Part shown: positions 1 through 64,000 of the stretch, piece by piece
Layout of the letters: each line of letters starts with the position of its first letter
How positions within the stretch are numbered: position 1 is the first letter of the stretch
NCBI GenBank assembly: GCA_965215195.1
Contig: CBDCDC010000002.1
Coordinates: 3,488,001-3,552,000, forward strand
Length of the DNA: 64,000 nucleotides
Origin: Candidatus Latescibacterota bacterium
Lineage (GTDB): Bacteria > Latescibacterota > UBA2968 > UBA8231
Direction of reading: 5' to 3'
Made by a program: the position numbers and the translations under genes
The notes under the pieces: generated by a model
Database searches by the model: none
What the model was told of the DNA's origin: nothing
Seen by the model: only the letters and a program-made list of their open reading frames with translations

Positions 1-1
1 G

Positions 2-1102
2 TTTACCATCCTCAACTACGTCAGCGATCATCCCCTCTTTGAGAAGCGCTTCCGGGGAGAGGGGCCGATCCTCGGCGATCTCGAATGGGATGTCAAAGCC
101 TACTTTGCCTTGGGGGGTGCCGTGCATGACGCCGCAGTGGCCGCTTGGAGCATTAAGGGCTGGTACGACTATGTCCGCCCCATTTCGGCCATTCGCTGGA
201 TGGCTGACCGCGGCCAGAGCAGCGATCCCGATCTGCCGCGCTACGACCCGGCTGGCCTACCGCTCATCAACGGCTATATCGAGTTGGTGCAAGCCGACGA
301 TTCCCTCGCCGGCGAGGAGGGCGAGCACCTCGGCAAAATCAAGTTGAAGGCTTGGCGCGGGCCGACTTACATCGCCGATTCCGACACGGACTTGGCCGGC
401 GTCGGCTGGATCTTGGCCGAGAACTGGTGGCCGTATCAACAGCCCACGTTTGTCACCCCGCCCTTTGCTGGCTACATCTCGGGCCACTCCACCTTCTCGC
501 GGGCTGCGGCCGAGGTTTTGACCCTACTCACCGGCGATCCCTTTTTCCCGGGGGGGTTAGGCGAATTTCGTGCCGAGCGCAACCGATTCCTCGCCTTTGA
601 GCAAGGCCCCAGCGTCGATGTGGTGTTGCAATGGGCCACCTACCGCGATGCCGCGGACCAGACCAGCCTGTCGCGTATATGGGGGGGCATCCACCCGCCG
701 GCCGACGATATCCCCGGTCGGGCCATCGGTACCCGCATTGGCGCGGATGCCTTTGCGCTGGCCGAAGCGCATTTCGGGCAACCTGCCACAGCCATAGCCG
801 AGGAGTTCACCGCTGACAGGCCCACCGCGTTCGCCCTGTCCCAAAACTACCCCAATCCCTTCAACAGCAGCACGGCCATTGATTTTGCCCTACCCCACCA
901 AGAGGCCGTGGAGTTGAGCGTGTACACCACCGCCGGCCAGCGGGTGGCCACCTTAGTCCGAGGCGTCCGGGCCGCAGGACACTATCGGATAACTTGGGAT
1001 GGCCGCAACGACGCGGGAGTCGCACTGGCCAGCGGCGCGTACCTGTATCGCTTGCGGATCGGGGCGCAGGAGGAGACGCGGAAAATGTTGTTGTTGCGTT
1101 GA
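2..1102 (+). CDS. Vanadium-dependent haloperoxidase/PAP2-family protein with C-terminal YPNPFN/FlgD-Ig secretion-tail domain (5' partial)
   Basis: Frame is open from the window edge (FTILNYVSDHP...). Active-site motifs PPFAGYISGHS and SRIWGGIH. Tail FALSQNYPNPFN...WDGRND...SGAYLYRL...KMLLLR. Confidence 0.8.
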   Translation, partial: FTILNYVSDHPLFEKRFRGEGPILGDLEWDVKAYFALGGAVHDAAVAAWSIKGWYDYVRPISAIRWMADRGQSSDPDLPRYDPAGLPLINGYIELVQADDSLAGEEGEHLGKIKLKAWRGPTYIADSDTDLAGVGWILAENWWPYQQPTFVTPPFAGYISGHSTFSRAAAEVLTLLTGDPFFPGGLGEFRAERNRFLAFEQGPSVDVVLQWATYRDAADQTSLSRIWGGIHPPADDIPGRAIGTRIGADAFALAEAHFGQPATAIAEEFTADRPTAFALSQNYPNPFNSSTAIDFALPHQEAVELSVYTTAGQRVATLVRGVRAAGHYRITWDGRNDAGVALASGAYLYRLRIGAQEETRKMLLLR

Positions 1103-1109
1103 GAGTATT

Positions 1110-1562
1110 CTAAAACCCACCGCCCTGCGGACCGTCTCCACCCCCCCGCGGCCCACCGCGCTGGCGCTGCTGCTGGCGCTGTTCCTGCTGCAGATGCGCT
1201 TTTAAGGCTCCGATCTGCTCGGCGTCTAACGCCGCGGCGAGTGCGGCCATGATCTTGTCGCGCATCTTGGTCTGCTGCTGGCGCATTTTCTCGCGCATGG
1301 CCCGAAAATCAACCTCGCCGCTGAACATTTCCGCCAACATCTGCTGTTGCTCAACGTATAGCGGCCTAAGTGCCTGCCGCAGCGCGAGTACCTGCTCGTC
1401 AGTCACATTGAACTTCTCGTCAAAGGCCAGTAGGGCAAAAATCTGCTCCGGTGCCATGCCGCCGCCCATGCCGCCACGCCTACCCCCGGGCTGAGCTTCG
1501 AGCACCGCGGCGCTCGACAAACCAATAGCGACAACCCATAAGGCCACTTTGCGAATGCACAT
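1110..1562 (-). CDS. Secreted helical protein, Spy/CpxP-like
   Basis: AGGAG upstream of ATG 1562. Signal peptide, Gly/Met-rich N-terminus, VTDEQ and LDAEQ (LTxxQ-like) motifs, Q/R/G-rich tail. Confidence 0.55.
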   Translation of the reverse strand: MCIRKVALWVVAIGLSSAAVLEAQPGGRRGGMGGGMAPEQIFALLAFDEKFNVTDEQVLALRQALRPLYVEQQQMLAEMFSGEVDFRAMREKMRQQQTKMRDKIMAALAAALDAEQIGALKAHLQQEQRQQQRQRGGPRGGGDGPQGGGF

Positions 1563-1629
1563 CTCACGGTTCTCCTTGCAAAAAATTTTGAGGGACACTA
1601 CGGCGAATTAGACACTGCCTCGCCGCGAT

Positions 1630-1809
1630 TCATTCCCGCGCTTTTGCGGCGGTTGATCCGACACCTTCCGCGGGCAACCCGAATACCGAGAACAGGGTGG
1701 ATTTACCGGTGCCGTTCGCGCCGACGAGGATGGTGAAGCGAGGTATGTTGCACATCTCCACGTCCTTGAAGACGCGAAAGTTCTTTATCCGAATTTGCTC
1801 GATCTGCAT
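1630..1809 (-). pseudogene. Truncated N-terminal fragment of an AAA_21/OLD/SMC-like ATPase
   Basis: Manual translation MQIEQIRIKNFRVFKDVEMCNIPRFTILVGANGTGKSTLFSVFG...* (59 aa). It has the IxNFR strand and Walker A, then stops. Confidence 0.7.
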
Positions 1810-1843
1810 GGGCTATTACCGAGGGATTTTTTGTTCCGTCGGC

Positions 1844-3262
1844 TCAGTACGTCCACTGCCGCGGCAGCGGCCGCTCGCGCTCTAGCAACCGCTCTAGCAG
1901 CCGCTTGCGGACCGCTTGCAGTTGAGTGGCGTACGCGCTATCGCCCGCCACGTCTTGGTAGGCCAGCGGGTCGCGCTCCAAGTCGAAGAGTGCCTCCGCT
2001 CCGCCGGCATCCACCACGTAGCGCAAGCCCTCCACGCGCAGCGTTTTCCAGTGTCGCTCGGGCAGGGTCATTTCCGCAATGGCGCAGCCGGGGGCGGCGG
2101 CTTCCTCGCCGCGCAGGTCGGCCAGCAGGGAGCTGCCTTGCAATGCAGCCGGCCGCTGAATTGCGGCGGCTTCCAGCAGCGTCGGCACCACGTCTAACGC
2201 CTCGACGATGCGGGAGCAATGCCCACCGGCTCTTGCTCCGCCGGGCCAACGCATTAGCAGGGGGACGCGCGTGACCGCGTCGTGCCCGGGGTAGCCCTTG
2301 CCGTAGCGCAGATGTTCGCCGAGCCACTCGCCGTGGTCGGACGTGAAGACGACGATGGTGTTGTCCGCAATGCCGAGCCCGTCGAGCTGGTCGAGGATGC
2401 GGCCGACGTGGTGATCCACCTCGGATACCATGGCGTAATAGCCGTGGCGGGCGGACCGCAGTTCGTCGTCGGAAAAGTGCTGTGGGCCTCGCCGGGCGTC
2501 GAGGGCCGGGGGGAAGGGCGGCAACGTCAGAGCGGCTGGATCGTAGAGATCGAGGAATTCTTGGGGGGCCACCCACGGGTCGTGCGGCGAGTAGAAGCCG
2601 GCGATGCACAGAAAAGGGCCGTCCCTATGGCGCGTCAAAAATTCCATAGTCTGCTCGGCGACAAACGCCGTGTGGGTCAGGTCGCTGCGGCAGCGGCTGG
2701 CCAAGGCGCACTTGACAAAGCGCTCCGCTGGATGCGCGATCCCGTCGCGGACGTTCATAATCCGCTTCCACTCGATTGAACTGGGTGCCTCGCCGAGGCT
2801 AATGCGGTCGAGTTGCTCAGGGGCCTGCGCCGCCACCCAAGCGCGGTACGCATCGTGGTACGAACCCGGCTCGTCCGAGATTTCCAAGTGGTCGAACCCG
2901 TAGTCGGGATGGGGTTGGCGGTGGTCGCGGTTGGCATGCGGCAGGAAGTGCAGCTTGCCAATCTGGCCGCTGCAATAGCCGTAGTTGCGCAGCAGGCGCG
3001 GCAAGGTCGGCGCGTCCGCGGGCACGGGTACGCCCATGTGCGAAAGCCCTAGCGTGGATGGATACTGCCCAGTGAGAAAGCTCACCCGGCTGGGCATGCA
3101 GACCGGATTCTGCACAAAGCAGTGGTCGAAATTGACCCCGGCCGCAGCGAGCCGGTCTAGGTGCGGCGTATGGATTTCGGAGTTGCCGTTGACGCCGAGG
3201 GCGTCCCAGCGCTGCTGGTCCGTGTAGAGTATGAGGATATTCGGTCGCTGCATGGTTGACAT
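1844..3262 (-). CDS. Sulfatase (FGly-dependent, Cys type)
   Basis: PNILILYTDQQRWD, CMPSR..LTG, GKLH, FTSDHG motifs. Confidence 0.92.
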   Translation of the reverse strand: MSTMQRPNILILYTDQQRWDALGVNGNSEIHTPHLDRLAAAGVNFDHCFVQNPVCMPSRVSFLTGQYPSTLGLSHMGVPVPADAPTLPRLLRNYGYCSGQIGKLHFLPHANRDHRQPHPDYGFDHLEISDEPGSYHDAYRAWVAAQAPEQLDRISLGEAPSSIEWKRIMNVRDGIAHPAERFVKCALASRCRSDLTHTAFVAEQTMEFLTRHRDGPFLCIAGFYSPHDPWVAPQEFLDLYDPAALTLPPFPPALDARRGPQHFSDDELRSARHGYYAMVSEVDHHVGRILDQLDGLGIADNTIVVFTSDHGEWLGEHLRYGKGYPGHDAVTRVPLLMRWPGGARAGGHCSRIVEALDVVPTLLEAAAIQRPAALQGSSLLADLRGEEAAAPGCAIAEMTLPERHWKTLRVEGLRYVVDAGGAEALFDLERDPLAYQDVAGDSAYATQLQAVRKRLLERLLERERPLPRQWTY

Positions 3263-3304
3263 GAGTTCCTTGGGGATGCCGTGTGGATGAAACCAGAAAG
3301 CCGG

Positions 3305-3463
3305 CTATGGCTCGGTCTGGGTCGGCTTCTGCTTGTCACGCGCCGACTTTCGCCGGCCTCTAAACAAAAAGTGCTGCGGAAAATCCGGGCCGATGAGCGG
3401 ACTAAGCGGGAACCAAAGCAGCGCGTGGATGACCTTTATCACAATGTGTACGGCGCGTTTCAT
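3305..3463 (-). CDS. Putative small protein (52 aa)
   Basis: GGAGGAG just upstream of ATG 3463. MKRAVHIVIKVIHALLWFPLSPLIGPDF...; co-oriented with both neighbours. Confidence 0.45.
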   Translation of the reverse strand: MKRAVHIVIKVIHALLWFPLSPLIGPDFPQHFLFRGRRKSARDKQKPTQTEP

Positions 3464-3528
3464 GCGCTCCTCCAGTGATTATTTGATTGCGAACCGCAGG
3501 GGCAGACCTAGGTGTCTGCTCTGATAGG

Positions 3529-4140
3529 TTACTTTTTCTCGGCAAAGAGTTGCTCGGTCACCGCCGCCATCAGCTCCGGCCCGTCGCTTTGGCGAAAGAG
3601 GAAACGCACTTTGCCCTGCTGATCGATCAAGTACGTGTAGGTTGAGTGATCGACCAAATACGACGCGGTCCCCTCCTCGCCGAGCGAGTAATGCGCACCA
3701 TACTGGCGCACCACTTGGTCGATTTCCTCCTTATCGCCGTGCAGGCCAATCGCATCAATGGCGAAGTAGTCGAGGTATTCCGCCAGCTTCTCCTGCGTGT
3801 CGCGCTTGGGGTCAACGGTGACGAAGAGGGTCGTCAGCTCTTGCTGGCGCCCGTCTAAGAGCTGATAGACGCGGCCCATCTTCGACAGGGTCACCGGGCA
3901 GATGTCCGGGCAATAGGTGTACCCGAAGAAGAGCATGGCACCTTGGCCGCGCAAACTTTGCAACTCAAAGCGCACACCGTGCTGATCCACGAGCGCGAAG
4001 TCGCCGCCAATGCCGCCGAAATCCTGCAAGGGAGGGACCTCTACCGGCGCGGGGGTTTCGTTTTGGGCCTCTCGCTGAGCACCGCAGGCTGCGAGCAGCG
4101 CAAAAATCGCGCAATAGATCAGCGCGTCAATCGCCCTCAT
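3529..4140 (-). CDS. SCO family copper chaperone (lipoprotein)
   Basis: FFGYTYCPDICP (CxxxC), VDPKRD, VDHS, lipobox LAAC. Start taken at ATG 4140. Confidence 0.9.
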   Translation of the reverse strand: MRAIDALIYCAIFALLAACGAQREAQNETPAPVEVPPLQDFGGIGGDFALVDQHGVRFELQSLRGQGAMLFFGYTYCPDICPVTLSKMGRVYQLLDGRQQELTTLFVTVDPKRDTQEKLAEYLDYFAIDAIGLHGDKEEIDQVVRQYGAHYSLGEEGTASYLVDHSTYTYLIDQQGKVRFLFRQSDGPELMAAVTEQLFAEKK

Positions 4141-4564
4141 AAAGACCTTTCTTCCGCACCGGCATCTGGATGCGCCTTTCCGTTCCATCGCCAAAGCGCA
4201 GCACCAGCTCCACCTCATCGCCATCCCGCAGCGGCCGGCGCAATTCCATCAGCATCAGGTGGGCAGCGCCCGGCTTCAGCGCAACCTCTTCGCCCGCTGG
4301 GATCTGTATCCCTGCGACTTGGCGCATCGTCATCCGGTCGTCTTTGTATTCCATTAGGTGTATCTCGGCTTGCTCGGCAGCTTCGGTTGCCACCGCAACC
4401 AACTCAACGGATTCGCCGCCCCGGTTTTCGATGACCAAGTAACCCGCGGCCGGGCTGCGAGGGGGCGGCTCCCGGATCCAAGCGTCGCGCACGACGATGG
4501 GGTCGCCGGTATGCTCTTGCCCGCATCCGATGACGACGAGCAACAGCGCAGAGACGATTTTCAC
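4127..4564 (-). CDS. Copper chaperone PCu(A)C
   Basis: DAWIR, AAGYLVIEN, EIHLM...MTM, LKPGAAHLML. GTG 4564 has an AAGGA RBS. Confidence 0.88.
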   Translation of the reverse strand: MKIVSALLLVVIGCGQEHTGDPIVVRDAWIREPPPRSPAAGYLVIENRGGESVELVAVATEAAEQAEIHLMEYKDDRMTMRQVAGIQIPAGEEVALKPGAAHLMLMELRRPLRDGDEVELVLRFGDGTERRIQMPVRKKGLYEGD

Positions 4565-4578
4565 CAGCGCGTTCCTTT

Positions 4579-5799
4579 TTACGCCGGGGGCGCGATCAGA
4601 TACTCGCCTTCGCGGATCCCATAGCTGTCGCCGAGTTCGGGATACGCGACCCCCGCTCGGCCATTCCAGTCCCAGACCACTTCGCCATCCTTGACCGTCA
4701 GCTCGCAAAACAGGCGCTTGTGGCCGTCCAACCGGCCGCCGAAAGAATCCGCGTATCCAAAATCCCCCTCCATCAGCTTCAAGACTGCTACATCGGCCAC
4801 GGCCCCCACCGACAAGTGCCCCAGCTCGGGGTGACCAATCTCCCGCGCCGGATTGAGGGTTGAGGCGCGAATGACCTCGCCGAGCGGCATGCCCATCACC
4901 AGAAATTTCGACATGGTCGTCGCCATGTCGAGCATACCCATATTCATGCAGAGGGTGTGCAGGTCGGTCGAGATCGAGTCTGGATAGAAGCTTTGGGCGA
5001 TGGCAGGGACTGCGTTGCGGAAACAAAAACTGCCGGCACCGTGCCCCACGTCCAAGACGACGCCCCGTGCCCGCGCCCCGTGCAGGTAGGGCAGCACTTT
5101 GCCCTCTGCGTCAAACCACGGCGTTGGTCCGCGGAAGATGTGGGTGCTTATGTCGCCCGGGCGCAGTTTTTCGCCCAAGAGCTGGTAGTAGGGCCGCTCC
5201 TTTCTGAAGTATCCAAAGTCGATCATCACCCGCGTCGCGGCCTTTTCGGCGGCCGCGAGTGTGCGCTCGACAGAAATCCATTCCGGGCCTATGTAGTGCG
5301 CCGTCTTGATGCCTACTACTACGTCTTCGTTTTCTCGCGCCACGCCCGCCGTCTTGTCGGGATCCATGTCGTGCGGATTCTGCTCGTGGTCGATAGAGGT
5401 CATCCCGGTGCCGGCGATGTTGACCAGCGCGAAGAGCCGCGTCTGGCAGCGGTCGATTACCCGATAGCGAAAGTCCGCAAAGTTGCGCCAGCCCGCGCTC
5501 CCGGTATCCACCAGCGTCGTCACCCCGGTGCGGAAACTAAAGCCATCGGGCAAGATGCTGTTGTCGCCGGCCCACGTGTCGCGGTGGCCGGCCGTGGCAT
5601 AGGCGTGGATGTGGATATCGACCAGCCCCGGCGTCACGTAGAGTCCGCTCACGTCGAGGACCTGCCCGGCACCCTCAATCGGCAAATCCACATCTACGGC
5701 CGCAATCGCCTTCCCCTTGACGCCGATGTCCTTGGGCGCGTCAATGCCGTTCTGGGGGTCAATCAAATGACCGCCCTTGAGTACGAGATCAAACTGCAT
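4579..5799 (-). CDS. Amidohydrolase/deacetylase family metallohydrolase (dihydroorotase-like)
   Basis: PGLVDIHIH, GVTTLVDTGSAG, GIK, DVGHG, ISTD, GAVADVAV motifs. Confidence 0.88.
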   Translation of the reverse strand: MQFDLVLKGGHLIDPQNGIDAPKDIGVKGKAIAAVDVDLPIEGAGQVLDVSGLYVTPGLVDIHIHAYATAGHRDTWAGDNSILPDGFSFRTGVTTLVDTGSAGWRNFADFRYRVIDRCQTRLFALVNIAGTGMTSIDHEQNPHDMDPDKTAGVARENEDVVVGIKTAHYIGPEWISVERTLAAAEKAATRVMIDFGYFRKERPYYQLLGEKLRPGDISTHIFRGPTPWFDAEGKVLPYLHGARARGVVLDVGHGAGSFCFRNAVPAIAQSFYPDSISTDLHTLCMNMGMLDMATTMSKFLVMGMPLGEVIRASTLNPAREIGHPELGHLSVGAVADVAVLKLMEGDFGYADSFGGRLDGHKRLFCELTVKDGEVVWDWNGRAGVAYPELGDSYGIREGEYLIAPPA

Positions 5800-5901
5800 G
5801 GTGAAATTTCTCCGAGAATTTGATAAGAATTAAAAGATAAAAAACGGCGCCCCAGTCTGCTACGCGCCCAGCAGTCCGGCCTCGGCATTGGGGCCGCAAC
5901 T

Positions 5902-6942
5902 TCAGGCCGGCGACTCCACGTGCGAGGGCAGATTGCGCGTAAACCGCGCAAACAGCACTTTGAGCGCGACGTCGCTGTGCGCTACAAGGCTGGTCGCGAT
6001 CGCGGTGGCCCAGACGCTGCGCCGCGAAATTTTGACCTGCTGTCCGCTGGTAAAATCCGCGTGGGCGTGGATGCGGCGCAGCGTCAGTACGGCCATGCCC
6101 AAGGCCCAAAGGCAGAACCGGCGAATGCCTGTTTCGCGCCCGGGGATGAGCAACGTGAACGCCAGCGCATTGCCGAGGTGCATCCGGGCCAAGCCGATCA
6201 GCTTGCTCAGCGCCGTGCGGAACGCGGGATGCGTCTGGCCGGCCTCGAGCGAGCGCAGATCAAACCCGGATTGCTGGAACACGTCTCGCGGCAGCCAACA
6301 CGCGCCGTGCGCCCGGTCGTCCCAAATGTCCTTGAGGATGTTGGTCATCTGCAAGCCTTGGCCAAACGACACGGCGAGCCGCAACAACTTCTTGCGATGG
6401 CGGTTGATTTCCGCCGAATAGTCGCAGAACAGCTCGGTGAGCATCTCCCCGACGACGCCGGCGACGTGGTAGCAATAGCGGTCGAGATGGGGGAGGTCGT
6501 CTAGGCCTTTGAGGCCCGGGCTTTGCTGAAACTCGGCCATGCCGCGCGACATGATCCGCACACAGCGCACAAGTGCGGCGCGCTGCCGGTCGGAAAACCC
6601 TTGGGTGAGCCGCAGCACCCGCGGGGTATTGGCCACGAGCTGGCGTTCGCCGAGCAGCATGCTGTCGGACAGGCGCGGCGCAAGCTGCTCGGCGAATGGG
6701 GCGGGCGGCTCCTCGCCCGCGACGACCCGGATGAATCGCTCGGAAAACTCGCGTTTCCCGCTAGCCGAGAGAGTCGGCTCATCCTCGATGGTGTCGGCAA
6801 TGCGGCACAGCAAATACGCGTTGCCTACTACATCGCGCAGGCCCGGCGGGAGCTGCGGAATGGTGAGTGCGAATGTGCGCGAGACCTCTTGCAGGGTCGC
6901 GTGCTGCCACGCGAGATCAGCGGCATGTTCGTCTGTCGTCAT
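5902..6942 (-). CDS. Squalene/phytoene synthase family, SQS (farnesyl-diphosphate farnesyltransferase) type
   Basis: VSRTFALTIPQL, YLLCRIADTIEDE, YCYHVAGVVG, FGQGLQMTNILKD, VKISR. Confidence 0.88.
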   Translation of the reverse strand: MTTDEHAADLAWQHATLQEVSRTFALTIPQLPPGLRDVVGNAYLLCRIADTIEDEPTLSASGKREFSERFIRVVAGEEPPAPFAEQLAPRLSDSMLLGERQLVANTPRVLRLTQGFSDRQRAALVRCVRIMSRGMAEFQQSPGLKGLDDLPHLDRYCYHVAGVVGEMLTELFCDYSAEINRHRKKLLRLAVSFGQGLQMTNILKDIWDDRAHGACWLPRDVFQQSGFDLRSLEAGQTHPAFRTALSKLIGLARMHLGNALAFTLLIPGRETGIRRFCLWALGMAVLTLRRIHAHADFTSGQQVKISRRSVWATAIATSLVAHSDVALKVLFARFTRNLPSHVESPA

Positions 6943-7145
6943 GGGTAGTCAGCCCTAAAGGGGCGGTGAGGCTCGAAGCATTTTATAATAATTGCCCTGT
7001 CGTTCTGGGTAGGGAATAACGATTGTTACAAGGCACCCGGGCGCAACGTCAGATTATAACATAAAACTTATAGATAGCTACTTATAACGAAATCGGCCCT
7101 CCGCGTCCATTGCCGCGAACGCATCTTCTATTGCGATAAAGTGCT

Positions 7146-7757
7146 ATGGAAATAGACCTTAATCACCGATTAAAAGGCGTCAACTACATCGAATCGCCCA
7201 ACCAAGGCGGCCCATTTGCCCCTGACGCGCTCGACACAATCATCATTCACTTTACGGCCACAGCCAGCGCCGAGGCGGCCATTCACACCCTCTGCGACGA
7301 CAAGCGCGAAAACAAGGTCTCGGCCCATCTAGTGGTGGCTCGCGACGGCGCAGTGACGCAGTTGTTGCCCTTTGACATCATCGGCTGGCACGCTGGCGTG
7401 AGCCAGTGGGGGACGCGCTCGGGGTTCAACAAGTATGCAATCGGCATCGAGATCGATAATGCCGGCCAGCTTTGCGAGCGGGATGGCTGCTACGAGTCGT
7501 GGTTTGGGCAAATTTACCCGCCCGAGCAAGTGGTGCGCGGCGTACATCGCAACCAGTCGGTGTCCTCCTACTGGCACCGCTACACAAGCGAACAGCTAGC
7601 GGTCGTCGAGGCAATTTGCGCCGCCCTGATCCAACGCTACGGCATCCAGCACATTCTCGGCCACGAGGAAATCGCCCCCTCGCGCAAGGTCGATCCCGGC
7701 CCGGCCTTTCCCCTCGATTCCATGCGCACCCGGCTCTGCGGCCGACCCCTCGCCTAG
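7146..7757 (+). CDS. N-acetylmuramoyl-L-alanine amidase (Amidase_2, AmpD-like)
   Basis: IIIHFTA, VSAHLVV, WHAGVS, IGIEIDN, ILGHEEI..RKVDPG. Confidence 0.9.
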   Translation: MEIDLNHRLKGVNYIESPNQGGPFAPDALDTIIIHFTATASAEAAIHTLCDDKRENKVSAHLVVARDGAVTQLLPFDIIGWHAGVSQWGTRSGFNKYAIGIEIDNAGQLCERDGCYESWFGQIYPPEQVVRGVHRNQSVSSYWHRYTSEQLAVVEAICAALIQRYGIQHILGHEEIAPSRKVDPGPAFPLDSMRTRLCGRPLA

Positions 7758-7904
7758 GATCGGGCATCTTCGGCAATGGAGACGCGTCGGGAGCTGATTT
7801 TCCCTGTTAATCCTTTCGGTTATATTCGCCCTTGTCACGCCTGCTGTCTCGCCTGAAGGCGCGGTGAAGTCGGCAGGACAGGCGCGGTGAATCCCCTCTA
7901 ACCC

Positions 7905-8897
7905 GTGGAAAGCGCGAAACCTTTGGTAGTGCCCGCCATTGATGTCCGCGAATTGAGCAAGACCTATGCGGTCCCCGTGCGCGAGGGCGGCTTGGCCGCG
8001 GCATTCAAGAGCCTCGTGCAGCGCCAGACGCGCCAAGTCGAGGCCGTCAAGAAGATCAGCTTTGAGGTCGCTCCCGGCGAAATCGTCGGCTTTTTAGGGC
8101 CTAATGGCGCGGGCAAGACCACCAGTCTCAAGATGCTTTCGGGCCTCCTGCACCCCTCCGGCGGACGGGGACGAGTCCTCGGTTTTGATCCGTTCAAACG
8201 GCAGCGCGACTTCCTCCGCCAGATCACCTTGGTGATGGGCAATCGCAACCAGCTACTCTGGGACATCCCCGTAATTGACTCCTTTGAGCGCAACCGGGCC
8301 ATCTACCGGCTAGAGCGGGGTGCGTACCGGCAAACGGTCGAAGAATTGACCGCACTTCTCGACTTAGACGCGTTCCTCGACAAGCCCGTGCGCAACCTCT
8401 CCTTGGGCGAGCGCATGAAGTGCGAAATTGCCGCCGCGCTTCTGCACAAGCCGCAAGTCCTCTTCCTCGATGAGCCGACCATCGGCCTCGACGTGACCAT
8501 GCAGCGCCGGATCCGCGCTTTTTTAACCGAATACAATCAGCGCTACGGTGCCACCGTGCTCCTCACTAGTCACTACATGGCCGACGTCGAGGCACTGTGC
8601 AAGCGGGTGGTGGTCATCCACCGCGGCCTACTGCTCTTTGACGGCCAGCTCACCGAGCTTGTGCAGCGCTTCTCACCGCACAAGACGATCATCGTCGAAC
8701 TGGAAAACGGGCACGGAGACCTCGGCGACTATGGAGAGATCGTCGCCAGTAGCGAGGGGCGCGTATCGCTGCGGGTGTCCAAGGCGGAGACGGCGCAGGT
8801 GACCGGGCGGCTCCTCAGCGAACAACCCGTTCTCGATCTGACGGTGGAGGACCCGCCGATTGAGGACGTGATCGAAGAAGTTTTTGAACGCGCATGA
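7905..8897 (+). CDS. ABC transporter ATP-binding protein
   Basis: Walker A GPNGAGKT, signature LSLGERM, Walker B LFLDEPTIGLD. Confidence 0.92.
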   Translation: MESAKPLVVPAIDVRELSKTYAVPVREGGLAAAFKSLVQRQTRQVEAVKKISFEVAPGEIVGFLGPNGAGKTTSLKMLSGLLHPSGGRGRVLGFDPFKRQRDFLRQITLVMGNRNQLLWDIPVIDSFERNRAIYRLERGAYRQTVEELTALLDLDAFLDKPVRNLSLGERMKCEIAAALLHKPQVLFLDEPTIGLDVTMQRRIRAFLTEYNQRYGATVLLTSHYMADVEALCKRVVVIHRGLLLFDGQLTELVQRFSPHKTIIVELENGHGDLGDYGEIVASSEGRVSLRVSKAETAQVTGRLLSEQPVLDLTVEDPPIEDVIEEVFERA

Positions 8898-9697
8898 GGG
8901 GTCTAGCCGACATCTACGCTACGCTCTTCCGCACCGATCTGGCCATACACTTTCAGTACCGGGCGGCGGTGGTGATCTGGCTGATCGGCCGCGTCGTCGA
9001 CGCGCTGGTCTTCCTTTCGGTGTGGACGGCGGTGGCTCGCTCGCAGGGCGGGCAAGTGGGCGACTTCTCTACCGGGGACTTCGCCGCCTACTACATCACC
9101 ATGATGATGATGGGCCACCTGACGTTTACTTGGTTCATGTTCGAATTTGAATATCGGGTGCGCTCGGGGGGCTTTTCGCCGCTCTTGCTCCAGCCCCTGC
9201 ACCCGATCCACCGCGACATCGCCATCAACGTCGCCTACAAGTTCATGACCCTCGCGGTAATGCTGCCGACGATGGGTCTAATGATCTGGCTTTTCGACCC
9301 GGTCTTCGACCCGCTGGCTTGGGCAATTTGGGCCTCGATACCTGTCGTCCTGCTCGCTTTCCTGATGCGCTTTTTCGTCGAGTGGGCACTCGCTTTAGTG
9401 GCCCTGTGGACCACGCGCACGGCCGCGGCCAACCAGCTCTACTTTGCGGCCTTGCTGTTCTTTTCGGGCCAGATGGCACCGCTGTCGCTGTTGCCCGAGT
9501 GGCTTCAGACCTTGGCCGCGCTTTTGCCCTTTCGCTGGATGCTGGCCTTTCCCACCGAACTCCTGCTTGGCCGACTCGCGCCTATCGAGGTGCTCTGGGG
9601 CGCGGCCGCGCAGGTGGTGTGGCTGGGGCTGAGCTGGGGAATTCTGGCCGCGGTCTGGTCGCGCGGCGTACGCAGGTACTCGGCGGTCGGCTCGTGA
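8894..9697 (+). CDS. ABC-2 type permease (DUF990-like)
   Basis: About 6 hydrophobic segments, YRA N-terminal motif, GVRRYSAVG C-terminus, ATGA overlap with the ATPase. Confidence 0.85.
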   Translation: MRGLADIYATLFRTDLAIHFQYRAAVVIWLIGRVVDALVFLSVWTAVARSQGGQVGDFSTGDFAAYYITMMMMGHLTFTWFMFEFEYRVRSGGFSPLLLQPLHPIHRDIAINVAYKFMTLAVMLPTMGLMIWLFDPVFDPLAWAIWASIPVVLLAFLMRFFVEWALALVALWTTRTAAANQLYFAALLFFSGQMAPLSLLPEWLQTLAALLPFRWMLAFPTELLLGRLAPIEVLWGAAAQVVWLGLSWGILAAVWSRGVRRYSAVGS

Positions 9698-10479
9698 ACT
9701 ATTTGCGGCTATTGTGGATCTTCCTGCGCATCGGCGCGATGAACGAGCTGGCGTACCGAGCCAATTTCTGGGTGCAGCTCGTGCAGAGCCTGCTCAATCT
9801 GGGGGTCGCGCTGGCGGGGTTGGCGGTGATTTTCTCGCATACCGAGGAGTTGGGCGGCTGGCAGCCGGCCGAGCTGGTGGCTCTCTTGGGGGTCTTCTTC
9901 CTGATGAGCGGCCTGATTGGCGCGCTGATCCAGCCGTCGATGCAGCGCTTTATGGAGGACGTGCGCTTGGGTACGCTGGACTTTACCCTCACCAAGCCAG
10001 AGGATGCACAAGTGCTGGTGAGCGTTGGCGAGGTGCGGATTTGGAAGTTCTTGGACGTAGTGCAGGGGGCGGTACTGATTGCCGTTGCCCTAGTTGAGAT
10101 CGGGATGCGGACGGGCCTTGCACATGCAGCGGGATTTGTCCTGACGCTTGCGGCTGGCGCGGCAATCGTCTACAGTTTTTGGCTGGTGCTAGCAACAACT
10201 ACATTCTGGTTTATCAAAGCGGAGAATATCCTCGTCATCTTCCAAGCCGTTTACACTGCGGGCAAGTATCCGGTGGCAATCTACCCGCGCTGGCTCAAGC
10301 TGGCGATGACCTTTCTGGTGCCGGTGGCCTTTGCGGTGACCGTGCCGTCGGAGGCGTTGGTGGGGCGGTTGTCGCCGGAGGTATTGGGGGGAGCGTTGGC
10401 AATGGCAGGGGGCATGCTGGTGGGAGCGCGGGCGTTTTGGTTGTGGGGGGTGCGGCACTATTCAGGGGCGTCGGCCTAG
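9694..10479 (+). CDS. ABC-2 type permease (DUF990-like)
   Basis: GTGA-overlap start at 9694. YRANF, GTLDFTLTKP, KYPVAIYP, GVRHYSGAS. Confidence 0.85.
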   Translation: MNYLRLLWIFLRIGAMNELAYRANFWVQLVQSLLNLGVALAGLAVIFSHTEELGGWQPAELVALLGVFFLMSGLIGALIQPSMQRFMEDVRLGTLDFTLTKPEDAQVLVSVGEVRIWKFLDVVQGAVLIAVALVEIGMRTGLAHAAGFVLTLAAGAAIVYSFWLVLATTTFWFIKAENILVIFQAVYTAGKYPVAIYPRWLKLAMTFLVPVAFAVTVPSEALVGRLSPEVLGGALAMAGGMLVGARAFWLWGVRHYSGASA

Positions 10480-10520
10480 CGATAGTCCATTTTGCCATTT
10501 TATAGAAAGGGGCAACGGAA

Positions 10521-11537
10521 ATGAGTGACAAACAAAGCAGGATGCACGTTGGGGTGCAGGGAATCGGCACCTCAAAGGTGGAACTGGAGTTTCTGGTGCG
10601 GCACGGGGTGACCCACATGGACGCCTCGGTTGAGGACAACGAGGTCGAGACCTTGGTGCGGCACAAGGAGGCCGCGGCCGCGTACGGGGTGAGTATGGAG
10701 TCGATCCACATTGGCGTACCCAAAAGCGTCACACTGGCGCAGGACCCGCAGCGAGACCAAGACCTCGACGAGGTCTGCCGCTGGATCGAAAACGCGGGCA
10801 AGGCCGGGCTGCGGGCATTGCTCTACAACTTCTGCATCCTGCCGCATCAGCGCACCGAGCCTACGCCCGGGCGCGGGGGCGTGATGTACAGTTCGTTCGA
10901 TCTGTCGAAATACGACAACGAAACCTTGAGTGAAGCGGGCGTGGTCAGTCGCGAAGAAGCGTTTGAGCGGGCGGCCTACTGGCTCGAGCGCGTGATTCCG
11001 GTAGCCGAGGAGAACAAGGTGCAAATGGCCTGCCATCTCAACGATCCGCCAGCTCCCGTCCTGCGCGGCGTCGAGCGCTGGAACTGGCCGGTGATGGAAG
11101 GGCTCAAGCGCTTTTCCGAGCTGGTCGATAGCCCGTATCACGGCTTTAACTTTTGCTGCGGCGTAGCGTCTGAAGGCTTGGAGAATCCGGCCGAGGAGCT
11201 CTGCGATATCGTGCGCTACTTTGGCGAGAGGGGGAAGCTCTTCAACATCCACTACCGCAACATCAAGGGCGGGCTGCACAATTTCCAAGAGGTCTGGCCC
11301 GACGAAGGCGATGTCGATATGCACGAAGTGGCGCGCACCTTGAGGGACGTAGGCTATCAGTACATGCTGATGCCCGACCACGCGCCATCCCACCCCGACG
11401 ACAAGGCACCCGCGGGCGCGTCGGGCCGGGTGCGCCAAGCCTGGGCCTTTCAATTTGGGTACATCATCGCCATGATCCAAGCGGTGAACAAAGAGCGGTC
11501 CGGCCGCAGCATTGGGGCCGCAGCGCAAACTGCTTAG
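10521..11537 (+). CDS. Mannonate dehydratase (UxuA)-like protein
   Basis: YNF, VIPVAEE..MACHLNDPP, FNFCCG, IHYRNIKG, FQEVWPDEGDVDM, LMPDHAP. Confidence 0.8.
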   Translation: MSDKQSRMHVGVQGIGTSKVELEFLVRHGVTHMDASVEDNEVETLVRHKEAAAAYGVSMESIHIGVPKSVTLAQDPQRDQDLDEVCRWIENAGKAGLRALLYNFCILPHQRTEPTPGRGGVMYSSFDLSKYDNETLSEAGVVSREEAFERAAYWLERVIPVAEENKVQMACHLNDPPAPVLRGVERWNWPVMEGLKRFSELVDSPYHGFNFCCGVASEGLENPAEELCDIVRYFGERGKLFNIHYRNIKGGLHNFQEVWPDEGDVDMHEVARTLRDVGYQYMLMPDHAPSHPDDKAPAGASGRVRQAWAFQFGYIIAMIQAVNKERSGRSIGAAAQTA

Positions 11538-11546
11538 GGCCGCGGC

Positions 11547-12446
11547 ATGTCGATCCATTGGCTGAGGGCGGTGCAGTTGCTGGTTCTGCTCAGCTCGTTG
11601 GGCGGAGCTCAGCCCCCAGAAGAGGGTGCGTTGAAGAAGGATTTGCAGGCATTGGAGCGCATCGTCTATCTGGTGGGTTCGGCCAGTGGAGTGGCACTGC
11701 TGGTCTCGTTGGGGCTGCTCGTTGCGCGTTGGCGGCTGGGGACGGTGCAGGCGCGGCGCTTTGTATTGCGCGGCGACGAGCGCCAACTAATAGCTCAATT
11801 GGTGCAAGGTTCCAATGGCGGCGAACTGGAGTTGAGGGATGCCGACGGTGAAATTACCGCCGTGCTGAGCAATGGGCTTCAGTTGCGCGATCGCGAAGGA
11901 CAGGTGCGGGCCGACTTGCGGCTGGAGAGCCATAAGGCCCCGCTGCTGGAACTCTACGACGAGCGGGGCGAAGTGCGGGCGGGCCTCTCGCTGAGCGAGG
12001 ACGGAGCCGGCAGTTTGGCCTTTTACGACGAGACCGGGCGGCCTCGCGCCGGCTTGGGCAGCGGCCACGCCGGCGCAATGCGGCTGAGTTTCTTCGATAA
12101 CGAAGGACGGATGCGGCTGCAAAGCGGCCTCGAAGACAAAGAAGTGCCGGCGCTCAAGCTCTACGATGCCCAAGGCGAGGTGCGCGCCACACTGAGCGTA
12201 CAGGCCGATGGCATGACCATGCTTGAAATGCGCGACCAAGGCAGCCACACGCGCACCATCGTCGGGGTACTGGAAGAGGGAATCGCTTGGCTGGGGGTTC
12301 TCGACGAGGAACAGCGTTTCCGCGCCGGGTTGGGCCTACCGACCGGCGGGAATCCCCGGCTGGACTTCTACGACGAAGAGGGGGAGACGCGGGCTTCTTT
12401 GCACATCGATAGCCAAGGCCGCTTCAAGACCGATCCAGACTCTTAG
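11547..12446 (+). CDS. Membrane-anchored hypothetical protein with ~9 tandem 23-aa beta-type repeats
   Basis: Two N-terminal hydrophobic segments, then a repeated Lx(L/F)(Y/R)DxxGxxRAxL unit. Confidence 0.7.
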   Translation: MSIHWLRAVQLLVLLSSLGGAQPPEEGALKKDLQALERIVYLVGSASGVALLVSLGLLVARWRLGTVQARRFVLRGDERQLIAQLVQGSNGGELELRDADGEITAVLSNGLQLRDREGQVRADLRLESHKAPLLELYDERGEVRAGLSLSEDGAGSLAFYDETGRPRAGLGSGHAGAMRLSFFDNEGRMRLQSGLEDKEVPALKLYDAQGEVRATLSVQADGMTMLEMRDQGSHTRTIVGVLEEGIAWLGVLDEEQRFRAGLGLPTGGNPRLDFYDEEGETRASLHIDSQGRFKTDPDS

Positions 12447-12471
12447 AAGCTGTCCTTAAAATTAATAACGC

Positions 12472-12535
12472 ATTCGCATTCAACGGCGTCCTACCATCGA
12501 GCACGACACGTACCCACAGGAGGGGTCGTGTACTT
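12472..12535. repeat. Dispersed ~64-bp intergenic repeat, copy 1
   Basis: Reverse complement matches 48698..48760 at about 57/64 positions (manual alignment). Confidence 0.8.
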
Positions 12536-12552
12536 CGGCTGGCTAAAAACGT

Positions 12553-12987
12553 TCACAACTCGTCGTAACGCGGCACTTGGTCGAGAAAGCCGCGGTCGGT
12601 GGCATAGCAGTAGTGGACCAAGCCATTAGTGACCAAAAGACAGCGGGCTTGAACCACGCGGTTGTAGGTAGCGATCTGGTCGAAGGTCTGCTGAGTGACG
12701 GAAACGTCCGGCTCTTTGCACTCGGCCATTAGCACGGCCCGGCCCGCGCGGTCGTGGACGACGACATCGGCGCGAAACCCCTTGCCGTGGAGTTCAATGC
12801 TTTTCTCAATGGCGATCAACCCGCGCGGATAGCCCAAGTCCGATATTAGATAATGCACCAAGTGCTGCCGCACCCACTCCTCGGGCGTCAATCGCACGTA
12901 CTTGCGGCGCAACGGGTCGAGTATCTCGCGCTTGCCTTCGACTTGGCGGATGTCAAAGGCCGCGGCCGGGAGGTTGAGGCGCTGCAT
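12553..12987 (-). CDS. Stand-alone type I restriction HsdR N-terminal (HSDR_N_2) domain protein
   Basis: LNLP..., ILDPLRRKYVRLTPEEWVRQ, RADVVV, ECK, QIATYN, VTNG. Confidence 0.88.
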   Translation of the reverse strand: MQRLNLPAAAFDIRQVEGKREILDPLRRKYVRLTPEEWVRQHLVHYLISDLGYPRGLIAIEKSIELHGKGFRADVVVHDRAGRAVLMAECKEPDVSVTQQTFDQIATYNRVVQARCLLVTNGLVHYCYATDRGFLDQVPRYDEL

Positions 12988-12989
12988 GA

Positions 12990-15374
12990 CTATTTGAGCA
13001 ACAGCATCTTGTGGACTAACGAGGCAGCGCCCTTCTGTAGGCGCACTAAATAGACGCCCGTGGCCACAGGTTTTCCGCTGGCGTCCGCTCCATCCCATTC
13101 AACTTGGTAAACGCCCGGTCCTGCATAGCCCTCGGCGAGCGTCTTCACCCTCTGGCCCTGTACGTCGAAAACTTCCAAATGCACCCGGCCCGGCTCTTCG
13201 AGGCGGTAGCCGATGGTTGTGGAGCTATTGAACGGATTGGGATAGTTCGGCTCTAGGGCAAATGCTCGCGGCGCAGCACTTTGGTTTCCTTCCTCCCGCA
13301 CAGCCGTAATCCCACCAGAGGGCTGGGCAGCGACCAAGTAAATATCGTCGAGGTAGAAGGTTCCGCGCAGGGAGCCGATGAAGCGCAGCGATTCGATCGA
13401 GCCGTCGAAGGCCAGCTCGTCCAAGCCGACCTCAATCACTTGCCATTGGTCTAGTTCCCAGTCCAATTGATCCGTCACATCCAGCCGATTGTCGGTATCG
13501 CCGTTGACAAGCCAAGTCAAGGAGGGCCGGAAGCCGCCAACGGCCGTGCCGGGATGCAAAGCCAAGCGCAGCGCGACGTAGCCGACGTTGGCGACCGGCA
13601 CGCGGGGCAGAAATTCAATGGTGAAACCCCGGGCTTCTACCCGCATCGCTCGCTGACCAGCGAAGACGGTATCGGCATGGGTCGGGTTGAGTTGTGCGCT
13701 GTAGAGTGCGCCTTGGTCCCAAGCGAGCTCGTCGGCAAAGAGGACTTGATCCTCTCTGGGCAGCACGACGACGGAATGCACCAGTTTGGTCGCCTCGTCG
13801 CCTTGGGCGAGATGCACCACCAGCTTTTTGCGGCCATTGTGTTCGCCGGCCGCGAGGTCGGCTTCGAGGCGATAGGTCTGATCGTCTATTCGTTGCAACG
13901 GCAACGCCTCCGAGCCGCCCAGCGCAGCTAAATTGGCCGTCAGTTGGGCTGGCTCGGCGTCTGCTACCTGTCGCCGGAGGCGAATCGTCGAATGCAGGGA
14001 CAGCGCTGCGCCAGCGAGCAAGGTGTCGGGCGGGGGGTTTTCCCATGTGCCTTGGAGGGGGCTGGCCTCAATGCGGAAGATGGCTTGGGTGAAGTCATCG
14101 CTGGTCAAATAGAGGCGTCCGGCCTCGTCGGTAATCAGCCCAACGGGCTTGCCCCACACGGTATTCGCGTTGGGGTTGGGACGAAAGCCGGTGAGAAAAT
14201 CGGCGATGCGGGCGTTGGACCCATCCGGCTCGGCAAAGAGCGCCATGACCTTGTAGCCCGGATCGTTGCCCAACACGCCAGCGCGGAAGGCGACAAACGC
14301 GGCGTGTTTGTACTGAGGGGGAAACTGGTCGTGCGTGTAGAAATGCAGCGCCATGGGCGCCAAATGGGCGGGCACGAGGGCGGCCGGGCGCTCCATGCTG
14401 GCGACCAACAGCGAGTCGGCGCGGGTCAGCGGGAAAATTGCCCGTTGGTACGCGCCAATGGAGAAATCGGTCCAGACCTGATAGGCATAGGCCAAGGGCC
14501 AGCCATAGAAGTGGCCATCGCGAATAGGAGTAATCCATTCCGGCGGCAAGCCCCGTCCCTCGCGGTCGTGCCCATTGCCAGCGCCCCACAGTTCGCCGGT
14601 GACCGGGTGCAAGTCAAGGCCGATGGCATTGCGCAGGCCAGAGGCAAAAATCCGCCGACCCGTGCCGTCAGTGTTGAACTGTAGGACCGTGGAGCGTTCC
14701 GGGTCGTCTTCCCGGCACAGGTCGCAACTCGAGCCAACGTGGAAGTAGAGCTTGTCGTTGGATTCGTCAAAGACCAGCGTATGGGTCACGTGTTCGGCGG
14801 CGCGGCCCATAAAGCCGGGCACCTCGGCAAAGACGGCGCGCTCCTCGTAAAAGCCATCCGCGTCCCGGTCTTCGAGGCGGTAGATCGCATCGTCGTCGGC
14901 CACGAAGAGCGCTCCCTCGTAGAAGGCGACGCTGTGGGGCCAGTGAAAGTCGTCGGCCGCCTTGTACGCGGTGTCGGCGCGGCCATCGCCATCTTGGTCG
15001 GGCAAGGCCAACACCGTGCCTTGCCGGCCCGAGGCCGGGCTCCATTGGTTTCTTCCGCGAGTCTTCATGTTGGCTACGTGCAGGACGCCTTGGTCGTCCC
15101 AAGCCATGAAGCGAGCTTTATCTACTTGATCGGAGAAGAGCTTGACCTTAAAGCCGGGCGGGAGGTTGAGCGTGCGGTCGGGGAGGCCCTCAACCGGCGT
15201 TGGTTCGAGGTGGAGGTCGATCTTGGGTGTTAAGCGGATCTGACCGGGGGGGTAATCGGCGTGGAGCGCGGGGCTTCCCGTCGCCAGCATTGGCGACGCA
15301 CCCGCGAGAAGGATACAGAGCGTGAAAATTCTCCCATAGACGACGTGTGCAGCAGGCTGGACAGACATGGACAA
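12990..15374 (-). CDS. PQQ-dependent sugar/sorbosone dehydrogenase family protein with C-terminal YPNPFN/FlgD-Ig tail
   Basis: VGSSCDLCRE, FASGLRNAIGL, GHFYGWP, HLAPMAL, GKPVGL. Tail FALEPNYPNPFN...KMLLLK. Confidence 0.85.
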   Translation of the reverse strand: MSMSVQPAAHVVYGRIFTLCILLAGASPMLATGSPALHADYPPGQIRLTPKIDLHLEPTPVEGLPDRTLNLPPGFKVKLFSDQVDKARFMAWDDQGVLHVANMKTRGRNQWSPASGRQGTVLALPDQDGDGRADTAYKAADDFHWPHSVAFYEGALFVADDDAIYRLEDRDADGFYEERAVFAEVPGFMGRAAEHVTHTLVFDESNDKLYFHVGSSCDLCREDDPERSTVLQFNTDGTGRRIFASGLRNAIGLDLHPVTGELWGAGNGHDREGRGLPPEWITPIRDGHFYGWPLAYAYQVWTDFSIGAYQRAIFPLTRADSLLVASMERPAALVPAHLAPMALHFYTHDQFPPQYKHAAFVAFRAGVLGNDPGYKVMALFAEPDGSNARIADFLTGFRPNPNANTVWGKPVGLITDEAGRLYLTSDDFTQAIFRIEASPLQGTWENPPPDTLLAGAALSLHSTIRLRRQVADAEPAQLTANLAALGGSEALPLQRIDDQTYRLEADLAAGEHNGRKKLVVHLAQGDEATKLVHSVVVLPREDQVLFADELAWDQGALYSAQLNPTHADTVFAGQRAMRVEARGFTIEFLPRVPVANVGYVALRLALHPGTAVGGFRPSLTWLVNGDTDNRLDVTDQLDWELDQWQVIEVGLDELAFDGSIESLRFIGSLRGTFYLDDIYLVAAQPSGGITAVREEGNQSAAPRAFALEPNYPNPFNSSTTIGYRLEEPGRVHLEVFDVQGQRVKTLAEGYAGPGVYQVEWDGADASGKPVATGVYLVRLQKGAASLVHKMLLLK

Positions 15375-15472
15375 CTCCGGTGGTTTGAGTTCTTACTATT
15401 CAAACATAACGAAACGGTTTTTTCTCAACAGGGCTGTTCGCCGGAAGAGTGCTGGCGGAGAGGTCGATCTTC

Positions 15473-16654
15473 TTAAAGACCTCGGGTAGCGTCCAAGAGA
15501 ATTGCCGAGGTGAGAAAGTGTTTGGGGGCCGGTGGCCCTGGGGCCGGGCGCACCCGGCTCTCGGCGATTATGCGCAGACGCACAAAGCCCTCGGCATCGG
15601 GCGGGATCTCCAGCGTCCACTCGCACCTACCGGCTGGCTGGCTATTCAGACGGTCCAGCACGGCGGGCGCGGCATTCGGCTGCCACTGGCCAATCAACTC
15701 GGCCTTTTCGACCGCTTCGGTTGCCTCAAAGGCGACGTGCAAAACACCGGCCCCTCCCGTCCAAGTGTCGCCGATAAAATGGTTATCGACCGAGAAATCA
15801 ACGAGGTCGATCCAGTGCCCTTGGGCGGCACAAGTACGTCCTCGGCGCAGGCCGGCGAAAATCGCTTCTGGGGTGGGTTGGTGCCCCACCTTCACGCCGA
15901 CCCGGACGTGGTTGAAGATGCCTAGCGGATAATCGGACTGGTGCAACTGCTTGTGGACGTGGAAGTCGGAGTTCAATAGCAGGGAAAAGGGCCGCTGGCA
16001 GGCGTACACTTGGTCAACCAAGCCGCCAATGGCACCTCCCGGATAGGCACACGGGTCCATTGCAGCGACTTTGGCGTGAGCTTGGTGTCCGTGCAAGGCT
16101 TCAATGCCGATGACAAGACTCGCCGCTTCACCGCGCCCCAGCGCGAGCTTTCTAGCCCCGCCATCAGCGGCGAGATAGCGGTTGATGCTCTCTGTGGACC
16201 ACTGGCCGGCAGCGGGGTGATTAAAGAAGAGGACGGGGCGCTCGGCCGCCGGCAGCGCACTCAAGTGCTCTAAAGCCGTTTCCACGCCAACAGGCGCTGC
16301 AGCCCCCAGCCGATCGTGGGCTGCGGCAAAGGCATAGGCGTTTTCGGCCTCGCGCTCGCCTATCGGAAAGACGAGCCCAGCGTGGCCTCCCATAGGCGCG
16401 TTCCACTCTAACCCGAAGAAGATGGGGAACCCCGGCAGGATGCAGCGGGCTTGCTCAATCATGCGATGTTGCTCAAAGAAGACGGGTTTTTGCGCGTGGT
16501 TGGTCAGAGCGATAAAATCGAGTGTGTTGCACACCCCTTCCAAATGCTCGGCGACCAAGGCGTGATCTTCGCAGTGGTTGTGCATATCGCCGCGGACCCA
16601 CCTCAGAGGCCCGCGTGTCGTTTCATCGGCCATGGCAAAACGGTGCGTGGTCAA
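15473..16654 (-). CDS. PHP-domain metallohydrolase (CehA/McbA-like); true start may be ATG 16633
   Basis: GDMHNH, IALTNH, GLEW, GGH, FNHP, NSDFH metal-ligand pattern. Confidence 0.75.
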   Translation of the reverse strand: MTTHRFAMADETTRGPLRWVRGDMHNHCEDHALVAEHLEGVCNTLDFIALTNHAQKPVFFEQHRMIEQARCILPGFPIFFGLEWNAPMGGHAGLVFPIGEREAENAYAFAAAHDRLGAAAPVGVETALEHLSALPAAERPVLFFNHPAAGQWSTESINRYLAADGGARKLALGRGEAASLVIGIEALHGHQAHAKVAAMDPCAYPGGAIGGLVDQVYACQRPFSLLLNSDFHVHKQLHQSDYPLGIFNHVRVGVKVGHQPTPEAIFAGLRRGRTCAAQGHWIDLVDFSVDNHFIGDTWTGGAGVLHVAFEATEAVEKAELIGQWQPNAAPAVLDRLNSQPAGRCEWTLEIPPDAEGFVRLRIIAESRVRPAPGPPAPKHFLTSAILLDATRGL

Positions 16655-16674
16655 CGGGGAAGTATTCTCTAATA

Positions 16675-17559
16675 ACCAATGGTGCTAGTGAGTTGACCGT
16701 GGTCAAGGTAGTTCCTACGCTGAGGGTATCCCCCCTTTCAGCGAAGGAGCGTCCCATGACCACGGCCGAGTTTATAATAGCCCTGTTCTGTCGAATCGAC
16801 CACCAGATGGGCGATGTGCCCAAACACCCCCAAGCCGCCTTATATCCCAGCGAAACGGTGACCTTGGCGGTTCTGTATGCGCTCAAAGGGGGCGGCAAAC
16901 GGGCGTTTTATCGCTGGGTAGCGCGCGATTGGCGCGCCTTTTTTCCGCGCCTGCCCGAGCGCACCCGCTTGTTCCGCCTGTTTGCCGCCCATGCGGACTG
17001 GACCGATCGCTTTCGAGCGGACCCCACCCCTTTAGGCGTGATCGATAGCTATGGCATCGAGTTGATCCATCCAGTACGCGAAGGCCGCTCCGCTCACCCT
17101 ATCGGCCGGAAAGGGCGGTCCAATCACCGCTGGATCGTCGGCGGCAAGCTGGGCTTGATCGTCAACCAATGGGGCTTGATCGTCGATTGGGATTGTAATA
17201 CCGCCAATGTCCACGATACGGTCTTTCACCCGATGATTGGCCGCTACGAAGAGCAGATGATCCTCCTCAGCGACCAAGGCTTTCATGCCAAAGCCGGTGA
17301 TCCGGCCAATCTGAAAGTGTGTCCCCGCAAAACGTGGGGCGAGCGTATGGTCATCGAGACCGTCTTTTCCATGCTGACCCGCATCGGGCACTTCAAGCGA
17401 CAGACCCATCGAGCCTGGGCCTACTTTAGAGCGCATCTGAGCTTTGCCATGGCCACCTTCAACCTGCTGGTTCAGTGGCACGGGTTGCAACCCGATGAAA
17501 ATGGATTCGTCCGCTTGTCCATCGCGGAATTTAGCTTGTAGCCCACTAGCACCATTGGT
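16675..17559 (+). mobile_element. IS982-family insertion sequence (885 bp)
   Basis: Perfect 16-bp terminal IRs ACCAATGGTGCTAGTG (16675-16690 and 17544-17559) with 5'-AC ends, 5-bp target duplication TAATA (16670-74 and 17560-64), single transposase ORF. Confidence 0.88.
16756..17541 (+). CDS. IS982-family DDE transposase
   Basis: AAGGAG RBS. LYPSETVTL, FPRLPERTRL, VIDS, GGKL, ANVHD, SDQGF, RMVIETVFS. Confidence 0.85.
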   Translation: MTTAEFIIALFCRIDHQMGDVPKHPQAALYPSETVTLAVLYALKGGGKRAFYRWVARDWRAFFPRLPERTRLFRLFAAHADWTDRFRADPTPLGVIDSYGIELIHPVREGRSAHPIGRKGRSNHRWIVGGKLGLIVNQWGLIVDWDCNTANVHDTVFHPMIGRYEEQMILLSDQGFHAKAGDPANLKVCPRKTWGERMVIETVFSMLTRIGHFKRQTHRAWAYFRAHLSFAMATFNLLVQWHGLQPDENGFVRLSIAEFSL

Positions 17560-17652
17560 TAATAATCGCCTGTCAACTTGAGCTTGCAATACCAGCCTTA
17601 TTAGATTAAGCGAAAACTTGGACTGCGTAAAAGAATCGCTCGGAGCAAAACA

Positions 17653-19677
17653 GTGCATAAATGGTCCATTCTCATCGCGCTCGCGCTAACTACCGCACCA
17701 GCATCCGCTCAGATTTCGCTGTGGAAGCTGGGCGGCCAAGGCTTGGCTTGGAGCCGGAACGACAGCAGCGAAGTCTTTATCGACTTCGACACCTTTCCCG
17801 GCTCAATAGCACCGACCTACTTCGATGGCGAGGAGAACATTCTCTCCAAACTCCCCTTTTGGTCGCCCTTCAAGTTTCCCACCGACTTGGGCTACGAAGA
17901 CGGCCTCATTCCGCGAGTCTGGCGCGCGGCCAACGGCTTCTATTGGTTCACGGCCGGAACCCTGACGACCGAGTGGGTCGACGGCGACAGCTCTTCGTAC
18001 AGCCCGCCGGTGGCACGCGGCATCAACTCGGAATGGTACACCTTCGACGTAGGGGTCCCCGTGCCAGCCGACGTAGTCGGGTTCTACACGCCGCCGCATG
18101 GGTTCCGCGCCGACGGCACACTGCTGCGCGACGATATCTTCAAGGCATTTGAAGTCTCAATCGCCGAGGAATTCGATCCGGTCCTCAACTTGGAGAATGA
18201 CGACAACGACTATCACCGCCTAGAGAAGCTGGTCGCCGATGTGCCACTCAATTTCGACGCCAATATCCAACTCGAATTTCCCAAACAGTACGTGCGCTTC
18301 ATACGCCTACAGCGCAAGCCCTCCATCGACGACAAAGCCTTTGCCTCGGGCCAAGCCAATGTCCAGCAGGGAACCATTGGCGAGTTCGAGCTCAAGGGCG
18401 AAGGGGTGCCCAAGCGGGTATTTTACCTGTCTAAAATTATCTCCCTCGGCCGCACGGTGAATTTCGGGCGTCTTTTCTGGGACGCCGCCCCCATGCGAAT
18501 GGTCAATGGGGTTCCTACCCCCGTTGACGACGCCCAAGCCCGAGTCGCGATCTCCGTGCGCTCTGGCCGCGACGACGACCCCAATGTCTATCACGAATTT
18601 ACCGATACCGGGGCCGAGCGGACGGTCTCGCGCGAGCGTTTCGAGAACGAACTCAAGCAACCAGACCAGAATACCGACGGCCTAATCCAAGAGGGCAAAC
18701 CCGGCCTTAGAGCCTCAATCGCGTACGACCAAGACAACTGGACCTTCTGGTCATTTCCCCTCGCCGAGTCTGGGCAGCCCGCCCCGCTGGAGCGCGGCAA
18801 CCATATCCAAGTGAGACTCGCCTTCGAGAGCAGTTCCTTCTTCGACTTCGTGCGGCTCGACTCGCTGTGGGTTGAGATCGCACCGCCGCTGGCCTCGCAA
18901 GTCATAGGCGAGGTCGCCCGCTTTGACGAGCCAACGCCCGATGGCGGCCTAACCGAGGTGTACTTAGGTGAGATGACGGACTTTACTTACGATGTGCGCA
19001 CCCAATTCGACGCGGCGAGCCAGCCGGGCTTCGACGCGATCCGGATCCGCACAGGCAGCCGCCCCCGGTTCAAACAGCTAGCCATGGGCCAGCCACTCCA
19101 AGTACGAGAACCGACCGAGGTGATAGAAGGAGACAACGAACTAGTAGTGCATTTGCCACAGTCGGTCACGCGCAGCCGCAACGAACCGGTGCGGCTAGTC
19201 TTCGGCACCGAGGTTTTCATCTTTGCCAACACGTTCGCCGGCGAGGTGTTCGACACGAGCGAGGAGAGTCTGCCGCAGCAGATTGAGGCCGGCGACGCTA
19301 CCGACGCGGTCAACACCAACAGCTTGCGGGTCTTGGGTGGGGCCCAAGAAGCTGGGGCACCCATCGAAAACCTAGCTTTTTCAAGCGAGGTATTGACCCC
19401 CAACGGAGACGGTGCCAACGATGTGCTAGCCATCAGCTACACCTTGTTCCGCTTGCCCGCCCCGGTGCCCGTGGCCTTCAACATCTACGACTTGCGCGGC
19501 GTCCGGGTCGGCGGTCGCGAAATCGGAATGCAAAGTGCCGGGCCGCAAACCGTGCGATGGGACGGCCGCGGCGAGGGCGGCGAATTGCTGGCACCGGGTC
19601 TGTATCTGGTGGAAATCGCCCTCAAGTCGGAATTCAAAACCTTCCGCCACCAGCAGCCGCTGGGCTTGGCCTACTAG
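17653..19677 (+). CDS. Secreted hypothetical protein with C-terminal FlgD-Ig-like domain
   Basis: Signal peptide, discoidin-like YVRFIRL/IGEFEL segment, tail LTPNGDGAND...IYDLRG...WDGR...PGLYLV. Confidence 0.75.
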   Translation: MHKWSILIALALTTAPASAQISLWKLGGQGLAWSRNDSSEVFIDFDTFPGSIAPTYFDGEENILSKLPFWSPFKFPTDLGYEDGLIPRVWRAANGFYWFTAGTLTTEWVDGDSSSYSPPVARGINSEWYTFDVGVPVPADVVGFYTPPHGFRADGTLLRDDIFKAFEVSIAEEFDPVLNLENDDNDYHRLEKLVADVPLNFDANIQLEFPKQYVRFIRLQRKPSIDDKAFASGQANVQQGTIGEFELKGEGVPKRVFYLSKIISLGRTVNFGRLFWDAAPMRMVNGVPTPVDDAQARVAISVRSGRDDDPNVYHEFTDTGAERTVSRERFENELKQPDQNTDGLIQEGKPGLRASIAYDQDNWTFWSFPLAESGQPAPLERGNHIQVRLAFESSSFFDFVRLDSLWVEIAPPLASQVIGEVARFDEPTPDGGLTEVYLGEMTDFTYDVRTQFDAASQPGFDAIRIRTGSRPRFKQLAMGQPLQVREPTEVIEGDNELVVHLPQSVTRSRNEPVRLVFGTEVFIFANTFAGEVFDTSEESLPQQIEAGDATDAVNTNSLRVLGGAQEAGAPIENLAFSSEVLTPNGDGANDVLAISYTLFRLPAPVPVAFNIYDLRGVRVGGREIGMQSAGPQTVRWDGRGEGGELLAPGLYLVEIALKSEFKTFRHQQPLGLAY

Positions 19678-19692
19678 GCTCAGCCGCTCTCG

Positions 19693-20277
19693 ATGCCTGC
19701 TGGTATAAGCCGCCTGCGCGAAGACATTGTATTTGAAGAGACCCTCAGGGGGCGCACTTTCACCTTCCACTCTACTTGGGGTCTTTTCAACCCCAAGCGC
19801 ATTGACCTAGGTACGCGGCTGCTCATTGAGCACATCCAAGCCGGGCCTGCCGACCACTGCCTCGACTTAGGATGTGGATATGGTCCAATCGGCTTGGCAT
19901 TGGGTTATCTCTGCCCCGAGGGCGAGGTTCATCTGATCGACAAGGACTTCGTCGCTGTCGCCTACGCGGCGCAAAACGCCGAACGCAACGGGCTAACCAA
20001 TTGTCGCGCCTATTTGAGTAACGCCTTCAGCCACGTACCCGCACACCTGCGCTTTGACACCATTGCCTCCAATTTGCCCGCGAAAACAGGCAACGAACTT
20101 CTGACGCTCATCATGCACGACGCCTGCGCCCGCCTCAAACCGGGCGGGCACCTGTGGGTCGTCACCATTGCCGGGCTAAAGGAGTACATCAAGCGCAATT
20201 TCAAGGAAGTCTTCGGCAACTACAAAAAGGTCAAACAGCGGGGGACGTACCTATTATCTCTGGCAGTTAAAGAGTAG
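19693..20277 (+). CDS. Class I SAM methyltransferase (MTS/RsmC-like)
   Basis: GLFNPKRIDLGTRLL, LDLGCGYGPIG, SNLP. Confidence 0.88.
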   Translation: MPAGISRLREDIVFEETLRGRTFTFHSTWGLFNPKRIDLGTRLLIEHIQAGPADHCLDLGCGYGPIGLALGYLCPEGEVHLIDKDFVAVAYAAQNAERNGLTNCRAYLSNAFSHVPAHLRFDTIASNLPAKTGNELLTLIMHDACARLKPGGHLWVVTIAGLKEYIKRNFKEVFGNYKKVKQRGTYLLSLAVKE

Positions 20278-20292
20278 GGCCTCGGCTGCTTA

Positions 20293-20428
20293 GAAGCCCT
20301 AACAAAAAAGCCTGCGCCCGTGAAAACGGGTGACGCGGGAATGACATGGGCGGACAGGACGCCTGCGTTCCGAGGCTTCGATGTGAGCTCAGCCGAACGT
20401 ATCGCCCAGCAGGTTTTGTTAGAGTCTC
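20293..20428. mobile_element. MITE, copy 1 (IS5-like ends, TTA target duplication)
   Basis: Ends GAAGCCCTAACAAAA / TTTTGTTAGAGTCTC, TTA on both sides, non-coding, similar to 22819..22974. Confidence 0.75.
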
Positions 20429-20438
20429 TTAGAGAAAC

Positions 20439-21491
20439 TTATAGCAACTCCTCGTTTACTTCGACGCCAAATCCCGGGCCTTCAGGTACAACCAAGCGCC
20501 CCTCCTGCGGTTGCGGCTCACCCAGCCATAGCTTGTCGCGCACCGCACCGCGCCTACCCATGACTATTTCGGCCAAATTGTCGCCGTAGCCAGCCGCCAA
20601 AAAGTGCAGACCCCAAACCTCGCCGCCGCGGTGCGGCACCAAGGGGATGCCGTGGGCTTGGGCCAGCTTGGCAATGCGCAGCACCGCCGTCAAACCGCCG
20701 CACCAAGTGACGTCCGGTTGCCACAAATCCAGTGCCCGCACCTTGGCAATGTGACCAAAATCCCGGGCGGTGAATTCGTGTTCGCCTCCAGCCAACAAAA
20801 CGGGCTGGATCTGCGGACGCAACGCCGTCAAGCCGTCCAGATCGTCGGGCAGCAGCACGTCTTCAAACCAGTATATGTTGAATGGCGCGAGTTGTTGCGC
20901 TGCGGCCAAGGCAAAGTCGGGCGACCACGACATGTAGGCATCGATCATCAAGAGCGCGTCTTCGCCCAAGGTCTGGCGCGCCCCCTCGGCCCACCCAAAT
21001 ATCCGCGCTATGTCTACGGCTTCGCTTTCTCGCCGCGTCTGCGAAGACTTATGGGCATTAAAGCCCAAGTCGCGATACCAAGCGCAATCTGGGCCTGTGG
21101 CGTAGGCGCACACCTCGTCCCGCCGCCGACCGCCCAGCAAGTCGCAGACGGACTTTCCTTCGGCCCGGGCCAAGACATCCCATAGCGCCAAGTCCACGCC
21201 GCTGATGGCCATGACGGCGATGCCGCTGCGGCCGTAGGGCAGGCTGGCCTTGTATTGGTCGTCCCAGAGCCGGGCGACATCTTCAATGCCGTTGATGCTG
21301 CGCCCCACCAGCAACTCGCGCAAGTGGCGGTTGATCACCTCTGCGGCAGCAATCCCGCCGCCACCCGCTCCCCAACCACTGACGCCGACATCCGTATCTA
21401 TGCGTACGACCATCTGCCAGAAGTGTCGACGCCAAGCAGCGGGCGCGACGCGATAGCGGGGATAAATCGACCGCACTTGGGTTATTTTCAT
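20439..21491 (-). CDS. Mandelate racemase/muconate lactonizing enzyme family (L-rhamnonate dehydratase-like)
   Basis: AISGVDLALWD, LMIDAY, WFED, GGEHE, QPDVTWCGG, VPH, PEGPGFGVE. Confidence 0.88.
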   Translation of the reverse strand: MKITQVRSIYPRYRVAPAAWRRHFWQMVVRIDTDVGVSGWGAGGGGIAAAEVINRHLRELLVGRSINGIEDVARLWDDQYKASLPYGRSGIAVMAISGVDLALWDVLARAEGKSVCDLLGGRRRDEVCAYATGPDCAWYRDLGFNAHKSSQTRRESEAVDIARIFGWAEGARQTLGEDALLMIDAYMSWSPDFALAAAQQLAPFNIYWFEDVLLPDDLDGLTALRPQIQPVLLAGGEHEFTARDFGHIAKVRALDLWQPDVTWCGGLTAVLRIAKLAQAHGIPLVPHRGGEVWGLHFLAAGYGDNLAEIVMGRRGAVRDKLWLGEPQPQEGRLVVPEGPGFGVEVNEELL

Positions 21492-21589
21492 GCGTAACTC
21501 CTTGTGTACGTTTTGTTTTTATCGCCTTCCATTTTGGTAATCAGCCGCTTCGTGTCATATTATTTGAGGCTAGCCCGATCGTGGATTCA

Positions 21590-21628
21590 CTGGATTCCCG
21601 CTTGTCCCGCCTTGCGGCGCGGTGAAGC
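21590..21628. repeat. REP-like segment related to the MITE interior
   Basis: CTGGAT...GTCCCGCCT...GGCGCGGTGAAGC is shared with MITE copy 2. Confidence 0.5.
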
Positions 21629-21713
21629 GGCACAGAGCCGGCTTTTCAAAAGGGTTAGGGAATCAGTACATATCAAACACCTTGTATTTTAGATCCCATT
21701 ATAGGAACAGCCC

Positions 21714-22811
21714 ATGTCCTTAGGACACAACCTGAAAGAGCTGCGACAGCAACAATCGCTCAACCAGAAAGACCTCTCAGATCGCTCCGGCGTCTCCCAA
21801 GCCACCATCTCCCGCATTGAAACCGGCCGCGTACGCCAGCCGGGTTCGTCGGCTGTCAAAAGTTTAGCCGACGCCCTCGGCGTCTCGACAGATTCCCTAA
21901 TGGACGACAAGGTGCATTTGGCCCGAGTCCACAAAGACCGTTTGCAGCAAATCGCCGAGACCCTCAACGCCTTTGTCATTCGCGAAAACGGATCTTTGCT
22001 CTTCGTCAGCCAGACCTTGGCCGATTTATTGGGTTATCGCGGGGAAGAATTGCTAGCCAAAGACGGCATTGAGCTAATGTTCGCTCCCCAGTCCCGTCCC
22101 ACAACTCGGCACATGGTTGCCAGCGGCTCGTCCAATGCCTATGAAGTGCTCATGGTGCGCAGTGATAGCAGCTTTTTTCCCGTCGAGATCACCAACGTCA
22201 ACATCAGCGAAAAAGCGCACTTGGCCATTGTGCGCGACATTACCGCTCACTGCTGCCAGCAAGGGGCCTTCCGCGTCTTGCAGACTGGTTGCGAAACCGA
22301 AAAGGTGCGCGATCTAAGTAAGGTCGTGCGCATTCTCGGCGACGAGCTAGAGGCTATGGGTGTCCAATTCGAGGCGGTTGACCTACAGGTCATTGACGAA
22401 CCAAGAAACCTCTTGGCTTGCTATCGCGCCTATTCCGAAGCGCGTGGTTATCAATCGTCACAGAACGCGATAAATCTCCAAGAGTCGCTCGGTCATTTTG
22501 CCCCTCTGCGGAGACTGGTTAGCTACTGGCACCGCCGCAAGGTCTGGGTGCGCGAGGCCGACGAGACTTTTCTACAGATGACCCGAGATATTTTCTCGGA
22601 CCCGGTCTATCGCCCCGAACAGCTAATCGACGTGCCCTTTGCACAGGGGATGCTAGGTTTGGGGATACCCATGGGCTGGCCTAGACGCCCCGAACAGCTA
22701 GCGACCATATTGGGCGAGTTCGCCCGCTCTATCTCTTTGGTCGTTAAGCGGCTGTTTGAGCTTCAGTCGCTGCGCGAAAAGCTGGAGCGGCGGATAGGGA
22801 GTTGCAGATAG
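21714..22811 (+). CDS. XRE-family HTH plus PAS domain regulator
   Basis: LKELRQQQSLNQKDLSDRSGVSQATISRIETG (HTH). PAS-like LADLLGYRGEELL...VRSDSSFFPVEI...IVRDIT. Confidence 0.82.
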   Translation: MSLGHNLKELRQQQSLNQKDLSDRSGVSQATISRIETGRVRQPGSSAVKSLADALGVSTDSLMDDKVHLARVHKDRLQQIAETLNAFVIRENGSLLFVSQTLADLLGYRGEELLAKDGIELMFAPQSRPTTRHMVASGSSNAYEVLMVRSDSSFFPVEITNVNISEKAHLAIVRDITAHCCQQGAFRVLQTGCETEKVRDLSKVVRILGDELEAMGVQFEAVDLQVIDEPRNLLACYRAYSEARGYQSSQNAINLQESLGHFAPLRRLVSYWHRRKVWVREADETFLQMTRDIFSDPVYRPEQLIDVPFAQGMLGLGIPMGWPRRPEQLATILGEFARSISLVVKRLFELQSLREKLERRIGSCR

Positions 22812-22818
22812 CTTCTAA

Positions 22819-22974
22819 GAGGCCCTAACAAAACTGGATGTCCCGCCTAAAAGCCTGCGCCCGTGAAAAAACGGGTGGCGCGGTGAAGCCCACTTAAAGA
22901 TGCAGAGCCCGCGTTCTGAGGCTTCGACGTGAGCTCAGCCGAACGTATCGCCCAACGGGGTTTGTTAGAGTCTC
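22819..22974. mobile_element. MITE, copy 2 (TAA target duplication)
   Basis: Ends GAGGCCCTAACAAA / TTTGTTAGAGTCTC, TAA on both sides. Confidence 0.75.
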
Positions 22975-22979
22975 TAAGG

Positions 22980-24347
22980 CTAGGAGCGCACTTCTTCAGG
23001 GCGGACTTTCCGCTGGCCGGAGCGGCGCGGAGGGGCCTCTTTGATGTAGGGGCGATCTTCTCCGGCTTCTTCCATGCGTCTCAAGAGCCGTTCCTTCATT
23101 ACTTGGGCCGCTTCTCGGTGCGAATCGAGTCCGACTAGATTGTTCAGTTCGTAGGGATCAACCTGTAGATCGTAGAGATACTGCTCCTCGTAGTGATCGG
23201 CTCCTGCCACATCTCTTCCGCTTCCATCTGGAGCGTCCACCCCGTATTTCCACCGACGAGTGCGAACGGCCCGTCCCACTTGGGCTTCACTGATCTGCAC
23301 GAAGACCTCTGCGGGCCAATCAGCTACTCTACCGCGCAAAAGCGGCATGAGCGAACGGCCCTGCATCTGATCGGGAATTTTCAGACCGGCCGCATCCAAA
23401 AGAGTTGGCGGCAGGTCGATTAAGCTAACCAGCTCTTGCAATTGGCCGCCGCGAAAACTGGGGCCGGTCAAGACCGTCGGCACGCGGATCGAGCTTTCGT
23501 GACAAGAGCGCTTGTACTCGTTGTTGCGCGTCTTGAAGTGACAGCCGTGATCCGAAGTAAAGAGCACGATGGTGTCGTCGGCTAGTGCCAAGCTCTTGAG
23601 CGCGTCGTGCAGGCGACCATAGGCTTCATCAAGCCGCTTGACCATCCCGTAATAGCCACCTAAGTGCTGGTGAGTTGAGCCGGCCAGTGCCGCTAGATCC
23701 GGCGGGGTCCAGCCTCCGGTATAGATTTCCCGGTAGCCATCCGGGGGCGGATAGTCGTCCAAGTGATTCTGGTGATGGGGTTCAATATAGGAGACAAAAA
23801 GAAAAAAGGGACGATCTTGGTGTGCATCCACGTAGCGAATTGCAGCATCTGTGACCGCATCTACTCGATAACCAGGTAGGCGGACGGGTTGGTCATCATT
23901 GTCGTAGAGAACCGTACTATAGGCGTCGGAAGTAAATTCGAGCACATTCGACGCCAACCAGTACTGGTAGCCAAAGCGATCCGCTGCCGGCACCGGGCCG
24001 GTAGTCCCGCGCTCGTGTAGATGCCACTTGCCTATATATCCGGTGGCGTAGCCAGCCGCGGCAAAATAGTGGGCGAGGGTCTGGCTGTCCGCGGGCAAAG
24101 GGATGCCGTTGCGGTAACAGCCGGTAGTCGTGGCGTAGAGACCCGTTTGCAGACAAGAGCGGGCCGGGCCGCAGACGGGTTGGCACGTAAAAGAATGAGC
24201 CACGTGGGTGTACTCGCGGGCCAAGCGATCGAGATGAGGCGTAAGGCCCATCGGATTGCCGTGTAGCCCCGTTGTGTCCCAGCGCTGTTGATCCGTAAAA
24301 AAGACTATGACGTTTGGTTGTCTATTGCCTCCAGCCATTTTACCCAT
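22980..24347 (-). CDS. Sulfatase (FGly-dependent, Cys type)
   Basis: PNVIVFFTDQQRWD, CGPAR..QTG, GKWH, FTSDHG. Confidence 0.92.
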   Translation of the reverse strand: MGKMAGGNRQPNVIVFFTDQQRWDTTGLHGNPMGLTPHLDRLAREYTHVAHSFTCQPVCGPARSCLQTGLYATTTGCYRNGIPLPADSQTLAHYFAAAGYATGYIGKWHLHERGTTGPVPAADRFGYQYWLASNVLEFTSDAYSTVLYDNDDQPVRLPGYRVDAVTDAAIRYVDAHQDRPFFLFVSYIEPHHQNHLDDYPPPDGYREIYTGGWTPPDLAALAGSTHQHLGGYYGMVKRLDEAYGRLHDALKSLALADDTIVLFTSDHGCHFKTRNNEYKRSCHESSIRVPTVLTGPSFRGGQLQELVSLIDLPPTLLDAAGLKIPDQMQGRSLMPLLRGRVADWPAEVFVQISEAQVGRAVRTRRWKYGVDAPDGSGRDVAGADHYEEQYLYDLQVDPYELNNLVGLDSHREAAQVMKERLLRRMEEAGEDRPYIKEAPPRRSGQRKVRPEEVRS

Positions 24348-24361
24348 GTCTCCTTTTGCGC

Positions 24362-25684
24362 CTATGGCTCAAGCGTTTGATTTGCTGCGTACTGCAATTC
24401 TTCTACCACCTGTTCGACGTCTCCGCCTTCAATCGCCTCTACCATCGCCTCTTGAACCAACCGCCGCACTTGTTGATAGCCTGCCATCGTCGGCTCCGAT
24501 TTTCCGTAGTCCAACATTCCAAACGCCACTCCATAGTGCGGGTTTTCCTCGAAGTAGCTTTCCAACTCCCGCGCCGTACTTTTGCGCACTGGAAAGTAGT
24601 TGCTTGCCCGCACCCACCGCGCTTGTTGCTCCGGCGCAGTAAACCACTTGAGGAAAAGCCAAGCCGCTAGCTGTTTTTCGGGCGCACCAGCGCAAATCGA
24701 CACGCTGGCTCCGTACACGTCGACAACCGGCTTCGAGCCAGTCTGCGGCGGATGGGTTACTCCCCACTCGAACGTCAGTCCAGAGTCCTCAATGCCACTC
24801 TTGTAAAAGGGCAGCCCGGAGGAAGAATCCTGAGAGAAGAGGATCTGACCGGTGACGAACTCGTTTAGTTCGGCATCCCGTTCGCCGGCGATATGTATTG
24901 CGCCGTCCTGTGCTAGCTCCTGCATTAGCTCCAGTACCGCTTTAACTTCTGGCGAGTCCAGCGCATAGGTGGTGCCGGCCGCATCTACTAGGTCGCCGCC
25001 GCGGCTGAAGACCATCGCAGCGAATCGGCTGGCGTCAACATCGAGCAAAAAACCCAAGCTGTGCGCTGGGTCTTCGTTTTTGCTAAAGGGTTGCTCTTTG
25101 GCTAGGCGACACATCGCGGCAAAGTCGTCCCACGTCGCCGGTGGCTCGTCGTAGCCCAACTCGCGCAACCAATCAGCATTGTAGTAGAGCAGCTCCATTG
25201 AGCGATTCGGCGGGAAGCCGAGCTGCACTCCGGCGATGTTGTCCTGCTCTAGAAACGCTTGGACGTAGTCGCTGCGCTCTTCGGGCGACAGTCCCCATTC
25301 GGGCGAATCCATATAGGGTGCTATATCCACTATGCCGTCGGCTTGGTAGTAGGCTAGAGCCTGGTTTTGGTAGGCTACGACCAAGCTGGCAGCCAGCGAA
25401 CCGCTCTGGATACTCACGTTCATCTTGTTGTAGATGTCCCCATAGCGACCCACGTACTCGCCGCGGACCTCTATCCCATAGCGGTTCGTCTGGTTAAAGT
25501 CGGCAATCAGCTCCTGCAGGGCCTCTTCGCGCTCGCGGGTGTGTTGATACCAAAAGACGATTTTCTGTCCTTGCGGGTCGAGGGTTTCTAAACTGGTCTG
25601 CTGCTCGTAAACGGCCTCTTGCTGGCCGCCACAGGCCCCCAGCAGAGCGCACCCAATCAACGTCATCGCACTTTTCGGTTTCAT
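24362..25684 (-). CDS. Carbohydrate/glycerol-3-phosphate-type ABC substrate-binding lipoprotein
   Basis: Lipobox LLGAC after ATG 25684. LLYYNAD, PPATWDD, AAWLFLKW, YFPVRKS. Confidence 0.85.
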   Translation of the reverse strand: MKPKSAMTLIGCALLGACGGQQEAVYEQQTSLETLDPQGQKIVFWYQHTREREEALQELIADFNQTNRYGIEVRGEYVGRYGDIYNKMNVSIQSGSLAASLVVAYQNQALAYYQADGIVDIAPYMDSPEWGLSPEERSDYVQAFLEQDNIAGVQLGFPPNRSMELLYYNADWLRELGYDEPPATWDDFAAMCRLAKEQPFSKNEDPAHSLGFLLDVDASRFAAMVFSRGGDLVDAAGTTYALDSPEVKAVLELMQELAQDGAIHIAGERDAELNEFVTGQILFSQDSSSGLPFYKSGIEDSGLTFEWGVTHPPQTGSKPVVDVYGASVSICAGAPEKQLAAWLFLKWFTAPEQQARWVRASNYFPVRKSTARELESYFEENPHYGVAFGMLDYGKSEPTMAGYQQVRRLVQEAMVEAIEGGDVEQVVEELQYAANQTLEP

Positions 25685-25688
25685 CGCG

Positions 25689-26525
25689 TTATCCTTTGAG
25701 CCCAGATATGGAAATGCCTTCCGTGAATTCGCGCTGGATGAGAAAATACGCCAAGAGCACGGGAGCAGTCGCAATGACAGCCCCGGCCATTTGCAGATGG
25801 ACCTCGGTCCCAGCCTCACTGGCAAACTGCTGCAAGCCCACTGCGATCGGACGCCAATCCGGCGTATTAGTCACAAGCAAAGGCCAAGCCAACGCGTTCC
25901 ATGAACCAATAAACGTAAACATGCCGACCGTCAAGAGTGGTGCCCGGCACAGGGGGACCGCGATCTGAAACAGAAAGCGCACGTGGCCAGCTCCCTCAAT
26001 CCGGGCCGCATCCCACAGCTCGTTGGGCAGGCCCCGCATAAACTGACGCAACAGAAAAATGCTAAAAGCACTGGCCATAAAGGGAATGGTCAGGGCCGGC
26101 CAGCTATTGAGCCAAGCAAACGGCGTATTGCGGTGCAGCCAAGTCACGACGAGAAAGTTCGGCACGATGGTCACGGCCTCGGGGATCATCAGCGTAGCCA
26201 AGACCCCGGTAAACACCGCATCTCGTCCGCGGAACTGCATGCGCGCCAGTGGGTACGCCGCCATCAGCGAAAAAAGCAGGGTCCCGCTGACCTGTAGGAC
26301 GGCGATGATCAGGGAATTCTCAAAGTAGAGACCGAAATCCGCCTCTTGCCACGCTTCGATGTAATTGTCCCATTGGACGCGCTCGGGCAGCAAGACCCGC
26401 CGCAGCGTTTCCCCGCGGCTCATAAATGAGGCCAAAAGCATCCACGCGAACGGAAAGCTCGCAGCCAGCCCCCCCAAGCTCAAGACGCAGTAAATCAGCT
26501 TGGCTTTGCCGCCCCTAGTCGCCAT
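25689..26525 (-). CDS. Carbohydrate ABC permease
   Basis: EAA-like loop ELWDAARIEGA, FLLRQF, SWN. Confidence 0.9.
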   Translation of the reverse strand: MATRGGKAKLIYCVLSLGGLAASFPFAWMLLASFMSRGETLRRVLLPERVQWDNYIEAWQEADFGLYFENSLIIAVLQVSGTLLFSLMAAYPLARMQFRGRDAVFTGVLATLMIPEAVTIVPNFLVVTWLHRNTPFAWLNSWPALTIPFMASAFSIFLLRQFMRGLPNELWDAARIEGAGHVRFLFQIAVPLCRAPLLTVGMFTFIGSWNALAWPLLVTNTPDWRPIAVGLQQFASEAGTEVHLQMAGAVIATAPVLLAYFLIQREFTEGISISGLKG

Positions 26526-27654
26526 AAAACACCCGCCTGCCGAGCACCCGGTTTTGCAGCAGCGTCAGCACCAAAATCGCGACGAAGAGTACAAAGGCCA
26601 TCGCCGAGGCATAACCTGCGTTGTGGTACTCAAAAACTTGGTCGAAAATGGCAATACTGAGTACATCGACCGAGTCGCGGGCACCTGGAGTCCGCATGAT
26701 ATAAACGTGGTTAAAGGCTTTGAAGGTCCCAATGACGGCCACCATCGACAAAAAGAACAGGGTTGGTGAGACCAAGGGCAGGGTAATGTGGCGGAAGACT
26801 TGCCATTCGCCAGCACCGTCCATCTCCGCGGCCTCATAGTATTGCTTGGGGATAGCACTGAGACCGGCCAGTAAAATCACCGTGTCGTAGCCGACATAGA
26901 CCCAAATGTTGTAGAAGATGATCGAGGTCAGTGCTAGGCTCGGAAAGAAGCTGTCCACCCACGCGGGGTACGAAGCAAAACCGGCCCCTTGTAGCAACAG
27001 GGCTACGACGGATTTGCTCTCGTAGAGCCAGCGCTGATTCTCCAGGCCCCAAACGCTCCAGAAGCGGTTGGCCAGTGAGGAAGGGTGGGGGCTAAAGATA
27101 GTGCGAAAAACCACGGCTGAGGCGATGATCGGCGTGACATACGGCAGAAAGAATAGCGTGCGAAACGCACCTCTAGCCCGTGCGATCTTGAAGAGCAAAT
27201 ACGCCAGTCCGGTGGCCAAGCTCAGCTGGCACGGGATCGTCCCGACCGCGTAGAAAAACGTGACCTTGAAGCCGTTGTACAGCGCTGGATCGCCCGTCTT
27301 GACTAGGCCACCCAAGCCCTGAGCCAACCCCACCCAAAGCCCCAATAGTGCGACTGCGACCCAAGCGATGCGGACATAACGGGGACGCAGACCGCGCTCA
27401 AATAACGTGGTGCGCAGGCGACAAGCCGCCCAGACGAGGCCGATTCCGGCGACGACAGGCAGCAGGTACTGCGAGTCGCCTACGGCGCGGACATAGTGGT
27501 CGAATCCAACCACCGCTTCCTTCTTGATCCGCCACTTGTGCAGGCTGACGTACAAGGCATAGCCAATGGGGAAGAGTCCAAACGCACCCAGCACGACGAG
27601 TGCCGGCGCGAGGAGGCCCCAAGCAAGCTGTTGTTCTCTGATGCGGGTACTCAT
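26515..27654 (-). CDS. Sugar ABC permease
   Basis: AGLSAIPKQYYEAAEMDGA, ITLPLVSP, GYASA. Confidence 0.9.
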   Translation of the reverse strand: MSTRIREQQLAWGLLAPALVVLGAFGLFPIGYALYVSLHKWRIKKEAVVGFDHYVRAVGDSQYLLPVVAGIGLVWAACRLRTTLFERGLRPRYVRIAWVAVALLGLWVGLAQGLGGLVKTGDPALYNGFKVTFFYAVGTIPCQLSLATGLAYLLFKIARARGAFRTLFFLPYVTPIIASAVVFRTIFSPHPSSLANRFWSVWGLENQRWLYESKSVVALLLQGAGFASYPAWVDSFFPSLALTSIIFYNIWVYVGYDTVILLAGLSAIPKQYYEAAEMDGAGEWQVFRHITLPLVSPTLFFLSMVAVIGTFKAFNHVYIMRTPGARDSVDVLSIAIFDQVFEYHNAGYASAMAFVLFVAILVLTLLQNRVLGRRVFYGD

Positions 27655-27735
27655 CGGCGCGAGATAGTGCTGAGACGAGAGGCCAAATGCGGGGAGAATG
27701 CGGCCTCGTCCCGATTCTCGGTAGGATTTTAGGCC

Positions 27736-27773
27736 AAAAGAAGAAGGCCCCTGAAGCGTTCCCTTCAGGAGCC
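27736..27773 (-). terminator. Rho-independent terminator of the tRNA cluster
   Basis: Minus strand GGCTCCTGAAG-loop-CTTCAGGGGCC followed by TTCTTCTTTT. Confidence 0.7.
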
Positions 27774-27777
27774 GGAT

Positions 27778-27853
27778 TGGCTGCCCCCCTAGGGCTCGAA
27801 CCTAGAACCTCCTGATCCAGAGTCAGGCGCACTTCCAATTGTGCTAGAGGGCA
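27778..27853 (-). tRNA. tRNA-Gln (CTG)
   Basis: Cloverleaf, anticodon arm CCTGA-CT CTG GA-TCAGG, GGTTCGAG T-loop, encoded CCA. Confidence 0.95.
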
Positions 27854-27865
27854 ACTAGCGCAAAT

Positions 27866-27959
<94 letters not shown>

Positions 27960-27980
27960 GCGACCATTGCAAACAAACTT

Positions 27981-28027
27981 TTGACGTGCTCCCACCGCTA
28001 AAGGGATGGGATGTGTGGCGGCATCAA
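27981..28027 (-). mobile_element. Minimal IS200/IS605-type end remnant (PATE-like)
   Basis: Minus strand TTGAT...TCCCATCCCTTTAGCGGTGGGA (hairpin) GCACG TCAA. Confidence 0.55.
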
Positions 28028-28036
28028 ACGGTAAAC

Positions 28037-28123
28037 TGGCGGAGGGTGAGGGACTCGAACCCTCAAGGGCGTGAGCCCGGCGGTTTTCAAGACCGCTGCC
28101 TTACCAATTAGGTCTAACCCTCC
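28037..28123 (-). tRNA. tRNA-Ser (TGA)
   Basis: Anticodon arm GCGGT-CT TGA AA-ACCGC, variable arm, GGTTCGAGTCC, GCCA end. Confidence 0.93.
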
Positions 28124-28163
28124 TTTTCTCGGCGAAAAAATATAAATGAGGCACTATCTTAGG

Positions 28164-30677
28164 TCAACCCGAGGCCTTCTCATCAGCCTCGCCGTTTTCC
28201 CAGCCACTCTCTTCCTCGCTGCTGGGCAGAGGGGCCATGTCGATAACCCGGTCGCCCTCGTCCAGACTGATTACCCGGACTCCTTGGGTATTGCGCCCAA
28301 TGGTGGATATCCCTCGTACGGGTATGCGGATCATAATACCGTTTTGGGTTACCACCATGACCTCTTCTTCGGCTTGGATTTCCCTACAGGCCACTACGGA
28401 GCCATTGCGCAGGGTGGTCTTGATGTCGATGACGCCCTGGCCGCCGCGGTGCTTGCAGGGGTACTCGGCTTGGCTAGTGCGCTTGCCATAGCCGTTTTCG
28501 CAGATGGTTAGCAAGGTGCTGCTCTCGCACACCACGACCATGTCCACAACCTCGTCCCCTTGGCGTAGGCTAATGCCCTTAACGCCAGTAGAAACCCGGC
28601 CCATAGAGCGGACTTCGCTTTCGCTAAAGCGCATAGCTTGGCCGTTCCGCGTCAACAGGGCAATATCCTGCTGTCCGTCGGTAATGGCCGCCCCAATCAG
28701 GTCGTCGTCGTCTTGGATCTTCAGGGCGATAATCCCGTCGCGGCGGATGTTCTGGTAGGCCGAGAGCTTGGTCTTCTTGACAATGCCGTTGCGCGTAGCC
28801 GTGAACAAGTACTGATCGTCGGAGAACTCTTGAACTGGTACGATGGCGCATATTTGGTCGTCTTGCCCGAGCGGCAACAGGTTGACTATCGACCGCCCCT
28901 GAGCCGTGCGGTCGCCTTCGGGTATGCGAAACACCTTGAGCCAGTAGCATTTGCCCTTGGCAGTCAAGAACATGATATAGGAATGAGTCGAAGCTACGAA
29001 GAGGTGTTCGACGAAGTCCTCTTCCTTCGTCTTCATACCCTTCACCCCGCGCCCACCGCGATTCTGTACTCGATAGGCCCTAGGGGGTAGGCGCTTGATA
29101 TAGCCACTGCGCGAGATGGTGACGACCATGTCCTCTTCGGCAATCAAGTCCTCAATGTCGAATTCCTCGGCCGCATAGACGATCTCGGTGCGCCGCTCGT
29201 CGCCGAAGCGCTCGGCGATCTCATCAATCTCGTCCTTGACGATCTGCATCTGCCGCTCTCGGCTGGCGAGGATGCCCCTCTGGTCCTCAATCGCCGTTGC
29301 CAATTCCCTGTACTCGGCCTCAATTTTGTCGCGCTCCAAGCCGGTCAAGCGCTGCAACGGCATGCTTAGGATGGCTTGGATCTGCCGCTCGCTCAACTCG
29401 AATTGCACCACAGCATCAGCATCTGCTGTCGCAGGGCGGATGCGAGCCAGCCGCTCCTGAGCATCTGCAGGACTCGACGAGCGGCGGATGGTCTCAATCA
29501 CTAGGTCAATGTGGTCTAAGGCGATGCGCAGGCCCTCTAGAATGTGCGCCCGAGCTTCGGCTTTCTCCAAGTCGAATTTGGTGCGGCGCACGATCACGTC
29601 GTGGCGGTGATCGATGTAGTGCTGCAGCATCTGCTTGAGGTTGAGCATCTCAGGACGGCCATTGACAATAGCCAACATCATGACCCCGTAGGTAGTCTGC
29701 AACATGCTGTGGCTATAGAGCTGGTTGAGCACGACTTCGGCTTGGGCTTCCCGCTTGCATTCGAATACGATGCGCAGCCCCTTGCGGCCCGACTCATCGC
29801 GGATATTGGCAAGTCCGTCGATGGTTTTGTCGCGCACCAGATCGGCGATTTTCTCTAATAGGCTAGCCTTGTTTACCAAGAAGGGAATTTCGGTGACGAC
29901 GATGTTCTCGCGGCCGTTCTTGAGAGTCTCAATATCCGCCCGCGCTCTGATGTAGATCAGCCCCCTGCCGGCTGCATAGGCCTGCTGTACTCCGCTCATG
30001 CCGTAGATGATTCCGCCAGTGGGAAAATCTGGGGCTTTGACGTGCTCAAGCAGCTCGGCAATGGAAACTTCGGGACGATCGATCAGCGCCTTGAGGCCAC
30101 TGGCGACTTCCCGCAAGTTGTGCGGTGGGACCTTGGTAGCCATGCCTACGGCAATGCCCATTGAGCCGTTGCATAGCAAGTTGGGAAACCTAGACGGCAA
30201 AACTAGGGGCTCTTGTTGAGTCTCGTCGTAGTTGCTGGCGAATTCGACGGTGTTCTTGTCGAGATCCGCTAGAAGCTCCATCGCCGGCCAACTCAGCCTC
30301 GCCTCAGTGTAGCGCATGGCGGCCGGAGGGTAGCCGTCAATTGAACCGAAGTTGCCTTGGCCTTGGACCAGCGGATAGCGCAAGCGAAAGGTCTGCGCCA
30401 TATGCACCAGCGTCGGATAGACAATGCCTTCGCCGTGCGGGTGGTAGTTGCCAGAGGTGTCGCCGGCGATTTTGGCGCATTTGCGGTAGCCGCGATTGGG
30501 AAAAAGGCTCAAGTCGTTCATCGCTACCAAGATGCGGCGTTGAGACGGCTTGAGACCATCGCGGACATCGGGTAGAGCACGCGACAGGATGAAGCTCATT
30601 GAATAGTCGAGGAAGGAAGTCTTGAGCTCCTCCTCAATTTTGACCCGAATGACCCGGCTTTCCTGCTGTTCGAGCAT
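28164..30677 (-). CDS. gyrA: DNA gyrase subunit A
   Basis: [24 protein letters not shown], GyrA-box QNRGGRG, C-terminal pinwheel repeats. Confidence 0.97.
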
Positions 30678-30706
30678 TAATTAAATCCTAGCTTTAGCTT
30701 TGTAGT

Positions 30707-32998
<2,292 letters not shown>

Positions 32999-33024
<26 letters not shown>

Positions 33025-34090
33025 AACGGGCTACCTGTCTCGTATTAGGCTCTTGCGGGGTCGTCGCTATGACCTGTTCAAATTCACCAATTATGTCCAA
33101 TAGTTCTCCTATCCGGCCAGAGTCCAACTCTGAAAAGGCATCATCTAAGAGCAGTACGGGCTGCCGACCCGTTTGCTCCTCCATGTAACGAGCCTCAGCC
33201 AGCTTCCACGCTATGAGTACGGTTCTTAGCTGCCCCTCAGAGGCATAGAGATCGGCCTGTTCTTTATTCAACGTGAATTTCAAATCGTCGCGGTGTGGCC
33301 CACAGAGCGTATGTCCTATTTGAGCCTCCTGTTCCCTGCGGCGACTAAGTGCTTCGCGCAATTCGGCTCTAAGGCCCTCCAGATCCTGCTCCTTGGGACC
33401 TTGATAGACAACGGCGGCCGCTTCGCCTTGGCCGGTGGCGAAGCGGCCGTAATAGCGGACAAAGGGCGCACTCAACTTATTCAGCGCATCCAAGCGATAT
33501 AGTCGAAGTTGGGCACCCAAATCCACTAGCTGGGCATTCCATGGTTCCATTACTTGACTATCGACAAGCCCGCGTCTCGACTTCTTTGCGGTGCGCAACA
33601 AGTGGTTTCTCTGGGCTAACACGCGGTAATAGTGCTGCATATATCGCAAGTACGCTGCGCTAGACTGGGCGATAAGTATGTCGAGGAGCCGCCTTCGCTG
33701 GGCTGGGAAGCGCAGTACCAAGGATACGTCTTCGGGAGAGAAGTGAACTGTGCGGAAGGTACCCAGCAACTCCGATACTCGGGGCAAGGGACTGGCATCA
33801 GCAAATGCCTTCTTGCCTTCTTTCTTACTGTAAAAGACGCGTAATTGCTGGTCGTGGCGACCATCAGTACACAAGGCTCTGATATCAAAGAAATCCTCGC
33901 CGTGCGGCACGACGTGTTGATCCTTGGCCCCGCGCACTGACTTACCGATAGATAGGTAGGAAATCGCTTCTAGGATATTGCTTTTACCGCGGCCGTTTGG
34001 ACCAAAAATCAGCACGTGATTTGCTGCAAAGCTCAAGCGAATCGCGGCAAAATTGCGGAAGGGTCTAAGCGTTAATTCACGGATCCGCAC
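32999..34090 (-). CDS. recF: DNA replication/repair protein RecF
   Basis: GPNGRGKSNILEAI, GPHRDDL, SEGQ, LLLDDAFSELD. Confidence 0.95.
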
Positions 34091-34104
34091 TAGGCCTGCT
34101 TACC

Positions 34105-35268
34105 TCATCCTGTCGGCCGCAAGGGCATTAGCAAGCAGAAATAGTCCTCACCTTCCTTTTGTTCCACCGGTCGCAACAGGGCTGCTGTAACGTGGTCACT
34201 GAGCTCGAAACAGACCTCGGGCGCGTCCATTCTGCGCAGGATCTCCATCAGATACTGGGCGTTGTAGCCAACCTCTATCTCTTCAGAGGCGTATTGGGCC
34301 GGAACGACCTCCCTCGCTTCGCCACCTATTTCGGGGCTGGCGGCCGATAGCTCCACTTGGCCACTGTTTAGCTTAAAACGCACTTGACGCGTGTAGGAAC
34401 TGGAGAGGATGGATACCCGGCGGACGGCCGGCAGAAGAGCTTCGCTAGCTATTCTTAGTTCTTTTTCGTTATTTTGAGGAATGACTTGGTCATAGTTGAC
34501 ATAAGGTCCCTCGATCAGACGCGACAGCAAATGCGTATGTCCTATATCAAACAGTATCTGCGTCTCGCCTAGCGTGACGTTGACCGGCCCTTTATGGCTA
34601 CCCAGCAACTTGACGATCTGGTTCAACGCTTGGGGAGGGACGATGACCGCGGTCTCTTGGTCGCCCTGTACCTGATCCTGTAGAGCTATGTCTTTTTTGC
34701 AACAGGCTAAGCGCGACCCGTCGGTAGCCACCATCTTCATTCCCTCGGCATCGATGCGCCAGAGTACCCCGTTGAACACTGGTCGCGTATCATCCCCGGA
34801 GACGGCGAAGGCCGTCTTGTTGATCATGGCTACCAGAACATGGGTCTCGGCTTCGTCCTCTCCCAAACTCAGGCTTACGCCATCGAGGGCTGTCGGCATA
34901 TTCGGGAACTCTTTAGCCTCTATTCCCGACAGGCTATACGCTCCTTCGCTGCTCTCGGCGTCCCCGAGCCGCCCTGAGAGCTTGAGTCGCTCGTCCTGCA
35001 CCTCAATACTCAGTTCCGCCTCAGGCCATTCTCGGGTGATTTCTGCCAGCTTGCGGGCCGAAACAGTCGTCCTCCCTTCCTCTTCCACTATCGCAGGGAC
35101 TTGAGTCCGGATGGACAAATCTAAATCCGTCGCAGATAGAGATAGGGTTCTCTCATCGGCTTCAAGCAGAATATTGGCCAACACTGGTAGGGAGGGCTTT
35201 GAAGACACGGCTTCTAATACAGTATCAATGCCCCGCCATAACTCATTGCGATCTACTCTTAACTTCAT
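34105..35268 (-). CDS. dnaN: DNA polymerase III beta clamp
   Basis: ATDLD, TAFAVS..TRP, VATDGSRL, SRLIEG.Y.NY, LLMPLR. Confidence 0.96.
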   Translation of the reverse strand: MKLRVDRNELWRGIDTVLEAVSSKPSLPVLANILLEADERTLSLSATDLDLSIRTQVPAIVEEEGRTTVSARKLAEITREWPEAELSIEVQDERLKLSGRLGDAESSEGAYSLSGIEAKEFPNMPTALDGVSLSLGEDEAETHVLVAMINKTAFAVSGDDTRPVFNGVLWRIDAEGMKMVATDGSRLACCKKDIALQDQVQGDQETAVIVPPQALNQIVKLLGSHKGPVNVTLGETQILFDIGHTHLLSRLIEGPYVNYDQVIPQNNEKELRIASEALLPAVRRVSILSSSYTRQVRFKLNSGQVELSAASPEIGGEAREVVPAQYASEEIEVGYNAQYLMEILRRMDAPEVCFELSDHVTAALLRPVEQKEGEDYFCLLMPLRPTG

Positions 35269-35269
35269 A

Positions 35270-35828
35270 AAGCTTCTCGGATTATCCTTTTGAGAACATT
35301 GTAGAAACTTAAATAAAGTTAGGTTTTATACCTATTTATGTCAAGCAATTTTACATATACATTATATATAGTGTCCCATTTTTAACACAAAATAGAACAT
35401 AAGAGCAGGTGTGTAAAAAAATAAGAATAGTGTGTGTGTTTAAGAGAAAATAACCCACACCAGTCTTTCCAATAAAACTACACTTTTTTGTGTTCTTTTG
35501 TTTTAGTGGTTCTAGTTGTGGTGTGGATATGTGGATAACTGTCTTAGGAATTTATTTCTATGTGATAAAACATATTGTTAATGAAATACTTATATTATAA
35601 ATGGGAAACTTTGCAGTAGGCATTCATCTGTGGATTGTGGAGTGGAAAGATCAGGTTTTTCACACGCAAGAGGTTAAAAATGACGGTTTTCTTTTTTGTT
35701 CAGACTTATCCACATTGAATCAATACCTAGGCGGGGATAGATGTTAATAGTTTTCCACTGACAAATAGGCACTATGGTAGTGAAAAATACAGACTAAGAG
35801 GACCGAGAGAACTAAAGATGGGGATGGC
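35270..35828. other. oriC: Replication origin oriC (dnaA-dnaN intergenic)
   Basis: AT-rich 560 bp. Perfect DnaA boxes TGTGGATAA 35530-38 and TTATCCACA 35706-14; near-matches at 35451, 35522, 35629, 35751. Gene orientation switches strand nearby. Confidence 0.88.
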
Positions 35829-37220
35829 CTAGCGGTTTTGCCGGCGGATGGTATTGGACAAATCCTCGATTTGTCTGGCGAAGGCGGGATCGTTTTTATA
35901 CTTCGCCTCAACCGTGCGTACAGCGTGGATGACCGTGCTGTGATCGCGGTTGCCGAAGTGCAGGCCGATGGTAGTGAAGTGGCTGCCGATGAGACTCCTG
36001 ACTAGAAACATAGCAATGTGTCGTGCCCTTACCACGTCTTGCTTGCGTCCTTTTCCAGTGAGTTGCTCCTGAGTCAGATTAAAGTGATCGGCAACGTGCT
36101 GTTGGATCGCCTCAATGCTCAGTTCCGCTAGGCTGGGGCCCTGTTCTTGTATAATATGCTTGGCCGCCTCTAGGTCGAGTTCCTTCTGATGGATTGAGCA
36201 GTAGGCCATTAAGCTAATCAACGTACCTTCGAGTTCGCGGACATTCGATCGGATGTGATTGCCCAACAGAGCCGCCACATCATCGGGAATCCGTATGCCG
36301 TTGCGCTCGGCCTTCTTGTGGAGAATGGCAATCCGGGTCTCGAGCTCGGGCGTATCTATTGCGGTGGACAGACCCCATATGAAGCGGGATTTCAGCCTTT
36401 CTTCTAACCCATCGAGATGGCCGGGAGGACTGTCACAGGTCATGACAATCTGCTTTTCGGACTGGTGCAAGGCATTAAAGGTGTGAAAGAACTCATTTTG
36501 GGTCTGTTCGCCGTGGAGCAGAAACTGGATGTCATCGATGAGGAGGATGTCCACGCTGCGATAAAAGTTCTGAAATTCACTGGCGGTCTTGGAGCGTATT
36601 GATTGGATGAAATCGCTCATAAACTTTTCCGAGGGGACGTAAACGACCTTCTCGGCGAGGTTGAGGTTATGAGCGTGATGCCCAATCGCTTGCAACAGGT
36701 GCGTTTTGCCTAGTCCTACCCCTCCATAGATCACGAGGGGATTGAATTCCGTCTTACCCGGGGCATTGGCTACGGCTAATGCCGTTGCATAGGCAAATCG
36801 ATTGCTAGCACCAGTGATGAATTCTTCAAAGGTATAGCGCTTGTTTAGCGATTGGGCGGGAGTTGCTTCTATTTTTTTTTGTTCATCTTCTATGGTTTCT
36901 CCTTCATTCGCAGGTAAGCCCTGCTCAATAGGGAGTACTCGATCTCTACTAGGTTGGGGTGCTTGTGCAACGACAAAGGATATCTTTGGAGTCAGTGCTG
37001 TCTCTTCCCGTACTACTGATCGGATCATCTGCAAGTAGTTCTCCTCTATCCAAGCGGCAGAAAATGCGCTGGGAACTTGGATGACCAACAAGTCTTCGTC
37101 GAAGCGGATTACTGAAGTCTGGCTAAACCAATTAGCAAAACTCTGGGGACGGACTTGACGCTCTATGTTGAGCAGACATTGAGCCCAGAGTTCTTGGGGA
37201 TCCTGTATATTCAGCACCAT
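35829..37220 (-). CDS. dnaA: Chromosomal replication initiator DnaA
   Basis: YGGVGLGKTHLL, LLIDDIQF, FFHTFN, SNVRELEG, RDHSTV. Confidence 0.97.
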   Translation of the reverse strand: MVLNIQDPQELWAQCLLNIERQVRPQSFANWFSQTSVIRFDEDLLVIQVPSAFSAAWIEENYLQMIRSVVREETALTPKISFVVAQAPQPSRDRVLPIEQGLPANEGETIEDEQKKIEATPAQSLNKRYTFEEFITGASNRFAYATALAVANAPGKTEFNPLVIYGGVGLGKTHLLQAIGHHAHNLNLAEKVVYVPSEKFMSDFIQSIRSKTASEFQNFYRSVDILLIDDIQFLLHGEQTQNEFFHTFNALHQSEKQIVMTCDSPPGHLDGLEERLKSRFIWGLSTAIDTPELETRIAILHKKAERNGIRIPDDVAALLGNHIRSNVRELEGTLISLMAYCSIHQKELDLEAAKHIIQEQGPSLAELSIEAIQQHVADHFNLTQEQLTGKGRKQDVVRARHIAMFLVRSLIGSHFTTIGLHFGNRDHSTVIHAVRTVEAKYKNDPAFARQIEDLSNTIRRQNR

Positions 37221-37259
37221 TTATTAAAGCGGAGGTCGCAATTTTTAAGGGGGATTTTC

Positions 37260-37288
37260 AACCTATAAAGAAGGCATATGGCAGTCAA
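37260..37288 (-). promoter_or_regulatory. Putative sigma70 promoter of dnaA
   Basis: TTGACT-17 nt-TAGGTT on the minus strand. Confidence 0.45.
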
Positions 37289-37341
37289 GAGTCTCCCTCG
37301 GGGTTGCCATTGAAATTCGTTAGCGTTCAAAGAGTTAAGTA

Positions 37342-37370
37342 TTGACACCAATTAGCATAGCCACTAAATT
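37342..37370 (+). promoter_or_regulatory. sigma70 promoter of the rpmH operon
   Basis: TTGACA-17 nt-TAAATT. Confidence 0.6.
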
Positions 37371-37421
37371 GAACCGTTTCTACGTATGCTGCGCATAACT
37401 AACGCGAGGTGGAATTTTATT

Positions 37422-37556
37422 TTGAAACGCACTTTTCAGCCTAGCAACAGGCGTCGCCGCAACAAGCACGGCTTTCGCAAGCGCATGAGCACTCCGGCCG
37501 GTCGCAATATCATCAATCGTCGTCGTCGGAAGGGCCGCAAGCAGTTAGCAGTCTAG
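37422..37556 (+). CDS. rpmH: 50S ribosomal protein L34
   Basis: TTG start after [51 protein letters not shown]; below the ORF-track cutoff. Confidence 0.97.
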
Positions 37557-37562
37557 CGTTTA

Positions 37563-37835
37563 GTGGCTGCTTGGGTTAGAGGCCGCTGCTTTTGGATCCG
37601 CTGCGGTCGAGAAGATCGCGGTCAAATTTTTGTCGTCCGACGCAAACTGGGCAATGCTGTAAAGCGCAATCGGCTCAAGCGGCGCCTGCGCAGCATTTGC
37701 CGAAGTCGCCCGTACTTTCCTCGTAGTCTAGTCGTCTTCTGCCAACCGTCAGCCATCGAAGCTCCCTTTGCTGACTTGGAAAGGGAACTGGACTCCTTGG
37801 TAGCAAAAATCCCTATTTCTCTTGTCCCACGATGA
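37563..37835 (+). CDS. rnpA: RNase P protein component (short)
   Basis: RNR motif [16 protein letters not shown]; position between rpmH and yidD. Confidence 0.85.
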
Positions 37836-38041
37836 AGCAAATCGCCATTTTCCTCGTCCGCGCCTACCGCCTTCTCCTGTCTCCATACCTTCCCCCATCC
37901 TGTCGTTATCGACCTACTTGTTCCCAATATGCCGAAGAAGCACTAGATAAGTACGGGCCATTCAAAGGCGGGATGCTTGCGCTAAAGCGAATTAGTCGAT
38001 GCCATCCTTGGGGAGGGCATGGATTTGATCCTTTGCGCTAG
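37832..38041 (+). CDS. yidD: Membrane protein insertion efficiency factor YidD
   Basis: [29 protein letters not shown]. Confidence 0.95.
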
Positions 38042-38086
38042 TCGTATGTTAATAACATGTTGTTTATAAAAGGGTAAGTAAAACCT

Positions 38087-39799
38087 ATGGAAGATAAGCG
38101 GACCCTGTTGGCCTTTCTCTTTATCGGCCTGATTTTCCTCTTGCTTCCCTACTACAATGAATGGATGGGGCTCAATCCTAAGCCTCAGTCTCCGTCTCAG
38201 GCACCCGTGCAGCAAAAGCCGGTGCCTGAAACAGAACCTGTTGCTGACGAGCAATCTGAGGCCGAGCACCTACGAGATCCCGAGCCTACGGAACAGTTCC
38301 ACTCGGAAAGGCCAGCACCCGTTAAGCCTCGGGGCATTGAAAGGGTCGAATCGGCCGAAAGTCCGTCCTTTACCCCGGAAGAAATTGTAGTGCAAACTCC
38401 GCTTCAGAGCTTTGTTATCTCTACAAAGGGCGGTACTATTATATCGTGTAAACTCTTAAAATACAGATACGTAGATGGAAGTACTGTCGAACTGCTACCT
38501 CCAACCGGCAGCGGCTTGGGAATTCATCTACAAAGAGCGAACGACCGGAAGGATATTTCCTCGGCGGAGTTTGTTGCCAACCTGTCGAGTCTGCAGGTTG
38601 GCCCCGGTGAAGAGCGCTCCTTAATTATGGTGGCCCAACTCGGTGGCGGCAAGAGACTGGAAAAGGTATTGACCTTTAATGGGGATCGCTATGGATTCGA
38701 ACTCCAAGTGCGCCACGAAGGGTTTGACGACGATACCGAAGCCATACTCACTTGGGAACGTGGCATAGCATTTACCGAGCACGAGCCGGAAATTGACCTA
38801 CCCGAAATGCGTACTTTCGCCTATATAAACGAAGAACGGGTCGAACTCAAGGTAGATGATGGGGAAACGGACGAATTGGAGGACAAAGGATTGCTAAAAT
38901 GGGCGGGTATTCGCAACAAGTACTTCTTGATTTCCTGCGTCCCCGCCGATAGAGAGCAGCGTTCCCGCGTCGTCCTACAGGGCAATCACCAAGGATCGAA
39001 TTTGCTGCCCGACTATTCTTTTCAAATAGGTCGGCGACTCGAACGGTCTATTTCTTGGAATAACACCATTTATCTAGGTCCACTCAACTACGACGAGCTC
39101 ATCGGCTATGAGGCTGAACTAGAGCAGGCCATTGATTTCGGATGGCCGATCGTAAGTCAAATAAGCCGCTTTCTTCTTATTCTATTCATAGCGACGTATC
39201 AATATATCCCCAATTATGGTTGGATCATCGTCCTTTTCGCCGTTGTTATCAAGATTCTCGTCTATCCGCTTACGCACAAAACGTATGAATCTGCGGCGAA
39301 AATGCAGGAGATTCAGCCGAAAATTGCTGCACTACGCGAGAAGTACAAGAACGACAATCAACGCCTGAGCCGCGAAACCATGAAGCTCTATAAAGAAGAA
39401 GGAGTCAATCCTCTTGGGGGGTGTCTGCCTCTCTTGTTGCAGATGCCCATTTTCATTGCGCTTTATAATCTTTTTGGCAAAACAATCGAGTTGCGCCAGG
39501 CACCCTTTACTCTTTGGATACAGGATCTCTCCCTGCCTGACGAGTTGCTGATCGGCGGTTTTGGTCTTCACATTCTGCCATTATTAATGGCCGTCTCCAT
39601 GCTCGTCCAACAGAAGATGACTATGAAGGACCCCAAGCAGGCCGTTCTAGTTTACATGATGCCAGTACTGATGATTTTTATCTTTTGGAGCATGTCGTCG
39701 GGATTAGTGCTATACTGGACTACCTTCAATGTCCTGACCATTGGCCAGCAGCTATTGGTCAATCACTTTAAGAAAAAAGCCGCTCCTTCCAGCCCTTGA
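38087..39799 (+). CDS. yidC: Membrane protein insertase YidC
   Basis: IDFGW, NYGWII, NPLGGCLPLLLQMPIF, GLVLYW. Confidence 0.96.
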   Translation: MEDKRTLLAFLFIGLIFLLLPYYNEWMGLNPKPQSPSQAPVQQKPVPETEPVADEQSEAEHLRDPEPTEQFHSERPAPVKPRGIERVESAESPSFTPEEIVVQTPLQSFVISTKGGTIISCKLLKYRYVDGSTVELLPPTGSGLGIHLQRANDRKDISSAEFVANLSSLQVGPGEERSLIMVAQLGGGKRLEKVLTFNGDRYGFELQVRHEGFDDDTEAILTWERGIAFTEHEPEIDLPEMRTFAYINEERVELKVDDGETDELEDKGLLKWAGIRNKYFLISCVPADREQRSRVVLQGNHQGSNLLPDYSFQIGRRLERSISWNNTIYLGPLNYDELIGYEAELEQAIDFGWPIVSQISRFLLILFIATYQYIPNYGWIIVLFAVVIKILVYPLTHKTYESAAKMQEIQPKIAALREKYKNDNQRLSRETMKLYKEEGVNPLGGCLPLLLQMPIFIALYNLFGKTIELRQAPFTLWIQDLSLPDELLIGGFGLHILPLLMAVSMLVQQKMTMKDPKQAVLVYMMPVLMIFIFWSMSSGLVLYWTTFNVLTIGQQLLVNHFKKKAAPSSP

Positions 39800-41184
39800 A
39801 ATTTCAGCCGGATCTCGAGTCCTTGATACAGCCGGATACTGTTGTCGCTATCTCTACGCCACGGGGGGAGGGGGGGATCGGGATAGTGCGTTTGAGCGGG
39901 CCTGCCGCCCTATCAATTGGCCAGCAGCTTTTTTGCTCCCGCCCTCCGCTAGGTAAGCGGATCCGATACGTCGAATACGGGCGTATATGGGCTGGTGGTC
40001 GAGCAATCGACACTGGCGTCGCTTGGGTCTTTGCAGCTCCTCATTCTTATACCGGTGAAGATACCGTCGAGATTAGCTGCCACGGCAGTATGGTCGTATT
40101 AGAGTCAGTCGTCGAGGAAGCGCTTCGCTTGGGTGCTGTCGCCGCCGCCCCAGGTGAGTTTACTCGTCGAGCTTTTCTCAACGGCCGGTTGGACTTATTA
40201 GAAGCTGAGTCTGTAATTGACCTCATCCAAGCCAGTTCTAAAGCACATCTCGACAATGCCTATGGCTTGGCCAGTGGCCGTTTATCTAAGATGGTAAAAG
40301 AGATTAAGAGACAGCTAGTTAAGACGCTATCACTGCTCGAGATCGGGCTCGATTTTTCCGACGAAGACATCGATAGTATTGGGCGTCGAGAAATACAGAC
40401 CGCGCTGCGCGAGGCAGTTGAGTCCTCTTTGCGGCTTGCCGAAACATTCGAGGGAACAAGGCGTCGCCAAGAGGGATATTTAATAGTACTCATCGGGTGC
40501 CCCAACGTAGGTAAATCCACCTTGCTCAACATTTTGCTCGGCGAAGATCGGGCAATAGTCACTCCCTTACCGGGAACGACGCGAGACTTAGTAGAAGGTC
40601 GGACTACATGGGCAGGAGAGACGATCCGGCTGGTCGATACAGCTGGGATTAGGCAAAGCCACAACCTGATCGAAAAAGAGGGAATCGAACGAGCGGCTCA
40701 GGCGGTTGGGGAAGCTGACGTGGTTTTGGCGGTATTCGACAGTTCGACCGAGGCGTGTGAGGACGATATGGCTGTGTTGGGCCTGCTCCCGTCTGATAAG
40801 AAGTCAATTGCTGTCTTCAACAAGATTGATTTGCCGGGTACTAGTACTCGATCTAAAATTGAAGCACGGACCTCGGTATCCGTTGAAATATCAGCACTTA
40901 GGGAGTTCGGTATTGAGAAATTAAAGAGGGAAGTGACGGCCCAATTGCCCCATAGGGCGGAAATAGATGGAATCGGGATCACCCGTCAACGCCACCAAGA
41001 TTGCCTTTTGCGGGTAGCTAAATCCGGTGCTGTCGCAGAGGAACTTCTGAGGTCCAGCCAGCCCGATGAGTGCGTCGTAGCCGAACTTCAAGACGCCTTG
41101 AATGCCCTAGGTGAGATGCTGGGAGAGACAGTAGAAGAGGAAGTTCTCGATTCCATCTTCTCCCAATTTTGCATCGGCAAGTAA
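39796..41184 (+). CDS. mnmE: tRNA modification GTPase MnmE
   Basis: DTVVAISTP.G.GGIG, PGEFTRRAFLNG, GCPNVGKS, GTTRD, DTAG, NKID, FCIGK. Confidence 0.96.
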   Translation: MKFQPDLESLIQPDTVVAISTPRGEGGIGIVRLSGPAALSIGQQLFCSRPPLGKRIRYVEYGRIWAGGRAIDTGVAWVFAAPHSYTGEDTVEISCHGSMVVLESVVEEALRLGAVAAAPGEFTRRAFLNGRLDLLEAESVIDLIQASSKAHLDNAYGLASGRLSKMVKEIKRQLVKTLSLLEIGLDFSDEDIDSIGRREIQTALREAVESSLRLAETFEGTRRRQEGYLIVLIGCPNVGKSTLLNILLGEDRAIVTPLPGTTRDLVEGRTTWAGETIRLVDTAGIRQSHNLIEKEGIERAAQAVGEADVVLAVFDSSTEACEDDMAVLGLLPSDKKSIAVFNKIDLPGTSTRSKIEARTSVSVEISALREFGIEKLKREVTAQLPHRAEIDGIGITRQRHQDCLLRVAKSGAVAEELLRSSQPDECVVAELQDALNALGEMLGETVEEEVLDSIFSQFCIGK

Positions 41185-41200
41185 TGTTCCACGTGGAACA
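41185..41200. promoter_or_regulatory. parS: parS site 1
   Basis: Perfect palindrome TGTTCCACGTGGAACA. Confidence 0.9.
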
Positions 41201-41247
41201 CTTGCGTTGGTTCGATGCGGCTTGGAAAATTTCGTGGAGCAGTTCAA

Positions 41248-41263
41248 TGTTCCACGTGGAACG
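41248..41263. promoter_or_regulatory. parS: parS site 2
   Basis: TGTTCCACGTGGAACG (1 mismatch from site 1). Confidence 0.85.
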
Positions 41264-41272
41264 TGTTTTGAT

Positions 41273-41863
41273 ATGGTAATTCAGCTACCATCAGAGGTTC
41301 GCGAGGACTTTGATCGGTTAAAAAGAAAAGAAATTCTCTCTTGTTCTTTTGAGGATGTATGGCCTAAGCTGGAAATGTATCTATATCTCTTGAGCCGGTG
41401 GTCGAGAAGAGTCAACCTTGTCTCTCGGCGAGAGTTGTCTGTCGTAGCAACTAAGCACTTGAGACAGGCGTTGACTATGGTCCCGGTCGTAGTAAGTATC
41501 CCTCGTCGGCTGGTTATGGATGTAGGATCGGGAGCTGGATTTCCAGCTATTCCATTGAAGATCGCTCTTCCCGACTCATACTTTGTTCTCGTCGAAAGCA
41601 GGAGGAAGCGGGCACACTTTCTCAAGGAGGTTGTACGATCTGTGGGACTTGACTGCATAGAGGTTGTAAACGACCGGATAGAGAATTTGAGTCCCATGGG
41701 AGCGGATCTGGTCACTGCGAGAGCGGTGGCTTCTCCGGATAAACTGCTTGATTTAGTACAAAGACATTTATCTCCTCACGGTTGGATTCTTTCAACACTT
41801 CGTTCGGGGTCGTTGGCATGGAGGACGGATCGAATCGGGAGTACATTGGGGCTATTCCACTAG
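41273..41863 (+). CDS. rsmG: 16S rRNA m7G527 methyltransferase RsmG
   Basis: W..RVNLVS, DVGSGAGFPAIPL, LVES.RKR..FL, VTARAVA. Confidence 0.9.
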   Translation: MVIQLPSEVREDFDRLKRKEILSCSFEDVWPKLEMYLYLLSRWSRRVNLVSRRELSVVATKHLRQALTMVPVVVSIPRRLVMDVGSGAGFPAIPLKIALPDSYFVLVESRRKRAHFLKEVVRSVGLDCIEVVNDRIENLSPMGADLVTARAVASPDKLLDLVQRHLSPHGWILSTLRSGSLAWRTDRIGSTLGLFH

Positions 41864-42298
41864 TTGCTGTAAGCCCAAATGATCTGGCGTTCCAAGTGTA
41901 GTTTTACCCATATTTATCCACACTTAAAATTAAAAGACCTACGGGATTTAGGTCCTTTGAGGAGGCTTATATGTCTATATGTCTAATTTTATCCAATAGA
42001 TAGGCTATAAATTCAGCAGCGAAGTATTGAGTAGAGTTGACAAGATATGATGTGGAAAACTTGTTCCTAAGAAAGTGGAAAACTCTGCGGTAAATCCTTT
42101 GAAAGAAAAGAAAAAACAAGTATATTTTTAACTGACGTTACGCAGTCTCTCTCTATCTTGTGGATTATCGAAGCCTGTTGCTCCAAGGTATTGGGACGAA
42201 ATTGAGGATTTTCTGGAAAACTGCGTAACATCAGTTTTTAACGTGAGTTTCCGAGGACACGGGTTCTCAATACAAGCACCTACAAAATAGGTTCTTTT
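41864..42298. other. Second AT-rich DnaA-box cluster
   Basis: Perfect TTATCCACA 41914-22; TGTGGAAAA 42051, AGTGGAAAA 42074, TGTGGATTA 42159 and weaker matches. Confidence 0.6.
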
Positions 42299-42916
42299 TT
42301 GCTAGATAAATATCTGAAAAAGTGGTGTTTGGTCCTCCTTAGACCGTTGGCGCACTTGTTTATTCGCTTGGGCTTCAGGCCCGATTGGCTGACGCTGATG
42401 GGGCTAGTTATGAACGTGGGGGCAACTGTGGCTTTTGCCAAGGGTCATTTACAATGGGGGGCTCTCATTATGATGGTTGCGGGCCTCTGCGACATCTTGG
42501 ATGGACAAGTTGCAAGAGAAGGCCGCAAGGAGACCAAGTTCGGAGCCTTATTGGATTCGACTACAGATCGATACTCTGAGATATTCATTTATTTTGGAAT
42601 CGGTGCGTATTTGATTGGCCGCGATGAGTGGGTTGCCTCGGGTATCCTCTTTTTTGCCATCACTGGTTCGCTGATGGTTAGTTATGTAAGGGCTCGTGCA
42701 GAGGGGCTGGGCGAGGATTGTAAGGTGGGCTTTATGCAGCGCCCGGAGCGTCTAATTGCCTTGGCCGTGGGGAGCCTGATGGGCCATCAAGGGTTGGTTT
42801 TTGTGCTGGTTTTATTGGCCGTTACGACCAACTACACGGTTGTTGAGCGGCTCGCTCATATCCGCAACAGGCTGAAATCTGGTCCCAATTCGCCCGCTTC
42901 AGTCCAGCAGTCCTGA
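42299..42916 (+). CDS. CDP-alcohol phosphatidyltransferase (phosphatidylinositol-phosphate synthase-like)
   Basis: DILDGQVAR...FGALLDSTTDR, SYVRARAEGLG, R.ER. Confidence 0.88.
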   Translation: MLDKYLKKWCLVLLRPLAHLFIRLGFRPDWLTLMGLVMNVGATVAFAKGHLQWGALIMMVAGLCDILDGQVAREGRKETKFGALLDSTTDRYSEIFIYFGIGAYLIGRDEWVASGILFFAITGSLMVSYVRARAEGLGEDCKVGFMQRPERLIALAVGSLMGHQGLVFVLVLLAVTTNYTVVERLAHIRNRLKSGPNSPASVQQS

Positions 42917-42940
42917 TAAGGGCTAAGGTTTTCTGCCATC

Positions 42941-43582
42941 GTGTCCCGGGGTCATTTCATCGTTTTTGAAGGGGTTGATGGCAGTGGAACTACAACCCAA
43001 TCCCACCTGCTGGCGTCGTATTTAAGGGAAGCGGGTCTTCCGGTTACGCTTACCAGAGAGCCAGGCGGGACGCCGATCGCAGAGAGGATTCGCCAGCTTG
43101 TTCTCGACCCAAGCCTAGAGGGTCTATCTCCTACGGCGGAACTCTTCCTCTACGCAGCTAGTCGTTCGCAGCACGTAGAAGAGGTGATCGCACCGTCGCT
43201 TAATCGGGGAGAGGTGGTTGTTTGTGACCGCTATATTGCATCATCGCTAGCCTATCAGGGATATGGGCGCGGTTTGGATTTGGAAGTGGTCGAACAAGTC
43301 AATCGGCTGGCAGTGGGGGCGTGTTTGCCGGACGCGACAATATATCTGCTCTTGCCCATAGAAGTGGCTTGGGCACGCCTAAGGCGACGGGACGTCGCAG
43401 ATCGGTTAGAGCAAATGGGAATGGCACTCCAAGAGAAGGTCTCCCGAGGCTACCAAGAGATTGCCAAAAGAGATCCAGCAGGCTTGGTTTTTGACACGCA
43501 GTTCGAGATAGATCGGCTAGCTGAAAGAATTCAGGATGCACTGCGCCAGCAGTGGTCGTGGTTTCCCGAGGAGAAAAAGTAA
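42941..43582 (+). CDS. tmk: Thymidylate kinase
   Basis: FIVFEGVDGSG.TTQ, TREPGG, CDRY..SS.AYQG. Confidence 0.94.
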   Translation: MSRGHFIVFEGVDGSGTTTQSHLLASYLREAGLPVTLTREPGGTPIAERIRQLVLDPSLEGLSPTAELFLYAASRSQHVEEVIAPSLNRGEVVVCDRYIASSLAYQGYGRGLDLEVVEQVNRLAVGACLPDATIYLLLPIEVAWARLRRRDVADRLEQMGMALQEKVSRGYQEIAKRDPAGLVFDTQFEIDRLAERIQDALRQQWSWFPEEKK

Positions 43583-43584
43583 TC

Positions 43585-45426
43585 ATGCGACACATCTTAG
43601 TGGGATTGATTTTTTTGTTTGCAAGTGGGGGCGCAATCCATGCTGCGACTACGGAAGATCCGTATGCTGAGGTAAATGCCAGTTGGGAGCGTTTCGGGGC
43701 CGTGTATTCGCGCATTCTGGAAAATTATTACGCCCGTCTGGATCAAGAGGAAGTTATGGGCGCAGCCATCAAGGGCATGCTCGGCCAACTCGATCCATAC
43801 AGCGAGTACTATGACGAGGAAGGTTTGCGCCAGTTGCGCCAAGACACGACGGGCAAGTTCGCGGGATTGGGAATTACGGTTGCCATAAAAGATCGTTTTC
43901 CCGTGGTAATTTCCCCTATTGAGGATACTCCTGCCTTTCGGGCCGGGCTGAGACCGGGCGACTTGATCGTCGCCGTTGAGGGCAAAAGTACTTTGGATAT
44001 GCAGCTTGAGTCTGTGGTCAATGCGCTGCGTGGGGACCCTGGAACAAAGGTCGCAATCTCGGTCGCCACCCACTTGGGAGCAACGCCGCGCGAAATTGAA
44101 ATTCAAAGAGAAATCATCAGGATCAAGAGCGTTGTGCTGGTAGAGGAGCTCAAAGGCAAAATCGGGTATATTAGCATGCGCCGGACGCGCTTTTCCGAGC
44201 ATACCTCCAGTGAAGTGGAAGAGGCGATAAAAAGCCTCCCTCGGGTTGAAGGGCTAATTTTAGATCTGCGAGGAAATCCAGGGGGCTTGTTTAGTCAAGC
44301 CACCCAAGTTGCGGATTTGTTTTTACCCCAAGGGGTGCCGATCGTTTCTATTAAGGAACGCGAAGGGCGGAGAGAAGAAGTTAAGTATGCCCACCGTCAC
44401 TCTATTGCGCGAGATATACCCTTGGTAGTTCTGATTGACGAGGGTAGTGCCAGCGCGTCCGAAATCGTTGCTGGAGCCATCCAAGACAATGATCGAGGAG
44501 TGATTGTCGGATCTGCATCCTTTGGCAAAGGTTCGGTACAGACCATATTCGACCTACGCGACGAGGTGTCTAGTGCTCTAAAGCTGACGACGGCACTCTA
44601 CTACGCGCCAAGTGGGCGCAGTATCCACCGCGAACAGGATATAGCTAGGCCAGTGCATCGCGTTCTGTTCGGCCAAAGGGAACTACCTCATCAGTTAGTA
44701 ATGGACCTCGTTTTGCGTTCCGAGAATAGGGCTAAGGCCCTTTCTGCACTCCAAACCCATTTTGACATGGATTCTGAGTCCGCAGAGAGCATTCTCTTGA
44801 TCCGTTTGGGCGATTTAGTGGGTAAATCCGAGATAGGAGCGGCTGGATTGTCGGATACTATTGCAAAAACCTATTATACTCAGCGAGGCCGCGAGGTCTT
44901 CGGCGGCGGCGGTATTAAGCCAGATATTAGTGTTGAGTCGGAACCATTTCCTCCCTACGTACAAGAGTTGGAGCGTCGCCGGCTCTTCTTTGACTTTGTC
45001 ATAGATTATGTATTAGCTGACTCGTCTTGGGCTGAGGAGCATCCAAGCTTGACCGTCAGCGATGAGATGATTAAGAGCTTTATGGAGTTCGTCCAGGACA
45101 GAAGGCTGGATCAAGGCCAAGAAGGGTTGAGTCAAATAGAAGAACTCGCGGACTTGGCTGAGGAAATGGATTGGGGTACGGCGGCACAGGAGTCGATCCA
45201 TCAACTGCGAACAGCGGTGAAGCAGGAGTGGGAGCAGCGATATAGCAGCAAGTTAGAACCTTATATAAAGAGTGCTTTACGTCGAGAACTAGTCTTGCGT
45301 TTCAGGGGCAGAAGGGCCCAACTCCTCGAAGAATTGCAAGAGGATGTACAGCTAGCGAAAGCTATAGAGGTACTCGCAGATCAAGACCAGTATTTGGGGG
45401 TATTGGCCGCGGAAGAAGCTAAGTGA
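43585..45426 (+). CDS. S41 family C-terminal processing protease (PDZ)
   Basis: LDPYS, GLGI (PDZ), LDLRGNPGG, SASASEIVAGAIQD, FGKGSVQ, GGGIKPD. Confidence 0.93.
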   Translation: MRHILVGLIFLFASGGAIHAATTEDPYAEVNASWERFGAVYSRILENYYARLDQEEVMGAAIKGMLGQLDPYSEYYDEEGLRQLRQDTTGKFAGLGITVAIKDRFPVVISPIEDTPAFRAGLRPGDLIVAVEGKSTLDMQLESVVNALRGDPGTKVAISVATHLGATPREIEIQREIIRIKSVVLVEELKGKIGYISMRRTRFSEHTSSEVEEAIKSLPRVEGLILDLRGNPGGLFSQATQVADLFLPQGVPIVSIKEREGRREEVKYAHRHSIARDIPLVVLIDEGSASASEIVAGAIQDNDRGVIVGSASFGKGSVQTIFDLRDEVSSALKLTTALYYAPSGRSIHREQDIARPVHRVLFGQRELPHQLVMDLVLRSENRAKALSALQTHFDMDSESAESILLIRLGDLVGKSEIGAAGLSDTIAKTYYTQRGREVFGGGGIKPDISVESEPFPPYVQELERRRLFFDFVIDYVLADSSWAEEHPSLTVSDEMIKSFMEFVQDRRLDQGQEGLSQIEELADLAEEMDWGTAAQESIHQLRTAVKQEWEQRYSSKLEPYIKSALRRELVLRFRGRRAQLLEELQEDVQLAKAIEVLADQDQYLGVLAAEEAK

Positions 45427-45494
45427 ACGGCGATAAGCGAGGCGTTGAAATCGTCTATACCATTATATATGACTACTAAGTGTGAGGGTAGATC

Positions 45495-47018
45495 GTGCAA
45501 ACAGAGATTTTTATCAACCAAGGCATTCACGAATCCCGCATTGCCATCTTGGAAGAGGGGCGTCTAGCGGAAGTCTGGATCGAAAGACCCGAAAATGAGC
45601 GGACGGTAGGGGACATATACAAAGGGATTGTAACGGCCGTTTTGCCCGGGCTACAGGCCGCCTTTGTCGAGATAGGCCATGACCGCACCGCGTTCCTCCA
45701 AGTGCGCGATATGGTGGAAGCTGATAGAGGAGAGACCGATGGAGCGCGTAACGGGCGCCGCTCTCGCCATCGCGGTTATCCTCCTATTCAAAACCTGATC
45801 AAGAAGGGCGAAGAGGTACTGGTGCAGATCACCAAAGAGCCCATCGGCACTAAAGGTGCCCGTGTGACAACGCAGCTATCGCTTCCGGGTCGTTTTATGG
45901 TGCTGATTCCGGGAGGCAATTGGGTTGGCGTCTCGCGCAAGATCATCAGTCGGAACGAACGCAAGAGATTGAGAGATCTGGTATTCAAAATCAAGCCCGA
46001 TGGCTACTCAGTAATTGTGCGGACCGAAGGACAGAACCAAAGCGAACGCGAGTTCAAACGCGATATAAAGCAGTTGGAGAGAAACTACGAGCGTCTGCTC
46101 AAGACCAGCAGGAAGGTTGGAGTGCCTGCCTTAGTATACAAGGAAATGGGCATGACCTCCAGCATAATACGCGACCTTTTCACTGACAAGGTGGGACGGC
46201 TAGTCGTCGACAGCAAAGAGCTGTACAAGGAGATCACGGCTTATTTGCGACAAGTTTCACCTGAATTGCGCCAAAGGGTTGAGCTTTACCGAGATCGTCG
46301 GCCCATCTTCGACGCCTTCAACATTGAGGAAGATATCGAAAAGGCCACCAACCGAACCGTGTGGTTGCGGAGGGGCGGAGCTTTGGTCATCGACTACGCC
46401 GAGGCGGGGACCTTCATCGACGTGAACTCAGCTCGTTACCTCGGCTCAGACGATCAGGAGGAAAACAACCTTAATACCAACCTGAAGGCCGCTCGTGAGA
46501 TTGCCCGCCAGCTCAAGCTCCGCGACATTGGCGGCATTATCGTCATCGACTTTATCGATATGAATGAGGAGCGCAACCGCAAAAAGGTCGTTGACTGCTT
46601 GGTCGAGGAGTTCAAAAGGGATCGGGCGAAGGTCTCTATCAGCCCGCACATCAGCGAGTTTGGCTTGGTCGAAATGACTCGCCAGCGCGTCCGTCCAAAC
46701 CTTTTGCACACTCATAGCGAACCTTGTCCCATTTGCAGCGGTACAGGCCGGATTATGGGGCCGGACACAACCCTGACTTGGATTGAACGCTGGCTTCAGC
46801 GTTCCTATGCTGCTACCCGCGAAAGGCGCTACGTGTTAAAGGTTCATCCCGATGTGGCCACCTATATGCTAGAAAATCGCGAGGAACGGCTCAAGTCCTT
46901 GCGCAAGGCGACTAAAGCTCGCCTCCAAATTGAGACCGATTCCACTTTGGGACCCCAAGACTATCGTTTCTTCTCAAGCAAACGCAGCTTAGATGTGACG
47001 GCCGAATTTCGGGTTTGA
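45495..47018 (+). CDS. rng: Rne/Rng family ribonuclease
   Basis: GDIYKG.V..VLPGLQAAF, VQITKEPIGTKG, IDVNS, GGIIVIDFIDM, CPICSGTG. Confidence 0.92.
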   Translation: MQTEIFINQGIHESRIAILEEGRLAEVWIERPENERTVGDIYKGIVTAVLPGLQAAFVEIGHDRTAFLQVRDMVEADRGETDGARNGRRSRHRGYPPIQNLIKKGEEVLVQITKEPIGTKGARVTTQLSLPGRFMVLIPGGNWVGVSRKIISRNERKRLRDLVFKIKPDGYSVIVRTEGQNQSEREFKRDIKQLERNYERLLKTSRKVGVPALVYKEMGMTSSIIRDLFTDKVGRLVVDSKELYKEITAYLRQVSPELRQRVELYRDRRPIFDAFNIEEDIEKATNRTVWLRRGGALVIDYAEAGTFIDVNSARYLGSDDQEENNLNTNLKAAREIARQLKLRDIGGIIVIDFIDMNEERNRKKVVDCLVEEFKRDRAKVSISPHISEFGLVEMTRQRVRPNLLHTHSEPCPICSGTGRIMGPDTTLTWIERWLQRSYAATRERRYVLKVHPDVATYMLENREERLKSLRKATKARLQIETDSTLGPQDYRFFSSKRSLDVTAEFRV

Positions 47019-47043
47019 CAGAAAGAATTCCGACCTATACCTT
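47015..47043 (+). promoter_or_regulatory. sigma70 promoter of rplU-rpmA
   Basis: TTGACA-17 nt-TACCTT. Confidence 0.55.
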
Positions 47044-47094
47044 TAAAGATTTCTTGGTTGATTGCGAAGCAGTCTTAGCTTAGGAGCGCGATTC

Positions 47095-47412
47095 ATGTAT
47101 GCAGTTGTCAATATCGCCGGCCATCAAGTCAAAGTCGATAGAGGTCAGTGTCTGCGCGTACCCCGGCTTCAGGCCGAAGAAGGTAGCACCGAGGAATTTA
47201 CCCACGTACTGCTAGTTTCCGGCGGTGACGAGATCAGGGTTGGCAGTCCCACGGTCGAGGGGGCCAGTGTTTCGGCGACGATCGTCAGCCATGGCCGCGG
47301 AGACAAGATCGTCGTTTTCAAGAAAAAGCGGCGCAAGAAATACCGGCGGCGCAATGGCCACCGCCAAGATTACACCGAGATTCGGGTCGAGGACATTGTT
47401 CTCCCGAACTGA
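47095..47412 (+). CDS. rplU: 50S ribosomal protein L21
   Basis: AGGAG RBS; MYAVV..AGHQ, KKKRRKKYRRRNGHRQDYT. Confidence 0.96.
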   Translation: MYAVVNIAGHQVKVDRGQCLRVPRLQAEEGSTEEFTHVLLVSGGDEIRVGSPTVEGASVSATIVSHGRGDKIVVFKKKRRKKYRRRNGHRQDYTEIRVEDIVLPN

Positions 47413-47433
47413 GTGTGAAAGGACATAGGTATT

Positions 47434-47688
47434 ATGGCTCATAAAAAGGGCGTCGGCAGTTCTAAAAACGGGCGGGATAGCAATGCCCAGCGTCTAGGCG
47501 TTAAGCGCTTTGGCGGAGAGAAGGTCAGCGCAGGCACGATTATCGTGCGGCAGCGCGGTACGCGCATTCATCCGGGCGTTAATGTCAAGAAGGGCGGGGA
47601 CGATACGCTCTTCGCCACAATTGACGGGCAGGTGCAATTTGAGGCTTTTGGCAAGAAAGGCAAGCGGGTGAGCGTTTACGCTGTATAA
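47434..47688 (+). CDS. rpmA: 50S ribosomal protein L27
   Basis: [24 protein letters not shown]. Confidence 0.97.
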
Positions 47689-47721
47689 GCCGTCATAACG
47701 CGCACTAATCCATAGGAATTG

Positions 47722-47758
47722 AAACAGGCTCCACCAGAATGGTTGAGCCTGTTTTTTT
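47722..47758 (+). terminator. Rho-independent terminator after rpmA
   Basis: AAACAGGCTC...GAGCCTG followed by a T-run. Confidence 0.8.
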
Positions 47759-47804
47759 GACGTTGTGTCTGGGTGATTGGACACATAGTACTCGCTTGGG
47801 ATTC

Positions 47805-48557
47805 TCACTCCTCCAGCATCAGGTGCGATTTAGGCTCCCAGCCCAAGACTGTTCGCGCTTTGGACATATTCATTTCGCGGTGGTCGGCGTCGCCCGATAT
47901 GAAGAAGACGTCGCAGCGGCCATGGCCTGTACATACGTAGTCTAGAGCGGCTAGGTAGGCCTTAGCCAAATCCTCCTCGTCAGTAAAATAAAGGCCGCCG
48001 GGGGGGTAGTGTGGTGGATTTTTGGCTTGTTCTAGGAATTGCGCCCGGGAGCGCGGGCCGGTGATGCGAAGGACCGCCAAGTTCATGTCAAATTGGCGAG
48101 CGAAGTAACGACAAATGCTCTCGGCTAGCCCCTTAGTGAAGCCGTACACACTAGGGCCATCGAGCGGTACTTCCTCCTCGGACGGATAATAGGAGCGGGC
48201 GCGGTAGTGGGCACTCATGGTGGAGGTGTGGATGCCTCTTTTGATACCTAGCTTCCAAGCTGTGTACAGGAGCAGGTGCAGTCCCAGACAGTTGACCGTG
48301 TAGTTATCGACGATCTGGGTCTCGGTCTGGTGGCTGTCGAGGCCGCCTTGGCCGCTCTTCATGGTCAAGTTGATGAAAGCGTCCACCCCGTCTAGGGCGC
48401 AGGCGAGGGCCTCTGGGTCGGCGATAGAGCCTTCGATACATTCTACCTCATGCCGAGGCTTGGCTATGTCCAGTACGCGTAGGTCGTGATGGCGTTTAAG
48501 GTAGGGAGTAGTACAGGTGCCGACGTGGCCGGCCCCGCCGACTAACAAGATTTTCAC
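47805..48557 (-). CDS. NAD-dependent epimerase/dehydrogenase (uronate dehydrogenase-like)
   Basis: GGAGHVG Rossmann motif, YGFTK catalytic motif, GGAGG RBS. Confidence 0.85.
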   Translation of the reverse strand: MKILLVGGAGHVGTCTTPYLKRHHDLRVLDIAKPRHEVECIEGSIADPEALACALDGVDAFINLTMKSGQGGLDSHQTETQIVDNYTVNCLGLHLLLYTAWKLGIKRGIHTSTMSAHYRARSYYPSEEEVPLDGPSVYGFTKGLAESICRYFARQFDMNLAVLRITGPRSRAQFLEQAKNPPHYPPGGLYFTDEEDLAKAYLAALDYVCTGHGRCDVFFISGDADHREMNMSKARTVLGWEPKSHLMLEE

Positions 48558-48697
48558 GGGCTACCTCCTCGGGGTTTTTGGATATGGCTGAATATTACGG
48601 GACTTTTCCGACGATCAACAGCCCTAGTTTGGTACTTGCGCTGGTCGCTTCCTAGCTCGCCTTGCTGATAGAGGGAGGTTTTTATACTCTTTTGCCT

Positions 48698-48760
48698 AAG
48701 TACGCGATACCTCCTGTGGGTACGTTCGTGCTTGATGGTAGGACGCCACTGAATGCGAAT
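48698..48760. repeat. Dispersed ~64-bp intergenic repeat, copy 2
   Basis: Inverted copy of 12472..12535. Confidence 0.8.
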
Positions 48761-48907
48761 ATTGAATTATATAGCCGTAAATATTGATAAATTTGATAAA
48801 CCATAGCCCCTGTTGGCAGGCAAGCTGCCCGCGTACCCGGCGGAAACCTTAGTGTCGTGTACTAAGCTCTTTTGCTTCCTTTCCACCCAATAAAATAGAT
48901 AATGCTC

Positions 48908-50065
<1,158 letters not shown>

Positions 50066-50078
50066 GAGGAATACAGAC

Positions 50079-50948
50079 ATGAGCGTTTTAGTCGATGAAA
50101 ACACCAAGGTCTTTGTGCAGGCAATTACTGGGTCGGAGGGATCATTTCACACTCGACAAATGCTGGAATACGGCACGAAGGTGGTCGGAGGAGCAACGCC
50201 AAGCAAAGGCGGCCAAGAATTTGAAGGCATTCCGGTGTTTAATATGGTCGCCGAAGGCGTCGAGGCCACTGGTGCCAATGCTTCAATCATCTTTGTACCA
50301 GCCCCCTTTGCCGCCGACGCCATCATGGAAGCGGTCGATGCCGGTATAGAGCTAGTGATCTGTATCAGCGAAAACATTCCCGTGAGCGACATGGTTAAAG
50401 CCTATCATTATGTACAGGCGCACTCTACTCGGCTGATCGGGCCTAATTGCCCTGGCGTCATCTCGCCAGGGAAGTGCAAAATCGGCATTATGCCCGACTT
50501 TATTCACCAGCCCGGTCGCGTGGGTATTATCTCGCGCAGTGGAACGCTGACCTATGAAGCCGTGGGGCAGCTTACGGAGCGGGGCCTAGGCCAGTCCACT
50601 GCCATCGGCATTGGCGGCGACCCAATCATCGGTACGCGCTTCGTGGACGCGCTAGTGCTCTTTAAGGACGACCCCGAGACCGATGCGGTCGTGATGATCG
50701 GCGAAATCGGCGGCACGGCTGAAGAAGAAGCGGCCGCCTATATCAAAGAATGCTACGACAAGCCTGTCATTGGCTTTATCGCGGGACGCACGGCACCACC
50801 GGGGCGGCGGATGGGACATGCAGGAGCCATTATTTCAGGTGGTAAGGGAACGGCCGAGGACAAGATGGCGGCGATGCGGGAAGCGGGGATTCACATCTGC
50901 GAGAGTCCCGCGGAAATTGGGGAAACGGTAGAGAAGGTACTGAGCTGA
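50079..50948 (+). CDS. sucD: Succinyl-CoA synthetase alpha subunit
   Basis: [29 protein letters not shown]. Confidence 0.97.
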
Positions 50949-50963
50949 TTTAATCTCTGCGGG

Positions 50964-51047
50964 TTGAATTCCCCGCTGCTTGCGGTGTATTCTATTCCGC
51001 ATGAGCGAGTTTCTAATACCCTGCTGCTTGCGGCGGGGTAATTTATT
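50964..51047. repeat. Paired IS200/IS605- or REP-type palindromes (PATE-like remnant)
   Basis: CCCCGCTGCTTGCGG (50971) and TACCCTGCTGCTTGCGGCGGGGTA hairpin (51017-51040) between convergent genes. Confidence 0.55.
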
Positions 51048-51088
51048 TGGGGAACGTTTTTCTGCTTAAGTGCCTCCCCTCCAACAGT

Positions 51089-51919
51089 TCAATTACAATC
51101 GGGCGAAGAGAATTCCCTCCTAGTCAGCAGCGGCATAATGGCGGGTTGGCGGCTGAGAAGTAGGAGGCCGGCAAGCAGGATTAGGCTGGCGAGCAGGGCC
51201 AAGGGCATGGGGAGATGTTGGGAGGGGCCTATGCCATCTATGCCTAAGTAAGTGCGCAAGTTGATCCCGGTTATCGAAGCCAAGTTGTTGACCGCGTGGG
51301 CGAGCATGGCAGGATAGATGCTGTGAGTCCAATAGACTAGAGCACCTAGGAAGAGCCCAAAGAGGAAGAGAGGGATCAGTTGCCAAGGGTTGAAGTGCGA
51401 AATGGCGAACAGCAGGGCCGAACTGCCTAGTGCCCAGCGCGGTCCATAATGGGCGTAAAGGCTCGTGAACACAAGCCCGCGGAAGAGAGGCTCTTCGCAA
51501 AACACAGGGGCTAGCACTAGTGTTATCAGTGCCTTCGGGATATTCGCTAGTCCGCGGACAATCTGAATCTCCAGCAGGTTTTTCTGGAAGGATGGCGGCA
51601 TAGATAGGTCTATCAGGCCGAGAAAATAGGCCAGATACAAGTCGAATTCGGCGACTACGAGGCTACAGCAAATAGTCACCGGAATTGTCAGCAACAGGGT
51701 CGTAGCCGGCGTAGCGTTGAACAGAAGCAGGTCTTCGGCGATTAGGCGGTGACGGCGAATATAAAGGACTACAAACCACAAAAGGGTACATTCGGCGGCA
51801 ATAATACCAGCGTGTAGGGATAAGAGGCCGACGATGGGCCAAACAACGAAGTGGGCCAGCAGGAGAGCAGGTAGAGTTACGCGGAGAATCTGGGAGAATC
51901 TGGGATAGTGAGCAGGCAT
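51089..51919 (-). CDS. CPBP (CAAX) intramembrane metalloprotease
   Basis: EEPLFRG, FAISH, AHAVNN. Confidence 0.9.
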   Translation of the reverse strand: MPAHYPRFSQILRVTLPALLLAHFVVWPIVGLLSLHAGIIAAECTLLWFVVLYIRRHRLIAEDLLLFNATPATTLLLTIPVTICCSLVVAEFDLYLAYFLGLIDLSMPPSFQKNLLEIQIVRGLANIPKALITLVLAPVFCEEPLFRGLVFTSLYAHYGPRWALGSSALLFAISHFNPWQLIPLFLFGLFLGALVYWTHSIYPAMLAHAVNNLASITGINLRTYLGIDGIGPSQHLPMPLALLASLILLAGLLLLSRQPAIMPLLTRREFSSPDCN

Positions 51920-51998
51920 AGAGCTAGGGAGTTCTTTTGTTCGAGCTAGTCTCTCTGGTTGGGAAATGATGCCATGAAAAATAGAGGCTACTAGGCGA

Positions 51999-52943
51999 TT
52001 AGCAAGCCGACTTTGAATGGGCAGCCGCCTTTAGATAACCCCGAGTGCGGCTGGACCAGAACAAATAACTAAAAACCAGATCCGGGACATAGGTTTTCAC
52101 AAGCCAGCGGGCCAACCAGCGGATTGGGTAGTGAATCGGCGACAACAGGGCTAGCTGGAGCGCGAGTCGCCGAGGAGAAAATCCACAGGCCCTGATAAAG
52201 TCCAGCCGGAGTACGGCGTCAAGCTCGGGATGCTTGTGCAAAAGGATGGGGATTGACTTGCTACCGTAAGTTTGCATCAGGCGGCAGAGTGGCTCCAATG
52301 AACGCAAGTGATAGTGGTAGGACAGGGCTTCAGGAGCATAGTAAAGCGGAATACCCGCCAAATGGAGGCGATACCCTAATTCTAGGTCTTCGCCGCCATA
52401 AGCAGTGAGGTCCTCGTCGAAAAAACCTACGCGGAGCAGGGACGACCGGCGAACTGAGGAGTTGCCGGTGACGAAGCACTTGAAAGGTATGGGCTTATCC
52501 GCGTCGACCCTGTGGGGCCCCCTCCCTTCGAGATAGCGGGTCAGGGATGTAGTGGGAATTTCACGGGCAAAGCGGATGTTGCCGATAAAAACGGCTTCCG
52601 CGTGGTTTTGATGCCGCTGGGCATGGGCGCGGAGAAAATTCGTGCCGACGGTCATGTCGCTGTCGAGAAAGACGACGAGGTCGCCGCTGGCGACCCGAAG
52701 TGCTGCGTTGCGCGCCCGAGCGCGTCCCTGATTCTGTTCGTTGCGCAGCAGCCGCAATTGTAAAGGCGCGACCGCCGCATGCAATTGCTCGGCATCCAAG
52801 TGGGGGGAGGCGTCGTCCACTACGATGATTTGAATCGCCTCGTGGGGATAATTTTGCTGCGACAGGGTCTTAAGTGCTGCTTCGAGGCGCTCAGGCTCGC
52901 CATAGGTAGGCATTACGACGCTGAGCGTCAGCGGGATATTCAT
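51999..52943 (-). CDS. Glycosyltransferase family 2
   Basis: SVVMPTY, VVDDAS, ARN, FLDSD, GFFDE, YGGEDLEL. Confidence 0.92.
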   Translation of the reverse strand: MNIPLTLSVVMPTYGEPERLEAALKTLSQQNYPHEAIQIIVVDDASPHLDAEQLHAAVAPLQLRLLRNEQNQGRARARNAALRVASGDLVVFLDSDMTVGTNFLRAHAQRHQNHAEAVFIGNIRFAREIPTTSLTRYLEGRGPHRVDADKPIPFKCFVTGNSSVRRSSLLRVGFFDEDLTAYGGEDLELGYRLHLAGIPLYYAPEALSYHYHLRSLEPLCRLMQTYGSKSIPILLHKHPELDAVLRLDFIRACGFSPRRLALQLALLSPIHYPIRWLARWLVKTYVPDLVFSYLFWSSRTRGYLKAAAHSKSAC

Positions 52944-54055
52944 GCTAAAGTTTCGTAAAGCTGGGTGAGTTGAGCGGCTTCCCGTTCCCAATTATAGTGC
53001 TGGGCTGCCTGCAAGCTCGCCTTGGCACAGGCCTCTCGCTGCTCTGCATTGTCCAAAAAAGCGGTGATCTGCTCTCGAATGGCAACTATATTGGTTGGAT
53101 CAACCGTAACTCCGGTACGCGTTTCGCGGACGATGCGCTGCATTTCAGGAAAGTTGCTGGCTAGGATTGGTAACCCGGCCATCATATATTCAAAGAGTTT
53201 GTTGGGCAGAGAGTAGTAGAAGCTCTTGCCCGTGCCTTTGATCAGACACAGCCCCAAGTCGGCCGAGCAAGTATAATTGTGAAGTTGGTGAAAGGGCACC
53301 CGGGGAATAAAATAGACCCGATCGTCTAGCCCGGCAGCGCAGACTTGGTTCCGCAGGGCCTGTTCGCTAGGTCCGTCCCCAATTAGAACTAGGGCGGCGG
53401 CAAGCCCAGCGGCGGCCTCAATTTGCTCGCGCAAGCCATTTTCGGTGAGGAATCCTCCTTGATAGAGCACAATAGGGCGATCATCGGGCAGGTCCAGCGT
53501 TCCGCGTATCAGGTTGCTTTGGACCTTATGGCGGAATAACGGCAAATTGTGCAGAACAACGACCTCGTCAAGGCGGTAGCGCTCCTTGAGTGATTGGGCG
53601 ATAGACCCGCTGACGGTAATGACTCGATCTACCCGTCTTATCAGCCGCCGCTCCAACAAACTCCAGCAGGACCGCATCAGCGGTCGGTTGACAAGTGAGG
53701 ATTGTTCGGTCCAAAATTCGTGTGCGTCGTAGACGATGGGCAAATCTAGTCGCTGTGCAGCTCGCACTGCTGGCCAGAGCGAGTCTAGGTCGTGGGCGTG
53801 ATAAGCATCCGGATGGGTAGCGACCAGCAGTGGATAGGCTCGTTGCCAAAACAAAGGGTAGAGGCGGCGCAGTGAGCGGCTTCGGTCTAGCGGAATCGAA
53901 TGGATTTCAAAATCGTCCCATCCCTTGAGAGGAGTTGGCTTGAACGAGGAGGCGACAATGACGACTTGGTGACCAGCACGGCGCAGCGAAGTGGCCTCTC
54001 GGTAGATGCGGTAGTCGAAATTCAGGTCGGTGAAGGCGACCATACAGATACGCAT
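52940..54055 (-). CDS. Glycosyltransferase family 4
   Basis: YHAHD, VYDAHE, LIGDGP, SLPNKLFEYMMAGLP. Confidence 0.92.
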   Translation of the reverse strand: MRICMVAFTDLNFDYRIYREATSLRRAGHQVVIVASSFKPTPLKGWDDFEIHSIPLDRSRSLRRLYPLFWQRAYPLLVATHPDAYHAHDLDSLWPAVRAAQRLDLPIVYDAHEFWTEQSSLVNRPLMRSCWSLLERRLIRRVDRVITVSGSIAQSLKERYRLDEVVVLHNLPLFRHKVQSNLIRGTLDLPDDRPIVLYQGGFLTENGLREQIEAAAGLAAALVLIGDGPSEQALRNQVCAAGLDDRVYFIPRVPFHQLHNYTCSADLGLCLIKGTGKSFYYSLPNKLFEYMMAGLPILASNFPEMQRIVRETRTGVTVDPTNIVAIREQITAFLDNAEQREACAKASLQAAQHYNWEREAAQLTQLYETLA

Positions 54056-54084
54056 GGCGTATAAAGGAATCGGTATAAAGATAA

Positions 54085-54283
54085 ATAAAAAGCAGCCCAT
54101 TTTTAGATGGGCTGCTTTTCAAAGAGTGTGGCGGCCAGACGGTGTGATCTTGAAACGCAAGTGAGATCCTCAAACGAGGCGGTGTGGGGAGGTAATTTTG
54201 AAGATCTCAACGACCCGAAAAGGGAAATCCGAGCTTCGCGAATCAGGATTTTGGCCACGCTAGCGGACCGCCACACTATTTGA
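54085..54283 (-). ncRNA. Structured ncRNA of ~165-200 nt, possibly a divergent 6S RNA
   Basis: Has its own sigma70 promoter and terminator. Long closing stem (54265-85 with 54117-36) and 13-bp hairpin (54197-209 with 54162-74); G-U wobbles are satisfied only on the minus strand. Confidence 0.6.
54088..54119 (-). terminator. Rho-independent terminator (potentially bidirectional)
   Basis: AAAAGCAGCCCAT-loop-ATGGGCTGCTTTT with A/T tracts on both sides. Confidence 0.85.
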
Positions 54284-54288
54284 AACCT

Positions 54289-54317
54289 AAAATACACACG
54301 CTAGATTGTGTTGTCAA
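54289..54317 (-). promoter_or_regulatory. sigma70 promoter of the ncRNA with palindromic operator 54294-54311
   Basis: TTGACA-17 nt-TATTTT; the spacer is covered by ACACACGCTAGATTGTGT. Confidence 0.65.
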
Positions 54318-54354
54318 GTAGAAAAACACATGCACAGAAAACCATAGCGGGGTC

Positions 54355-54383
54355 TTGCACACTTACCAGTGTGTGCATATCTT
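54355..54383 (+). promoter_or_regulatory. sigma70 promoter of the XRE gene with palindromic operator 54357-54374
   Basis: TTGCAC-17 nt-TATCTT; overlapped by GCACACTTACCAGTGTGT. Confidence 0.6.
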
Positions 54384-54421
54384 AATGGAGAAAATGGTTG
54401 AAAATAGCAGAGGGATCGCGA

Positions 54422-54955
54422 ATGCAGTTTGCGGAAATGATCAAGGAAGCCCGGTCACGAGCCCATCTGAGCCAGCAGGGATTGGCCGCGCAAGTCGTGA
54501 CGGCACGAAAGCCCAATGGCGTATGGGCAACCTATATAGGACAAATTGAGAAGGGGGAGAAGGTTCCTTCCGACGAAGTATGTATCAAGTTGGCCGAGGT
54601 TTTGGAACTCGACTATAACAGAGTGTTGATTGCTGCTTATGAGGCCAAGGCGGGCTCGGAGGAGGGACGTGCGCTCTATGGCAAGATGATGCGCTCGTTG
54701 TCGGACCCAGTGGTCAATAAGCTCCTGTCTAGCGAAGAGCCTTTGGATCCAGCCCTCTTAGGGGTGCTCTCCAACCCAGAAATCGCGGCTCTGCTCGGGG
54801 ATCAACCGTGGTTAGAGGCAGTTGCCCGGGCGCGCAAGAAACAGAAGGAACGCGATGTGTTGAGGCTGCTCGCTCTAGTAGAGGCGATGGACGACAAACA
54901 GTGGGATATGGTAATGGGCATAATAGGGACTTGGAACTTAGAACCGCCTAATTGA
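54422..54955 (+). CDS. XRE-family HTH transcriptional regulator with uncharacterised helical C-terminus
   Basis: FAEMIKEARSRAHLSQQGLA...YIGQIEKGEKVPSDEVCIKLAEVL; GAGGGA RBS. Confidence 0.85.
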   Translation: MQFAEMIKEARSRAHLSQQGLAAQVVTARKPNGVWATYIGQIEKGEKVPSDEVCIKLAEVLELDYNRVLIAAYEAKAGSEEGRALYGKMMRSLSDPVVNKLLSSEEPLDPALLGVLSNPEIAALLGDQPWLEAVARARKKQKERDVLRLLALVEAMDDKQWDMVMGIIGTWNLEPPN

Positions 54956-55028
54956 GGGGGCAGTTCCGCTTGGGAGGATTAGGGGAACCATCGACGAAAA
55001 AGTTAAAGTCTGATGGAGAGCGAAGGAG

Positions 55029-55484
55029 TTAGAAGTCGGGTAATTTATACTCGCCGCGCTCAATGGCTCGCTCTAACTCTTGGTGGAAGGTGCTGTCTAG
55101 GTGGGAAGTAATTTTCCAACCACTGGAATCGCGAAGAAAATAAAAGAATGGCGACGTGCGCTCATCGTCTAGCGTAGAGGAATCGAAGAGTAAGTAACCT
55201 ATGCGCTCGTTGATGATGCGCTCTTCGGCGATTTCGCGCCGCAGATGAGCCTTTATCTCGGCTGGTGTCTTTTGCCGCCATCGTTCGGCAAAGCCCTGAC
55301 GATCTTCTCCCTCCATTTGCGAAGAATTGAAACATTCCCCAAGCAGGTCAAAGTCGCTGTTTTCTAGGGCATATTTATAGGTCTGAAAGGTCTGGGCCGG
55401 GTGGGAGAACCGTTGGTCTACTTCTTCGCTATGGCAGCCGAGAAAGATGAAAAGGACGATGCAAAGGAAGGGTTGTAGGACCAT
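55029..55484 (-). CDS. Hypothetical lipoprotein (NTF2-like)
   Basis: Lipobox FLGC; YF.R.SSGWKI C-terminal motif. Confidence 0.6.
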   Translation of the reverse strand: MVLQPFLCIVLFIFLGCHSEEVDQRFSHPAQTFQTYKYALENSDFDLLGECFNSSQMEGEDRQGFAERWRQKTPAEIKAHLRREIAEERIINERIGYLLFDSSTLDDERTSPFFYFLRDSSGWKITSHLDSTFHQELERAIERGEYKLPDF

Positions 55485-55565
55485 AGTGTGCAGCGCACGG
55501 ATTAGTATCCTGAGCAACGTCAACGACTTGGTAGGAGTTATGTCTGCGTCCATCGAGATTGGGCT

Positions 55566-56261
55566 TCAGGGCTTGGCTTTATTAACGAGCAATTCGATGG
55601 CATCGCGCAGCCGGGCGGCGTCTTCGTATTCTTCGCAAATAACGGCCTGCTGTAGCTGGTCCTGAAGCAGGCTGAGTTCGTCTTTCTCTTTTTTGAGAGG
55701 CTGCCGGGCTTCGGCCTTTTCGGCGTTCCGCTTAGGTGGACGGATGTTGGCCGTCTCAGATTCTACACTGAGAGATTTAGAAATCTGCGTTTCAAACTCG
55801 TAGAAGCGGTTCAGTGTGTGTTCAACGTCCAAGTCGGTCTCCAAAGGCTCCAAGCCCACCTCGTCAAGCAACGTATGAGAAACGTAGATAGGCGAATCAG
55901 TGCGCAAGGCCAAAGCAATTGCGTCGCTGGGACGTGCGTCAATGTCTTTTATTGTGTGATTCTTCTCAATGACGACTCTCGCGTAGTAAATTGAGCGATG
56001 CACGTTGTGAATGACAACTTGGCGCACATTTATCGCAAGGTAGTTGACCATAGAAGAGAGCAAGTCGTAGGAAATCGGGCGTATAGGTCCATCGTTTTCT
56101 AGCCGCATCCGAATGGCGGCCGCTTCAAATTCGCCGATGGGAATGGGCAAGAGCCGCGGCAGTTCACCTTCCTTCTCGCCTAACCATACCAAGGGCCTGT
56201 CCTCGCGCAAATAGGGACTAACCTTGACCACGGACATCTCGACTAAAGAGGTATTACTCAT
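55566..56261 (-). CDS. Bifunctional nuclease (DUF151/BFN) with UVR domain
   Basis: LPIPIGEFEAAAI, RPISYDL, DARPSDAIALALR, EEYEDAARLRD. Confidence 0.9.
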   Translation of the reverse strand: MSNTSLVEMSVVKVSPYLREDRPLVWLGEKEGELPRLLPIPIGEFEAAAIRMRLENDGPIRPISYDLLSSMVNYLAINVRQVVIHNVHRSIYYARVVIEKNHTIKDIDARPSDAIALALRTDSPIYVSHTLLDEVGLEPLETDLDVEHTLNRFYEFETQISKSLSVESETANIRPPKRNAEKAEARQPLKKEKDELSLLQDQLQQAVICEEYEDAARLRDAIELLVNKAKP

Positions 56262-56880
56262 TAATCATCTCCCTGTTGAGACGGCTAATCTCGTCGCGAA
56301 GCCGCGCCGCCTCCTCGTAAACTTCTTCGGCAACGGCTTGGCGCATGCGTCTTTTGAGTTGTTCTAGCTGATTGACGGCTGGTGCGGCGATGATAGGCTG
56401 CTCTTCTCGCGGTGCGGTCACGGGTTTGGTGATGGCCTCAACGTCAGCTTTAACCCATTCATCGTCGTCGGAGCGAACGCAGCCTACCTCTTTGAGGATC
56501 TCGACAGCGGCGTAGATCGGCGCACGAAAGCGCAAGGCTAGGGCAATGGCATCGCTGGGACGTGCGTCGAGCGTATGAGTCCTGCCCTCGTCGTCGACGA
56601 GATGAATCTCGGCGTAGTACGTTCTTTCGCGTAAGTTAAAGTCGGTGATTTCGACCCGGACTACCCGGGCATCGACGTCGTCGAGAATCCGATGGGCTAG
56701 GTCATAACTGATGGGTCGTGCGGGTTGCCGCTTGCTGTGGGCCATAGAAATGGCTGCCGCCTCGAAGCGGCCGATGACAATGTGCAGATAATAGTTGCCT
56801 TCGACTTCTTTGAGCACTACTTCAGGGTATAAAGATTGAGATTTGCTGCTTAAGACCCCCTTGACTTCCATCAGAATCAT
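56254..56880 (-). CDS. Bifunctional nuclease (DUF151/BFN) with UVR domain
   Basis: IVIGRFEAAAI, RPISYDL, DARPSDAIALALR, EEVYEEAARLRDEI. Confidence 0.9.
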   Translation of the reverse strand: MILMEVKGVLSSKSQSLYPEVVLKEVEGNYYLHIVIGRFEAAAISMAHSKRQPARPISYDLAHRILDDVDARVVRVEITDFNLRERTYYAEIHLVDDEGRTHTLDARPSDAIALALRFRAPIYAAVEILKEVGCVRSDDDEWVKADVEAITKPVTAPREEQPIIAAPAVNQLEQLKRRMRQAVAEEVYEEAARLRDEISRLNREMINE

Positions 56881-56952
56881 AACGGTACACTGCGGTTTAA
56901 TAGGCGATTGCCAATTGACTTGGGGAAATATAATACGACCTCAAAGCAAGTG

Positions 56953-57132
56953 TCAACTAACTCGTGCCTCTTCGCCATTTGGCAAATCTCCCTTTTTGTT
57001 TTTTAACTTCAACTCAAGTTCTGCAAGTTGGCGGCCCAGTTCCTCGGTGCGTCGGCTTAGGTGCGCCAAATAAGAAAAAAGCACGATCCACACGGCCGCG
57101 AAGGCGGCAAATAAATAGTGGAGATTGTCCAT
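56953..57132 (-). CDS. ccmD: CcmD family protein
   Basis: Manual translation MDNLHYLFAAFAAVWIVLFSYLAHLSRRTEEL... (59 aa), directly after ccmC. Confidence 0.85.
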   Translation of the reverse strand: MDNLHYLFAAFAAVWIVLFSYLAHLSRRTEELGRQLAELELKLKNKKGDLPNGEEARVS

Positions 57133-57138
57133 AGGATC

Positions 57139-57810
57139 CTACGTTTCGTCAATTAGTTTTTGCCGCAGGAGAGCCACGGCTTTTTCGATGCGGGCTAGTT
57201 CCATGCGTTGCGCTAGGAGGCGAAAGAGCAGCAGGAAGAAAGCTGCGTAGCAGATCCACTTGGTGTATTGCATTGTCGGATCGAGTTCTACGTTGCGCGG
57301 CGGGTGTAGCTGTTGGTCGGCGGCCCACAGATCGACAGCATAGTACACCAAAGGAACATTGGCGAAGGCGAGAATGCCCAGTACAGCACTGATGCGTTGT
57401 ACTGGGGTAGAGTGAGCTCCGTATCCTCGCACCATTAGGTAGGCCACGTAGATGGTGAAAGTAATCAGCATTGAGGTTAGGCGCGGCTCCCATCGCCAGT
57501 AAACCCCCCAGATGGGTTTGGCCCACAAGGGCCCAGTGATCAGCACGATCAACGCAAAGATCACGCCCAACTCGGCGGAGCATAGCGCTAGACGATCCCA
57601 CTTGTCCTCGCGGGTGCGCAGATACTGTACGCTGCCGACGAATACAAGAAAAAAGGCCAGAAACGAAGAAATCGCCGCCGGCACGTGAAAATAGAAGATT
57701 CGTTGGACGATTCCCATTTCCTTTTCAGTCGGGACCCATAAAAAAATCGCGCCCAAGGCAACGAGCATGAGCAAAAAAACCAAACAGGAAAATAGAACCG
57801 AGCGCATCAT
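57139..57810 (-). CDS. ccmC: Heme exporter CcmC
   Basis: RIFYFHVP, TGPLWAKPIWGVYWRWEPRLT (WWD domain), LHP. Confidence 0.93.
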   Translation of the reverse strand: MMRSVLFSCLVFLLMLVALGAIFLWVPTEKEMGIVQRIFYFHVPAAISSFLAFFLVFVGSVQYLRTREDKWDRLALCSAELGVIFALIVLITGPLWAKPIWGVYWRWEPRLTSMLITFTIYVAYLMVRGYGAHSTPVQRISAVLGILAFANVPLVYYAVDLWAADQQLHPPRNVELDPTMQYTKWICYAAFFLLLFRLLAQRMELARIEKAVALLRQKLIDET

Positions 57811-58484
57811 TCCTCGATTGCGTATTCAAAGAGCATTAGCGATAGCACTGTGAAAACTACCGCGTACACCCCCAACATTTGTAGGTGCGGAAAGAGCTTT
57901 TCGCAACAGTCATTGGCCAGCACTAGCCCCGTCGCCTCCACGCAGGCAATCAACGCCGGCAAGAGCATGGGCAAGAGCAAAAGCGGCAGCAGTAGTTCGC
58001 GCAAACGCATGTTGTTCGACAGTGCCGCAAAGAGCGTACCGACCGACGCCATACAAGCCGAGCCTAGGACAAAGACGGCCAGCAGAGGGAGCAAGAAGAA
58101 ACTCAGGGACAGATTAAAGAAGAGGGCGAAAAAGGGCAAACTCAGCAATTCGACTGCTAGAAGAAAAACAAAATTGCCCAGCATTTTGCCTAGATAGATG
58201 GCACCGCGGTCTCCCGGTGCTAACAGCAGCGCGTCAAGCGCGTCGTTTTCGCGTTCGTCGGCAAAAGAGCGGCTCAAACTCAGCAGGCTGGCGAAGACAT
58301 AAGACGACCAGAGCGTACCAGGCCCAATCTCGCGTAGAGCGGCCCCGCCTAGATCAAAGGAAAAGTTGAATACCAGCAACATTAACAATATAAAGAAGAC
58401 CATCGGGCTGAGACGCGCCTTAGTCCGCCACTCGGCTTTCAGATCCTTGCGCAGTATTGCCAACGCACGTCCGAAAAAGCTCAT
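57807..58484 (-). CDS. ccmB: Heme exporter CcmB
   Basis: KDLKAEWR, SF.DEREN.ALDALLL, LLPLLLLP. Confidence 0.92.
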   Translation of the reverse strand: MSFFGRALAILRKDLKAEWRTKARLSPMVFFILLMLLVFNFSFDLGGAALREIGPGTLWSSYVFASLLSLSRSFADERENDALDALLLAPGDRGAIYLGKMLGNFVFLLAVELLSLPFFALFFNLSLSFFLLPLLAVFVLGSACMASVGTLFAALSNNMRLRELLLPLLLLPMLLPALIACVEATGLVLANDCCEKLFPHLQMLGVYAVVFTVLSLMLFEYAIEE

Positions 58485-59197
58485 GGGTCGGCGTCGAGAT
58501 AGGGTGTGCAGAGCCTGTGCAGTTGGTCCAGATCATGCGTCAGGACTTGGTCCAAGCGCCATTGCCCGCGTTCGATCACCAACAGGCGATCCACTAGACC
58601 ATCGGCTTCGTCGAGGCGATGAGCTACCAAGACGCAGGTGCATCCCTCTTGCCGAAGGCGGCGCAAAAGGCGGTGCAATGCAGCGCTGGCACTGATGTCA
58701 AGGCCGGTAAACGGCTCGTCAAGCAAGAGAATGGAGGGACAATGCAGGATAGCACGGGCAATAGCTAGACGCTGCTTCATACCGCGAGAGAACGAACCCA
58801 CGCGCTGGTTGAGCTGCTCATTCAAACCAACAGCCGTTAAGGCCGTAGCGAGCCGTTCGTCTGGGTTATCCAATCCATAGAGCTGGGCGAAGAAGCGCAA
58901 GTTCTCCCTCGCCGTCAGTTCGTCGTAGAGCAAGGTCTGATGCGAGAGCAGGCCGATCTCCGCCCGTGCCTCGGGGGTGCGTTGGGGATCGCGACCGTTG
59001 ATCTTCACTCTTCCCTCCGAAGGTCGGCAGAGGCCGGCCACCAGTCGCAGCAGGGTACTCTTGCCCGCGCCATTGGCACCAACGACCAGTACCGCTTGAC
59101 CTCGCGGGATGACCAGATCAGTGGGATGCAGGGCTGTGCGGGTGCCGAAGCGCTTGGCAGCACCCTCTAGGACGATTGCGTCGTCTCCACTCATCAA
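58481..59197 (-). CDS. ccmA: Heme ABC exporter ATPase CcmA
   Basis: GANGAGKS, LTARENL.F, FSRGMKQR, LLDEPFTGLD; coupled to ccmB. Confidence 0.9.
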   Translation of the reverse strand: MMSGDDAIVLEGAAKRFGTRTALHPTDLVIPRGQAVLVVGANGAGKSTLLRLVAGLCRPSEGRVKINGRDPQRTPEARAEIGLLSHQTLLYDELTARENLRFFAQLYGLDNPDERLATALTAVGLNEQLNQRVGSFSRGMKQRLAIARAILHCPSILLLDEPFTGLDISASAALHRLLRRLRQEGCTCVLVAHRLDEADGLVDRLLVIERGQWRLDQVLTHDLDQLHRLCTPYLDADP

Positions 59198-60267
59198 ACT
59201 TCAAGTGCTTGAGTCAGGGCAACAGCTTCGCGCATCAGATGCGCCCGCTGGTCAATGTAATGCGGATCTTCGGGCCGCCCGACAAAAGAGTCGTCGAGCC
59301 GAGCGAGTTCCTCAATGAGATGCTGCCGCCGTTCCAGCGTCCGGGTGCGATCGGTGCTTGAGTATTGGCGGCTCAATGCCAGTGCGACACCACCCGCGAG
59401 GAATGCGCCTGCCAGCACAGCCCATTTGAGCGACCAACGCAGCGAGGGGGCAAAGGGTAAGGGAATCGCCACCTGCTGGCTTGGCTGTAGGTTTTCTATG
59501 GCAACTTTCCGGTATTGGCGGCCGTGCTGCTCAATAATACCTAGATCGATAAAAGGTGGTTTGATCTCCATGGAAGGGGGATCGAGAAAAACCTCCAAGC
59601 GGTTGGTAGGATAGATCACCTGATGCACATAGGGACTGGCGAATTTGCGTACGTCGATAGAAAAAGAAAAGCTCCGCTGCGAGCGGCCCGGAGGCAGAGG
59701 CTGGTTGTCGAAGAAACGGCCTTCTCCGGCTTGGTGAAGCAGACCCGAGTGGCTTTGGAGATTGAAGATGCTCTTTGGCAAGGCAAGCTCAGTCACTTGA
59801 CGCTCGCGCCCGTCGCCGTTGCCCGAGTAAGTGCGCTCTAGGGTGTTGTGAATTTGCAGGAGCTGGATACACTCAACCGCGTTCTCGCGCAAAGAGAAAA
59901 AGAGATGATGAGTACCGATGCGGATGCCAGAGGGATCGCTGGTCTTTTCGTAAACCTCGAGGATGATCTGTTGCTGTACACCGACCTCAAGGGTTGAGGA
60001 GAAGTAGGGGATGCCATCGTAGAAGGCGGCTAGCCCGAAGTGGAGTCCGCTCTGTAGGAAGGGACCGGCAAAAGAGAAGTGCCCCTCGGCGTCGGTCTCC
60101 TTGCGCCGCATCTCGAGAATCTGTCCGTCTTGGCGGACGTAGAAGGCCACGGGGATGCCCGGGACTCGCGCTTGGGTGAAGGGATTGAGTACATAACCGT
60201 TGATCGCCGCACCCCACAGATCGGAAGCACAAAGGACGACTGCGACGCAAAGCGAGCGCAGGGCCAT
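59194..60267 (-). CDS. Hypothetical exported protein (carboxypeptidase-regulatory-like domain) with C-terminal TM and helical tail
   Basis: Signal peptide, TDAEGHFSF, C-terminal TM followed by LIEELARLDD...Y...R; embedded in the ccm operon. Confidence 0.65.
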   Translation of the reverse strand: MALRSLCVAVVLCASDLWGAAINGYVLNPFTQARVPGIPVAFYVRQDGQILEMRRKETDAEGHFSFAGPFLQSGLHFGLAAFYDGIPYFSSTLEVGVQQQIILEVYEKTSDPSGIRIGTHHLFFSLRENAVECIQLLQIHNTLERTYSGNGDGRERQVTELALPKSIFNLQSHSGLLHQAGEGRFFDNQPLPPGRSQRSFSFSIDVRKFASPYVHQVIYPTNRLEVFLDPPSMEIKPPFIDLGIIEQHGRQYRKVAIENLQPSQQVAIPLPFAPSLRWSLKWAVLAGAFLAGGVALALSRQYSSTDRTRTLERRQHLIEELARLDDSFVGRPEDPHYIDQRAHLMREAVALTQALEV

Positions 60268-60270
60268 GGC

Positions 60271-60708
60271 TCAGCTAGGTTCCACTAGAGAGGACCCGCA
60301 TTGCGGACAGAACAGATCGCCCTCGCGGCGCAGGGTCCCGCAGCCGCGGCAACGAGGAACGGCGGTTTTTTGGCGCAGAGCCGCGACCTCGTCCTCTATG
60401 CGTCGTTCGAGTTGATGGCTGCCCGCGCCGTTGAGCCGATCCAACTCGCCTATAACTGCCAGCGTCTCGGCCTCCAACTCGGCGAAGAGGCGCTGAAAGT
60501 CCTCTGCGGACACTTTACCGAGCTTGTGGTCAAATTCCAACTCGACGATCTCGCCCAAGAGCTGCTCCTTGCGCTCAAAGAGCTGTCGCGTCTGCCCGCC
60601 CGCCGCACCCGCCCGCCCGCTCATTAGGAGGGGATGTCCCAGATAGAGCAATAGCCCCAATAGCAGGACGAGTGAACACAATATAGATAAGAGTTCCATC
60701 GCATTCAT
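60271..60708 (-). CDS. CcmI-like N-terminus plus zinc-ribbon protein
   Basis: N-terminal TM, ELEFDHKLGKVS.EDF, CRGCG...FCPQCG. Confidence 0.7.
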   Translation of the reverse strand: MNAMELLSILCSLVLLLGLLLYLGHPLLMSGRAGAAGGQTRQLFERKEQLLGEIVELEFDHKLGKVSAEDFQRLFAELEAETLAVIGELDRLNGAGSHQLERRIEDEVAALRQKTAVPRCRGCGTLRREGDLFCPQCGSSLVEPS

Positions 60709-60747
60709 TATATACGACCCTCGCAGGCCCGCACCTGTTCGGTCGAA

Positions 60748-63204
60748 CTAACCATCGTCGTAGTGATCCAGCTCTCGTCTCAGGCGAACCGCGTCTTGGC
60801 TATGGTCGGCTGGGGGGGGCTTGGACGGTAGAGGTGCTTGGCCGTGGTCCTTCCAGCGAACGAGCAGTGTGCGCACTAAGGCGACGCCAAACAAAAGAGC
60901 CACAAAGGGCGCGACCCAAGCTAGCAGGTTAAAGCCCTTTTGCGGTGGGGTGGCTAAGACCCGCAGGCCAAAACGCGCTACATAGCCATCGACGATCTGC
61001 TGCCGAGTCTGGCCTTGGTCTAGGGCTAAGCCAATTGCCTCGCGTTCGGGTACGGCGAAGTCGGTACAAAGACAGGTAGCTAGGGATTCCCGAGGGCAAT
61101 TACCGCAGAGACAGACCAACTCCTCAGCCACGCCTTTGATTTCCGCTGTTGTCGCCGCCCCTACCGGCGAGAAGCCCAAGGTCAACGCAACGAGTACGGA
61201 CACGTAGGTACGAGACCTCCGTGCGATGGCCGAGTCCATTGCGGTCTCCCGATCGATCCGAGCCAACCGCCGGTCTCGCGGCGTGGGCCACATCGCCCAC
61301 AGTGCGCCGAGCACTAGGACGACCGCACCGAGCCACACGAAGTTGATTAGCGGGTTGATATAGACTTGGAATTTGGTGCTCCGGTCTTCGGCAGACCCCA
61401 CTAGAATTACATAGAAGTCCTCGCGCCATGTCGAGTAAATGGAGACTTCAGTGGTACCTTGGTCAAAAGCCGGGTAGTAGCGTCGCTCCGGCAGCAGTGT
61501 GCCGAGGAATTGATCGTCGCGATGCAGGGCCAAGGCTGCGGCAGTAGTGCTATGGTTGGCGTTTTCTGCGAAGGCCAGCGACGCGAAAGTAATCTGGTAT
61601 TCGCCGACTTGATGCGAAGCCCCTTGGTCAAGGACGACTTCGGCTTCTTGGGTAAAGGCTTTGCCGGTGAAGCCAGCAAAGAGCAATACCAGCCCGAGGT
61701 GAGTCAAATACCCGCCGTAACGCCGCCGGTTCTTGGCGCAGAGGCGATACAATGCCACCGGATAAGGCTCGCCCGTACTGTGCATCCGCGCTCGCGCTCC
61801 AGCGTGGAACTCGGAAGTGAGCGCGACGAGGACGAAGACGCACAGCCCGAATGACAGCACGACATAGGGATCGCGTACGCCGATAGCAAAAAAGACCCCG
61901 CAAGAAAGTGCGCCCACCGTCACCGGGCGGGTGAAGTTTTTGCGCAGGCTTTCGCTGGAGGTGCGACGCCAAGCGAAGAGCGGACCAGCACCCGTCAACA
62001 ACAGGAGCACTAGGCCGATGGGAATCGTGACTTGGTTGAAAAAGGGGGGGCCGACTGTGATTTGCTCGTCGGTCAAGGCTTCGGAGACCAGCGGGAAGAC
62101 CGTGCCCCAGAACACGGCGAAGAGCATCCCCAAGAGAATCCAGTTGTTGAGCAAGAAAGCTGTCTCGCGCGAGGCAAAAGATTCCAAGCGGTTCTCGGCT
62201 TTGAGCAGGGGTACCCGCAGCCACAAAAGCCCAAAAGAAAAAATCAGCGTCAGGACTAGGAACGTGCCAAAAAAAGGGCCGATATTGGATTGGGCAAAAG
62301 CGTGAACCGAGGAGATGATGCCACTGCGGGTCATAAAGGTGCCGAACAGACACAGCGCGTACGTGAGGATCGCCAGTGCCACGTTCCATACCTTGAGCAT
62401 GCCCTTGCGCTCTTGAATCATAATCGAGTGCAGAAAAGCGGTGGCGATCAGCCAAGGCATCAGCGAGGAGTTCTCCACCGGATCCCACCCCCAATATCCA
62501 CCCCACCCCAGCTCGACATAGGCCCATTTGCCGCCTAGCAGGAGACCAAAGCCGAGAAAAGTCCAAGGAATGAGCATCCAGCGACGAGAAGCGCGGAGCC
62601 AAGTAGCGTCCAGCTTGCCGGTCAAGAGCGCGGCGATGGCAAAGGCAAAGGGTACGACCATGCCCACCATCCCCAAGTAGAGCATAGGCGGGTGAATGGC
62701 CATGACGGGGTGTTGTAGAATCGGATTGAGCCCGCGGCCGTCCTCTGGCGTAAAAGGGAGGCGCTGGAACGGGTCGGCGGCAAAGAGATGCACGATGCAA
62801 AAGAAGAAGCTGGTAAGGGATAGGGTCGCCATCGCGTAGGGCATCAATTCGCGATAGCGCCGGCGGTAGAGTGCTGCCAAGCCCGCCGAGTAGATGGATA
62901 GGATCCAGCCCCAAAACAACAGCGACCCGTTTTGCCCGCCCCACAGCGCCGTTATTAAATAGAACAAAGGCATGGCGCGATTGCTGTTTTCGGCCACGTA
63001 CTCGACTTGGAAGTCGTGGGAGATGAGAGCGTACCACAACGCGAGAACCGCCAGTGTCAACAGGGCACAGGTCGCCAAGACCCCGTTTTCGCCCGAGCGC
63101 ACTAGCCCCAAGTGGCCACGCCTCGCCCCGAAGGCCAACGCCAGAACCCCATAGCCGGACGCTAGAAGTGCCAAGCACAAGGCAAAAAAGCCGATAGCAA
63201 CCAT
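60748..63204 (-). CDS. ccmF: Heme lyase CcmF fused to a CcmH-like domain
   Basis: WGGQNGSLLFW, HPPMLYLG, WGGYWGWDPVEN, SSVHAF. C-terminal ELVCLCGNC...YVARFG..VL.TPP..GFN..AWV.P. Confidence 0.93.
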   Translation of the reverse strand: MVAIGFFALCLALLASGYGVLALAFGARRGHLGLVRSGENGVLATCALLTLAVLALWYALISHDFQVEYVAENSNRAMPLFYLITALWGGQNGSLLFWGWILSIYSAGLAALYRRRYRELMPYAMATLSLTSFFFCIVHLFAADPFQRLPFTPEDGRGLNPILQHPVMAIHPPMLYLGMVGMVVPFAFAIAALLTGKLDATWLRASRRWMLIPWTFLGFGLLLGGKWAYVELGWGGYWGWDPVENSSLMPWLIATAFLHSIMIQERKGMLKVWNVALAILTYALCLFGTFMTRSGIISSVHAFAQSNIGPFFGTFLVLTLIFSFGLLWLRVPLLKAENRLESFASRETAFLLNNWILLGMLFAVFWGTVFPLVSEALTDEQITVGPPFFNQVTIPIGLVLLLLTGAGPLFAWRRTSSESLRKNFTRPVTVGALSCGVFFAIGVRDPYVVLSFGLCVFVLVALTSEFHAGARARMHSTGEPYPVALYRLCAKNRRRYGGYLTHLGLVLLFAGFTGKAFTQEAEVVLDQGASHQVGEYQITFASLAFAENANHSTTAAALALHRDDQFLGTLLPERRYYPAFDQGTTEVSIYSTWREDFYVILVGSAEDRSTKFQVYINPLINFVWLGAVVLVLGALWAMWPTPRDRRLARIDRETAMDSAIARRSRTYVSVLVALTLGFSPVGAATTAEIKGVAEELVCLCGNCPRESLATCLCTDFAVPEREAIGLALDQGQTRQQIVDGYVARFGLRVLATPPQKGFNLLAWVAPFVALLFGVALVRTLLVRWKDHGQAPLPSKPPPADHSQDAVRLRRELDHYDDG

Positions 63205-63237
63205 AAAATGTCGGGAAAAGCCAAAAGGTGCTGTGGG

Positions 63238-63672
63238 CTAGCCGCTCGAGCTATTCATCGCCTGCACGTGGCCTTCATAGCTCTGTCCCTCGTACTTGGA
63301 GGGGCATTTGGCAAAGACGAGATCGGCGGCAAAAGTCTGGTCGGCTGGATGGTATTCGCCTTCGAGCACTACCAGTGCCTCGTCCTTGAAGGTATCGGGC
63401 AGCACGGTGTGTCCGACGTAGCGCACTCGCAGTGTGTGTTGCCCGTCGGTAATCGCGAATTCGGGGCGCGAGCGATACCGGTCCCACTCAATCGAACCGG
63501 GCACCACCGTGCTGCCGCCTAGCTGAATGCGCTGACCCTCGACCGTAGTTCCGTCCATCAGGGTTTGCAGCGTCATGTGGGTCGCCGTTGACTGTTGGAC
63601 GCCGGCAGCAAAAAGGTAGATCAAACCAGCGGCAACGACTAGGGAGCCGAGGGTGAATTTGTGCCGTCTCAT
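63238..63672 (-). CDS. ccmE: Heme chaperone CcmE (CxxxY variant)
   Basis: GSTVVPGS, LPDTFK, VVLEG, AKCPSKY. Confidence 0.92.
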   Translation of the reverse strand: MRRHKFTLGSLVVAAGLIYLFAAGVQQSTATHMTLQTLMDGTTVEGQRIQLGGSTVVPGSIEWDRYRSRPEFAITDGQHTLRVRYVGHTVLPDTFKDEALVVLEGEYHPADQTFAADLVFAKCPSKYEGQSYEGHVQAMNSSSG

Positions 63673-63741
63673 AGAAATAAATCTGCTCAATTTCCCTTTC
63701 TTGTGCAAACGAGTACGCCTGTTGGCGGGAAGTGGTCGCGC

Positions 63742-63999
63742 TCACACTTCGAGCACCTTGGGCAGGCTGGATAGGTTTTCGTAGCCGCCTTTGCAAACCA
63801 CGACCGTATCTTCGATCCGCACGCCTCCTAAGCCTCGGTAGTAGAGTCCCGGTTCCATCGTCACGACATGGCCCGACTCGAGCACGTCGCCGTGCGGGCC
63901 GATCTTCGGCCCCTCGTGGATCTCCAGACCTAGCCCGTGCCCCGTGCCGTGGAAGTATCCCTGCATATAGCCGTCTTTCTCTCCGGTCTCGTAGCCGGC
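63742..63999 (-). CDS. Xaa-Pro peptidase (M24), C-terminal part (5' partial)
   Basis: [27 protein letters not shown]. Confidence 0.9.
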
Positions 64000-64000
64000 G

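Follow-up and report, generated by a model that had tools for sequence, protein, structure and literature searches.

A structured RNA with 6S-like features and a complementary ~50-nt partner unit in a family of Latescibacterota

The locus and its conservation in the family

The window, by which we mean the whole 64,000-nt stretch of Candidatus Latescibacterota DNA analysed here, carries on its minus strand, at ~54281-54078, the gene of a structured RNA that we call the large RNA. The promoter and the strong terminator described in the initial annotation are both present: a sigma-70-type motif, TTGACA-17-TATTTT (54289..54317, minus strand), with a predicted start near 54281, and an intrinsic terminator (54078..54121, minus strand; stem 54121-54086). 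Between them lies the core (54124..54278, minus strand), which is closed by the stem P1 (54278-54266 with 54136-54124). All further parts of the core are likewise on the minus strand. Its 5' strand carries 6S-like closing-stem motifs, GUCCG..AG and CCUGAUUC (54240..54268), and its 3' strand carries UUCAAG and UGGC (54133..54156). Fold and covariation place a hairpin with a C-rich loop, hairpin A (54213..54234), at a three-way junction, next to a 13-bp apical stem, PB (54162..54209), which bears the 22-nt loop B (54196-54175). Within loop B, a predicted partner-docking site (54175..54191) is complementary to the seed carried by a unit of ~50 nt whose locus lies outside the window.

The promoter spacer is occupied by an operator-like palindrome, ACACA-N7-TGTGT (54294..54311), and a second copy (54357..54376) lies between the promoter and a divergent XRE/HTH_3 regulator gene (54422..54955, plus strand), whose product is predicted as the likely binder of these palindromes. 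Among homologous loci the spacer palindrome occurs in 29 of the 32 with a divergent HTH gene versus 2 of the 20 without one, an association in which kin are not independent and which rests largely on one clade. Additional copies of an operator-like palindrome (CACAC-N6-GTGTG) occur in the long leaders of L027-L032, and also in L072 upstream of its HTH gene. The HTH homologues of L070, L071, L072 and L074 have no adjoining large RNA. Downstream, a GT4 glycosyltransferase gene (52940..54055, minus strand) is a neighbour by synteny and probably stands outside the mechanism of the large RNA.

The transcription signals recur throughout the homologues. A motif of the form TTGAC-N17/19-TAnnnT, with varying spacers, was found within 200 nt upstream in all 57 homologues whose upstream sequence reaches at least 150 nt (in the other 4 of the 61 it was too short), and a downstream hairpin in 56 of 57 by a lenient test that had no control. 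An IHF-like motif was seen upstream in only 8 of the 57. Because the 5' leader from promoter to P1 varies from ~0 to 118 nt, the stable species would be the core between the closing-stem ends. The core itself measures 151-176 nt across homologues; in two of them, L025 and L026, the 3' closing strand contains an 11-nt tandem duplication.

BLAST found the large-RNA stretch in 33 of 61 genomes. With covariance models, whose genome searches score just a share of the candidates, model R1 detected the RNA once per genome in 57 of the 76 genomes from the Latescibacterota family f1 and in none of 56 genomes of three other families of the class, and model R2 found the RNA in 47 of 64 f1 genomes, with one chance-level match (E 0.99) among 86 other genomes of the phylum. 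A search of metagenomes with the closing-stem pattern returned 69 stretches, of which 34 scored at least 100 bits and the others at most 31; these 35 are non-homologous and were used as controls. The same pattern found nothing in viral contigs.

The gene order is largely conserved: a pair of BFN-domain genes and a hypothetical gene come first, then an HTH gene or other ORF, and after it the large RNA, GT4 and GT2. The BFN-domain (DUF151) tandem, with UVR tails, lies at 55566-56880 in the window and is kept beside the locus across the family. In L034, L110, L113-L116 and L121 an ORF of ~150-165 aa, by eye a HEAT-repeat lipoprotein, precedes the large RNA; an ORF of this kind is absent from the window and from the genomes that lost the large RNA. 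Such losses include three g26 genomes (94-96% complete), in which the RNA is missing from its site and the hypothetical gene abuts GT4; in genus g20 it was not found. In g26 and g20 genomes in which the large RNA was not found (L334, L336-L338, and L324-L325) there are conserved promoters with short GC-rich leaders that have no terminator nearby and look like mRNA leaders.

This neighbourhood bears on an attenuator or riboswitch leader for the GT4-GT2 genes, which the initial annotation had offered as an alternative. The GT4 start lies 58-158 nt past the core in 26 of the 29 loci checked, and one RNA contig (X4 record 29) spans the terminator, as such a leader would have it. However, there is no competing antiterminator, a pair of the terminator has a probability of 0.99998 in the ensemble, and the link to GT4 is not fixed: the large RNA is kept when insertions shift GT4 1.6-2.4 kb away (L075, L107), and GT4 is kept where the large RNA has been lost (L135-L137). 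We regard this explanation as very improbable.

Fold, transcripts and resemblance to 6S RNA

The claim of ~165 nt of structured sequence was borne out, with 54115-54285 (minus strand) folding at -62.7 kcal/mol (z = -6.0) and none of 200 shuffles reaching equal stability. The 13-bp apical stem and its 22-nt loop with ACCUCC are also present as originally described; the second hairpin (54234-54213), the spacer palindrome and the partner RNA are additions to that account. From its ends inwards, the fold proceeds from P1 through an irregular helix and a short helix, P3, to the three-way junction with hairpin A and PB. We analysed covariation in an alignment of 35 diverse sequences (mean column identity 62%). 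Both sides change in 31 of its 48 pairs, more than in any of 500 shuffles, with relatedness inflating such two-sided counts, and sliding the pairing partners drops pairing to 37-48%. Hairpin A is paired in 88% of alignment cells, with changes on both sides in 4 of 7 pairs, and PB in 92.5%, with changes on both sides in 10 of 12. P1 is paired in 97.6% of cells; its sequence does not vary (G5-G9 invariant) and shows little covariation. The pairing of the 5' and 3' ends noted earlier stands, whereas relatives do not keep its outer UCAAA/UUUGA extension and have GAG/CUC there instead. Likewise, AUCCUGA does pair with UCAAGAU in the window sequence, with one C.A mismatch, but these columns are only 45% paired family-wide, a low value that is due in part to misalignment.

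The argument for the minus strand from G-U pairs extends to the whole family, in which we counted 210 G-U versus 36 A.C cells (42 pairs x 35 sequences). Single-sequence folding energies did not discriminate between the two strands (34 of 61 homologues). The best-conserved unpaired parts of the large RNA are its two C-rich loops: CUCC or UCCC occurs in loop B of 59 of the 61 homologues, and CCCC or CCCU in the hairpin A loop of 58.

Assembled transcripts cover the locus. Fifteen RNA-type runs (14 recorded as RNA, one guessed) share a small part of the region's words, and four were examined. In three of these four the summed contig depth is elevated over the core relative to the flanking genes (X1, 126,000 versus 5-72; X10, 3,700 versus 0-3; X4, 540 versus 0-52), and in the metatranscriptome X3 it is flat over the large RNA; since the runs were picked for containing the region, their strains are relatives and depth is summed over strains, these values are a poor measure of expression. 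In X4 and X10 the depth is of about the same order as that of the lineage's tmRNA contigs. The large RNA is therefore apparently very abundant, bearing in mind that strand, ends and true level cannot be read from contigs. One deep contig joins both arms at the inner end of P1, a weak hint of a reverse-transcriptase jump over a formed helix. Conservation, covariation and transcript contigs together make a stand-alone structured non-coding RNA a well-supported conclusion.

SRP RNA, RNase P RNA and tmRNA were rejected as its identity because each is encoded elsewhere in the genome. The initial annotation had likened segments of the sequence to conserved 6S regions, and this holds for the present genus: in 11 of 61 homologues, all from one genus, 16-20 of the 21 conserved closing-stem positions of RF00013 are matched (E. 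coli 6S, 21), while the other 50 are at background, with the motif windows having been chosen after viewing the alignment. At the same positions, 70 natural controls gave a mean of 12.8 (sd 1.2, maximum 15), and the phylum's own 6S-like hits match only 13-15. In a GT4 tree (quick and unrooted; 51 rows, with 2 loci left out), the 11 well-matching sequences all fall into a single nested clade.

The Rfam scan that had been proposed as a check yielded no 6S match, and RF00013 never scored the large RNA. In the window only three tRNAs reached gathering level, with sub-threshold noise at the locus, and at eight homologue loci nothing came near threshold; 173 nt of L029, among the best-matching homologues, gave no RF00013 match even at E<=10. 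Nor did a canonical 6S appear elsewhere, RF00013 having no match above cut-off in the same genome, in 61 relatives or in 151 genomes of the phylum. Among these 151, families f9 and f12 alone gave sub-threshold full-length hits. These are conventional-looking 6S candidates of 22-43 bits with promoter motifs (L123:1501-1680, L124:1501-1676 and L125-L128); the f9 copies have a terminator convergent on a tRNA and lie near a primase-like gene. In the class families f2-f4, no 6S was detected by RF00013, R2 or R3 in the genomes searched. Model R2 scored neither the phylum's 6S-like hits nor E. coli 6S, and model R3, built from six of those hits, found nothing in family f1, a null result that is uninformative because R3 does not recover E. 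coli 6S either (a partial match of 9.7 bits). A search with nhmmer, using the phylum's 6S-like sequences and E. coli 6S, returned no match in the genome, and local alignment to E. coli 6S beat shuffles in just 5 of 35 sequences at the 5' end and 6 of 35 at the 3' end. When 1,110 intergenic regions were scanned de novo for end-paired stretches followed by a terminator, 169 candidates emerged; just two have a promoter motif, and of these only the large RNA is well folded.

6S RNA is described as a rod whose central bubble is open and mostly single-stranded and mimics an open promoter (PMC4227106, PMC9130861), and the open bubble is its defining feature (also PMC8414754). The junction of the large RNA lies 35-54 nt from the 5' end, as against 41 in E. 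coli 6S. In place of the open bubble the region is filled by the covarying hairpin A and helix P3; few bases face hairpin A across the junction, and forcing the bubble open costs ~16 kcal/mol. The apical arm, long and with internal loops in 6S RNA, is 48 nt here, far less than in E. coli 6S, and consists of a 13-bp stem and the 22-nt loop. A C[CU]G-Y-R motif at the junction in 28 of 61 homologues is at most suggestive of pRNA templating. We have not filed the large RNA as 6S because RF00013 does not score it, 50 of 61 homologues are at background and a hairpin replaces the bubble. It may work like 6S RNA; that covariance models can miss divergent 6S candidates has a precedent in part of PMC8414754. 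Our searches of the open-access literature, supplements aside, returned no description of this RNA and nothing linking 6S RNA with Latescibacter or Gemmatimonad; nor did open-access searches link Latescibacter to ncRNA covariance models.

A partner unit complementary to loop B

ACCUCC, which occurs in loop B, is also found at the 3' end of the genome's 16S rRNA, and an sRNA that targets ribosome-binding sites had been among the initial alternatives. Our scan of start regions gives no standout target. Against 4,051 crudely called start regions of one genome, the mean duplex energy of loop B equals that of shuffled loops, and its best duplex reaches -31.9 kcal/mol versus -26.1 to -30.7 for 15 shuffles that were scored on one third of the regions; short seeds would escape scans of this kind. 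That best duplex lies near 2658200 of G000:C2 (minus strand), ahead of a gene whose product looks, by eye, like a methionine-synthase domain. Loop-B 12-mer complements number 11 in the genome versus 11.0 expected, loop A pairs with the HTH start region no better than shuffles (1/33), and the extended-SD RNA of this genome pairs with loop B no better than ordinary hits.

Besides its own locus, loop B has a single exact complement of at least 13 nt in the genome. This site, the seed, has itself no other exact complement of at least 13 nt in the genome. A lone 14-mer match is not unusual by chance, judging from reversed-pattern controls, but this one is intergenic, 13 nt behind a promoter-like sequence and directly followed by a terminator, and makes up a promoter-seed-terminator unit of ~50 nt at G000:C2 ~4311067-4311014 (L209:3068-3015; minus strand), 769 kb away. 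The promoter in this genome, TTGTTG-17-TATATT, was read by eye and is below the scan threshold; in most other genera it is TTGACA-17-TAnnnT. The unit folds as a seed hairpin followed by the terminator and has no Rfam match. BLAST found it in all 30 genus genomes, in most of which promoter, seed and terminator were viewed, as they also were in g22, g24, g3, g16, g17, g7, g4, g19 and g5. Seed-like hits in g20 (L347, L348, L358) and in G119 (L331) were rejected, being without promoter or terminator. G097 has the partner twice (L278, L245), in copies whose seed match is longer and whose terminator differs and is imperfect. The spacing of the CACAC-N6-GTGTG palindrome recurs in the seed hairpin in g1 and g22, which may be coincidence.

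Pairing between loop B and the seed extends over 14-18 nt in 20 of 20 genome pairs from 9 genera, chosen for diversity among the genomes in which the partner was found. In the present genome there are 14 perfect pairs and then a mismatch. Genus g3 shows a two-sided compensatory change from G-C to A-U, three genomes have a one-sided change to G-U that keeps pairing, and two g16 genomes have one mismatch in common. Seed-pattern searches lean to complementary hits; the g3 pattern permitted either letter and returned only the matching one. Loop B retains 13-15 of 15 reference bases in 23 homologues with a partner in the genome (all 15 in 20 of them) and 7-14 of 15 in 12 homologues for which two pattern searches found none. 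Most of these 12 are also without the HTH gene and group together in the GT4 tree, in a branch that includes genomes that lost the large RNA. The duplex is predicted at -32.4 kcal/mol, with opening costs of 0.4 for loop B and 18.4 for the seed, leaving a net ~-14 kcal/mol before loop strain. Cofolding gave near-zero gains, which we set aside because cofolding cannot model pairing within a loop. The large RNA and its tiny partner very probably pair, judging from conservation alone, and a trans-encoded partner explains the conservation of loop B better than RBS targeting does. A trans-encoded RNA that pairs with 6S was not found described in the open-access literature, supplements aside.

Several arrangements could produce such a pair. 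The large RNA might be a chaperone-independent sRNA that blocks many ribosome-binding sites with its C-rich loops, in the style of 6C, RsaE or RoxS, with the tiny G-rich RNA as a sponge in the style of RosA. The prominence of the C-rich loops among the unpaired parts and the ACCUCC shared with the 16S 3' end are in keeping with this, as is the outcome of searches for Hfq and CsrA, which were not found in 5 of 5 genomes; 6C RNA acts likewise without chaperones, according to part of PMC6486639, and RosA sponges RoxS, according to part of PMC8216469. However, the mRNA scans that gave no standout target and the failure of loop A to pair preferentially with the HTH start speak against it, and it leaves the 6S signature and the long closing stem unexplained; we consider it rather unlikely.

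We hold it unlikely, too, that the roles are reversed, such that the tiny G-rich RNA would be the active sRNA and the large RNA a stable sponge or reservoir that sets a threshold. The tiny unit, with its promoter, seed and terminator, does resemble a minimal sRNA, and the large RNA is apparently in great excess and presents a loop that is nearly free to pair. But the seed lacks any further exact complement of this length to act on, and in genera in which no partner was found the large RNA is still there, promoter and fold included, and so must have another role. It is more doubtful still that the two RNAs together make up a permanent two-part scaffold for some unknown protein that has nothing to do with polymerase. 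An invariant closing stem with little covariation suggests sequence-specific protein recognition, and the partner duplex is long and nearly perfect; yet the HTH regulator is the only co-occurring candidate protein, and the 12 homologues persist without a partner found.

Possible function and comparison with known systems

We favour the reading, to which we give a probability of roughly 40%, that the large RNA is a 6S-derived RNA-polymerase decoy switched by a tiny antisense RNA, because the large RNA is apparently in excess, has 6S-like features and survives without a detectable partner. The 6S-type closing stem and junction would bind the sigma-70 holoenzyme, for which P3 and hairpin A would have to open. 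Transcripts of the tiny unit would first kiss loop B with their hairpin loop, which reads GAGGCG in this genus, and then zip into a 14-17-bp duplex, straining the apical stem; this could free the polymerase or expose the large RNA to RNase III. Antisense release may act instead of, or besides, self-templated pRNA synthesis, and the divergent XRE protein may act as a repressor of the large RNA at the promoter-spacer palindrome. Tentatively, the decoy could have traded the open bubble and the long apical arm for a docking loop that a ~50-nt antisense RNA clears. The result would be a switch on global transcription made up of two RNAs, with a repressor of its own; one branch of the family would later have simplified or lost the switch.

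Should the large RNA bind polymerase, this would be a release route for 6S-sequestered polymerase that we did not find described in our searches, and the range of shapes of polymerase-binding RNAs would widen. If it does not, the two RNAs are still an undescribed sRNA-sponge pair in genomes without detected Hfq. One family gains a concrete syntenic 6S candidate with transcript support, in a phylum that had none over the Rfam cut-off (151 genomes), and a conserved, co-varying RNA-RNA pair has been discovered from sequence alone.

Among known systems, the large RNA is like 6S RNA (SsrS, RF00013) in its size class, single copy, own promoter and terminator, ~40-nt end-closing stem and apparent abundance and, in this genus, in the conserved Rfam consensus positions GUUCG..AG, CuGAgCC/GGuUCaA (with a C.A mismatch) and CGGC. 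Unlike 6S, it has no RF00013 score, a 5'-side hairpin at a three-way junction replaces the open bubble, and the apical arm is short, with a 22-nt loop and a candidate dedicated antisense partner. Like Ms1 and CoRP, it is lineage-restricted and occurs in genomes without detectable 6S; in contrast to them it is ~160 nt rather than ~300 and 516, has no Rfam match and adopts another fold. PMC11077062 reports one abundant type of polymerase-bound RNA per species and expects further classes that homology searches have missed. Two neighbouring hairpins with C-rich loops, in genomes in which Hfq was not found, recall 6C and RsaE-RoxS, but here the loops sit on a long closing stem, with no mRNA target signal and no Rfam match.

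In the RosA-RoxS pair, G-rich tracts of RosA bind C-rich tracts of RoxS. The two are separately encoded sRNAs of Bacillus subtilis that base-pair, as described in part of PMC8216469, and the RNAs studied here resemble them in the conserved complementarity of two separately encoded RNA genes (20/20 pairs), known here from sequence. They differ in that the G-rich partner is only ~50 nt long and has a single 14-18-nt seed, and in that its target has 6S-like features.
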